A stretch of 64,000 nt of DNA from Fimbriosthenelais zetlandica (lineage: Eukaryota), in contig OZ365113.1 in assembly GCA_977030845.1 (NCBI GenBank), positions 27,404,001 to 27,468,000 on the forward strand, written 5' to 3'. Positions 1-64,000 of the stretch are shown one piece after another (position 1 is the first letter of the stretch; each line of letters starts with the position of its first letter). The notes beneath the pieces were generated by a model. It saw only the letters and a program-made list of their open reading frames with translations. It was not told the origin of the DNA and ran no database searches. The position numbers and the translations under genes are program-made.

Positions 1-222
1 CTACAACATTGGATAAATCCCTGCCTTTATTGCATAAGAATTCAAGAACATAATATATCATATTCTAAACGGGACAAATTGCAATTGCGGTGATTCAAAA
101 TCACTCACACAAAAAGAACTTTTATTCCATGTTCAACAAATGACTTTAGATTGAAGCCAATAAATGGTCCATACAATACAACTGATAATATAGGCCTAGT
201 ATTCCTGTAGGAGATTAAATAT

Positions 223-1015
223 TCAGCAATATTCTCGCAGGCGTCTCCTCGTTTGATATTCAGGAATTCCTACAAACTTTCTCAGATTTGAGCAGCCAGA
301 ATGTAAATCCCTCATGCATGGCTCAACCAGCTTGAATTTCCTGTGTACAAATTGAAAAGGAAATTATTCAGATTTTGTGTAATAAACTATAAGGCTATAA
401 AATGTTTCTGAAGGCCTTGAGCTTCCACTTACGTCCCCATGCCCTTAAAAGTAAAAGGCCTTATGATATACTAAGAATGCTCTTTGATGAATACCCAGAA
501 TATTTTGATCTTCTGACCATATCATCTGCAGGGGCGGATTCAGCAATTTCAAGGTGGGGGGTCAAATTTGAGTTGGGTTGGGAGCAATGTCCCCCTGACT
601 ATATTTTTTTTCCAAAAAGGGGGGTTTCAATCCCAGAACCCCTTGTATCTTGTATTGGATCCGCCCCTGATCTGACCATTGGATGAACCAGATGTACTTA
701 CCTGCAGGTCCAGTAACCGGATGCTTCTCCAGCTTTCAGATCGTGCGCACTGAAACATTTCTTGGCCTTTTGACGGTAGACTTCCACTGTGGGGCAGACA
801 GGTGCCGAGAAGAAATAGGCCTCAGCTGCAAACTTTTATTGGAGATACATTAATTTTTATTTGACATTATTAGTGCACAGCCAAAATATTATCGTCAGTC
901 TGACTCAAAATTCAAATTTCCATGAATATCGACGATACAAAAATGCTTAATAGCTTAAGTTTCAACTCACCATTGTTATGTATAATGTTAGGAGAATACA
1001 AAGCAGCAGCCTCAT
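223..1015 (-). CDS. Small secreted cysteine-rich protein, 97 aa, 3 coding exons, no recognised family
   Basis: Exons 1015-971, 832-702, 340-223 (294 nt) with GT-AG introns (donors GTGAGT, GTAAGT). Product MRLLLCILLTLYITMFAAEAYFFSAPVCPTVEVYRQKAKKCFSAHDLKAGEASGYWTCRKFKLVEPCMRDLHSGCSNLRKFVGIPEYQTRRRLREYC*. Hydrophobic signal peptide ending AEA, 6 Cys in the mature part, AATAAA on the minus strand at 126-121. Absent from the ORF track because each exon is short. Confidence 0.8.
529..669. mobile_element. MITE with CAGGGGCGGAT terminal inverted repeats, in intron 2 of the small secreted gene
   Basis: Left end CAGGGGCGGATTCA, right end TGGATCCGCCCCTG; flanked on both sides by ATCTG (524-528, 670-674). 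A related end (GGGGCAGATCCAGGATTTGGGG) lies near 5002. Confidence 0.7.
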
Positions 1016-2848
1016 GTTGCAACTGTTTATAAAATAAAATGACCCGTTGTCCTGAATAATTGCAGGTCTTGTGTGTATGCCTTGTTCCAATGACCAACAG
1101 CTGAGGGCAAATGACATGGGTGACCCAACCACCACTTGTACAAACTGCTCAGATCTGCTCATTATTTATGAGTGGGTGCTGCATTGTTTTAGTAAGCAGG
1201 AACCTAGTATCCATTCAAAGCCACTGTATATTATCGAGGAAACGAACAGAGAAAATGATATAGGCCTATGTATAAAAACTGAAAGCAAAGGCAATATTTA
1301 ATATAGATTTTAGTGACTTTCTATCCGTGACTTTCTATCCGTGATCGACATATTGATCGTGAAAAAATATAGATTTTCAAAAGATTTGACCTGATGAATT
1401 AAGTAGGAGAAAAACAACTTCACTCAAGGTAAAAACATGAAAATAAAATTACAAACGGGTGATTACATTTGATATTCCATGATACGAATATTGTGTTGCA
1501 CCCTAGACGAAAATGAGCAATTGGCCACTTTGCTATCAAACCATCATCTCTTCTGGGGCAAAATAGCTGAGGTCCCGTTGGGGCTCATGTAAATATAGGA
1601 AAATGGCTTTTGACAATGAATTGCATGCCGTTGCTGGCCATAGATCATATCTCTAAAACGGAAGACAAGCGTGAGCGTCGGAAATTGTTGCAGGGCAATT
1701 ATGATATAACTGGATATTTCTATAAATTGTTTCCCCTTGAGAATCGCCAGGGGCGGTATCATAAAAGATTACCAACTAATAAAAGTTGCTAACATTAATA
1801 AACTTAATACTAATTTACACAATGTTACACTAATTCAATATGATTGTTCATAAAAATCTGACGATCTTTATGTTCGAATTAAAAAAACTGAAGCAGAATA
1901 ATATTTACTGCACCCTAGCTTCCCTTTATATAATGATAAGATTATTTGAAGCCTTCGTGCATACGTGCTGCCTTCATGGCCTTGAGGTGTGATACACCTC
2001 ATACAAAATTAACATGGTTGGCAAAAACCTAAATTATGAAGATTTGGTAGATTTTTAAGCTGTCATGATCAGATTGTTGATGGGATTTCAAACGTGACCA
2101 TACATGTACCACAAAGGAAACTATTAAAAGAAGATGTTACATTTGAAACATTGTATTACTCAAATATGTAACTATATAAAATCTCGCAAAAAGGAGATTC
2201 CTTCTCATCCCATTCCCTTCAATGTCCATAATAGGTTGCTCCTGTGGTCGCAATTTATGGTTACATTTGAATTCCCATATCTTGTTTGTATTGCCATATT
2301 GTATCTACACTTGTACTTGTCAGTCGATAGTATGACGTTTTTACACAATGTGCTATATTATTTAATATCCCCATGGGTATATATGTCACCACAGTTTGTC
2401 TTTCATCTTTCATGCAAAGTTTCTCAACCGTGTTCACAAACGGTATTTTTGTATGATTACAAGGCCGTATTGACAAAATATTTAAAATATTCAATACCGA
2501 ATCGCTTCAAAGCTTGACAGCCCGTGCCAAATATAATTAATTAACCATTCCGAACTGAGCCCGAGGACACAACATGCAGTATAACTTCCACATAGAGGTA
2601 AATAGATTGTGCGGACAAATATTAGATTTTTCTAATAGTCGACGGAATTTCTTTATATTTCTTTTTGATTTTATAATCATCGATTCCCCAATAATTTACT
2701 AACTAGACTTTAACTACAACTACAGGATGCCTTGGTCTTGTCCTATACACAACATACTCAATACATGTAACCTGACCGGTATATGAACTGCCAGGAGGCC
2801 ATATATCTATCTACATTGGGAAGTTATAGATTGTCTTTTTCTTCTAGG

Positions 2849-5523
2849 ATGGATGGATTATCATACTGGTTATCTATCTTACACCTAACAATTTTCACAT
2901 TGATCAGAGGTAAGACAGAAACTATTATTGTTGAACATAATATTGAGATTATGATAGTACTCATAGGTAGGCCTACTGATTAGTTTATACTAAGGAAAGT
3001 AAAACTTGAAAAGGCTTCGTCAATCTGATATTTCGTCGCACACTTTTTCTAAATATTGTACTATCTTCGTTGCATCTTGTGTCAATAAAACATACAAATT
3101 AAAATAATATAAATCATTCCCTTTCAGTAGCAGGTTCGTGTTCCAACCACCACCTTGGTAATTCAGAAGGATCATTTACATCGCCTAACTACCCAGCATC
3201 CTATGATCCTGGATTGTCATGCTCATGGAAGATTCGAGCCAAATACAGGAATTGTACGGTCCATGTGAACATTATATTCTTGTGGCCTGGGGACACGGAA
3301 GATTTTGTTTCAGTCGAAGATGATGAAGGCTTTTATATCAAGTATGCATAGAGCAATTCGGTGAAATTATTTGAATGTGTTTGAAATTGGTCGGGTTGGT
3401 AACCGAAAACACAGTTATATTATATTTGTGCATAAAATGGGATTATAATTATGGGGTCAATTGGCAACATAGCACTAAAATGTACAAATATCGGTATAAT
3501 TCATATACAACAGGTATAAATTTACTATATATTAAGATAGAAAATTGTCAGTATTCTGTACTAAAGGCAATAAAACACTGCATCTCAAGCTTCGGACTAC
3601 CTATAGGCCTACGTGGAGGGTTGGGTTCCGAGGGCATGTCATTAGGGAGTTTAAGCAACCCCACGCATCTCCCAAACGCAAACGTATACCTAAGAAGATG
3701 CGTGCGTGGTGAGATAGGTCCACGTTCTGCGCGAATAAGTTTAAGCACCAGTTGATAGCGTTCCCACTTATCGATGCAAGGGCCATCTGGAATGGTCACT
3801 CAAAGCCAGTGTAGTGGGGTACCCTGATAAAATGTGTTATTCCTATTAAAATGGGCGATTTAATTATATAAGCACTTTGTTACATGCGTAAGTTAGTTAC
3901 GTTTTGGTATCGAACGTTTTTTTTTACTAATTAGGAATTGCTTACTTATTGAAAAAACGACAGGGAAAAGATATACGTAACAGAAGGTCCCAATGCGTGG
4001 AAAACGTACGTCCAAACCTCATAACCTATCCAGGAGCGCAGAAAGTGATGACGTCACACGCGAGATCGGTAGGGATGCGTTTGCGTTGGGTAGATGCGTA
4101 GGGTTGCTTAAACTCCCTATTGTATTGTAACGTTACCCAGGTTAGGATGGGTCATAATCATATACATGTACTCAAATATCACCTTTACTCATTTAATTGT
4201 AGGTATACCGAGTTTGTCAATGACACAACTATTACAACTCAGGGTCCCACAATAGTGAAATTCAGATCGTTTGATGTGACAGTTGCTGGTACTGGTTTCA
4301 GTATTGAGTATAACTTTACCTGCCCTCCAGGTGATTTCATATTTTATATCTATAATGATGATAAACGTAAAATTATGATTCAACGTAAATGTAATCTCAC
4401 ACAAACCGACAGAGGGCAGCTAACATCAAGGCCTGCAGAATTCTACCATATAAACTGTTGGATTTGGAACAGACCAAATCAGAAAGTTTGAGAGTGATTT
4501 TGAACAACAAACTTTTTTTAAAGAAAATGCCCATCTATCCATTGGCCGAGTTCGGCAGGGGCCAACCGGCTTAATACTAAAGACCAATTCATCTCAGCAT
4601 ATTAATCACTTTTCTGATAATTAGTATGCCTCGACCTACGCTATTCAATATCAACTGGTACATTTCAAGACAAAAATTACATCTTTTTTTTCAGATTCCC
4701 TTCCAGAGCTTGTTGGTCAAATGGGGGAATATTTGGACATTTCAATATTGAGTGATGGTAATACGTCATCGTGTATTACTTTCCAACCTCCACCTGTCCA
4801 TCGCCAGGTTCTCATGAAGCTTGATGTTGAAGTGCCACAGCTTTTGTTCGGCATCAATATACATGTATATCATAAACATGGGCTGGTCAGCAACGAGGCC
4901 TTACTGCTAGCTTACTGCAGCACCGACGGGTTTGTATTTTTTCGTTCTCAAAAATTAATTCCCTTTCTTTTTTCCTTAAATTCTATTTGTTGGGGGACGC
5001 AGGGGCAGATCCAGGATTTGGGGGCGCCGGCTTAAAACCTATAGGTTTAGGGTTAACCCTAGGGTTAGTGTTAGGGTTAGGTTAACCCTAAAAAATAGGG
5101 GGGCCGCGTTCTTTAACTTAAGTGAGGTTGCGGTTGCAACCACACGGAACACGTAGCTGGAGGTTCAAAGCCATGGCATCGACCAAGCGTTTTTCATTCT
5201 GAAAAATGGATGTCATTTGCCATTTTCTATCTCATTTTTCTTTGTTGATACGTATAATTATATGTTAGTCATGGGCTTGTTTCAAAAATGAATAATAGAC
5301 AAGACTTAGCATTGGCAATTTTCCTCTAATAATTTACAGATACATCTCTGCTGGACAGATGACTACTGATGGCGACACACGTTTGGTAAAATTCTGCGAG
5401 ATGGTAAATCCAAGTACAAATCATAATAGATTCACTTGTTGGTGTGTAGGTGAACGGTCTTTCTTCATCAAAATGAATCTTCAGAACCATGACAAACTTG
5501 AGCTTTGTGAAATTACTTACTAA
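2849..5523 (+). CDS. Secreted CUB-domain protein with a C-terminal putative F-type-lectin/discoidin-like domain, 273 aa, 5 coding exons
   Basis: Exons 2849-2909, 3128-3341, 4203-4330, 4695-4929, 5340-5523 (822 nt, in frame). Signal peptide MDGLSYWLSILHLTIFTLIRVAG; CUB hallmarks GSFTSPNYPASYDPGLSCSWKI, VKFRSF, GTGFSIEY. The second domain runs from DGNTSSC to LELCEITY*; its lectin-like assignment is weak. Probable upstream non-coding exon ending at 2597. Confidence 0.85.
3645..4117. mobile_element. MITE with ~40-bp imperfect TIRs (GGGAGTTTAAGCAACC...) and TA flanks
   Basis: Left TA|GGGAGTTTAAGCAACCCCACGCATCTCCCAAACGCAAACG matches the reverse complement of right CGTTTGCGTTGGGTAGATGCGTAGGGTTGCTTAAACTCCC|TA. 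Lies in intron 2 of the CUB gene. Confidence 0.8.
5044..5092. repeat. Short degenerate TTAGGG-like tract
   Basis: GGTTTAGGGTTAACCCTAGGGTTAGTGTTAGGGTTAGGTTAACCCTAA in intron 4 of the CUB gene. Confidence 0.6.
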
Positions 5524-5668
5524 GGAATGGCTGAGGAATATTGTACCATGGATTAACGATGGCCATCTTTCACCTGACTACCCTGCAGGTAGGGCCTATA
5601 TAAGTGACGGATCTGACCATGGGAAGTAATAATGGACACAAACTGAGATATATCATCTAAATATTCAG

Positions 5669-5880
5669 TATAAAGGTACCCACACACTAATCCGATACTC
5701 CAATCCGTCGCCATCCGAGCCCCCGTTTCTAATGACAACCAATGATTGAAATTATTGTCAGTGGTTACCCATACCTAGGTATAAGGGTCTGTTAAGATTA
5801 AAAGCATTGGGTGTGAACAGAAATATAATATTGAGCAGGTGTCTGATGGAGTGTCGGATTAGTGTGTGGACACCTTTATA
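5669..5880. repeat. 33-bp inverted repeat pair (probable MITE remnant) just 3' of the CUB stop codon
   Basis: 5669-5701 TATAAAGGTACCCACACACTAATCCGATACTCC vs the reverse complement of 5848-5880; 30/33 identical. Confidence 0.7.
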
Positions 5881-8462
5881 ATGATGTAAGAGTTTGTGAT
5901 GAAATAATCGCTTGTAAATATTAACATATCATGTAATTGTTTTAACGATTTAATGATTAATAAAAAGGAATTATTTGCGATACCGTTTATCCTATTCCAT
6001 AATTTATGAACGAGGCTCGATCTAACTAGATGCTATTATACATGGTCTGTGACAGATATATGTTTCCACTTTTCTACAGTCTGAGTGATGGTCTATCATA
6101 GAATTTTTATATTGAACTTGTGAACTTTTAGCTTAGACTAAGACACTTCGGTTATGTTCAGCATATTATGTTGTAATATATCATATTGATTGTGTAAAAA
6201 ATATAAAACGCCCTGAATCTAAGATATAATTCAGAAGAAGTGATGAAGATATTTGTCCTACATGTACTATATGCACATACTGTGTGTCATGCAAACAAGG
6301 CCAGTCACGTGTTTTCTCAAGTCTGGTCACAAACATTTGCTCACTCTTCTGAAAAGCTATGGATTCTTTGAGATAGAGCTAGGGGCGGGGGTGAGGAGAA
6401 GGGAGGCTGATGCCCTTTTAGCAGAAGATTTTCGAGTGGATTTTGTTTCGGATAATATTGTTATTTGCGATGGCAGTTTCAGTATATATTAAGTATTCAA
6501 AATAGATCCCCTAAGTTGAAAATTACACAAATAGGTAATATTAAAAACCGTGATCAAACTATAATTCATGCTTGTCCATTGCATCTTATCAAAATTTGGA
6601 AAGATAAAAGCATGACAAAAATAAAGATGTAAAAATTACCATGTCAGAGGTTCGTCTATGTGAAGGTGTACGTCAAAGAATGTTTACCCCACATCCAGGA
6701 CATTTTTATACATATATACACATTGTTTGATTTTGATCTCCAGTTACGTGCAATGTAATCTAAGCTGATGGATGCATCTTTATGGATGTGTACATTCTGA
6801 TGTCACAGACTATTTTGCTGATTCGGGCCAACCATAGATGACTAAAATTTACCCTCAAATAAGTATATTAACTAACAAGACCGCAATTTTTATCGGAATT
6901 TACGTGAAATAATTGCCAAAAAAGCCCAGGGTTCTATAACAATCTGAAAAAAATCTGAGTTCTTTTTCTCTTATTTTTACCATGATAAGGAAACTATGAA
7001 AATCAAAGTACGGCCCATGATTCAACAGATGATGTATCTGCCTTCTCTAGCTGTATATTGTATCTCTGGTCAAATAGCTAATAGTGTATGTAGATAGACC
7101 AGTCAATGATATGTTTTATTCATGTTACTCCTTTTACCTTTATGTTAACTATTATATTATTACAAAAAAGACACACCCTTCATTGCAATTAAAGGTGATC
7201 AATAAATGCATCACCGTTAAATTGGGATGGAAAAATAAAAAATTGCTGATAGATTAGAAATGATTCACAAACTCTTAATTGAGCATTCGAACCTGGAACT
7301 CTCATACCAAACACATTGCTGGGACACACTGATACATTGTTAAAATTGTTTCTTAATTAACAGAGGTCATATTGACCCACGTCAATGAAAAATAAACTTT
7401 GTAAATGCTTCATTATTATTGAAATTTGTACGTACATTTACAAATTACATTGCCATAGAAATCCGAAATTTGCAAGTCAAAGTAAATTTTTCATCGTTTT
7501 TGCAAATCATGCTCCTTTTCATTTACCCAAGAAAAACATGCTCTTTCACTAACATGTACAGAAATGGGTCATGCCTCATATTATGTGCTTTTCCCTAACT
7601 GTCCACCTAACTTTCTTGCTTTCCATAAGAACGCCATTCACTGGTGGAGGCAAACATGGGGTTACTTAGCAAAGAAATCCCAGGTCAGGACGTGAGATGC
7701 CACGGGTAAGATTAGTCAAGGGCGAGTAAAGCTTATAAAGGAAAAATGCAACGTCTACAGTTTAAAATGGACAGGGTATAAAATGTTTAAAAACAGTAAT
7801 TTTGAGTTTCAGATCGCAAATTGTTTTACAGAACAAAATATCACTAATAGGCCTATTGCATATAATTTATGGGATTTTAATATTTTGAGTCATTTCTTTG
7901 GCTTATAAATGGACAATATATTAACATATTAGTTAATAGTTCGGATGCCTGATGCATTACAGAATAATTATTATAGGTTAAGAATGTAGGCCTATAGTAA
8001 CATTAACAAATTATTACATGTATACTATGTGCACGCATTCCACAGCAAAGTCTAATTATCTGCTTGAAAATACAGTTATGATTACTATGAAAGTCAAAGC
8101 ACTACATGGAGAATAAAAGATTGATCAAAATCCTTCATTACTTCAAGCACTTGGTCGTCACATGGTCTTGAGCATTACCTTATTATGAAATGATCAAAAC
8201 ACATAAGCTTAAGCAAACATGAGACATAGCATCTAGGCACGGTATCATTCAGAGTTTAAATATCTAACCATATAGGAGACATATCATTTTGATGACACAG
8301 CACATGCATGCTGCCATTGAGCCTATAGCTCAGGTAGGTTGGGTCCGGAGTTTGTTCAAGGGGCTCTTGGAACACCCTTGTGTAAACTATCTCATAGGTC
8401 ATGGCTTAAGAACTGGATCTGGAACTAGGGGTGCATATAACCGGTATCATTGAATCCCACCG

Positions 8463-8472
8463 GTATATAAGA
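8463..8472 (+). promoter_or_regulatory. TATA box of the micro-exon gene
   Basis: GTATATAAGA about 60 nt upstream of ATG 8530, consistent with a short 5' UTR. Confidence 0.6.
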
Positions 8473-8529
8473 GGCCCCCTTGGATCCCTCCTTTCCACAC
8501 AGGGTTCGTCCACTGCTGTATAGACCAAA

Positions 8530-11500
8530 ATGTCCAAGCTGGTTCTCTGCCTCATCTTCAGTCTCACCTTGGCCGTTGCCTGGGCTCGCCCTGGTGACAG
8601 CAGGGAGAGAGGGAGAGGGAAGGGGAGATGGGAGGATGAAGAGAGATGGGATGACTGGGAAGATGAGGATTATGGCAGGGGACCTCCTCCTAAAGATCGT
8701 CACCGTGGACGTCGCCCTCCTGCTTTCGACCGCGACATGAGCGAGTTCATGGGACAGGTAAGTCACTTTTTTTTCTTTTTTTCTTTTAATCTCATGGGAC
8801 AGGATTAATAACCAATACTTAAAAGACCACTGTAGAGGAAGCAGCTTAATTTTCAGTCCGATATATTTTACTGATGCCCAGTTCACAGAGTATTTAACAT
8901 TGGTGAATTTAAACTAAGTTCAGTGATCTTGTTTTTGCATGCATTTTGGAGGTAAGATGAATGGGCCTGTGCGACTTTAGACTGATTTAGTACGTGAAAA
9001 CACATCACTATTAGTAAAGGACAGTAAAACGTAAATTGTCTGTGAATGTCAGTCAAATGAACATGTGCATGTATAAACTCAAGCCTATTGTCCCCAATAC
9101 GAAGACAGAACTTTAAAAATGAAATCTGTTTTTTTCCAGATGATGAGACAAATGAAAGGATGTAAGTTCTGCGATTGACAAATGTCCTTCTCGAATTAAT
9201 CGAATTTCTCCCGAAAGATATTTTAACAGTAAACAATTTTGAGTGGCATTAAGATTACTTTTAGATCAATATCTGTTCTATTACTATTAATTTAACTTGT
9301 ATATTTCAGCTATGCTGGACTTCATTGGAGCGGTGAGTAGTTTTGCTATTCTAGCGAACCTATAACTTGTAGATTAGAATAGTTCTATTGAAGATGCTAT
9401 TGATTCAAAGTTGTTCTCATAATTTTCAAATGGTACTAATGTTTTGTTTTTAGGAGATGTATGGGGACCATATCTTCAAAAAGAGTAAGGATTGATCTTT
9501 TAATTTATATTATTTGCTCAGAGTTTATAATAATGAAATATGTGTCCAGTAGTCTACCACCTAAATGATATACATCATACAATTTTATTTTATTCTTATA
9601 GTGACAGTCATTCTCACCGCTGACCAGCAACAGAAATACAGTGTAAGTGCGTCTTTATTATTTAATATTTGTTTGAAATTAGTTAGTTTTGTAAATTTTC
9701 ATTATTGCTGAGTCAGATACCAGATATTAATATTCATCTATAATTATAATATATACAGAAATGTGCTAAAGACGCCATTGAGGTTATGAAGGCTCACAAG
9801 GACGACGAACTTAGGCCCATGGAAAGTAAGTTATTTAAATGATTTTAATATTGATAAGGAATTCAATTGCTGGTACTATGTGTTGCCGTTTTTTTCAAGG
9901 CTTGCATACAGTACTACATGTATTCATAAGTCAAATAATTTTTGATGACCCATCTCTCAATGCAAGCATTGAATCTTCATGCAAGCATTGACAGGGAAAT
10001 TTATAAATACCAATGCAGAGGGTAGCAGTAGGCCTATAGCTTGGCCCAGAGTGCACTGGTCAATGATTCTAGTTGGTGCTCATGATCCCACTAGCTGCCA
10101 ATCACTCCACACTGGTCTACCTGTCTTTCTTATTAATTTTTTTGTCTTTTTTTAACCTAAAATTCTACTTATTTCCAGTTCAATTCCTGCTGGACAGAGC
10201 CTTGGGCATCTGCATGTTAAAGGTAGGTAATAGAGTGGCAATAAATAAGTTGTCAAATAATAAATTATCTTGGATTATGGCTTCATGTATTAACATTTTC
10301 TTTTCATTATTTTGATGAATTTCTATCGTGGTTTTATTTCTTTCATTTCAGGCCAGATTCAACTATGATAATGATAGTGAGTACCCGCAATAACATTTGA
10401 TTTCGCTATTTTCATAACAGCTTTTAAGGATGTCAGTCTTGATACCATTGCTACTGTCGCTGCTTTATTGGGATAAAAGTACATGTAGTACTTCTATATA
10501 AGTAAATATTGTACATGCAAAAAGAGTTAGACATTGTTCTTGTTTCTAAACCCAATTCTTCTTAATATTTCAGAGGTGGACAAGTTGGAGGTAAGGATTT
10601 TATATACATAAACATATTTTGATTATTCACATTTTTGTCAATGATGAACAACGGTAGGATATGATTATTTCTTGCAATTAAAAGTAATAATTTTTTTTCC
10701 TCTGCAGTGTTGCAGCATTAGAGCTTATTTCCACGAAATGATCAATGTAGGCAGACGTCATGGACCCAAGAGCAAACATATTAGGACACGTGAGTACATC
10801 ATTAAGAGTGACTTAAAAAATCCACGGAGAAATTTCATTTACACTATTATTATTTGTAATTTCCTTCATGCTTTCATTTTCACACAGCCCCTGGCTTCCG
10901 CATGATTGAGGCTGAGTTCGGATGTTTCATGAATGTGAGTATCCATCTCAATTATTTTGATAATATTAATCGAAATAATTATTTGTCATTTTATATCCAC
11001 GTTAGATATCCAGACTGTTATCCATAATAAGCCATTTGACGGCCAACATATTATTGCTTTTATTATCAGATTTTAATGTCACTCTCTATAATATCTGAAT
11101 CATAATTATTTATCTCTTCTTTCAGCTGACCTACGGATTTTCCATCCTAGGTAAGAACAATCCTTAAAATTTCCAACGACTTAAAATCGATTTTCATTTA
11201 AAAGCTCCATCGTCTTCTAACCGAGGAATGATATAATGTACCTACAATTCACTTCAATTGATTTCTCTTATTTTTTCAGATCTCAAGGATCTGAAGGTAA
11301 AAGCCTGTAGTTAATTATTCCGCTGCTGATATTAGTACTAAACATTTAAGATTAGGCTACATAACGGGAAACCCAACCCATAGTTTATCACCAGCTTTAG
11401 TATAAAAATATGAATATTGTTTTCACCAAGATTAATAAGGTAGTTTATTAGCTTTCCACAATTTAGATCTAGGGCATTTAGAATCAATCATAGGGTCCTT

Positions 11501-12959
11501 TTCATGATCATGTTCCATAAATATTCAATATGTCTCTGTCATGAAACATGCCCCAAAATCTTCCTGTAATATTTTCTTGTTTCAACCCCCTTATGCGGAA
11601 AAAACATAGCCTACTGAATCGTAATTTGCTATGACAACTGACTGACGTTACTATATTTAAAAGAAATGTATGATGGAGAAAGAGGGAGTGACCGATGAAT
11701 CAACCGCTCATAAGCTCTTGGCAATGCTGAAAGGCGAGGATGTGGAAGAGGATGGCAAGAAAGGCCCACGTGAGTACACACAGAAGAAACCCCTCCTTCC
11801 TAACCACTCTCCTCGTAAGATAACTTTCATCCTGGACAGTAGGCATGAGACGTTGTTACGATTTATATACCGTATTTGCCGGATTATAAACCGTATCTGA
11901 TTATAAACCGCACCCCTGGCCCCTCAGTTTAAAATCCATAATTATACATGTAGCCTATAAACCGCTGCTTTCTATAGAAATCCATATAAAAATAGCTTCA
12001 TCTTATTAACCAGAGGTCGCGTTTAAAAAAAAAGTAGTGGCTTATACTCCGGCAAATACGGTATATGTTTTCGTTTGGTCAGTCGATATTCAAATAATAA
12101 TATTGGAGTTGGGATACTTCAACAGAATTAACCAGATTTTAGTTACCACTAAAAGACTTGCATTTGTGTCTATTTCAAAAGGAACTTGTCTTAATTTCAG
12201 ACATTCCAAATGAGGCTGATGTGGAGGCATGTCTGATGAAAGTAAAGCCTGACATGAAAGCTGAAGGTACGTTTTAAAACCCTAATTTTTCTCCCATAAA
12301 ATTTTATTACAATGTAAATTTGAATAATTAACGTCAAATTTCATATGCCTATTGACACTGGGAGTTATATTTGAATTGGTCCTTTTTTCAGATGCCAAGG
12401 ACGTTGCTTTCGTGAGTATTTATTCAAAATTTATTATAAATTGTTCTATTCATATATTTATAAAAAGTCTAATATATAATTATGGGGGTGAATACGCGGA
12501 ATGGTAAGTGGTGGTATATGATTACCGGCAGGAAATGGACAAGTAACCTCCTCTGGCAGATTACTATGGCAACTAAAGCTATAGTACTGCACAGCAAATT
12601 TACTCTTTTAGCAAATTTATTCACAGAATTAATCTTGTGTAAATTCGTCACAGGTTAACACCAAGAAAAGGGAGCTGGCCAAGGCCAAGTCTGAGGCTGA
12701 GGAGGCCAAAGTGGACGCTGCCAAGAGACTGCTTAGCCTGCTGGTAAGATATTCTAATTATTCTGTGTCGAGAATATTATAAACAAAATATCTGAATCTG
12801 GTAAGAAAATATTTCCCGATGTCTGATCATCAACTCTTGAAAATATAATGTCTTTCTCAGTTGTGTATTTTGTTTGAAAATTTGTCTGATTAAGATCATC
12901 AAGAACCAATAATTTGAATTATCGATTTTCTCAAATTTCAGGAAAAGGCAAATCGTTAA
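8530..12959 (+). CDS. Secreted, Met/Cys-containing, probably helical protein of 322 aa encoded by 18 exons including many micro-exons; no recognised family
   Basis: Exons 8530-8757, 9140-9161, 9310-9332, 9454-9484, 9602-9642, 9759-9825, 10179-10222, 10352-10376, 10574-10590, 10708-10789, 10888-10934, 11126-11150, 11280-11296, 11664-11769, 12201-12266, 12392-12411, 12654-12743, 12942-12959 (969 nt). All introns are GT-AG and the chain is stop-free to EKANR*. Signal peptide MSKLVLCLIFSLTLAVAWA. Confidence 0.85.
11870..12061. mobile_element. Tc1/mariner-type MITE, CCGTATTTGCCGG TIR family, copy A
   Basis: TA|CCGTATTTGCCGGATTATAAACCG ... GGCTTATACTCCGGCAAATACGG|TA. Confidence 0.85.
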
Positions 12960-13745
12960 ATACAAAAGTGGAATTGACTTCGTCTCTGAAAAGCACAGTG
13001 TGAAATCATGAATGGTTGAAACTACAATAACACAAGATTCCATTTTTTGTGGGCAAATCCAAGACAGCGAGACAATGAAAACCTTTAGTTTTGTGCAACA
13101 TAGATCAATACATTCGTAAAGTATTTGTTTGAAGTATTTCTCTCGGGAATTCCAGAAAGTATTAGAAAGATAGTACAACTCGTATGTAGAATCAATTGGC
13201 TTTAATACTATGTAGATGATGACAATAAACATCTATAATAATTCAATCGCTAAATCAGTCGTTACATTCATTTCAAGTGTTTTGGATCTAATATAATTAT
13301 TTTGCTTTTTTACAAAAATTATAAGGTTTTATCTGAATTAGTTTGGGACGCATTCAGTAAGTGCACTCGAAACAGTTAAACCCGACGTTAAAGCCCATAT
13401 AACTAAAACTAAATACAAGGCATGAGTATCCTGTCCGGTATCCTGTTCCCTAGCCAATAAAAGAATATCACTATAGGCTATTTGTAGTTTCACTAACCAA
13501 CTTTCGTTTGTGTCCATAATCTCTGATAGGCCTTCTATCATCAAATTAAAAAGTCCAAAATCAATTGCCATACATCTTTCTTCGTTATAGCAGCAACATA
13601 AAATGCATTTTTTCCTAAATCATCTTTTCCTAATACAAAACCAGGTAAAATACTATGCCACATCTTCCTAGAACAGTGTATAATCCTGATCACATAGAAC
13701 ATGATATTATATCACAATAGTGCAAATATGTGTCATATATTAAGT

Positions 13746-16641
13746 TCACACGTCTTTTTCGATCGCAACGAGGTCATTTTCACTGGCTTCAATAACAGAT
13801 TTCATGTGTTGAAGAATCATTCGTGGGTCTCTGTTGGGAAGGCGAGGACAGTGAAATTCGTCTCGAATATTTATGGCCTGGAAAACAAAATTATAGCAAT
13901 ATTAAACTGTGGAAAGTGCGTTCAATAGCTTAGAACTATATATCGTCACTTTATATTTCCATCAATTTTGTATCGTCACTTTGGAACACCACTTCAAAAA
14001 ATTTATATCTGAGAAAGTACATTTGTTCCTTAGTCAAAGCACAAGTTTCATCACATTTTTATGTCAAAAGCTACAGGGTGGAGTAAAGGGGGCATGATCA
14101 TACCTGGGGTATCATTTTAGCCAGGCTCTCTATCCGCGTCTCATTACTGGGGTGGGTGGAAAAGAGTTCAGGAATGTCGACTTCTTCACCAGAATTCTCA
14201 GCCTCTCTCAGGTACTTCATTAAATCCCAAAAGTTACTGCTTTCACGAACATCGTAACAAGCCTGCATAGAAATATTAATTTTACATCAGAACGCTAAGT
14301 AATTTAGGCAAGGAAAGATCTTGATATCACTTACAAATCTATGGAAAAGTTATGGAAGGCAGTTGATATTTAAAGTATAATCAGAACAAAAATAGGTTGA
14401 CTGCTACCTTCGCCATTAGTTTGAGGCCCACATCGTCAGCTTCTGTCTCTAATTTTCGATCATAAGGCAATGAGACTAACAGCTGTAATAATAAAATAAT
14501 TAATAAAGTCAGTGAGAAATGAGGAAGAAGTGCAGGAGAAATCTTAAAATGGCAACAATAGAGGATAATCCTTGGCAGCAATTTATACTTCTACCACTAG
14601 ATGGAGGAGCTAGACTTACATCAACCACTTTGTTGAAGAACCAGTGAGTGACTATGGCAATGCCATCACTGGGGATGAAGAACCACAACGCCCCCAAGAG
14701 AAGAATGATCAAGTTATCCACGAATCCTGCAGCACTCACTCGTTCTGCCTACAAAACCAACGTCTCAACAGATGTAGATGCAGCCAAAAGACGATTAAGG
14801 GAAGGAGTCAATTAAATTAAGTTTTAGTAAAGGTAAATTTACATATACAAATTATAAGTATACAGTGCACCCCATATCCGACCATCCCACTAAACCGACC
14901 ATGGTTATGTGGTCCATTCTTCAATCTGAAAATACCACCTTATAAATACTTACCTTATTTGCCTGGGAGCCCCTGGCCGCCCAGGTAAAAATCCATATAC
15001 ATTTATAAACCGCTGCTTTGTATAGAAATACATAACAAAATCGCTTCGTTTTATTAACCGCATGCCGCGCTTTTTTGGAAGAAAATTGGCGGTTATACTC
15101 CGTCAAATACGGTATGGCACTTTTGGGCAGTCCCAAAGGTGGTCGCTTTAGGGAGGGGGGGGGGGGGGGGGGGCGGAGGAGCATAGAGACAATACAGATT
15201 CTGGCATACTTACCCCATGACCAAGGATGGCATGAGCTAACTCATGCCCCATGACGACAGCCAGCTGATCATCATTCTGAACCATGTTCAAAAGACCAGT
15301 GTACACAAAAATGTGTCCGGTCTGAAATAGACAAGACAAGTGAAGTTTAGAGATGTTTTTCTGTAATACAAATGAAGTTTAGAGATGTTTTTCAACATAT
15401 GGGGCCACTATAGGTAGTATTTAAAGGGACACTATCACGGAAGCTCAATGAACAGTAAGATGTCAGAGAAAAGTGCTTACCGGCAAAACAAATGCATTCC
15501 TTTCTTCTTTATTCACAATTAATATAGTGAGATTGTGCTTCTTGAGAAACTCCGTATCCTGATTGGCATCTTTAAGACTCTGGACAACCCTGACGACTTT
15601 CTTGTATTGAGGATCAGTGATCGGAACTAAATCTTCTTTGGCTGACTCCAATTGCTAGAATACACGTAGAAAGATATTATAATATTATTTAATATACAAT
15701 ATGAGTAATAATACATGTATATTAAATTACAGATTCAACAGTTTATAACTCATACTTTAGTACGGTACCGTATTTACCGTATTTTGATATATATATGCAT
15801 AAATAATTTAGGCCTATAATATATTAATATTTTTGTCCATAATTATGGCGGATAGAAAATGAGACCACTGATCGCATTTAAAAGCTTACCATTTCTAATT
15901 CGAATGCAGCAATTTTCATGAACTGTTCTTCAGTGAAAGCCATGTATCTTTTCCTTTTAGTGATGGGAGTTTCTTCTAGATGTGTGTAGTAATTTGCAGC
16001 AGAGAAGCCAACTACTCCAATGAGAATTGCCGGCATGCATGATTTAATCTTCTCTGATAATTTCTCCCTTTGTGACGCAGGTAAACGTTGAAATAATTTC
16101 CTCAAAGTCCTGTAAAAAAAAAACTAACGTACGGTACTGTACTGATATCGCCAATTAATGATAAACTAAGAGGCGAGACTAGTTAGTAGAGTATGAAAGC
16201 CTTAATCCTGGTATACGTACCGTATAATACTATATGGAAAACTAAGTTTAAAACTAATTGGAAATACAAAAAAAATCAAGCACTAAAATTACATTTATTG
16301 TAGGCTTACCTTCCTGAAACCACAGATATAACTTTTGCTAACGGTTTTGCAAAAACCCAAAAGAGAGGGGGAACTTGTCGACGGCTGGATGTGCTGAAAT
16401 GTCGCTGGTTTATATTATGATAATTTTTTGCATGATGAGGTGATGATCTCTGTGTGCCCCAGAAAGGGGATGTTGGAGTTGGCAACCTGCTGGGGTCCTT
16501 TCGCACTAATTTAATACCTCGTGGATGATGATGGAGGTATTGCCTGAGTCCTTCCGAGTTCCATTTCCCTATATGCCCCCACAGCGGTAGGGTCTTAAAA
16601 TGACCCCCGTGTTGAAGCCAGTGAAGGCACTGAAGCTGCAT
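13746..16641 (-). CDS. OMA1: Mitochondrial inner-membrane metalloendopeptidase OMA1 (peptidase M48), 442 aa, 8 coding exons
   Basis: Exons 16641-16310, 16109-15890, 15654-15481, 15321-15214, 14748-14620, 14482-14408, 14262-14104, 13877-13746 (1329 nt). Motifs NAFVLP, GHELAH (HExxH), RKLETEAD, FSTHPS, C-terminal CPRLPNRDPR. N-terminus is presequence-like. Confidence 0.96.
14862..15150. mobile_element. CAGTG/CCGACCA-type MITE containing a nested CCGTA-family MITE (copy B, 14953-15112)
   Basis: Outer element TACAGTGCACCCCATATCCGACCATCCCACTAAACCGACCA ... CCCAAAGGTGGTCGCTTTAG, with related copies near 23835-23985 and 58790-58968. Inner element TA|CCTTATTTGCC ... TCAAATACGG|TA. Confidence 0.65.
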
Positions 16642-17026
16642 GGCTGTGACACTAACAGTAACAGACAACGGAGACTAAAAACAGAATGACAATGTAACTT
16701 GCTGTCAGTGTCAGGTTCAGGTTTTCAATGGTTCATAAGGTAACAACGGTCCACTGTGATTTTATCGTAGTGAAGCCGCGATCCTTTTCCACCTTGAACT
16801 TGAAAAATAGCGTAACATTGTAGGTCACAACGTGGAGTAACAGCAAAACTGCTCTGTGCTTGGGGAATACCCTTAACGTCACTACCGGTAAGGGGGGAAT
16901 CCCACGACCACGCTAGCATGCCATCTCGAGGGTAAATCTGGAACTAATCGGTTGGGCGATAATAAGGGGTATTGTCGCTTCAAATGTGATTCTTGTTGCA
17001 AATAGAACAAATGTGGTTTCAATTAC

Positions 17027-17190
17027 CTGAAAGGCGTTTTATTAAGTTGAACAGTACCTATTTAGAGTATATCACATTGGTTGTTTTTCGTAAGTTTGAT
17101 GAATGATCTCATTCATGAATTATGTATGAGGTCAGGTGGCAGTACGCATGCGCTGGAACCCATCCGGGAATCCACACAAATCAAGATGGC
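17027..17190. promoter_or_regulatory. Bidirectional promoter region between OMA1 and the dynein LIC gene
   Basis: Candidate OMA1 non-coding exon donor at 17026 (G|GTAATT on minus) with acceptor at 16675. NRF1-like TACGCATGCGCT at 17143-17154; YY1-like AAGATGGCG spans the LIC ATG at 17186. Confidence 0.6.
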
Positions 17191-20100
17191 GCCCATCGGC
17201 GAGAAGTCCGACAGAAACAATATCATGGATGATACCAATGAGGAAGAAGACGACCAGAACCTATGGTAAGTTAGGATAGTCTGTATTCTTGACGAAGACA
17301 TTCAATCCTTGCTTGGTATAACCATTGGGTGAATGTAAGACCTGTAAAAAGCCTCCATAAGGACCTTTTGGGTGACAGACAAGTTGGTGCAAGAAGCCTG
17401 TGTCAGTTCAGTGACTGACTCTGACACCGCCGTCAGTCAGTCAGTCTCCTCTACCTCCAGTCTGGATGGAATTGTTGTGATGACATTTGATATTTTAGAC
17501 AAAAAGGTTATACTATGTGAAAGATTTCGTTATGAATGTTCATGGTTAATGATATGACTGTGCTGCGGTCACCCTCACCCCCTGCCATTTCCCCAATATT
17601 TTAACCCTCCAACTGGTCCAAGACCATTGCCATTGGCATTGCATTGCCTTGGATTTCCCACCTACTATTTAATAATTTAATTTTAGTTTACACTACAATA
17701 TATAGCCTAGACAATAGACAAACATAATTAATTTTGAAGATTAATGGGTTTTAATTTGATTGTTTTCATGCAAGACTAATCCCCATACGATTCATCTTAT
17801 TCTTCTTTCATTTAGGGGATTAGGCATATTATTACATACGGTACTCATCTTAGGATGATCTATTATTTTTTTCCCAATTAATGTAATCTATTTTTACTTA
17901 TGTACCTGGTATGTTTTTTTTCTACAGGGCCAAATTACTCGGAGAAGTACAATCTGGATCTACCACAAAATTACCATCAAATAAATCAATACTGGTGATA
18001 GGTGAGTATTATAATACTAGATTTACATTCTAGAAAGTTATATTAGAACTACGAAATCGAAATTGTAAGTGAAACTAAGATATACTATACTCTTCTGGTG
18101 GGAAGAATTGAGTGAGAAATGAGTGGAGGTATTTAACTTGGATGATTAGCATCCTAGCCCATTTAGGCCTACTATTGTAGAGAGGCAGTAGGACATAACT
18201 GTATTAACACAGAAGCAATGAGTGGAATGAAGACCGAGAAAACATGCATGTGTTGCTTGTTACAACTGAGCCATAAATAGGGTGGGTGGGAATGGGTAGC
18301 TGTTGTTGGGGTGGGGGTTAGGGGGTGGGGGAGTATTTCGACATCTCTGACTGACATACCTAGGCATGGCCTAGCTGGACCCTGAAGTTTCCTATTCAAC
18401 CACTGTCTGAATTGTCATTGAATGGGATCATCCAGTTCACACTAAATTTATGAACATAAATTGTAATTTCTCAGAAAATCCAACATGCTCTAGCTCTATA
18501 AATAATTCCACTCCACTTGAATCCACAAGTATTTATGACCTATATTACCGTATATTATGTTATCACCTGAAGCATATGAAATATATTTGGCTGACCACAT
18601 AAAACCATTATGATGTAATCATCTTTATTGATCAACCCCCATGACTGGGTGCGATGAAGTATGATTATAACCCAGTGTGTTGAGGCATGCTGGATCAATA
18701 GCCTGCCCAGGACATAGAGTTAATCCTTGTCAGTATGTCAATTACGCCCAGCATCATGAAAGGTTGAATTATAACCCTGGAAGCTCCAAATGGCTCGGGC
18801 CGAGCTTGGCCCTCCAGCTGGTGAGGGATCAAGCCGAGCTCGGTCCTCAGATCTGATGGTCAGGCCAAACTCTCTGTAATTTTTCCCCCGATGTATGAGG
18901 GGGATTATTTTACTACTTTCCATGATCATCTGACTCACAATCCATGCTTAGCCTTGCTTAGAAAACCTACTAAAATGTAGAATTTGAATTTCCCCAGTTA
19001 AATTCAAGAGTATCCAAAAAACTGTATGACCTAACCAATCCTTATTCAGACATGGGGAAATCTAGTCTTAGCTTAGATATGAGAGAGACATTCTATTGCT
19101 TGTCATTATATATAAATATATTTAAATTAAAAGGACCTGGCAAGTCAATTGTTCTCTAGCTTAAGTCAGGTTAGTAGTTTGTAAGGACTGACTATAGCGA
19201 CCACCTAGCCATCAAGGGGTCAGCCACGCTTGACCTGGCCGTGGGCTGGAGGTATATACAGCTGGAGGGAAATCAATTCTCCATATATGTATTGGTTGTC
19301 GAGCATCCTTTCATAACATTTGGTACGGGTCTAATATTTCGTGGCTGGACAAAATTGGCTTTTAACAGCCCTTCATACGATTGGCAGAGAAAGGGAAGCA
19401 AGGTTTGCAATATAATATGTAGTCAGAAAATGTTATTGCATGGACCGAAGCTTCAATAATGAAAGCGGAGGCGGGCAAGGAACCTGTCCCATTTGCCTTG
19501 GTGGATACACTTAGGTTTTTAGAATAATTTTATAATTAGATCTATATGCCCTTTCTTGCTGGAGCAGAATGTCGAAGCATTTAGCAAAGAGCGCTGTGTG
19601 TGTGTGAGATCATGAATTAAAAATGATGAGGTACCGTATTTGCCGGAGTATAAGCCGCGACTTTTTTTCAAAAAAAAATCGAGTCCTGAGATTAATTAAA
19701 CGAAGTTACTTTTTATATCCATTTCTATACAAAGAAGCGGTTTATATAATATGGATTTTAATCTGAGCCGCAAGGGGATGCGGTTTATAGTCACGTGCGG
19801 TTTATACTCCGGCAAATACGGTAGATGTTATGGGTGGCAGTCAGGGTTGTAACGAGGCATTGACCTACCCCATGTAGAGTAATCTAATATAATGTAACTG
19901 CTCCCAACCTGTTTCATGATTATGTTGCTCCACAATAGCCATTGTCTTTGGGCTAAAGTAGCACATATTTTTGTTCTGGAAGAGTCCCCGACTGCTGTGG
20001 TCATGTATTTGGCTGGCTAGATGTGGGCTTGTCCCTATGACAGACAATTCTCTCCTCCAAACCTGTCTAAACCCACTCGCCTGGAGTGCCATTTGATTCC

Positions 20101-23100
20101 TTAGTCTAGATGGTCTCATCATTAGTTAGTTTTAAAAAAATAAAAGAATCAAAGGCTTGCGCAAGTCTAGTAAATGGCTTTAGGCGGGGATTAGCTTTAT
20201 AAGCCTTCCCTAGTAGTAATCTTACATAATAACATATCCTTCTAGTTCTTGGAAACTATAATTTCCATTGAACTAACTAGTTCTAAAAGGGACAATTCGA
20301 TTTAATTTTCTCCTGTTAAAAGTAAATGAGGAAACATCTTCTTTTACTGCTAACTTAAAACCAGTGTTGGGCGTGCCATAGTAACATTAGATACCGGTCG
20401 GCACTTATTGGATATTCAGTATTGCCCTTGGGGTAGTAAAACAATTTGGAAGGCATTTTTATCAGATTTCTGACGAGAAAAGGCGGAAAAACTATTACCA
20501 GAAGAATGATCACCCACCAACATGTTGCCTGATAAATCCGTGTAGGGAAGCACAGAAAATCAATAGACTAGGAAGACGGTAGATCAATGTGACTAAATAC
20601 TCTACTGAATGATGTGGTCTTACTGTATTATAATAACATTGACTTTGTTTGGGTGGAGAGTTGGCCTGTCTACTTCCTGTTGCTACAATGTACTTCATAT
20701 CAACATGAAGTAGACTTTATTTACATTCAATGATTATGGCATTGAAATATTACTTAAACTGAAGATCTAATGCAAGTAGAAGAATCCCCTGCTCTAGCTT
20801 ATAGTATAGTTGAAAACGTTGAAATTAATTAAGTACTTATTATTAAAACATATTACAAATTAAAAGTATTAAAAATAAAATCATGATTTAAACATATACT
20901 GATAATATAAGAGACCATCTCATATTATATTATCTTGAATAATAATAAATTTATATGTTATTTTTATATATGATAAATAATAAGCAATCGGAGGTTAATA
21001 TATAGTTAGAAAGTGTTAATTAAAATCAAATCAGTATGATGTTGAGTGCCAAGTTGGCAATCATGGGATGAGACGAGCCGTTGATAATTGGTTCTTGTGA
21101 AGACACACTGGGTTGATATGGCTATTATAGATAGGTTTATGTCTACAAGTCAGATCTATAGTAGAGACAATTTCTCACTGGCTTGTCAGGAATCTCTGCT
21201 CCCATTACACTCCTCCTCCCATAGGTCTCATGACAATAGATTGGCACAGGGATCGAGTGAAATATTTCAGAATTGACCAAATATAAATAAAAATTGATTG
21301 AACCATAAACATAAATACGGGAAATTTGTCTCTCGAGTGGCAATATATATCTACGTAGTTTGAGATTGATGGTATGAAGTTTATGGTGGATCTATTGTTT
21401 TAGACTTATTGTTTTTGTGACCTCTGTTGGAGATTGTTCCTCCTGCTCCTCCTCCTCCAGCGTGGAAGTGCCCATCTCCACCAGAGTCCACCAGAGGATG
21501 GTGCTCAGTGTGGGGTGAGGATGAGTCATCTCCTGAAGTAGACCTCCCCCTCATTCACTCACTCCGTCACCAGCTGCTGGCGATCCGTCTCTCCCCTCCC
21601 ATGGTCCTCAATGGACAGTTTTACTTATGAGATTCTGGGGTTTTTTAAAATATTTTTGTTTATTTTTAATGGTAGAGTCAGTCTGAACTGGGACACAAAC
21701 ATGTCTCTGGGGGCCTCCTCTGTGTTTGTTTATTTTGGTTCAAGGCTCGGCGGCAGCTGAAATATTTATTATTTAGATCTCTCCTATATTGACATCAATT
21801 TATTTTTTGATTTTAACACTCTGTGGCTTTAAAGTTTAATGAGGGTTATATAAAATATTCCTCAAGATTGTAATTTATTATTTTCATATGAATTGCTGAC
21901 TCATAATAATGATGTTTTATCATTCTGAATATTGGAACAGATGAGACTGATGATAAAATCAGCGACGAGGCTGACCTTTACCGTATACGGCATATCTATT
22001 TACCGTATATCTTCTACATTTTGCGTTTTTTCATTAAGCAAAAAGAAAAGGACACAAACTAATATTAAAAGGCTGTCAATGAATAAATCCAAGTAGAAAA
22101 ACATGTCATTTCTCTGTACAGCCACTTGATACTGTTAGTGATTCATAGGAAACATTTGTTTTTCTGATTCGGTGCTAATCTATGTGTTTTCTTCATTCAT
22201 TAGGTGACAATGAGACCGGCAAGACGACGCTGGTAGCTCGCCTACAGGGCACAGAGGATCCCAAGAAGGGAGCAGGCCTGGAGTACCATTATATTGATGT
22301 CAAAGATGAATACAGAGATGGTGAGCCACATTATTATACATGTTCAGCCACATTTATACAATTCACTGAGGTATTGGGAAATAATGTAATTACGCGCAAT
22401 GGATGGGCCCAGTGGGGACGGTAACAATATAGGCCTCGTATTATATGCAAAGGTTTTGGTGACGGAGTTGGAACTGATATTGAATACATTCAGTTCAGCT
22501 GTTATTTTAATAGCTCTGCACTTGTTTGAATATATCACAGTAGTTTCGCCTCGAGGCATTAACTAAAAGGAGTTTTTTTGATCAGGATACCACCCTTGGC
22601 GACGCCTCTAGACAGACTGTTTGGCTCTCTTTCTTTTCTTTTCTCCATGTTACATGTCTCTTCTGTTTCTGTGCTGGGTCTCCCCCTCTCTCCCTTCTCC
22701 CATCTCTCCCTCTGTCCCTCTTCCTGTCTGCCCCTCCCTCCCTGTTCCTAAGTGAGTGTCTCTCTCTTTCTCTCCCTCTCTCTCTCCGCCTTTCTCCCTC
22801 TTTCTCTCCCTCTCTCTCCCCTCCACCTCTCCCCCCTCCACCTCTCCCCCCTCCACCTCTCCCTCAAATATCGAAAGCCACCCTCCCACTAGCTTCAAAC
22901 ACCTTTGTATTTATGGCATATTTTGGCCGATCTATCCCCATTTCTGTCTGTAAACGTAATTTGAGCCAAGTCCACTCCTGGAATTGACCCAAGACAATGT
23001 AGGTACCATCAGACGCCAACACCTACTGGACACAAAAGGGAAAAAAATGAAAAATGAATTGGTTATGTGTCACCAAGTTGTTATGTGGAATTCCAAGCTA

Positions 23101-26100
23101 ACCATTTAAAGAGTGGAATATAAAGTACCTCTCCAAATTATGTCAAGTTGGCCATGGACAATGCTCGATCTCTCTAAAAGTTGACAACTGCTGGGCAGAA
23201 ACCCTTACAGCTTGAGTTATCTCACTATATGTTTAGTTTATGATGCAATATTTCCTTACCGGTCATAGAAAGTAATATAACATTTGTTCTAATGAAAAAA
23301 ACTGTTAAACAATTTGCAAGTTTTGTACGTTTTCCACGAAATATGTTTGATAAAATGAACTTGTTTTTGGATCAGCTCAAGATAAATTTGAGAGCTATAT
23401 TGGAGCTGAAACGAGAATTTTTTACAATCATATTTTAACGGGCTTTAGTCTTGAAAATAACTTAATGATGAATAATTTGTTATAATTTGACAGAACGAAC
23501 ACGATGTGGAGTATGGATTTTGGACGGGGATCCCTTCCATACCGGTTTGTTACGGTTCGCTCTGACGAAGGAGAACTTTGCCCACTCGCTTGTGTTACTC
23601 TCGGTGTCCATGGCTCAGCCGTGGGCCATCATGGATCAGCTGAGGATCTGGAGTACTGTACTCCGTGACCACATAGACAGACTCAGACTCCCTCACGCTC
23701 AGATGGCCACCTATGAGGAGAACTGTAAGTTTTAATTACTCATGCATGAAAAAAAATCATATACCTTGTAACCTAAAATTGTCAGGCGATTTAAATACAA
23801 ATATTTTATTTTTTATTTTAAAATTTGTTTTATTTATACCCCCTTAAGCCGACCACATTTGTTTGATCCCATTTTCCGTCTTAAATGGTTACCACCTAAC
23901 CCTCTACCCCGCCCCTGACTCCGAAGCGACTACCTTTGGAATTGACCACTATATTGGTCAATCCCAAAGGTAGATCACTGTATTTAAATATCCAAATGAA
24001 ATTATTCAAGACTGAAAAATGGAATACTACTGAAGGTTCTATATAAATGGGAATGCGCTCATTGTAGGTTTTAGGGAAAAATTGATTTCCTTCACGTTGC
24101 TATGACAACAGCGAACAGACCTGACCCTGTGTTAGTCACTGAGAGGGACAGACGTCATGACTGTACCACCATGTCATTCTCATGTTTCAAAATGACTATT
24201 TTTATCATGGATGTGTGTACATGCCTTTCCCTGCAGGCTTCAATATGTATTATGTACATAGTCACCAGGCTTTATGATGCTCCATGGAGGTTACAATTGA
24301 CTCTGGTATTTAAGGAATGAATGGAGATGAGTACTTTGCTCTTTGCCAGGGTTGAAAATGACCATTATGTAATATGGACTGACAGTAAGGCCTTTCATGT
24401 CTCATACAAAGATGACACTGTTCCCAAGTGTTAAATATGGAAGGAGTTTGTGAAAACAGGGGGTGCAGATCAACTATGGCTGACAACACTCATAGATAAC
24501 TACTAGACTGATTTAAACTGTTTCACCATCTATTTATGCCAATGATAAGGGAGTCGAAAAATGCAACTTTGTTTTAAAGGGATAGTCAAATACTTAATTT
24601 CAATAAATATGACTGAAAGCCATTCTTCATGGGCCAGCTTGGAACCCAAACTGAGGAACTCCAGCCATGTCTCTCACATATCTCTGGTGAGAGGCATGTA
24701 AAAGAACCATTGCTGGCGTTCGACAAGAGTAGAAAATCGTGTGCCGACAGCATGTTTCCTTTCCTCCTGGGATAGCTGACAAACAAACAAGCAAACAAAC
24801 AAAACAACTGAGCAACAAAACTTCCTAACTTGTTATTTATTCCTAGCTAACAATGCCTGTTAGTGTAGCTATGCCTTGTAGCCTGCATGTATTTGATATT
24901 AACCCTGTGTGAGGGTTACAGTGGTCGGTTGTGGCGTTTATCTACCTGCCCTAGGGTGCTTCAGGCTGTGTTTGTTTACTGGGAATCAGTGATGTGAATA
25001 ATGTAGACCATACCTTCTATAACCCCTCTCCTGGCACAGTCAAGCCTCGAGCGCTGTAAACACATGTTATTGTGTGCTTTTCATAGTAATGTACTTTATG
25101 TGTAGCAGGGAGTGTGAATGTACAAGGCTTTTAATTTTAAGATTTATTCCAATTTTTATGAGAAAAAATGGTGGTGTTGACCTAACAAAGATTTCTTATG
25201 GCTGGAACAGACTGCGAACGCCTCCAGTTGCCTGCGTTTTTCTTGTCGTGTGACTTCAGAAATCCAGCAGTTGAGCTCTCTCTTCTATTGATGCACAAAA
25301 ATGAAAACGATAGACCAAGGCAGATGTGTCTAAACAATCAAAGACCACCATAATAAGCTCTTTGATAAAATGTCGCAGGCTTTGCCATGAGCGTGACCAC
25401 CGAAACGCTCTGGTCTGTTATCGTACTAGGTTCGGAAGGAAAAATCTGTTGCTCACATGAGTGCATTCCTATAAACGGTGAGGTCACAGTATAGACATAC
25501 TATGACTATGTACTATTGGTTCTTGCCTGTCTGTGGTCGGTGCTTACAGTGCCATGTAGGAGGACCGTTTAAGATGGTCACTGCCATGTCACTGATCAAT
25601 CTTGACCTGTCACAGTATGTTGTGACACTAGTTGACAGTTGTCCTCTCTCTCCCACTATACTCTGTGGGTGAGATGTCCCTGCAGCCTGGTGTAGGCGTG
25701 TTTGGCTAGCAGCCAGCCTAACTCCCGTGAATTATAGGACTTGAAGGGAATTCTTGCCACTTGGGTGATTTACTATAGTCTATGGGTGTCCGCTCATAGC
25801 GAGAGCAAGCCAAGCGATGTATGTAGGTGGTGATGTGTGTCTCATCATTTTTTATTTTTCCAGAAAAATAGGAAATGAGTAATGTATGGATGAATTTATA
25901 CAAATGATTGCAAATGTAAAAAAATATTATATATAAACAATAGATTAATTAATTGAGGTAGGCCTATAAATTTTTGCTGATTTTGGGGTGGATCTTACAA
26001 GCTTTGTTTTTTCTTTAATCAAGTTTTCGGCCTAGGGTGGCATTCTTCAGGATTGTTAATAAATTAATTTTAAATAAACCCACGATGATCATTCGCACTG

Positions 26101-29100
26101 AATTAAGTGGATCGTTGTCCAGAGGAAAACGCCCTTATAATTCATAAATTGATAAAAGTCTACCTTTTTGTCAGATATGTGACTCCTGTATATATACATA
26201 GATTAGGTATACCCTGTTGTGCATGGTTTTGGGACATTAGGGTGGCGGGGTGCACTAAATGCCTGAATGAATAGCACCTTGGTCGGTATGGACTATAAAG
26301 CATTCTATTGACTGTCCAGGCACTTTGAAGTTTACATATATTACAAGGGAGGCCTTCAGCATTCTAACTTTCCGTGATTTGTAACGCTAGTCATGGAGTT
26401 GTCACACTGAGGTCATATATAAAACCTACACCCAGCGGGTAGAGTACGAGGCCCAGGTCAGTCTCCATTGTCTGTCAACTCCTTTATGCCATATGACAGG
26501 TATATATACCTCACCTCCACCACTCTACATGACCCCCTGGAGAAAACCATCAGAGGCATGTTCCTGAGGGTGAAACGTGAGAGGCATGAAAGAGAGGCAT
26601 GTTCATTTTGGGTGATACCAGAGAGGCATGTTCTCTTGGGTGATATATACCAGAGAGGCATGTTCGTTTGAGTGATACCAGAGAGGCATGTTGTCTTCGG
26701 TGACCTAAGAGAGGCCTGTTCCCTTGGGTAAAACTGAGATGCATGTTTTATTGAATGAAACCACAACAATTCCTGCATATATAATTATCTTATGATGCAT
26801 TATTGAACTATTATTGTGACTATACCCACATATAGTTTTGGGTTCAATCTCAGATGTAGAATCATTATTTGTTCAGTTCCCATTTTCAATCCATTTTGCG
26901 TCGGTTTCCCCTTTCCTTGTTTGCCACCTTTATGAGAATACAATATGTTTTTGTAAGGATAATATATTTGAATATCCTCCTTGTATTGCTGTGGTATAAA
27001 GCAGCCTTGTCCCCCTGACCTTCCGTCTATTGTAAGACGAATCTGGGATCAGTCTAAGTCCACATTATTTACAAGGTTTGTTGGATTTGACTTAAATCTA
27101 ACACTGAATCATACCAGCCCCCGATTCACAGTGGGCACAAAAACTCCCGGACCTTCTTCTCTTTTATCGTCATTAGATATGTCTCTGCAGATATGTCTTC
27201 CAATGCCAAGAATTACAAAAAAATCGCATTGTGGACAAATGTCAAAATATTGATAAATATGAAAGCTATTTCTTCCAGGAAGATCTTCCAAGTTCCAAGA
27301 TGCCAATTTTTAGACCATGCCTACAATTTATTTTATCAGTTCTCTGTTTTTCGAAAAATTAGCAAGTTAGAGCATTCACCTGATGAATGCCATGATGAAT
27401 GCCATAGCTGACTCACCTAGTATAAAGATACAGTTATCAACACGTTATGTATCTGTCAGTGTAGAGATATGTGGGTCAGTAGTATATGATCGGTATTGCT
27501 GGACCATGTCCAGGTAAATACAATAGGAGAGACTCCAGACGCCAGGTCTGGGTAAAGGTGGGGGGGGGGGGGGGGGGGGGGGGGGGCAGGGGGTATTAAT
27601 GACAGGTAGTTCACAATTAACTTTACACTCGTACTCAAAATTGAAATAAGATTATAATCTTTGATTTGTACTCATTGTTGATCTCTCTGCCACTGGCTTG
27701 CTAATGAATGAGGCAAAGCAAAGATTCCTTCACACCTGTGTGGGGCATTTTTAAAAAATAGATTCTATTTTGTTTTTTCCCCTTTTTTTGTTGGCATCGA
27801 AGTGGGGACTTGTCACTCTAGTCATGTTGTCAAAATTTAAATAGATTCTAATTGCGTTTTAATAAGTAATGCCCCAACCCCCGAGTCATCTTTTCTTGTC
27901 ACAACTACAGATAAATAGATAACTTAAACAAATAGACTGCCAAACATACCTTCTATTTTGACTTAATCTTCATCAGCTATTTCTATACGCTTTCTCTGGG
28001 ATCTGGCACCTTTTCTGACCAATTTTCCACCCCTTTTACCCCTGTTACACTCGCCACTGAAGCAGACAAGGGGCCCCCCATTCATTCATATAGCACTACA
28101 TGTGATTAGCATGCAAAGACACGACCTTCTTGCTGTCTTCCCTTACTCTCAGCATACACACAGCCCTAACCGTTGAGAAGTACATCATGTATTTCAGACT
28201 TATAATATTTACATTGCTAAGGCCTCCTACAAATGGATGAAGTCTGAGACAAAGTTGAATCTTTATGGTTGGTTTGGGAGATTTTCTGAAGTAAAAAAAA
28301 ACATCTCGGTACATGGTGAAAATGTGAATATTATGCCAAGAACCGACCAGAGTGTTTTTCATGGCACAAGCGACTTGATATAGACGCACCAACCTTGCTC
28401 TGTCTCTTTTAGCATGGCAAAAGTATCTCTTTACATACTGAAAATGTGGATATTAAATTATTATGACTTAACCGACCAGAGCGTTTTGGCGACTTTTTAT
28501 AGACGCACCAACCTTGGTCCGTCTTTTTGCACATGGCAAGAAAAACGCAAGTAACTGGAGGTGTTGGCAGTATGTTCCAGGCATAATAGGTTTTACAATT
28601 CACAGATGTATAACTTGGTTGGGGGCTGTGTTTACTTTTCGGGATGGGATGAATCTGTGGTTGGGGAAGTGGGGGGTTGTGTTTATGGGTTCACGTGATT
28701 ATAGTGAATGACATTTGTCATCCATTAATATGATCATATAGAAGGTTAACATCCGAGTGAATAGCATTGTATATACCCCCCACACACACCTACTATATAG
28801 TCAGTGCTAAATCAAGCCCACATATAATACACACCTTATAGAGTCCCCACTAACTCTGAAGCTTATGCAAATATAACTCTGATCCTATACCAATCTAGTA
28901 TTCACATCTCAGCTACTGGACGGAATGACCTTCCCACCAAAAAATAACCGTCTCGTGTAGGGATTTGGTGGTGGTGGGGGGGGGGGGGGGGATGGAAGTG
29001 AGGGTGAAATACAAAAATATACCACATTACCTCACCCCCTACAAATGGCCTTAAAATACCTGTAAATACTTGTGGTTCAGACGGGAAACACTACTGGTTT

Positions 29101-32100
29101 GATAAAAAATATTTGAAAGTATTTTACAGGGGATGATCCTTCACCAGTATGGAATCCCAAGGGGAGTAGAATTAAAAAGCTCTATGACTTGACTTGTCTT
29201 TTTATTAGGGTGTGCAAAAAAGCCATAGTATTAAATGTGTTAGTATAAAACCCCAACCAAAAAAATATGTTTGTGCTTTATTGACCTATATGCCTTAGTA
29301 CTAAATATCTCGGTTTTAAACCCGACTGCTTTAGTTTTAATCCCATTAATATTTTGGATAGACTTGCGCAAGTCTTTGATTTTTTTTATTTTGTTAAAAC
29401 CATAGATATATAGTCTCTCCAGACGAGCCCTCGTCTATATTTTGGATAAAATATAATGTTTCATCCTGACGTTTTATTAAATATTTCAGTGGTGCACCAT
29501 TTTCAAGATTACCAGGAGCCAGAAGAGGGCGTAGTTTCTCCTCCGAGACCTCGTGCTTTTAACACCGAGGAAGAGAAAGTAGTATTACCCCTCGGTGAAA
29601 CGACATTAACTAATAACCTAGGCATCCCTATAGTTGTAGTAGTAACAAAGGTGAGTAAGATCCCACACATCCTGTATTCATCTAAAAAAAAATCACTTTA
29701 AAATTGAAAAAATGATGTGTGCATATATATTGGCCACTAGTGTAAATAAAAGCCTTCAAATGGACAGGAATGTACATCCTGCATCCTTGTTGGTATTGCA
29801 AAGAAGAAGATATAGGTGATTCATTGGATTATATAGTCTGATTATATATTATTTAATTTAAAAAAAATTCTATTGTCTAAAATGTGTGAGTATGTTATAT
29901 TTTACCTGTGTCACAATTGATGGTTTATTTTTCAGAGTGATGAAATCTCGACATTGGAAAAAGAACATGATTACAGAGAGGAGCATTTCGACTTCATCCA
30001 ACAACATATTAGGAAATTCTGTCTAAATTGTATCCTTTTGTGTCTGACATAATACATTATAATAGTGAATGTAAATCAGTTGACCAGGTATGACCCTTCA
30101 CCTAGGTTTATACTCCTAGCTAATCCCGGGGCTAGAGCCCTCCAGCTATCCTACTTAACCTCTCACCTACACCATCATATAAAAAATTCCTGAAACTGCT
30201 TAAATTTTTCAAGGGATTGCAACTGAATAATTGTTTCGGAATTAGCATAAGTACTAGCTCCAGGCTTGCAGACTCCCCAAAAAACTATTTAAAGAAATAA
30301 TTAGTGAACAAGTACAGGGAGGGCATATGATTTGTTTTTGCTGGAATTTCTTGTGAATTATTACAAATCCTTAACCCTGGAACAGATGGTGCAGCCCTCT
30401 TCTACACCTCTGTAAAAGAAGCCAAAAACTGTGATCTGCTCTACAAGTACCTTGTTCACCGAGTTTATGGCTTCCCGTTCACAACCCCTGCTTATGTGGT
30501 AGAGAGAGATTCTGTTTTTGTGTAAGTATATACCGACATATGGCCATCCTATCTCATAACTCATATAGCAACTCATATACTGTATTTGACGGAGTATAAA
30601 CCGCACCTGGCTATAAACCGCACCCCTTGAAAAACAATTTTGATTTTGCATAGCAATTCCCTTTTTGCCACCCGACGAATACAGATAACATGCATCGCAT
30701 AAATCGCGATGCCAGTTTGATTTTTTATCGCAAATACATCATATGGCATCGCAAAATACCTGGTAAATTATACCCTGGTCACTGCATATTAGCCTGTGGA
30801 ATGGTGATGATTTTATCTATACATATATATACACAGCTGTTATTCTGTACCCACCGTTCAATCATACACATAAACGTGTAACAATAGCCCACAGTGCCCC
30901 CATGTACACAGTAGAATGTATTGTTGGCTGTGTTTGTTTAACTCTATGACAGTTTGAATCAGTCACCTGGTGCCTCTTCCAGATCGTCATCATGTTGACA
31001 TACCAGGCCTAGTGTGAAAGCATAATGAGCATGGCTTGTGTTTACATTCCAAGGAATATAATGCATCAATTGTTTTTTTTAACGGTACTCATTCAGGCTG
31101 GGTTTTAGTTGGCACTGATTAGTATCCATTTATTATTTTGTTAAGTTGAATTAGTCAATAAAAGATTTTTAATAAAACATTTTAAAAGGAAAAGCACATC
31201 CTTACGTAGGATGGAATTCCCTAATGTTTTAATTTAGGGAATTCCTTAAGAAAAGATTTTAGTTTTCTGGATGTTGGAAGGCTATCGTAAATGTACCCGA
31301 GTGTTTAGTCCGTTTTGCTCGATCTCCTTCGGCGCCCTTTTGAGCCGATTTCTCCGTTAAATTCATGCTCTTACTTTGTGGAGATTTTAATATAAAAACT
31401 GGTACTTGTCTATTCCTGTCACACCTGGTGCTTTGTGTCATTGTAGACCTGCGGGTTGGGACTCGGAGAAGAAGATCAGTATATTGTACGAGAACATGAC
31501 TGGCATGAAACCAGACGATCCTTTTGAAGATGTAATTGTCAAACCAGTCGTACGAAAGGTAAATATGCCGCCTTATATGTGTCCATAGAAACCATGGCAT
31601 TAATATATATAGCTACTGATGTTCCCTCCAGTAATTTATTATGCGGTTTCTTTGTCCTCTTCCATTGTACAATGCAATTTTGAAGATTGATCTTAAATTT
31701 TCTTTGTCAAAAAATTCATTTGAATATTGCTGTTTTCATATTATTAGGAATGGGTTAAGGTTAGTTTTAGGATATTTTGCTTCTATATTTATGAATATAT
31801 TTTCGATTATAAATTAAATAATTTATAAATCTATTTGTTTCACAGCCCATCCAGAGAGATGCCGAAGTACAAGCAGAAGATGAGCAAGTTTTCCTAATGA
31901 AACAACAGACACAGCTCACCAAACAGCCTGCTGCAGGCGCCCGCTCAGTGAGTGCTAGTTTGTTATTTAATTCTGAGTGCTATTGATTGATTGTATGATT
32001 GATTGAGTAATCAAGAGTGTGAGCTGGTATTCACCCATAACAGGCTCTAAAAAAATTCTAACTAAAAAAAAGAATTATTTATTGATTGATTGTATGATTG

Positions 32101-35042
32101 ATTGTATGATTGAATGAATTATTTATTGATTTAATGATTGCGTGAATGATTGAGTGAATTATATATTTAATGAAATGATTTAATGATTGTGTGATTAAAT
32201 GAATTATTATTGGTTGTACGGTTGATTGAATGGTTGATTAAATGATTTATTGCCTGAATGATTGATTGCCTGAATGATTGATTGATTGAATGATTGATTG
32301 ATTTGCCGCAGTGAATAATGACTAAAGCTTTCTTTTTTCTTGTTTATAGGATGGCTCGCCTATGAGACCGGCCAGCGCTGGACAAAGAGTGTCCACATCT
32401 CCGCGGGTCGGCGCTTCACCCAATACACCAGGTCTCACAGGCTCTCCTAAAAAGGTGACGGTTCATTTTATTTCAAATTAATTCCAAAAATAAACATAAG
32501 TAAAAAAATATCTTTCAGGAAAAGGATAAGTAACGTTTTCAGGTGAATTGGAAAGGGAAAAATATCGACCAATTTCCTTCACAGATACAGGGTTTTATTT
32601 TGTACGTTTTTTAAATTAAGAGTTCTAGGGTGATTATAATGTCTTCACCTCACTCATGGCTTTGTGTTTTTATTTTTCTAGTTGGAGGGAGCTAAGCCAG
32701 GATCTGGCAGCACAAGTGAAGGTGTACTTGCCAACTTCTTTAACAGCCTCCTCAGTAAGAAGACTGGAAGCACCCCGCCTAGCGCTACCACAAAAACCAC
32801 AGGTACAAAAAATGGCCTTCTTCCTTATCAAAATTTACGTGAAACAACAACAAAATGAGAATGATTCAGGTCTAAACTTATAGTTTTTGATATTAGAACA
32901 GTAATCATCGATGTTTAGTAATTATGGAATAAATGTGCCCCTAAATGTTGAGTTAGAGAGTTGAGCATTACTGAATCACCATATTTGTCATTCGCAGGCA
33001 ATGAGAATGAGATAAATGAAAATTCCGAGGAGCCCCCTGAACCGGTATATAATATAGAGTAGAAAATATGCCAGTTGTTTCTCAGAATTGGGCCCAGATT
33101 TTGGCCCTTTGACTGATTGCTATTGCATGCATATTCCAGTTACCAGTCCCCGCACATGCCCCAAAATTGACAAATAACAAAAGAGAAAAAGTTATGAATT
33201 ACATGAGTTTCAGGAGAAATTATCATTATTGGTGCATGACAGAGTTGGTTACCATCTATAGGGGGTCATCATCGTTCGTGACTACTATGATTAGCCTGAA
33301 ATGGATTGAAGCTTTTTTGAGTTACAGGTTTTTACATGTTTGAAAACCGATCTTCCTCAGTGTGGCATTTTGTCAACTAACGAATCAAATGTTTTTGTTT
33401 GCCCATCAGATATTAGTAGCATGTAGTTAACAAATGTTCCATGGAATGGTATTGAATTAATTTTATATCAAAAAGTGATCTGACTCATTAGAAGTAGAGA
33501 TGAATTTTGTTTGAGATTTTATTAGGGAGACTAACATGTGAGTTCTATTTACAAACAAAAGTGTAATTAAAATTAATGATTGACTTTTCAGATGAGCTAG
33601 ACCCGGGTAAGAGTCAATCCAGACCCAAATCATCACCACATTCATTCTTTATTGTTCATGTAACCAGACTTACTGATGCTGTCATTTGGTTCATTATAAG
33701 ATGTGTAAATTATTGTGTTTTTATATGATTTATGTAGTCCATGTAGTTCGTTTTGTAAACACACACACGTGATATTTTTGGGACAATTATTCCTGCTTTT
33801 GCAGCAGCTGCAGCCGCTATATAATTAACAATATTTAGACCTTGACAGCATTGTGTATCTCTGGCCTACAGAATTAAACCCACACTCCACCTTGCCGATT
33901 TTTTAATTGGCAAGGTCTAATTGGCCGAAAACACGCTCAGTCACAAATCCCGAGTTTCGTCCGATATTTGGATCGGTGTCTATGACTTCCCCGATTTAAA
34001 ATCGGAGCAAAAATCGGCCATGTGGATGGTGGGTTTACCGCTTTGAGCTCTCTGACTCTCACCTCCTCTCTGCCATCACGCTGTCTCTCTTGGCGTGGAT
34101 AGTTACCATGGATACATAAACGCCTAGGGAAACCCCCCAAAATTCTCAAATTTACAACCAATTTATTTCTCATGAAAATGTAAGGGAAAACGAACTACCT
34201 CTCACCAATTGTACAGCTTATAAAAGGGGAAATCCAGGGAATTTATTTTGTTACATTTTTGAAGTTTAGGTGAACTTTTTATTTTGAATGGTTGTGGTTC
34301 AACATAAATCCTTATGTCCCCTCTCCGCGTCCCCATCCCTCTCCCTTACCCACTTGGATCTACCTACATATCCAGAAATTGTATAATAGAAAGTCTATAC
34401 TAGAGTGCACTTTGGTTATGGAATTCTAGGTCAGGCTACTTTTGTGAATTTGGTAAAAATAAAAAAAATATAGAAATAGCTGATCATTTTAATAGATTTT
34501 AAAGGTAGAGTGATCATTGCCGTAATTCAGTGTAGTATGTGCCCTTCTCTTCCACTATACCTTTCCCGTCCATGGTTTCTCTTCCATATGACCAAAAGAA
34601 ACTTGTCTACTGGGCTAAAGTAACTCCTCGAGTATATTCAGCCACAACAAAGCACTGGAGTGTTGACCCCTATAAACTACTAACAGAACATCCAAATATA
34701 CATTGTATACTGATATGTATAATCTCTCAATCAATCAAAAACCATTTAAATCTCTTTTTGAAACCTTACAGTTCTTACATGATCCATCTTCTGGGTTAAA
34801 AATTTTCTTCAATAAAAGACCATCTATCTGATATTAAATTTAATGTACATTTGAGTTATATAAGGGTATCATCCAGAAGATACTTTGCTGAATAATTATA
34901 ATTGTTTGTCTGAGAAGTTTGTGTTTTTTTTATAGACCGAGCAGCCATGAGTCGTGACGCGGCCGCTGAGCTAGATCGTATGACGCGCACTAAGAAACCG
35001 ATGCCCGGCCAGCAGCCCTCCACCAACTCTAACGCCTCCTGA
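17186..35042 (+). CDS. DYNC1LI: Cytoplasmic dynein 1 light intermediate chain, 479 aa, 12 core coding exons
   Basis: Exons 17186-17265, 17928-18001, 22204-22320, 23494-23724, 29490-29650, 29936-30029, 30386-30521, 31447-31558, 31846-31947, 32350-32454, 32682-32802, 34936-35042 (1440 nt). Motifs [72 protein letters not shown]. Confidence 0.97.
19634..19821. mobile_element. CCGTA-family MITE, copy C (opposite orientation to copy A)
   Basis: TA|CCGTATTTGCCGGAGTATAAGCCGC ... GCGGTTTATACTCCGGCAAATACGG|TA. Confidence 0.85.
22630..22865. repeat. CT-rich low-complexity tract
   Basis: Runs of CTCTCC and CCCCCTCCACCT in LIC intron 3; explains spurious ORFs 22650-22898 and 22756-22953. Confidence 0.85.
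24610..24800 (-). mobile_element. Probable SINE-like repeat fragment
   Basis: Minus strand GGAAACATGCTGTCGGCACACGATTTTCTACTCTTGTCGAACGCCAGCAATGGTTCTTTTACATGC resembles, from recall only, an interspersed repeat seen in molluscan genomes; not verified. Confidence 0.3.
26545..26750 (+). repeat. Minisatellite with ~28-32 bp unit (GGTGATACCAGAGAGGCATGTTC...)
   Basis: Core AGGCATGTT or a close variant at 26554, 26595, 26624, 26656, 26684, 26712, 26739. Confidence 0.85.
28319..28545 (+). repeat. Diverged tandem duplication, unit ~125 bp
   Basis: AAAATGTG(A/G)ATATT ... AACCGACCAGAG ... TAGACGCACCAACCTTG ... CATGGCAA occurs twice (starts near 28319 and 28441). Confidence 0.7.
30030..30385 (+). other. 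U12-type (minor spliceosome) GT-AG intron in the LIC gene
   Basis: 5' splice site T|GTATCCTTT at 30030; branch point TCCTTAAC at 30368-30375, 10 nt from the 3' end, with no polypyrimidine tract. Joins FCLN-Y-GAALF in frame. Confidence 0.93.
30580..30640. mobile_element. CCGTA-family MITE, truncated copy D
   Basis: TA|CTGTATTTGACGGAGTATAAACCGCACCTGGCTATAAACCGCACCCC. Confidence 0.7.
31981..32305. repeat. Degenerate (ATTG/AATG)n microsatellite
   Basis: Repeated GATT/GAAT units filling most of LIC intron 9. Confidence 0.85.
33592..33606 (+). CDS. DYNC1LI: Candidate 15-nt in-frame microexon of dynein LIC (adds DELDP)
   Basis: GACTTTTCAG|ATGAGCTAGACCCGG|GTAAGA; phase 1 to phase 1, matching the flanking intron phase; no stop codon. 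Confidence 0.55.
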
Positions 35043-38000
35043 GATGTTCCTCTCACATAGCCACATCTACCAACTGTAACCGGCTTCACTTCCTCATCCT
35101 CAAAACTCCTGTCTCCATGGTTACCCATTAACTAAAGACAGCGGGAGACTATTACAAGAACAAACACTAATACGAACCGTTCTTGTTGGATTAGTGTATT
35201 CATTTACAAAAGACTTGTCTAACTGTTTGGGCATGATTGAGAACACAGGGAGTTCATATAGTATCTCCAATGGTAAGGGAAGTAAGAAAGAAATGGGAAT
35301 ATGGATTGTATAAACAAAATGAAAAGAAACCGTGCTTAAGTTGGTCCTAATCTGTTATATCAACTCAGTGCAGTTAAGACAGAGGGTTCGAGGAATGCAT
35401 TTGTCGGGTATGAGAAGATTTGAAGGAATTCCTATCCATGTTTTGTTGCCTACGGCTTGGCTTATGTACAATATGTGTAGCTACATCTATTCCTTAGTAA
35501 GTTGCGCGAATTTTCTTTTTATAGAATCTTAGTCTCAAGCCACTTGTGGCTCTTTATAGTACACTATATGAGCAAGGATTCTTTATTCCAAAAAGCTGCG
35601 TATATATTTGAAGTCAATCTATGTACGGTGTATAAGGCCTAGTGGAATATATACGTCCACCATGTTATCTTATTTATTGGACAGTGAACATTAATCTGTA
35701 GGTGACATTCCCCCATCTGCAGCGCTTGATGGGTTATTAGTTAACACTGGGACGACCAATGCATTCATCCTATCCTCTGTCTGGGGCCTACATGTAAAAG
35801 GGGAGCATTGAGATGAGGGATATAAGCAAGGGTGGATTCCAGAATGCCCTAAAACTCACAATTTAGTCCAAAAATATAATCCCAAATTTGTTCTTCTTGA
35901 CTCATGGGGTACATACGGTAATATCCAATTCAAGAACAAAAGTAATGATCAAACTGACTGAAACGAAACTCGTAACTTTGCAATGTTATATATGGCATGA
36001 AAAATGATAACATTGTAGATATATCGGAAGGAATGTCGGTTAACGAAAAGCATGGAGAGGAACATAACATATATAGTATCTACATATCTTCGCCTCGAAT
36101 ATATTTTAATTATTTCACCGTTACGAGCATGCAAGTAACTTTCCAATTATCAAACATAAGCTATCACATGGTTAAGAGAGAGATCTATTTATTCTTTAAA
36201 GGAAGCCTATAGCACATGTCTGTTACTGTATTCTTACATAAGGAGAGTGGTTGGTGTGACATGTGCCACTTTTCTCTGCTTCCTCCTCTTGTAGGTTGTA
36301 CAATAGTGCTTTAAGGTAGTCCCTGTGTAGAGATGCTTTAGACCTAAGTTGATGTTTTTTGTTGGGCGCTAAATCGGCCGTGATCTGTTGATATTGAAAA
36401 AAGGGGGCTCATGCTATGTCACTTAAGTCTTGTATAGTTTGTAAATAAGAATTGAGAATATAGTAGTAAAATATATAGGTGAGCATTTCCTTCCAGTCTT
36501 GGTCAGTTCTAAGGGTTTTTTTTGTTCTCAAAGTTCTATTTATGAGAGAGTTGAGGTGGAGATTGATGGCGTTGTACAGGTTTAAGTATAATATACCGGG
36601 GGCTTGACGACTGTCTCTCCCACTTGGTGATATTTTTTGTGGGTTGGGGTTTACATTTATCGGGGTTTATTGCTCGGTAGGTTGGTATACTTTTGGAAAG
36701 CCCACCACGGTATGGAGTTGCACTATATTGTGGAGGTATACTCTTATATATATAAACTCTCTTCCTTCCTGTGGCATTTAAAAAAAATTGAATTAAGGTG
36801 CGAAGTAAAGCACAGCAATTCGTAGCAGTCATTCGAAGGTGCGGGATGAGATTTTCCCCTTAATAATTTAGTAGAATTAATAGAGTTGTTTTGTTCTATT
36901 ATTAAAACTGAAGCGAATGGGGGAAGGCGATCTGCCTGAGACAGGAATATGTTCACTTCACTATACAAAAGACACTCTTCTATACATTGACATTGGAAGA
37001 GTACATTGTGTAGGAGGGGTGAAGGAGCTCATTGATATCTGTTGGGTAGTTCATTCTCAGACCCGCCTCCTTTTTTTTTTCGTCCCTGCTAAAGTGTGTA
37101 TAAATGTATGTGTAAAGAAATCAACCTTTCATACCAATGAAGTGAGTAACTTTTAAAGTTAATCACTTTTGTACGTGTATAGAAACATGAATGTTTCGGT
37201 TCATTGGAACTATATTTATATCACTTTTTTGAAGAATAGAGGATTAATTTAAATGCAGACATCACGATGGTAGTATATTATTGTTTTAAACACCTATGTA
37301 CAGATATACGATCTGTGGGCTGTCTTTGTAAACTAAAGCCTGTTTCATAATTCAGTCTTATAATATCTATTATGAAATGGGTCTGGTTTGTTTTTCTCTC
37401 TGTGTCGTGTCACTGTATCTGGTGCCTTGATATACCTGCTGACCAGTAGCAGACAGTCTCAATTTTGTTACTAGCTTTCACTGTAACTGCCAAGCTTGAT
37501 TTCAAATATTCATTATGGCTTGTTCTGTTCACACTGATCCCAGTATAGAGATTCTCTTTGCCACCACTTTTTGGACTTACATACAGGCTTGCAAGCTTCC
37601 AGGCTTTCTGTCAGAAAATATCGTAGAATTTGGGCATATTCCGAAAACTTTTCCATAAGAAATCGGTGCAAATTTGAGAGAATTATCTTCACTTTAGGTC
37701 TTAAAATATATTATTTCGCGTTGCCTGACTTGCGTCCCTGTATATCTTTCATCTTATGATAATTAATTTATTAACAGCATAATTAGTGTTTGACACGCCT
37801 GGATGCCCTTGGATATGTATAGTACTGGGCCACTGCTAACAACTGCTAATCATTAATGTACACATAGTTAGAGGAGTGTATGATAGTATCTAGATGGTGA
37901 TCTGTGCTGCCACTCACGGCGATCAGGCGAACTAGAGCCTCGATATGCCACACTAGTATAGATGTGATATTATCATCTCATAAATGTATAGCGAACACTA

Positions 38001-39458
38001 CATTTTGCCTTAACACATTTTCCATTTTTATCTTTTTCCCTTTTTTCCCTTTTTTTTTCTCAAACTGGCTTGGTTGAATTTAAGTAAAGGGAATGTCTGA
38101 CAATGTAGAAAATACATGATACCAAATCACATACAGCTGAGGTAATGGTTTAATGCTGTCTATATTTAGAAAATGAGTACTGTAAAGCTAATTGTAAATG
38201 TACACTTGAATACCTAATTACTGAACACCAAATACCTGACATCATGGGAAAATCTGAATCTATGGGAGAGCTTATCTAAACAATGATTATTTCATCATAG
38301 AAAATCTTTTCTCAAAAGCACATAGGATTCTTCTTTAATTTAGTTTTCAGCCAAATTTAATTTGATTTTTTTTTCTATTATGCAAACCTATGAAGTATTA
38401 GACTCATCTCTAAATGTATGTGAATGTGACGTTTTCCATTTCCCACTCATAAAACTAAGAAAAAAAATACAACTTGATGTTCTATTTATGAAGTTGATAT
38501 GCATATTGTATAGACATTGGTGCGAGGGTACAGTAGAGTTGTATATATATCGGAGGAAAACATACCAAAAAAAATGATTAAAACAAATACTTCTCGGGGG
38601 GTCGGGAGGACCTTCCTTTCCAGAGTGTTCACACCGGGCAGAATGAACGGGAGACTGGTCGTCTCTGAGCTGAGAGATGGGTCTCCTACTCAGTCTTCTC
38701 AGTGTGAATCGCCTATTTCTCGAGTCTTAAATACTGGCTGTTCGACCACTATTACTGGTATATTCAAGTTATAGCACTGAACACTGTAGACAGTAAGTGT
38801 CGGCATGCCCGTGTCAGATGTTATTATGCCCAGGTGTTATTTTTGTATTGTATGTCTATGAACCGTGTCTTGGGGGAAGCCCGAGACGCAAGGAGTAGTA
38901 AAACCAGACTGAGAGCTGGTGTTTCATCCCCCTCTCCTTCTGTTCACTGTGGTGGCCCCTCCCAACAGGATCAATGACGCTACTATCCAATAAACGAAAG
39001 CTTGTCATAAAAAATCTCATGTTTTTTTTTTGAATTTTTAAGCTAATTCAATGCGTCGAAATCCCTGGTTCAATTCCCTAAGCAGTTTCCAAATTTTCCG
39101 TTGCCTCCCACCACCCCCACCCCGACCCCAATTACTAACTAGGCAATAGGAAAGTTCAGATCTTGTTGCTTTATGATGGCCTTGGTTGTTGCTGTGAATC
39201 CCCCCCCCCCCCCCCACAACACCTCGATGCCAGTTGAATTGGTAAGCATTGAAGCCAATTCAGGCACTATTCACTACATCGATTGGATCACTCGAGTAGC
39301 CTTACGCATCTATACGACCCAACACAAAGAGAAGACTTCAAAAGGATTCAATATATCTGGTGACAAAACTGTGATTTATTTCAACAACTGAGAATATAAT
39401 TCTACAATGATTTATGTATGATCTGCAGGAAATATATTCATTTGTATACGCTATTGAT

Positions 39459-42400
39459 CTATTGGTGTGGCTTCCAGTCTTCCTTGGCCCATTCAGGCAT
39501 GTCTGTCTGGAAGAACCAGCCTGGTCCGCGGTAGGACAGAGCATGTAAGTACATGACTAAATCACTTTCTTTAGGATCTATATAGGCACGTTTACACTCC
39601 TCACACGCTGGATCTACAGTCACTTTCTCTGGTCTAAAGCCACTGTGACTTTCAGACACTGATTGTATCTGGGTCTTCGCTTCGGTGGTCTGGCTTTCTA
39701 CCGTGTCCATATGGTGATCACTTTGTGAGGTGGTGGAGGCTATTTGTACGGTCGGTGAATCTCTTAGGGTGTTTATAATAGGTGATGACTGGTCCGTGGA
39801 AATATTTGGCTCCCTCTCCTCTCCTTCTCCCTTGTTCCTCTGCTCTCCCTTCTCCCCCTCCACTTCTCCCTTGGTCTCCACTCCCTTCTCCATTTCATCT
39901 CTTTCTTTATCATCCTCTCCCTTCCCCTCTCCTTCCTCCTCTTCCAACCCCTTCTTCTCTCCTTTCTTCTCTACCTCTTCCTCTCCCTTCTCCATCTCCT
40001 CTTCATTCTTTCCTTCAGGGAGGCTGGTCGGGTCCATAAGCGCATCATTACCAAATCGTTCAGATGTATGATACTTAATAAGCTCCTCTATCAACTGAAA
40101 ACAATCCAGTGACAGTAGTGATTTAATATAACAATTAAGATTGAATTAAAATTGGCAATTAAAGTGTAAAATCCTCCAAATTATTCAACAAAGTATCCAT
40201 GTTATAATACATACCTCATGTTCGGGTTTACCAAAGTGTCCACCCTTCCCTCTCTGTGGTCCCCACACCGGGGTGTTGTATAATGGATCGTTTACAATAG
40301 GAAAACCTGCAACAGGGAGCAAAATATAGATTAAAAATCTTCATTCTGGGATTATGTTTCCTAAGATAATTATTTAAGAAACGAATTAATGAATGTACAA
40401 TTCTCACCAATATACTGGAGATGGACTCTTATTTGATGGGTTCTTCCTGTATGCGGTTTACCTGGAGGATAAAAGGAAAGTATATTAGTAAAATATCGGT
40501 TGACAACTCAATTATCGGCCCTGTGGGTTCATTCCTGAGAGGTTGATACATTAAAAAAAATAGATGACAAAATTAACCTACACAGTACGACACTCGTGCC
40601 TCCATTGAAACTCAATCTTTCAAACGTCGTTTTCGACTCTTTTCCTCCGGGCCCAATTTTGAAGAGTCCGATCTTTTGGGTTAGGTTATCAATGGGTTCT
40701 TCACAAGTAACAGGCTCACTGAAAAAAAATAAAATAATATATTAAAAATACACTTCACTAGGCCTAGATAGCACCCTACCTTATTCTAATCCCTACCGTA
40801 CTAGCTATAGGAATCTATATGTTGTACTGAACCTCATATGACTGGGATAGGTTTTTACCTTGGGAATTCACCAACCACCCGTGCCACATAACTTTTCTCC
40901 ACTTTGCGTCCTTTGATATGACCCTGCATCAAGCGGGTTTTTGAATCAGTTTTACAAAATATGAACACTCCGGAGGTCAGCCTGTCCAAGCGGTATATAG
41001 CTGAAAAAAGTACCGGTAAAATTAAAAAAAAATATTAAGACCCTGATACCTTTAGCCTAGAAATACCGGTACCCTTTAAGGGTTTAGATCCATTGGCACT
41101 AGGATTATTTAAGATGGTTTTTCGAATAATCTATATATCTGTAGGCCACTAGCATAATGTGAGAGCAGTGAACTATGGAAAATGATTATCAAAATTCCCT
41201 TCTATAGGCATATATTATGGGGCCGCCTTTATAATAGGGGCTTCAATATAAATTTGAGAACTATGATAGATGACTAAATAGTCTGATGCTTACTTCGTAG
41301 GTTCCTGTATCCATATTCTATAGCCATGATATAAGTGAGCGAGTTATGCCTGTATCTACCACACGGGTGTATGGGGATAGAACTGGGTTTGTCCACAACC
41401 AGAAAATCTTCACTGTCTTCAACGATCTTCAGCTTGCCACCTACCACTGGTAGCTCATGTCTGAAAATAAAATTAAAATTAACAATGTTAAACAGGTTGT
41501 AGGTAGACCTACAGGCTATCCGTGAATATATAGATCTAATTTCAGAATAGCTCAAATAAAAATAATTTGATATACCTGATTATACACAATTATAGGGTTA
41601 ATTTCACCTACCTATGAATCTTGTTTTCTATGTAATCATTGTCCTTGAAAACATAATCCAGGCTGGCCTTCTTACCATTTACCTTCACGCTACCGGATTC
41701 AATTGCCGCGGCCTGCGAAAAATAAAGACAGTTGCATTCTCGAAAGAGAACTTTCTTAAAATATTATTAGGGATTATTTAAAAAAAAAATCTGCCCAGTG
41801 ATGATAGTCTTAGGTAGCGTATAGCAGCACTTACATAGGTCTCAGGTCGATAAGCCTTGAATTCATTTGCAAATACATCAAGCATTTCTTTGCCCACCCA
41901 GCGACCTTTTGTATATGTCGTGAATGTATAGTAGTATGGGTATACTTTGCGTAGACCTGAAATATGAAATGAACATTATAAATAATAATACCGTATGGGA
42001 TAACTGTGCTTAAAAGGACAAGTTAAAATAATCTGAAATAGGGACCTCTCCCCACGATTCCATTCTCAGGCTTCTCTCTGAACAGGTCCTATGGCTAGTT
42101 TAAAAAAAAACAAAAAAACGTACGTATAGTCTGAAATATATTTTACCATTTTCAAAATAGTATTCAGTGTCTTTGAGACTCTCTAAGCTAAAATTCAATT
42201 CACGATCCTTCCCTGCGTCCCTCCTGCGTCTCTTTGCATTTTGACCATTTCTAGCTTCCCTTTGTTGATTACGTTTAATCTGTGAAAAAGAGACAAAATT
42301 TATTATTATAAACGGGGTTGTAAATAAGTTTCACAAACTTAGAATGGGCTATAGCCAAGGATAGGCCTATAGGTAAAGTAGTTTGTCTGTAAAAAGCCTA

Positions 42401-42828
42401 TAGGCTATACGAGGACAAGCCCAAGTTGGACTGTCCTAAATTTGGCTAAAAGATTAATTCTCAGAATTCTTTTCCCCTAATTTTAAGAAATGCTAAGTAA
42501 ATAGACGAACCCTCTTCAATGCTCGTCTTGACATTTTAGGTTGTGTTGCTGTGTCTTGCGCCCCATCACTTGGAGTAACCTGAGGCTGAGACGAGCCCGC
42601 CTCTCCACTAGTAACCTCAGCCGCCTCCACTGCCCGCTCTCCCGCTGGTCCCCCTCCCGACGACACGCTCTCTCCGCCCGACAATGGCGCCTGCATCATT
42701 GTAGGTAAGAAATTGAAGGACTTCTTATTAAACTGGTAGAGATATCTTGTATAATTACACAGGAGGGCCCGTCGATACAGGCCCGGTGTTTTGGTGAAAC
42801 TGTAGAATATGGCAGTAAATAATTTCAT
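39459..42828 (-). CDS. RPUSD2: RluA-family pseudouridine synthase RPUSD2, up to 633 aa, 10 coding exons
   Basis: Exons 42828-42511, 42279-42147, 41956-41835, 41712-41612, 41460-41294, 41000-40859, 40718-40582, 40461-40408, 40306-40215, 40094-39459 (1902 nt). Motifs LRKVYPYYYTF, VVDKPSSIPIHPCGRY, YRLDRLTSG, TGRTHQIRVHLQ, IVNDPLY, DPACEEC, MYLHALSY. AATAAA on minus at ~39381-39376. Confidence 0.95.
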
Positions 42829-42866
42829 CACAAACAGAAGTGAATACACATGGTGGCTTCAGTTAG

Positions 42867-42880
42867 CCACTAGGCGGCAG
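42867..42880 (+). promoter_or_regulatory. CTCF-like motif upstream of RPUSD2
   Basis: CCACTAGGCGGCAG; one mismatch to the consensus CCASYAGRKGGCRS. Confidence 0.35.
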
Positions 42881-45161
42881 TAGTGTAGCATTAAACCAGA
42901 AAAAGGTAATATAGACGGTACGGAGGGGTTGCAACGGGGATCATTCATTATAACTAACCTATCTAAGCCCCAACCAGCAGTAAAGGCCAAGCGGCGAATC
43001 CATTTTTTTCCCCATGGGGTGGGTTCCCCCTAACCTACTGAAAAGTGAAAATTGGGGTCATCACTGGCTTCTAAAGACTTCTTTCTAGCTTTTAAACAAA
43101 TGGCCACTTTTGATTGTGCCTGGACATTTTTATTTGCTAGGCCTATATTTTTGCGTAGGTTATAGGAATTAAGAGGGCCATTATGGGAATGGGAAAGGGG
43201 TTGACCACAACATTACTGCACATTGTAATTTCTGTATATATTTATTTTCAGTATTTTCATTCAGATTCACATGAACTTACTGATTTACCTTAATTTTAGC
43301 GTGTATTGCTATCTTCTACCAGTCATCACAAGCTATGTATTTCTCAAACTATATAGATTATAATATACTCGATATATATAATTATATTATTCTTTTTATA
43401 GACTCAATATTCAGAAAAAAATCCCATTTAATAATCAATTGATAAATACAGTATATAAGTTTTATAATCATTATACCATGTACGCAGGGTCGTACTCATG
43501 TACCTTCAGATCGTTGGCATCGGCATTTATAAAATATTTTGCCCTATTTACAAGATTGTGTTTCGCAAGACTTAGAGGATAAATGGTCAGATAAGACAGC
43601 CCAAAACAGTTAAATGACTTAATTGACAAAGAAAAACTAATACCCTTGAAAATCCAGGTTTTTGTTCACTTCCATGACTCATACCAATGCACATGTACAC
43701 AAATTTAATTTACAAAAGATGGGTTTAACATACAATATCCAAAACAATTATAGGCCTATGGACATGGCAAAATATGCACGTTGACACAAGAAAAAGTGAG
43801 ATCACTTCCACACATTTTAGATTTTTTTTAATGCTATGTATATTTTCCTGAAGCTTAAAATAATATTATGGAATCTCGTTCTTTTGTTGTGCGAGACGCA
43901 ATGTCAGAAAAGCATTGATTGAGAATAAGAGAAAAGTAAAATATGCCTGTCTGGATAGAAATGTGCTCTAGGGAAATAAATAGAACAGGATATTTGATGA
44001 AGAAAATTTGAGAATGGGTACGTCTATTTATATACCGTATGCAACATATGAATAATTATCCATCATACCAAAAATATACAATGCCAACAGGGAGACTTCA
44101 AGCAACAAACAAAGTGAGCGTATAATGCTCCTTACAACAAACTCACAAAGTAGTTAATCTAATACTTTTTACATGACCCTTTCAGACTAAATAATTAATA
44201 TGTAGAATTCTGGGTTTACAATTAGAATATCTCATATTTTAAGTATACATGTATATTATATACATATGGATGTGTATAGTAACATGAAAAAAGTCGATTA
44301 TATTTCCTCAAGAGAGAATTATTTCTAAGATGTTGCATGACCTCCATAAGGTGGAAGTTACAGTTACCGGAATCTCTTGACCGTTGACAGAATATTTTAC
44401 TGTTATTAGTTTTACCATATAATTATGATATATAAAGTAAATTAGCATTCGGTAGTAATGGTCAGTTATGGGCCAAGACTACTGATGTCCTAAAGGCTTA
44501 AGACAATCGCAGGATGTTGAATTTTCTTTAAGACTGGAAATCTTTGGAAATTCAGGTACCCTTCAGACTTTAGAAGTCTTTCATGCTCTCTTAAACTCTT
44601 AGGACTTCATTGGATGTGGCCCCGTTAGTCTTATCTCTCATATTAAATGTAATAAGGCTTATACCAGTACATGTTTTTCCTACCTGATGAGTAACAAATC
44701 TACCCCAGAGGTAGAGTGTTCACACTGAACCAACAGTCAAACCCCCAACTGACATAAGATAAACAGTTACCACTCTATAACATCTCATTACCTTTTTTAC
44801 ACATTGCAAATAAGCACCACAATTTTAGAACAAAATTGAGGATAGAAAGCAAAGGCAAAAGATCGGACGCTTTATCTTACTAATAATATTAGTTCACTCT
44901 AAGTCCCACTTTTTTAAAGTGTCTTATGTCCTATCAACGACGATTTTAAATAAACATGATTGTATCAAACAGTAATTATTTACTCTGAGCCGAGGAAAAA
45001 TATGGTCGGCATATCCCTTACATAAAAGTCAAGTACCTAAAACGAACAAAAATACCATATCTACCGTAGCTAAAACAAATGTTTACACACATTATAGTTA
45101 CATGATAAGTCAATGTGGAGATATAACCATGGTCGGTCGTTGCCTAAGGTATGGTATTTTT

Positions 45162-48100
45162 TTAGTGTATAGCTGGTAGGCCATTATCCTGAGCATCAGG
45201 ACAGTAGAGTACCTCATCACCTAATTCACACTGAGTAGCTCGGTCAATGACCTCTATAAACTCAGCAGCAGCTCCTGCTCCATCCTCCCCACTAGTACTA
45301 GTCTCACCTGTCTCTATATACTCATCATTCACCCCTGTATCTCCCCCCTGTACCCCCGCCCCGCCGCCAGCTTCAGCTGAACTATACCCAGCATGGTTTG
45401 ATGAACCAGAACCAGCTTCTGGTTCAACCTTGACACTGACAGGATACTGAGAGGCGCCACGATGATGGCCTGTTTGAGGTGAACCTTTCTCAGAGAAAGC
45501 ACAGTACTCATCCTGAGTGTCCATATCTGTACTCTCCATCTCCTCTTCCTTCTCTCCGTCTGGGTCCGGTTTCACTTCGGTCGGTGCGAATTGATTGATC
45601 CGTATACTGAGATCTAGTGGTTCATAGACTACGTCATCCGAGGAGTGGTCCTCACTGGAGGTGGCGGCTCTCTCCACTTGGAACTTTCGCTCTCTCCTGT
45701 TAGTTGAGAGACCTGGACGCGATGAGGAGGCATGTCGGATACTCTCAGCCATACTTGTACTGTCACATTCCTCCACGCTGAGATCAGCCCTTGATACCAA
45801 ACCCCCAACACACTCTATACTATGTCTGTACATTTTCTTATTACTAGAGTCACTCAGCAAAACTTGCTTCTCACTCAGAGCACAGACCTTAGCAGCACCC
45901 TGAGAGGCAGGAATAGTAGTCACTTTCCCGATTACCCTTGTGTTTAATTCTAAGCCTTTTCTAGTGGAAACATTAGGTATTTTGATCACGTTCTTATTTT
46001 TGTGAGTGTCTTGGCTGGAATCAGGTTGTTGGTATTCACTGACATCCTCAAAGCCAGAGGAGTTAACAAAACGTTTCTTCTCTTTGCCAATTTGAGCCAT
46101 TTTTTCTATATCACTCATGTCGTTGAATTGTTTGTCTATATAAGCTAGGCGCTGTTCATGTTTCCTCACCCGCTCCTTGGGCAGCTTGAGGAGGACTTTA
46201 GTGGGTTTGGGTTCGCTTTCTGAGAAGCGCAGGTTTTCCTCAGATCGACTCTTCCTCTTACGACCCATGCCACTGACGCTCTCCATATCTTTAGAGACCC
46301 TGACTGGTCTTAAGTGTTTCATTTTACGTATACGTTCCTGCTGTAGCAGTATAAGTTCGTTAATGTCCTCCACCACCACACACAGTTCCTGCGTCGTTCC
46401 TGCGTTCCGTCTAAGCGCCTCATCATTGGCACTACGCCAGCAAGCCTTACCATCAGTAGGTCCATTCCTCTGGGGTGGACTTTTACTGATATATAACTTA
46501 CTGAGCTGGTTTGGATCCTGATTAGGGGATGTGGACACTGTATAAGTGGGTTTAACACTTCCTTTACTATCATCTCTAGGGGATAGAGATTTCCTCAATG
46601 GTTGTGAATTACCGGGTGTATCCTGTGTAGTTATACGTATTGTCAAATCCGTCACCGTGGACACTTTATACCTGGGAGGAGGAGATTTCTCGGTCTCCAC
46701 TTTCTTTCTAGCGACAGGAGATGTGACTTTTCTCGCGTGTTTCCTATCTGAACCCGGGGTGGTTTTCCGTGATTCCCTCACTTCACTGAGTGGGATTCCA
46801 CTTCGGGTGTACCTAGTAACCCTTTGATTGGCTGAGCGGGTTGTCATACCTGACAGGTCGAGAGTTTTTGATGTTCCGTGGTCAGAGTTGGAGCTTTGTG
46901 ATTCTCTCCGGCGGGTGTCGCATGATTTTGAGACTGATCTTGTACCACTGGCTTGTCTCACTCTTCGTCTGAGACGGGACGCACCACCCACACCAGATTT
47001 GTTGACAGGGCTGAGAGACCCAGTCTCCCCCACGACTTGTGAATGTTTCTCTGTCTCTGTGACATTACTGTCTGTGGAGTTAGTCCGCCTTGTTCTGCCC
47101 ATTCCTGCTCCCTCTTCAATTTTACCCTCCGTGCCACTGATAGGGCAATCTTTACAATCTAATTTCTCTATGACTATTTTCAGCTCCTTGTTGTGTGGGC
47201 AGTTGGTACGTTTAATACCAACACCAAAATCAGCTGAACATTTGACACAGTCGTTTTGGATCCGTTCGTTGGGTTCAGTGTTCTCAGGCACATCCCCATC
47301 CGTCTGTGCTTTACTCGTTGATTGTTCATTCTCCACTTCTTCACACACTTTCTCTTCCTCTACTTCTCCCTCTCCTCCATCTTTCACCTCGGATGAAAGC
47401 TCATCATTTGCGTCTTGTTTATCTGAAGACTTATTTTCAAGCTCTTTTTCTTCAGTCTCATTTGAGGTATCATCAGGAAGTGTTTCTTTATTTTCGTTAG
47501 AAGCTGTACTATTTTTAGGAGAAGTGACATTTTCATCCACACCAGGCAAAACTTTCAGTTCTGTCTCTGGAGGAATTTCTGAAGACTCAAAGTTCAAGTT
47601 GGACTGTGCATCCTGTGCGGTAGATAGAGGAACTATGACCTGTACATTTTGAGATACATTATCTTCAATACTACCATCCCCATCTTTCGCTTGGTTTTGT
47701 TCATTTTCCATTTGTTCGACTGGAACTACTGGTTGAACTAGAACCTCAGGCTCCTCCACGGTACCTTGTGCACAAAGACTCTCTATCTCCTTTGTACTTT
47801 CATTAAGGGCCTCTACCACTTCCATGTTGATATGCGACACCAGATCATCAGCAATATCCGTGGAGTTGATATTATCCGTGAGGTTCTCATATTCAGTCTG
47901 AGTTTCCATCTCGGTCTGTGTTTCCATTTCTGAGCATGGTTCGAGTTCCGTCTCACCACCTCCACCCATGGCTGTCAGTTCTGATAGTAACTGGGCGCCC
48001 TCTTCATCAGCTTGGAGTTCCCTCTCATTTTCTGTATCAGTATCCATGGCGTAGAGAGCTTCCAAATCATCGGGGGCTTCTGTCTGTAAGGCTTGCTCAA

Positions 48101-50030
48101 CTACATCCAAAGTACTACTGTCTTCTCCCGCCTGATCACCAGTGGTGTTGTCCTCCTGGTCCACACCAGCTATTGATTCTATCAGTTGGGCTGTTTCCAT
48201 CTCAGTATGTGAGCCAAGTTCAGTGAGGGTTGCTATAGCTTCACGTATATCTAACTCTACATTTTCATCTATATCATCAAACATCACCTCAGCGGTAGGG
48301 ATGTCCTTAACATCGATACTCTCTCTCTTCACAGAGGGAGCTACTCCCTGAGCTATCAGCTCCTCTACTTCCTTCATTGTCTCACTCGTCTCACCTTCTG
48401 CTCCCTCTGGTTGGGGAGGGGGTGGTCGTACCTTGTCACCCCCCTCATTCTCTCCCCCTTTCTGGTTTGCTTTCACACTCTTCTTGCTCTTGCTTTTCAG
48501 TTTCTTCTTCAGAAGCGCTTGGACGTTTTTTGCTTTGGCTGAACTCAGTTTGGCTGAACTCAGTTTCGATATATTCACACTTTTCCCGGGTGTTTTTTCT
48601 GATTCCGTCTTCTTCTTTTCTTTTACTTCTGAACTTGATTTTTTACCACTACTGGTCCGTGCGGTTGTTTTACTTTTTACTTTCTCTGTTTTACTTTGAC
48701 TTTTCTTGACAGGAGTGGCAACCTCCTTTTTGACAGACTTTTGTCCACTAACAGACGAGCTTTTCTTGGGCGTGGAAGACTTGCTTTTCGTCTCTTTCTT
48801 CTGTTCCTTGACAGAATTACGATCAGGACTAGCAGACTTTTCCTTCTTTATCTTACTCGGGGTGGCTACGGGAGCTTTTGTCCCGCCCTCCACTTCACTC
48901 ACCTCCTCTTTCTCAATGTTACTCTCTGAATTATCTGTCTCTTTTTTAATCTCCGTGTCAGACCCACTGACTGGGAATTTGGTCACGTGGATGTATCCAT
49001 GCCAAATGAGATGTTGTTTCGTACCAAAGGCCTTCCCACACTCATCACACTTAAACCCGTCTCCTTGATGCAGCATTTGATGAGTTTGTAGATCAGCCTG
49101 AGTTTTGTAGTTCTTGCAGCATTCTGGACACTGGAATTTATTCGCAGTCTCTTGGTGCATCTCCATGTGTCTCTTCAAACTAAGACTTTTACCAAAAACC
49201 CGGCCGCAAATTTTACAAACCAAGACACTGGATTTGCAGTCATTTTGAAGATGGCAATCCAGCTGGGTCTTTAGCCTGAACTTGCGACCGCATCTATCGC
49301 ATTCAAAGACATGAGCAGAGGAGTGCCTTTGCAAGGCTTTCTTTGAGGTGAATTCTATTTTACATTCTGGGCATGTGTATGTCTGAACATTGGCATGAAT
49401 ACGCATGTGCCTTGCTAAGGCAGAACTTGTGAAGAATTTCTTTTGGCAGCGTTGACATTTGAACATGTTGTGTTCAATGTGTCTGCGGTAGGGACTGGAA
49501 GTGCGGAGGTTGAGTGAGGCCTTCACTTCAGCTTCTTGTTTAATCTTGGTCACTTTGGGCGTTGTTTTCTCATTTTTATGAGAGTCCATATGGAGAATGA
49601 GAGTGGAGGGGCTGGGGAAAACCTGTCCACAAGTAGTACAGGCATGAATGTTCTTCTTATTGTGACCAAAAGCAACATGTTTGGACAGGGCTGATTTCTG
49701 TCTGAACTGCTTGCTGCAGTGAGGACAGGGGTGAATGGACTCAGTAGAATGTGTTTCTTGATGAATTTTGAGTAGAGATACCAGGGGGAATGTTTTACCA
49801 CAGGTAGAGCAGGAGTGGTCATTAGTAGTGTTGTGAGTAGCCAGGTGGAGTTTATACATCAAAGCTCGGGAGAACTTCTCACCACATTGTTCACACGTGT
49901 GTTTACTAGGAGAGTGTTTCTGTCTCGTGTGTCGTTGGAGTTGGCGCTTACTCAGTGCACTATAGCTACATTTGGTGCACTTGAGTTGATCTTCCGTCGC
50001 GTCGCCCTCTCCATTCATAGTGGCCTCCAT
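45162..50030 (-). CDS. C2H2 zinc-finger protein, 1622 aa, single coding exon: 11 N-terminal fingers plus a long low-complexity tail with a PLDLS motif
   Basis: First in-frame ATG at 50030 follows an in-frame TGA. Splice acceptor at 50065, upstream non-coding exon donor at 51161. Ten C2H2 fingers and one C2HC in the first ~350 aa, then Lys/Ser-rich, acidic and Ser/Arg-rich regions, PLDLS, and several psi-K-x-E sites. Confidence 0.93.
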   Translation of the reverse strand: MEATMNGEGDATEDQLKCTKCSYSALSKRQLQRHTRQKHSPSKHTCEQCGEKFSRALMYKLHLATHNTTNDHSCSTCGKTFPLVSLLKIHQETHSTESIHPCPHCSKQFRQKSALSKHVAFGHNKKNIHACTTCGQVFPSPSTLILHMDSHKNEKTTPKVTKIKQEAEVKASLNLRTSSPYRRHIEHNMFKCQRCQKKFFTSSALARHMRIHANVQTYTCPECKIEFTSKKALQRHSSAHVFECDRCGRKFRLKTQLDCHLQNDCKSSVLVCKICGRVFGKSLSLKRHMEMHQETANKFQCPECCKNYKTQADLQTHQMLHQGDGFKCDECGKAFGTKQHLIWHGYIHVTKFPVSGSDTEIKKETDNSESNIEKEEVSEVEGGTKAPVATPSKIKKEKSASPDRNSVKEQKKETKSKSSTPKKSSSVSGQKSVKKEVATPVKKSQSKTEKVKSKTTARTSSGKKSSSEVKEKKKTESEKTPGKSVNISKLSSAKLSSAKAKNVQALLKKKLKSKSKKSVKANQKGGENEGGDKVRPPPPQPEGAEGETSETMKEVEELIAQGVAPSVKRESIDVKDIPTAEVMFDDIDENVELDIREAIATLTELGSHTEMETAQLIESIAGVDQEDNTTGDQAGEDSSTLDVVEQALQTEAPDDLEALYAMDTDTENERELQADEEGAQLLSELTAMGGGGETELEPCSEMETQTEMETQTEYENLTDNINSTDIADDLVSHINMEVVEALNESTKEIESLCAQGTVEEPEVLVQPVVPVEQMENEQNQAKDGDGSIEDNVSQNVQVIVPLSTAQDAQSNLNFESSEIPPETELKVLPGVDENVTSPKNSTASNENKETLPDDTSNETEEKELENKSSDKQDANDELSSEVKDGGEGEVEEEKVCEEVENEQSTSKAQTDGDVPENTEPNERIQNDCVKCSADFGVGIKRTNCPHNKELKIVIEKLDCKDCPISGTEGKIEEGAGMGRTRRTNSTDSNVTETEKHSQVVGETGSLSPVNKSGVGGASRLRRRVRQASGTRSVSKSCDTRRRESQSSNSDHGTSKTLDLSGMTTRSANQRVTRYTRSGIPLSEVRESRKTTPGSDRKHARKVTSPVARKKVETEKSPPPRYKVSTVTDLTIRITTQDTPGNSQPLRKSLSPRDDSKGSVKPTYTVSTSPNQDPNQLSKLYISKSPPQRNGPTDGKACWRSANDEALRRNAGTTQELCVVVEDINELILLQQERIRKMKHLRPVRVSKDMESVSGMGRKRKSRSEENLRFSESEPKPTKVLLKLPKERVRKHEQRLAYIDKQFNDMSDIEKMAQIGKEKKRFVNSSGFEDVSEYQQPDSSQDTHKNKNVIKIPNVSTRKGLELNTRVIGKVTTIPASQGAAKVCALSEKQVLLSDSSNKKMYRHSIECVGGLVSRADLSVEECDSTSMAESIRHASSSRPGLSTNRRERKFQVERAATSSEDHSSDDVVYEPLDLSIRINQFAPTEVKPDPDGEKEEEMESTDMDTQDEYCAFSEKGSPQTGHHRGASQYPVSVKVEPEAGSGSSNHAGYSSAEAGGGAGVQGGDTGVNDEYIETGETSTSGEDGAGAAAEFIEVIDRATQCELGDEVLYCPDAQDNGLPAIH

Positions 50031-50098
50031 GTCTACCGGCACTCACAGGTCATGTTAGAGGAAATCTGTAAAATAAAGCAATCAATTAATTCATTACC

Positions 50099-50198
50099 GG
50101 TAGTCATTCTGTGGAAACGGGTAAGATTCATATCGTAAATTACTCAAATAATACATTAGTCATTCTGTGATAACGTGTAAGATTCATATCGTAAATTG
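50099..50198. repeat. Short tandem duplication in the zinc-finger gene intron
   Basis: TAGTCATTCTGTG..AACG.GTAAGATTCATATCGTAAATT twice, ~57 bp apart. Confidence 0.75.
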
Positions 50199-51161
50199 TT
50201 TTGTTTCAACAGGCTATTTCTATTAAATGTTTCCATATTTAATATCTTAACTTCGTTCTTCACATATAATGGGCCCATTTACTGATTTAGAAGACAGGTA
50301 GGTTAGCGTAGGACCACGTAGATAAATATAGGGCCTATGGATAAGCCGGATTGACTATAATTATTATAAGTGTTATATACCGTAATATAATAGGCTCATT
50401 GTCAATTAAATAGGGCCTAGGCATACAACTTGTTAAGATATCTTCCACTAAGTAAGTAGGCCTAAGTACTGTAAAAACATTAAAACAAAAACAAGGTCTA
50501 ACATTTTATTTTGGTACCGGTATAACATTTAAGTTATAATAGATCTAGTTTGGTCCAACTGCACAACCTAGGACTAGAGCAAGACTCTAGCCTAGGCTAG
50601 CTTCTTAGGCTTGAGATATATCATTTATGGTTAACTTTAGCCTAGGTCTCGCCTAGTTCATGAGTATTTTGCAGCAAGCCTCTACATAGTCAATAGCATG
50701 TAAATACAGTAATAGTGTTCAAATTAGACCCATAAGCCTACTAATACTGTCACAGTTCAGCCCTATATAGGACTAGGTCCTAGACCTAGGCTAATCCCAA
50801 TCCTAGGCTGCCTAGGGCTAGGCTAATCCCAATCCCCTGAACATAGAATGGGTGTTTCCCCAATGGCAATAAAGTCTAGACTTAAATCTAAAATGGCTCC
50901 TGCTGAAATGTATTGGACGCCGGAATTCTCGAGAAAAATATAGCCTGTTTAAATGATTTTAATATTTCCGAGTTTACAAAAACCCGTCAAGGCGTCAGAG
51001 GCCAGCTTTGAACTGCCAGCAGGGACCCAGCGAAGACCGACCCGAGCTGGCGAGCCACAGTTCATCGCCCTAATTCATATTCTCTACCGTACATAGGTTA
51101 AATTCATTTGGCCAAAAGAGTGATCACATATCACTACAACATTATAATGTACTATACTTAC

Positions 51162-51350
51162 CAAATTCTGCAAGTCTATCCCGTAAATAGCCTAGGAAAT
51201 CATCGCTTTGCCGAGACCAGTTTCTTGACTTTTGTCGCGTGAAAATGGTGCGATATCAAAACAGCCAGGCAGGGGAACCCGTTACAACGGTGTCGGTGCT
51301 GAGGGAGCGGTTATTTTACTCGTAGACGTAGCTCGCTCTGCGCGCGTGTT
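51162..51350 (-). promoter_or_regulatory. Non-coding first exon and CpG-rich promoter of the zinc-finger gene
   Basis: Donor TTTG|GTAAGT at 51161; locally CpG-rich (GCTCGCTCTGCGCGCGTG near 51335). The 5' end is not defined. Confidence 0.55.
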
Positions 51351-53523
51351 TTATTATGCCCCCAATAAATAAGGCTCATAGAATTTGTATGGCCTACTTG
51401 TATCGCTAGTGTGGTAACCGTGCAGTAGACCCGAAAATAAAATCACTCAAAGGTTGAAATTGACACCTAGGCCCCCCAGTATCACGATGTTCGTTCTCTT
51501 TTAACCTAGTTTCAACCACTTTTTAGGTAAGGCTGAGTTATCATATGTATGAATGGTAGGTGGTAGACCAATGGTATATTATTAGGTCTGATTTTAATTA
51601 TTGTTTTATCAGTAAATTAATAAAAAAAGATAATGGGGCAAAATCTTGATTTGTAAGGAAAGGAATAGGCCCCGGAGTAGGCATAGGCCAATTAAGAATC
51701 TTTGGAAAGGACGGGTTTTTGTAAATTATGGTGAATAACTTATAAAGCATAGTACTATCAGTGCTTGTCCAAAGCACCTGCCCGCGGTTTTTCAAAGGGA
51801 AAGGCCAAATTCCGGGAAGGGCATGTTTTTTTTTCATTATTAACGAGAATTAAGGGATTGCTAAATCATATTCAAACACACAAAACCATAATCAATGTGA
51901 AATATTACCCTTGTATTTAAAAAATAAAGAGAAATAAATGTAATACACAGCAATTTATTGTCTATAGCTTGATATTCAGTGAAAAGAAATAGTCATTTTT
52001 GCCCACATAGTCAGAGCTTTATAGCAGAAGATGGGGGCCACACATTGCTAAAGATTTAGTCAACGAACAACAATGGTACATGTATATCCAAATACTTGAT
52101 TAAGAATCATATTTTGTTTGACACTCAGATTCTCTGCTTACCCGGAATAAAAACCCACACAGAGAGTTCGGTTCGGAATTCGGTCTCTCTCACGATCATA
52201 CTAAATTTAATATAGACAGATTCATGTACATTCACTCTGTATTTCCCTCCTGTAGATCTACATTTCGCCCCTGTAGATGAGACCTCAGTTGAACCTTTCT
52301 CAAATCGCGTTTCAGAATACATACCAAGTGCTGCATCCCTAAAATCTATGTATTATCTATGCACTATAATCTGCAAGGGGAGAAACATATATGACAAATC
52401 AATACGCTCCCAAGCTCATGTATGGTCAGTCTGAGACCTCTGATATTTCCTACTCATGTAGTCCTTGCTAAGTATCCTAATGAAAAGCTCCATGTCAAAT
52501 CCTCTATGTTTCATTCTAAGGTAACAGGCCCTCTCCTCATACTGGGGTACCTTCTACAGCTTTGGAGGACTGCAACCCTTTTCCAGCAGTAGAACATCTT
52601 TTCCGTACCACGATTTTAAACCATATGGTACACACTAAACCACAAGTTTCACCATTTGCTTCAAATCGTATCCTTGATACATCAAATGCATGTAAAATGA
52701 ACTCGGTGTTAATGTGGTACTACAAAATTGTATACTACCAACAAAGATCTATCTGTCATATAGATAAATATATGTCACTGAATGCATCATGATTCTCACG
52801 AGTTTATTCGTGATATACACCGAGTATAATCCATGAATTTTAGTGAATCATCATTGATTCACAATAATTGATTCATGATTCATGTATTGATGAGCGAGTC
52901 CTATCGCCAAGCAAACCCCCGCTTCTCATGGTGCACTATATCTCTGCATCACAAATAGGAGCTGAGAGAAGCAGCTGGCATATAAAAGGCCTTCACTCTA
53001 TTTTAATATGAGAAATCTGGATGATAAAGCAAAATGAATATATCACGGTTATCTAGCAAATGGAACTTGACACCAAGCAATCAGTTTAAATTCCAGCATC
53101 AATTAGCCCCATGTCACGCCTGATACCTACTAAAACACAGAAGCGACAGCCATTTTGTACATTTATCTTCCCCAAAACATATGAAGGGGTGACTGTCATA
53201 TTTATGGAGCATTTTTAAACGTCAATATTAAAATACTGATATTTGTTATATGCATCAATATATAGATCACAGAGCAGGATCTATTTCATCGTAATATTTC
53301 TACCGTATGAGGCACTGCAGGCCTTTCTCATACAGTTTCTCAAGCAAAGGTATTCCATACCAGTTTTTTTAACATATATGTCTATCAGGTTAGGTTCAGA
53401 CTATGTCTGCAGACCCTATGATCTCTTGTCCCCTTATAGATATAGATCTACTCATGGTTATCCGCCAACTGATACAGCACCGTATAGAGAAAGGCTTAAC
53501 ATTTACAGAGAGCAAATATAATA

Positions 53524-53620
53524 CTACAGTCTGTCCAAACTAAGTTGAGCGGAAACCACCATAGAAATACAGTACACTTCTATGGTGGTTTCGGCTCAAC
53601 TTAGTTTGGACAGACTGTAG
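53524..53620. repeat. Near-perfect 43-bp inverted repeat with 11-nt loop (hairpin MITE-like)
   Basis: CTACAGTCTGTCCAAACTAAGTTGAGCGGAAACCACCATAGAA / ATACAGTACAC / TTCTATGGTGGTTTCGGCTCAACTTAGTTTGGACAGACTGTAG; one mismatch; TA|CAGT...ACTG|TA ends. Confidence 0.9.
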
Positions 53621-54728
53621 AGATCTCCATCTCAGAGGAAAATCGAGAGAACGTACAAACTGTTCTTAATAATCAACATGTTGAATGCATTTTTACATGT
53701 TGATTCACGTTGGTAATACTCAAAACATTGAACATTAATAACTCACAAAATACCACCAGGCAAACCCAGAATCTGAGTATCAAAAGATATTTTATGATTA
53801 TAAGGAATAAACATTTTCTTCTTAGAATAATCCGATAAATCAGAGAATCCGTTGAAAGGATTGATGGAGAATATACAGGTAGATGTGTCCAGAGTTTTCT
53901 TTCAACAGAAAACATTGGAGCGCTATTTACAAAGCAATTTTGAAACTGGCTGGTCCAGTCATACTAGAATACCGGTACAGTAATTTAATTGGAAATTGAT
54001 ACTTTCCTAAACATGTACAAGTCCGAAATGAAATTCTAGACAAATCGCTGCTAAAAACCTCAAATTTAGTTAAAATAAATATTTGAAAATCTGAGGCTAC
54101 CAATATCACCTACACATTTCACTTGTTTAGATAAATAAATTGTCGTATCTTGGCACGATCTGATTATCTTGAGACCTTTAATCTCATCTAGAAAGCTAAT
54201 ATTTGGGTTCAGAATATATATCCACAGATACAAATGGAAACTGAAGAAAATGCACTTTTCTCTTTAATCTTTTTCTCATGTTGATGACTCAAACCTCCTA
54301 CACTGCCATAAGATAATACAAGTGGTCTGTGACCACATTCTATACCCCCAAAATACTACTGGACACCTATAAGCTTAGCTTTCGCCCAGCCAATGGGTGT
54401 CGAGGGGAACAATTTGAAATGACCAAGACAGCTACACCTTCGAGGTAAGCTAACTTTACTCTAGCAGCCTGAATGTACAGCCTTCATCTCCATACATGTA
54501 ACCTAAGCAAGTACCAACGTCAACAATACCCCACAGGAAAAATAAAACATTGTTTATCACATTTGGACTTCAGCTGTCATTCACAGGGTATACACAGTAT
54601 AGGAGCGAATCAACGCTCAAACTATAATGCAGAGCAAAGCTAATGTACATTTTGACACACATATATATACTTAAAGACTTCTCAACTTGCTGCCAGGGTT
54701 TCTACCCTTTCTATCGCTACCTTTTTAA

Positions 54729-59743
<5,015 letters not shown>

Positions 59744-60723
59744 TTTAAATCTTCCACGCGCTCTCCAACGTCAATTCCATTCATTATACCTCTCTGAAGA
59801 AACAAACACAGTTCTATTACCTATTGAAAGTCATGTGCTAATGACAAAAAGGTTTCTGATACAGATGGGCGATACCTGAACTGAAGTGTAGGAGTTTCAC
59901 TTTCACATAAATTATGATACGACATTTAGGAAGTAGACATTGATCAGAACTGAGATAGATCTAGCCTAAAATGCTAAATATCAATATTTTCACTTCGTCT
60001 TCCAATATTATAGTCTGACCCTTTATGATTGATCATTGGGCTATCCCGGCCTAAGACTGGGAGAAGTAATATGACATTCTAAATTTAGTATTTACAAATG
60101 TGGGTTTAGGAGAATAAGACGGAATATGTTATCAGTCACCGAGATCTTTCCCAATCAGTCAATCAATCACGGTCCCCGTGTGTTTGTGTCAGCCTGCTGG
60201 GCTCGGCAAGCACTAGACACTAGCAGGGCAGACTAATAAACATCCCCTTTGAGTTAAGAACAATACGTTTAGCTGGCATCAATCGGACAGTTCCCCGTTC
60301 TAAAGACACTCAGATGTACAGAGGAATAGAAGGAGTTTTATACTCACAGGTATACAGCTACATATAACCTTTTCCTTCTCTTCTTGGACTTGGGATTCCC
60401 ACTTTACTCAGTTTATCTATTCCGCACTGAATTATCACTACTTTGAAAAATAATTACCCCGCATGTTGTTGATATTCTTTTTGTCTCGTCGGTAGAGAAT
60501 GAATTAAATAAATAGAAATATGTGTAATTTTAATTTCTTTTAGAAGAACGATAATTATTTAGCCACGTCTTATTTTTGCTATTTCAGCCAATAATATGGC
60601 AGTATTAATACTGCCCGTAGACGTGACCTACTTCCCTCAACGTAAACACGCAAAGGGAGGAGTGTTGGGGGTAGATTCTACTGGTAGCAATGTGCCCTGG
60701 CTGAAATTGCTGCATCACTTCGG

Positions 60724-63700
60724 ATGGGTGTTTGGAATTCGACAAGAAGAAGACGAAGAATGGATGACAGAGAAACAGGCGAGTCCACTGGCCATGGCAG
60801 GTCAGGCTCTCAGAGCCAGCGAGATGGCAATGACGATGAAGGGTATCAACAAAACAGAGACCTTGCTGTTCTCTCCTACCTGATTAGAAGGTAAAGTATT
60901 GTGTTTAGAAATAATACACGTTCACCTACCTTTTTCTGGGGTTAGAAATTACTTTCTCTGACTAAGCGTTGTGCAAGAGGACGCTTAATACTTCGTAATA
61001 ACCTTTAAGGCACCGGTATTACACAATGCCAATGGCATGTCTGATGTCAGTGTGGGGTAAAGCCAAAGGGTCGATCTGGACAAAAGACTATCTGGATCAA
61101 ATGACCATAAGAATGTGTCTATCAGGATGATGTAGGCTAAGCCTAGTGACACCAGATATCATATATTATAAACAATGCCTCGGCCTATGTCAGATTTATT
61201 TGACCCAACATGGTACACCCTTCGTACGGTATACGCCCGTATGGCAAGGTAGAGCAATCATATTTTCAAATTTGGCATTAATTATTCATATCTTAGCCTA
61301 GACTAGCCTACTATTGTACTAAGTCTAAGAATAGAGATTTCAACACTGTAGAATCTAGGGCGACTAGAGTGTTAAATTCTAAATACGGTATATTAAATCC
61401 ATAAAATAATAACTCCACTCTGTATTTTAATTATATGAATATGAGGTGTCAAACCCCATTCAATCAATGAGGTGTCATCCAATATTTTTCAGTGGACAGG
61501 TGAGAATTTGGCCTTTTGGTGGCCAAGATGGAGACGACGATGAAGATGACGAATTCTACGAGGAGGACGAGTTTGATGCCATGGAGCCAGCAGCTTCACC
61601 TAGACGTAAGAATGAACATCCTAATCTGGGTTTATATTTAATATTTAAAAACAAATCCTTCGACCTCCAAATCTACCCTCCACATTTTAGGCTACTCAGT
61701 CTCAAGTCCATATATATATTAAAGGCCCTTTAATATGAGTGAAATTTGTTGGCCTAGTTAATCTCTACCACCACTAAAAATAATTATATTTTTATTCTTC
61801 AGTGGATCGGAATCCAGACACAAGTGAAATAGCAGTAAGTGTATTACATTTACTGGAATTGATTTCAAATTTGTATATGCAGCATAACCTATTCTTCAAT
61901 AATCCACCCCACTCATTACTTGCCCATGATACTATTGCTCTTGCATTGGGCTTACTGTCACAAGTAGGCACCGTCATGATATATAACTGGAAAATTGTTG
62001 AAAGTGACGTTAAACCCCATTCAAACAAAAACTATTGCTCTTCCTTTTGGGTTTGTTATGGTATGATATCTGTTCAAGGAACAATTAATAATATAAAGTT
62101 TTCTCTTTACAGTCTAGTGAGTTTGCTCATGAAGTCTTGCAGCAGTCTGGACTGGGCATTTTTAACCATTGTGATATTAGTGCCTGCAAACACAAAATCG
62201 GTCTCAACAAAATGTTGAACAAGAGGGAAGTAGGGATGCACGGTAACCAAAGCTTCTCTCCTGGCAATCGTAATCTCATAGGTTGCAAGTGAGTTCCTCT
62301 CCTCTACTAATACAATATGTTATTATTTTATATGGAGAAAATATTCTAGATATTTGAACTTTTTTTTTTAGGTCATTGTTTATACTACAAAGTATAAGGT
62401 TAATTATTAAGATAATCAATTCTAAGATAATCATTCAGACGTCAGTCCGAATGATTTCTGGATGATTTTGGTGCATTCCTATAATGTAAAATGCTGAGCG
62501 ATGCCCCAGGACTAGTCTGGTCAGGGATGGTCGATTTTCCTTGGTCTGGCTATGATACAGTGCAGCCACCTAGTGTTTACCTTGTGCATCGAGAGTGAAC
62601 TGAGCTCCGCCGCGCCTTTAACTCAGCGGTCAACCACCAGGTGCCAGCACTGTTTCTAGTCGCCACCCTCAGCTGAGTGAGTGCCCAAGGCCAAGCCGGT
62701 TAATGCCGGCGTCGCTAGGAATTTTGAGACGGCGTTTGTAGATCTATTAAAGCACCTAAATCAGCCAGAATTGAAATCAGTTGGTAAATATACATGGAAA
62801 ATCTATTGCATCCAAAAGAACAGAGCTACGCTGCCTGTAAACCTGTGAACAGCGAGAGAAATTAGAAGTGAGCGATATTAGGGGTTTTGGCCGTCATGTG
62901 GCTCCCTCGCCACCTATAAGGCAAACGAAGGAACTAAGATATTAAAGAAAACTTTCTGCCCCATGTGACTACCCCACCACCGGCAAAAGCGGGAACTAAT
63001 GCTCAATGCTAAGTGAATGGCAAAATTTATTTTGGGCGGCAGGGTGCTCGCCATTCAGTTGTAAATTCTTTGGGGATGAATAACGTTTTTAGAGGGCGCA
63101 CTCTAGATCTTTCACAGGTCCCGCCTTATATGATGGCATTGAAAAATTTTGCAGGGTGAGATTCGGGATATCTTGACTATAATATTATATTATATTATAT
63201 TAGGCTATATTATACTATTAATATTATATGTGGAGTTAGATAAAAACCTATGTTTATAGAAAGATATAACAAAAGTAAAAAGTAAATTATTTTAACCTAA
63301 ACACAAATTTCTCTCATAAAAACTCAAATAGTTCCAAATTTCCCACTGATTTTCACTTAAATCCATGTCCTATTTCAGTTACCTCCCCAACAAGTCTAGA
63401 ACCATTCAGCGTTTTCAACAAAAGGCATTCTGTGGTACATACTCAACAGATGGTGATATTTTCCTTTCGGCCTGTCAAGGTATGTTAGACATGTCGATAT
63501 TTTTTTCACAATTGTGCCAAAATTAGGTTTTTAGTCTCAAAAGACCTCTTTAAGTACAAAATATAATCTTGAACTACATATAGCGACTAAAAATGTTAAT
63601 CTGTGTCATTCTTATGAGGATGGATTTTTATTTTTGTTTCAGATCAAAAGATTAGAATATACGATACTCGTAACGGTGGGTTTCGACTGATAAAAACAGT

Positions 63701-63953
63701 TCGAGCTAAGGACGTGGGCTGGAGCGTATTGGATACAGCCTTTAGGTAGGAGCTTATGTCATTCTTCCTAGAAGAGAATATCTTGAGGAATCAAGTCTAT
63801 TTTCATTATATTCGAATTTGGATTCCTCATGATTGTTTAATTATTTTACAAATAGATCCAGAATGCTTCAAAACGTTGTTGCTTTAATAATCTATTTTAC
63901 TCATTTCAGCCCTGACGGAAATTTCCTCATTTACTCCAGCTGGTCTGATTCAA
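60724..63953 (+). CDS. DCAF11: DDB1- and CUL4-associated factor 11 (WDR23), 5' part; the gene continues beyond the window
   Basis: Exons 60724-60890, 61493-61605, 61803-61834, 62113-62288, 63379-63479, 63643-63745, 63910-63953, all in frame. MGVWNS..., DLAVLSYLIRSGQVRI, KMLNKRE, YLPN, KAFCGTYSTDGDIFLSACQDQKIRIYD, AKDVGWSVLDTAFSPDG, YSSWSD match recalled DCAF11 motifs. Confidence 0.95.
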
Positions 63954-64000
63954 GTAAGTAACTTTTAATTTCATCTTACTATTAAATTTTGTTCAATAAT

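What the first reader, a model, noticed from the sequence alone, without database searches (positions are those of the whole stretch)
8530..12959. 18-exon micro-exon gene for an unknown secreted protein, with strictly alternating intron phases
Coding exon sizes are 228, 22, 23, 31, 41, 67, 44, 25, 17, 82, 47, 25, 17, 106, 66, 20, 90, 18 nt; seven internal exons are 31 nt or less. Intron phases run 0,1,0,1... for the first 14 introns and phase 2 never occurs. Schistosome micro-exon genes (MEGs) are known secreted-protein genes, but their exons are mostly symmetric multiples of 3. Here skipping one of these exons shifts the frame while skipping an adjacent pair (e.g. 25+17, 22+23, 31+41) preserves it. 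This could be a different, pair-wise modular micro-exon system in a non-schistosome animal. The product has a charged N-terminal segment, about 20 Met and 7 mature Cys. Standard annotation would probably fragment it.
Basis: partly seen in the sequence, partly recalled or inferred. Interest (0 to 1): 0.8.

Follow-up and report, generated by a model that had tools for sequence, protein, structure and literature searches.

The report
Micro-exon gene built by module triplication
This worm genome holds a convincing but single-copy 18-exon gene for an unnamed secreted protein, and its odd alternating exon pattern is best explained by an old threefold copying of a four-exon block, not by a new way of making protein variants.

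Summary
All 18 exons sit at the stated coordinates with the stated sizes. All 17 introns are GT-AG. The spliced 969-nt reading frame has no internal stop, against 21 and 28 stops in the other frames. Intron phases run 0,1 alternately 14 times, then 1,0,0, with no phase 2. One correction: eight internal exons are 31 nt or less, not seven.

The product is 322 aa. It has a signal peptide, a charged N-terminal stretch, a Met-rich stretch, three two-cysteine helix-loop-helix modules and a charged C-terminal helix.

The alternation is largely inherited. Exons 6-9 (67,44,25,17), 10-13 (82,47,25,17) and 14-16 (106, 41+25 fused, 20) are three copies of one four-exon module with boundaries 0|1|0|1|0. 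Their cysteines lie at matching places relative to the introns. Human LPA kringles and the albumin gene show the same principle.

Nothing supports pair-wise exon skipping. Splice sites look constitutive, and the frame arithmetic follows from the alternation itself. No paralogue was found in the 447-Mb genome by sequence or by a limited exon-size pattern search.

Three things could not be done. No sequencing run was listed, so no junction has transcript support. No relatives in other species were reachable. The spliced protein has no reference, so family and fold searches on it were left out.

The parts
8464..8470 (+). TATA box (TATATAA), 60-66 nt upstream of the ATG. Two ACCGGTAT copies lie at 8440 and 8459.
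   Evidence: read directly from the sequence. Its function is inferred.
8530..8757 (+). Exon 1 (228 nt coding). The ATG has A at -3 and an in-frame TAG 9 nt upstream. It encodes the signal peptide (aa 1-19, ending A-W-A before R), the charged stretch aa 20-68 and the start of the Met-rich stretch.
9140..9161 (+). Exon 2, 22 nt (phase 0 in, 1 out). Met-rich.
9310..9332 (+). Exon 3, 23 nt (1 in, 0 out).
9454..9484 (+). Exon 4, 31 nt (0 in, 1 out).
9602..9642 (+). Exon 5, 41 nt (1 in, 0 out).
9759..9825 (+). Exon 6, 67 nt. Module 1, exon a. It starts K-C (Cys117).
10179..10222 (+). Exon 7, 44 nt. Module 1, exon b. Cys149 is the fourth residue from the exon's end (three residues follow).
10352..10376 (+). 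Exon 8, 25 nt. Module 1, exon c.
10574..10590 (+). Exon 9, 17 nt. Module 1, exon d.
10708..10789 (+). Exon 10, 82 nt. Module 2, exon a. It starts C-C (Cys167, Cys168).
10888..10934 (+). Exon 11, 47 nt. Module 2, exon b. Cys206 is the fourth residue from the exon's end (three residues follow). The only N-x-T sequon (N209) spans the exon 11/12 junction.
11126..11150 (+). Exon 12, 25 nt. Module 2, exon c.
11280..11296 (+). Exon 13, 17 nt. Module 2, exon d. Its donor GTAAAA is the weakest in the gene.
11664..11769 (+). Exon 14, 106 nt. Module 3, exon a. It starts K-C (Cys225). Its acceptor (..tatatttaaaag) is the weakest in the gene.
12201..12266 (+). Exon 15, 66 nt. Module 3, exons b and c fused (41+25). 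Cys269 plus the next three residues lie exactly where the phase-0 intron sits in modules 1 and 2.
12392..12411 (+). Exon 16, 20 nt. Module 3, exon d (17 nt plus one codon).
12654..12743 (+). Exon 17, 90 nt. Ala/Lys/Glu-rich C-terminal helix.
12942..12959 (+). Exon 18. The coding part is 18 nt and ends in TAA.
13224..13229 (+). First AATAAA after the stop codon. The likely 3' UTR is about 270-290 nt.
   Evidence: Its use is inferred.

Best explanation
This is a genuine single-copy gene on the + strand of an intron-rich worm genome, and it is probably spliced constitutively. Short introns of 98-431 nt with strong sites let the spliceosome join 18 exons into one 969-nt reading frame (inferred from sequence; no RNA was seen). 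The 322-aa product enters the secretory pathway through a classical signal peptide, cut after A-W-A at residue 19 (inferred). The mature protein is about 35 kDa and has no ER-retention or membrane segment. It has five parts. (1) A charged, probably disordered stretch, aa 20-68, which ends in an R-G-R-R motif that a furin-type enzyme might cut. (2) A stretch, aa 69-115, with 8 Met spaced mostly 3-4 residues apart, as on one face of a helix. (3) Three modules of 51-64 aa; each has a helix that starts with Cys, a Pro/Gly loop, a second helix that ends Cys-x-x-x, and a 14-15 aa linker. (4) One extra Cys in module 2, which is left unpaired. (5) A charged C-terminal helix. The likely fold unit is a helical hairpin stapled by one disulfide, repeated three times. 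The likely role is extracellular binding, carrying or matrix formation; the free Cys would allow dimers. This functional part is the weakest inference. The alternating intron phases are a historical by-product. An ancestral four-exon module with boundaries 0|a|1|b|0|c|1|d|0 was duplicated in tandem into three copies. It was long ago, since neither DNA nor most protein similarity remains. Copy 3 then lost the b/c intron precisely. Exons 2-5 have the same phase pattern and may be a fourth, decayed copy.
For: Gene reality: all introns are GT-AG. There are no in-frame stops, against 21 and 28 in the other frames. Exon and intron GC differ (0.49 against 0.31). Donors are enriched on this strand only. 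Codon log-odds favour the frame, and GC3 is 0.57. A TATA box, a good start context and AATAAA are present.
Module triplication: exon sizes are 67/44/25/17, 82/47/25/17 and 106/(41+25)/20, with identical phases. A Cys lies in the first two residues of exon a in all three copies, and a Cys is the fourth residue from the end of exon b, or from the inferred lost intron, in all three. Pro/Gly loops sit at the a/b junction. Modules 2 and 3 align at z=3.8, with 2 of 300 shuffles as good, and share the 12-nt exon-a donor junction CAC|GTGAGTACA.
Single copy: DNA and exon-wise protein searches of the genome find only the gene itself. The weak exon-1 hits are low-complexity noise. Nothing lies in 80 kb upstream or 40 kb downstream of the window.
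Helix-rich by Chou-Fasman-type propensities (rough).
Precedents for phase patterns inherited through module duplication: LPA kringle exon pairs of 160+182 bp (PMC4378929) and the triplicated exon sets of ALB (PMC8835714).
Against: No junction has transcript support, because no run was listed. Module 1 shows no significant sequence similarity to modules 2 or 3, so the homology rests on exon sizes, phases and Cys placement, which were read after the fact. Exons 2-5 share only the phase pattern. No homologue from another species was available to show that the gene is conserved or under selection. Fold and function are inferred from composition alone, because the spliced protein could not be given to the Pfam or structure tools. 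Intron 13 has a weak donor and a weak acceptor, so some alternative use there cannot be excluded.
Confidence: 0.6

Rival explanations
1. One reading: a diversification system in which adjacent micro-exon pairs (22+23, 31+41, 25+17 and so on) are skipped together to give a set of in-frame secreted variants. This would be the functional counterpart of schistosome MEGs, built from asymmetric exons.
For: Every adjacent pair among exons 2-14 is frame-preserving when removed. Some pairs remove a tidy unit, such as the 14-aa linkers from exons 8+9 and 12+13, or a whole two-Cys hairpin from exons 6+7. The product is secreted.
Against: Frame preservation by pairs follows automatically from 0/1 alternation, which module duplication already explains. 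Splice sites of the micro-exons are strong: long U-rich tracts, and 14 of 17 donors are GTRAG. Any uncoordinated single skip gives a stop within about 26 codons, so the layout penalises skipping rather than tolerating it. There is no gene family, unlike MEG and bicycle genes. No RNA data are available.
Confidence: 0.07
2. The protein belongs to an already described family whose exon structure is known. I could not see this because only single exons, not the spliced protein, could be searched.
For: Only exon-sized pieces of 21-76 aa were searched. Such short pieces cannot reach significance against large libraries. The module region, aa 116-287, was never searched as a unit.
Against: The longest exon (76 aa) has no hit at E<=0.001 among 1.84 billion cluster representatives. 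Six exon pieces have no Pfam hit even at E<=10. No family that I know combines this Cys pattern with this exon layout; that is my own knowledge, not a test.
Confidence: 0.15
3. A prohormone-like precursor that is cut at basic sites. Gly followed by two basic residues occurs at aa 60-62, 181-183 and 254-256. Cutting there would release disulfide-linked or amidated peptides rather than an intact helical protein.
For: There are three G-[KR][KR] motifs and four other dibasic sites. Two of the G-basic-basic motifs lie in the exposed loop between the two cysteines of modules 2 and 3, so cutting there would leave two chains joined by a disulfide. A signal peptide is present.
Against: There are no repeated short peptide units of similar sequence. 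The segments between sites are long (70-118 aa) and helix-prone. Module 1 has no such site in its loop. Dibasic pairs are expected by chance in a protein with 18% Lys+Arg.
Confidence: 0.08
4. The model is partly wrong, or the locus is not a working gene. For example, some micro-exons may not be used, or it may be a decaying lineage-specific gene.
For: There is no RNA evidence, no homologue and no paralogue. Exon 13's donor and exon 14's acceptor are weak. A MITE-like element sits in intron 14.
Against: Seventeen successive canonical junctions keep one frame open for 322 codons, while the other frames hold 21 and 28 stops. Exon and intron composition differ sharply, and codon statistics are coding-like. 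Promoter and poly(A) signals are intact. A decaying gene would soon acquire stops in so AT-rich a setting.
Confidence: 0.1

Closest known systems
Schistosome micro-exon genes (MEGs)
   Same: Both encode a secreted product with an N-terminal signal peptide in a longer first exon. Both have 10-20 exons, many of them very short, and are hard for automatic annotation (PMC10526429).
   Different: MEG exons are mostly multiples of 3, typically 15 bp, so single exons can be skipped in frame. Their introns reach 5 kb, their proteins are at most 189 aa, and they form families in parasitic flatworms (PMC10526429). Here only 2 of 16 internal exons are multiples of 3. Exons of 36 nt or less make up 180 of 969 coding nt. 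Introns are 98-431 nt, the protein is 322 aa with structured Cys modules, and the gene is a singleton.
Aphid bicycle genes
   Same: Both encode secreted proteins from about 17 exons with unusually small internal exons. In both, gene structure is more telling than sequence (PMC9168663).
   Different: [quoted passage not shown] The proteins carry paired C-Y-C motifs, the families are large, and they occur in sap-sucking insects (PMC9168663). Here phase 2 is absent, phases alternate 0/1, there is no CYC motif, and no paralogues were found.
Genes grown by tandem duplication of a multi-exon unit: the human LPA kringle IV repeats and the serum albumin gene family
   Same: A unit of several exons whose individual lengths are not multiples of 3 is repeated, so the intron-phase pattern repeats. 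Each LPA kringle is 160+182 bp (PMC4378929). ALB exons are placed symmetrically in three domains as a result of triplication (PMC8835714). Both products are secreted and stabilised by disulfides. ALB is all-helical and has Cys-Cys doublets; that last point is from my own knowledge.
   Different: There is no sequence relationship. The modules here are only 51-64 aa and are split into exons as small as 17 nt. The copies have diverged beyond DNA recognition. This is an analogy of mechanism, not family membership.
Neural microexons controlled by SRRM4 (eMIC domain) in bilaterians
   Same: Both involve very short exons (27 nt or less) that need special definition.
   Different: Those exons are mostly in-frame cassettes inside conserved neuronal genes, and they carry a UGC motif just upstream of the 3' splice site (my own knowledge). 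None of the eight micro-exons here has TGC within 30 nt upstream, and none is a multiple of 3.

Membership tests
Schistosome MEG | Internal exons are mostly multiples of 3, so skipping one exon keeps the frame. | tested here: not met
   Only exons 15 (66 nt) and 17 (90 nt) of 16 internal exons are multiples of 3. Skipping any one of exons 2-14 or 16 shifts the frame.
Schistosome MEG | Micro-exons make up the bulk of the coding sequence, flanked by longer terminal exons. | tested here: not met
   Internal exons of 36 nt or less total 180 of 969 nt (19%). Exons of 81 nt or less total 445 nt (46%).
Schistosome MEG | An N-terminal signal peptide, so the product is secreted. | tested here: met
   There is a hydrophobic core at aa 4-16 with A-W-A before residue 20. 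This was read by eye; no predictor was run.
Schistosome MEG | Alternatively spliced isoform sets. | not testable with these tools
   No sequencing run was listed, so read laying could not be used.
Schistosome MEG | Sequence similarity to a MEG family. | tested here: inconclusive
   Exon 1 has no hit in 1.84 billion representatives. Exon pieces have no Pfam hit. The spliced protein could not be submitted.
Aphid bicycle | Almost all internal exons are phase 2. | tested here: not met
   No phase-2 intron is present.
Aphid bicycle | A pair of C-Y-C motifs. | tested here: not met
   The 322-aa product contains no CYC.
Aphid bicycle | A large, rapidly evolving paralogous family. | tested here: not met
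   Only the gene itself is found by DNA, by exons 1, 10, 14 and 17, in 120 kb of flanks, and by an exon-size pattern. The pattern test is narrow.
Internal multi-exon module duplication (a mechanism, as in LPA and ALB) | The same series of exon phases, and similar exon sizes, recur in tandem. | tested here: met
   Sizes are 67/44/25/17, 82/47/25/17 and 106/(41+25)/20, with phases 1,0,1,0 in each.
Internal multi-exon module duplication (a mechanism, as in LPA and ALB) | Structural residues lie at equivalent places relative to the introns. | tested here: met
   A Cys lies in the first two residues of exon a (117; 167/168; 225). A Cys is the fourth residue from the b/c boundary, with three residues after it (149, 206, 269). 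This pattern was read after the fact.
Internal multi-exon module duplication (a mechanism, as in LPA and ALB) | Significant sequence similarity between the copies. | tested here: inconclusive
   Modules 2 and 3 give z=3.8 (2 of 300 shuffles as good). Module 1 against either is not significant. There is no DNA similarity beyond 10-14-nt words.
SRRM4/eMIC-type neural microexons | A UGC motif close upstream of the 3' splice site, and an in-frame length. | tested here: not met
   There is no TGC within 30 nt upstream of any of the eight micro-exons, and none has a length that is a multiple of 3. The motif definition is from my own knowledge.

The most novel reading that the evidence does not exclude
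The frame-shifting micro-exon layout may itself be functional. One version: coordinated skipping of exon pairs or whole four-exon modules yields a small set of secreted isoforms with 2, 3 or 4 helical units. The other version: the layout makes every mis-spliced product self-destruct through a premature stop. Either would be a micro-exon design distinct from the symmetric-exon MEG and bicycle types. In addition, the protein may found a new fold family limited to this worm lineage.
Probability: 0.08. Interest if true: 0.65.

Novelty: new member of a known kind. Interest (0 to 1): 0.35.

Why it matters
If cDNA confirms it, the gene is a clean textbook case of two things. It shows how a striking intron-phase pattern can be inherited from module duplication rather than selected. 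It also shows that 17-25-nt exons whose lengths are not multiples of 3 can be kept for a long time in an ordinary-looking secreted protein gene. It is a useful stress test for gene finders, since 322 codons are spread over 18 exons. The protein has no recognisable relatives so far, and may be a lineage-restricted extracellular helical-repeat protein worth a structure prediction. It does not, on present evidence, reveal a new mechanism for generating variants.

Tried and rejected
1. Transcript support. The look-up of sequencing runs on the whole gene and on exon 1 listed no run, so read laying could not be used.

2. Homologues.
- An HMMER scan of 1.84 billion representatives with exon 1 gave 0 hits.
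- A JGI metagenome scan with exon 1 gave 0 relatives.
- Its length filter (0.55-1.75 times the query) excludes full-length relatives. A 27-35-aa match also cannot reach significance against 5.8 billion sequences.
- The genome's own proteins appear not to be in the collection. The neighbouring N4BP1-like exon found only one hit, a 51%-identical exon-limited ORF from a Logan contig.

3. Pfam on six exon pieces gave nothing at E<=10.

The spliced 322-aa protein has no reference, and long sequences may not be typed.

5. Paralogues. A DNA search of the genome returned the gene itself plus copies of an intronic repeat. Exons 1, 10, 14 and 17 as proteins returned only the gene itself. Two weak exon-1 hits proved to be low-complexity chance matches. 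There is nothing in 120 kb of flanks. An exon-size pattern search (TTCAG-N25-GTRAG-intron-TTCAG-N17-GTR, with two intron-length ranges) found both of the gene's own pairs and otherwise chance-level hits, including a satellite on C25.

6. Rfam on the window gave no family.

7. Recent duplication is rejected, because the modules share no DNA similarity.

8. SRRM4-type regulation is rejected, because no UGC motif is present.

9. The bacterial promoter/terminator scan is irrelevant here.
Full report
**What is there**

Eighteen coding exons lie between 8530 and 12959 on the + strand. Their sizes are 228, 22, 23, 31, 41, 67, 44, 25, 17, 82, 47, 25, 17, 106, 66, 20, 90 and 18 nt. Every intron begins GT and ends AG. 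Intron phases are 0,1 alternating for 14 introns, then 1,0,0. Phase 2 never occurs.

The CDS is 969 nt and encodes 322 aa. It has 20 Met and 8 Cys, of which 7 lie after the signal peptide. The only correction is that eight internal exons, not seven, are 31 nt or less.

**Is it more than chance?**

Yes, by several independent measures.
- The spliced frame has only its terminal stop. The other two frames of the same mRNA have 21 and 28 stops.
- Exons are 49% GC and introns 31%.
- The + strand of the span holds 18 GTRAG donors, and 14 of them are the model's donors. The - strand of the same span has 3, and other 4.4-kb tiles of the window have 4-11.
- Twelve of 17 acceptors follow at least 9 pyrimidines in 12.
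- Codon log-odds, trained on the two large neighbouring exons, are +41 bits in frame against -198 and -206 out of frame. First codon positions are G-rich, and GC3 is 0.57.
- A TATATAA box lies 60-66 nt before the ATG. The ATG has A at -3 and an in-frame TAG 9 nt upstream. AATAAA follows the stop by 265 nt.

I regard the gene model as very probably right. It still has no transcript support, because no sequencing run was listed for this DNA.

**Anatomy of the product**

- aa 1-19: a signal peptide, ending A-W-A before R.
- aa 20-68: a stretch with 14 acidic and 14 basic residues in blocks, 3 Trp and 6 Pro. It ends in R-G-R-R.
- aa 69-115: 8 Met, mostly 3-4 residues apart.
- aa 116-166, 167-223 and 224-287: three modules.
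- aa 288-322: an Ala/Lys/Glu-rich helix.

Each module starts with Cys (K-C, C-C, K-C), has a Pro/Gly-containing loop, and has a second Cys 32-44 residues later. Helix propensity is high throughout (a rough method). There is one N-x-T sequon (N209), no membrane segment and no ER-retention end. The mature chain is about 35 kDa with pI about 7.2.

**Why the phases alternate**

The three modules coincide with three sets of exons.
- Module 1: exons 6-9 (67, 44, 25, 17 nt).
- Module 2: exons 10-13 (82, 47, 25, 17 nt).
- Module 3: exons 14-16 (106, 66, 20 nt).

In modules 1 and 2 the internal phases are 1,0,1 and both outer boundaries are phase 0. The first Cys lies in the first two residues of exon a. 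The second Cys is the fourth residue from the end of exon b.

In module 3 the second Cys and the three residues after it lie 41 nt into exon 15. The remaining 25 nt match the size of exon c. So 66 = 41 + 25, a precise loss of the phase-0 intron, and exon 16 is exon d plus one codon.

The a/b junction falls in the Pro/Gly loop in all three copies. Modules 2 and 3 also share the 12-nt exon-a donor junction and align better than 298 of 300 shuffles. Module 1 has no significant sequence similarity to the others, and the modules share no DNA similarity. The triplication is therefore old, and it rests on architecture plus cysteine placement. The probability of that cysteine placement by chance is of the order of 1e-5 or less by a simple count, but the pattern was noticed after the fact.

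Exons 2-5 (22, 23, 31, 41 nt) have the same 1,0,1,0 pattern but no cysteines. They may be a decayed fourth copy or a roughly 2% coincidence.

Twelve of the 14 alternating introns thus reduce to one ancestral pattern. A tandemly duplicated unit must begin and end in the same phase, and its internal phases are simply copied. Known genes show the same thing. Each LPA kringle consists of a 160-bp and a 182-bp exon, repeated many times (PMC4378929). The ALB exons are placed symmetrically in three domains as a result of triplication (PMC8835714). I checked that reading here and agree.

**The pair-skipping idea**

Skipping any single one of exons 2-14 or 16 shifts the frame and gives a stop within about 26 codons. 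Skipping any adjacent pair among exons 2-14 keeps the frame. That is pure arithmetic for any 0/1 alternation and says nothing about use.

The sequence features point the other way.
- Introns are short, which suits intron definition.
- The micro-exons have the best polypyrimidine tracts in the gene.
- Donors are mostly GTRAG.
- None of the micro-exons has the UGC motif of regulated neural microexons (the motif is from my own knowledge).

The only weak sites flank intron 13. Without RNA the idea cannot be excluded, but I put it below 10%.

**Comparison with known micro-exon gene classes**

Schistosome MEG exons are mostly multiples of 3, typically 15 bp. They are separated by introns of up to 5 kb and encode small proteins in multigene families (PMC10526429). 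Aphid bicycle genes average about 17 exons, almost all internal ones phase 2, and encode proteins with paired CYC motifs in large families (PMC9168663). The present gene fails the defining exon-symmetry feature of both. It has no CYC motif and no family.

**Singleton status**

A DNA search of the 447-Mb assembly found only the gene itself, plus more than 40 copies of a ~200-bp element that sits in intron 14. Exons 1, 10, 14 and 17 as proteins found only the gene itself. Two weak exon-1 hits are low-complexity noise. The 80 kb upstream and 40 kb downstream of the window hold nothing similar and no comparable donor-dense stretch.

I also ran a sequence-independent search for the 25+17-nt exon pair with its splice sites. 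It recovered both of the gene's own pairs and otherwise hits at the level of the reversed-pattern control. That test is narrow, because it fixes the acceptor word, the exon sizes and two intron-length ranges.

**What could not be done**

Pfam, PDB, atlas and structure prediction on the whole protein or on whole modules were therefore left out.

What was possible gave nothing. Exon 1 against 1.84 billion representatives returned no hit. Six exon pieces against Pfam returned no family. A metagenome scan returned no relative. The genome's own annotation is evidently not in the protein collection, and the nearest sampled relative is distant: the neighbouring gene's best hit is 51% identical, from an exon-limited genomic ORF. 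So 'orphan' is provisional. I give about 15% to the protein belonging to a described family.

**Mechanism I commit to**

This is a constitutively spliced gene for a secreted, disulfide-stapled helical-repeat protein. A flexible charged N-terminus may be removed at R-G-R-R. A Met-rich amphipathic segment follows; it could give a pliable hydrophobic binding face. The protein has an odd cysteine that could link two chains. It acts outside the cell as a binder, carrier or matrix component.

What is shown: the exon structure, the open frame, the composition, the module layout and the single-copy status. What is inferred: splicing as drawn, secretion, disulfide pairing within modules and the helical fold. 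What is speculative: the binding role and any proteolytic processing.

**Surroundings**

The neighbours are unrelated. A C2H2 zinc-finger gene has a 1626-aa exon at 45165-50042 on the - strand. An N4BP1/KHNYN-like gene lies at 54732-58609 on the - strand. No Rfam family occurs in the window.

**Verdict**

This is an unusually fragmented but otherwise ordinary kind of gene: a new, so far orphan, member of the class of genes grown by duplication of a multi-exon module. It is of moderate interest until RNA and structure data exist.

Noticed in passing
window 11865-12066 (intron 14): A MITE-like interspersed element of about 200 bp with 28-nt terminal inverted repeats, 93% complementary. More than 40 copies at 74-86% identity lie on many contigs of the genome, including one at about window 19632-19826 on the - strand.
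   Followed up: partly
window 45165-50042 (-): A single open frame of 1626 aa. It has a cluster of C2H2 zinc fingers in the first ~350 aa, followed by a long Ser/Lys/Glu-rich low-complexity tail. It is probably one giant exon of a zinc-finger gene.
   Followed up: partly
window 54732-58609 (-): An N4BP1/KHNYN-like gene. A 689-aa exon has a weak match to the second N4BP1 KH domain, carries a (PQ)n run and ends at the start of the NYN domain. A separate exon holds the N4BP1 C-terminal UBA domain. The only database relative (P0001, 51% identity) is an ORF from a genomic Logan contig that stops at the same exon boundary, so that intron position is shared with a related species.
   Followed up: partly
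window 8440-8447 and 8459-8466: The octamer ACCGGTAT occurs twice, 19 nt apart, just upstream of and overlapping the TATA box of the micro-exon gene. It may be a paired promoter element.
   Followed up: no
G000:C25:4578890-4584011 (L030, L037-L039): A tandem satellite-like array with a unit of roughly 30 nt (TTGTAGT.TGATCTGTCG.GACAGCGTGAG-like). It turned up as a false positive of the exon-size pattern search.
   Followed up: no
whole CDS 8530-12959: The GC3 of this gene (0.57) is well above that of the two neighbouring large exons (0.44) and of its own introns (GC 0.31). This may be codon bias of a highly expressed gene.
   Followed up: no
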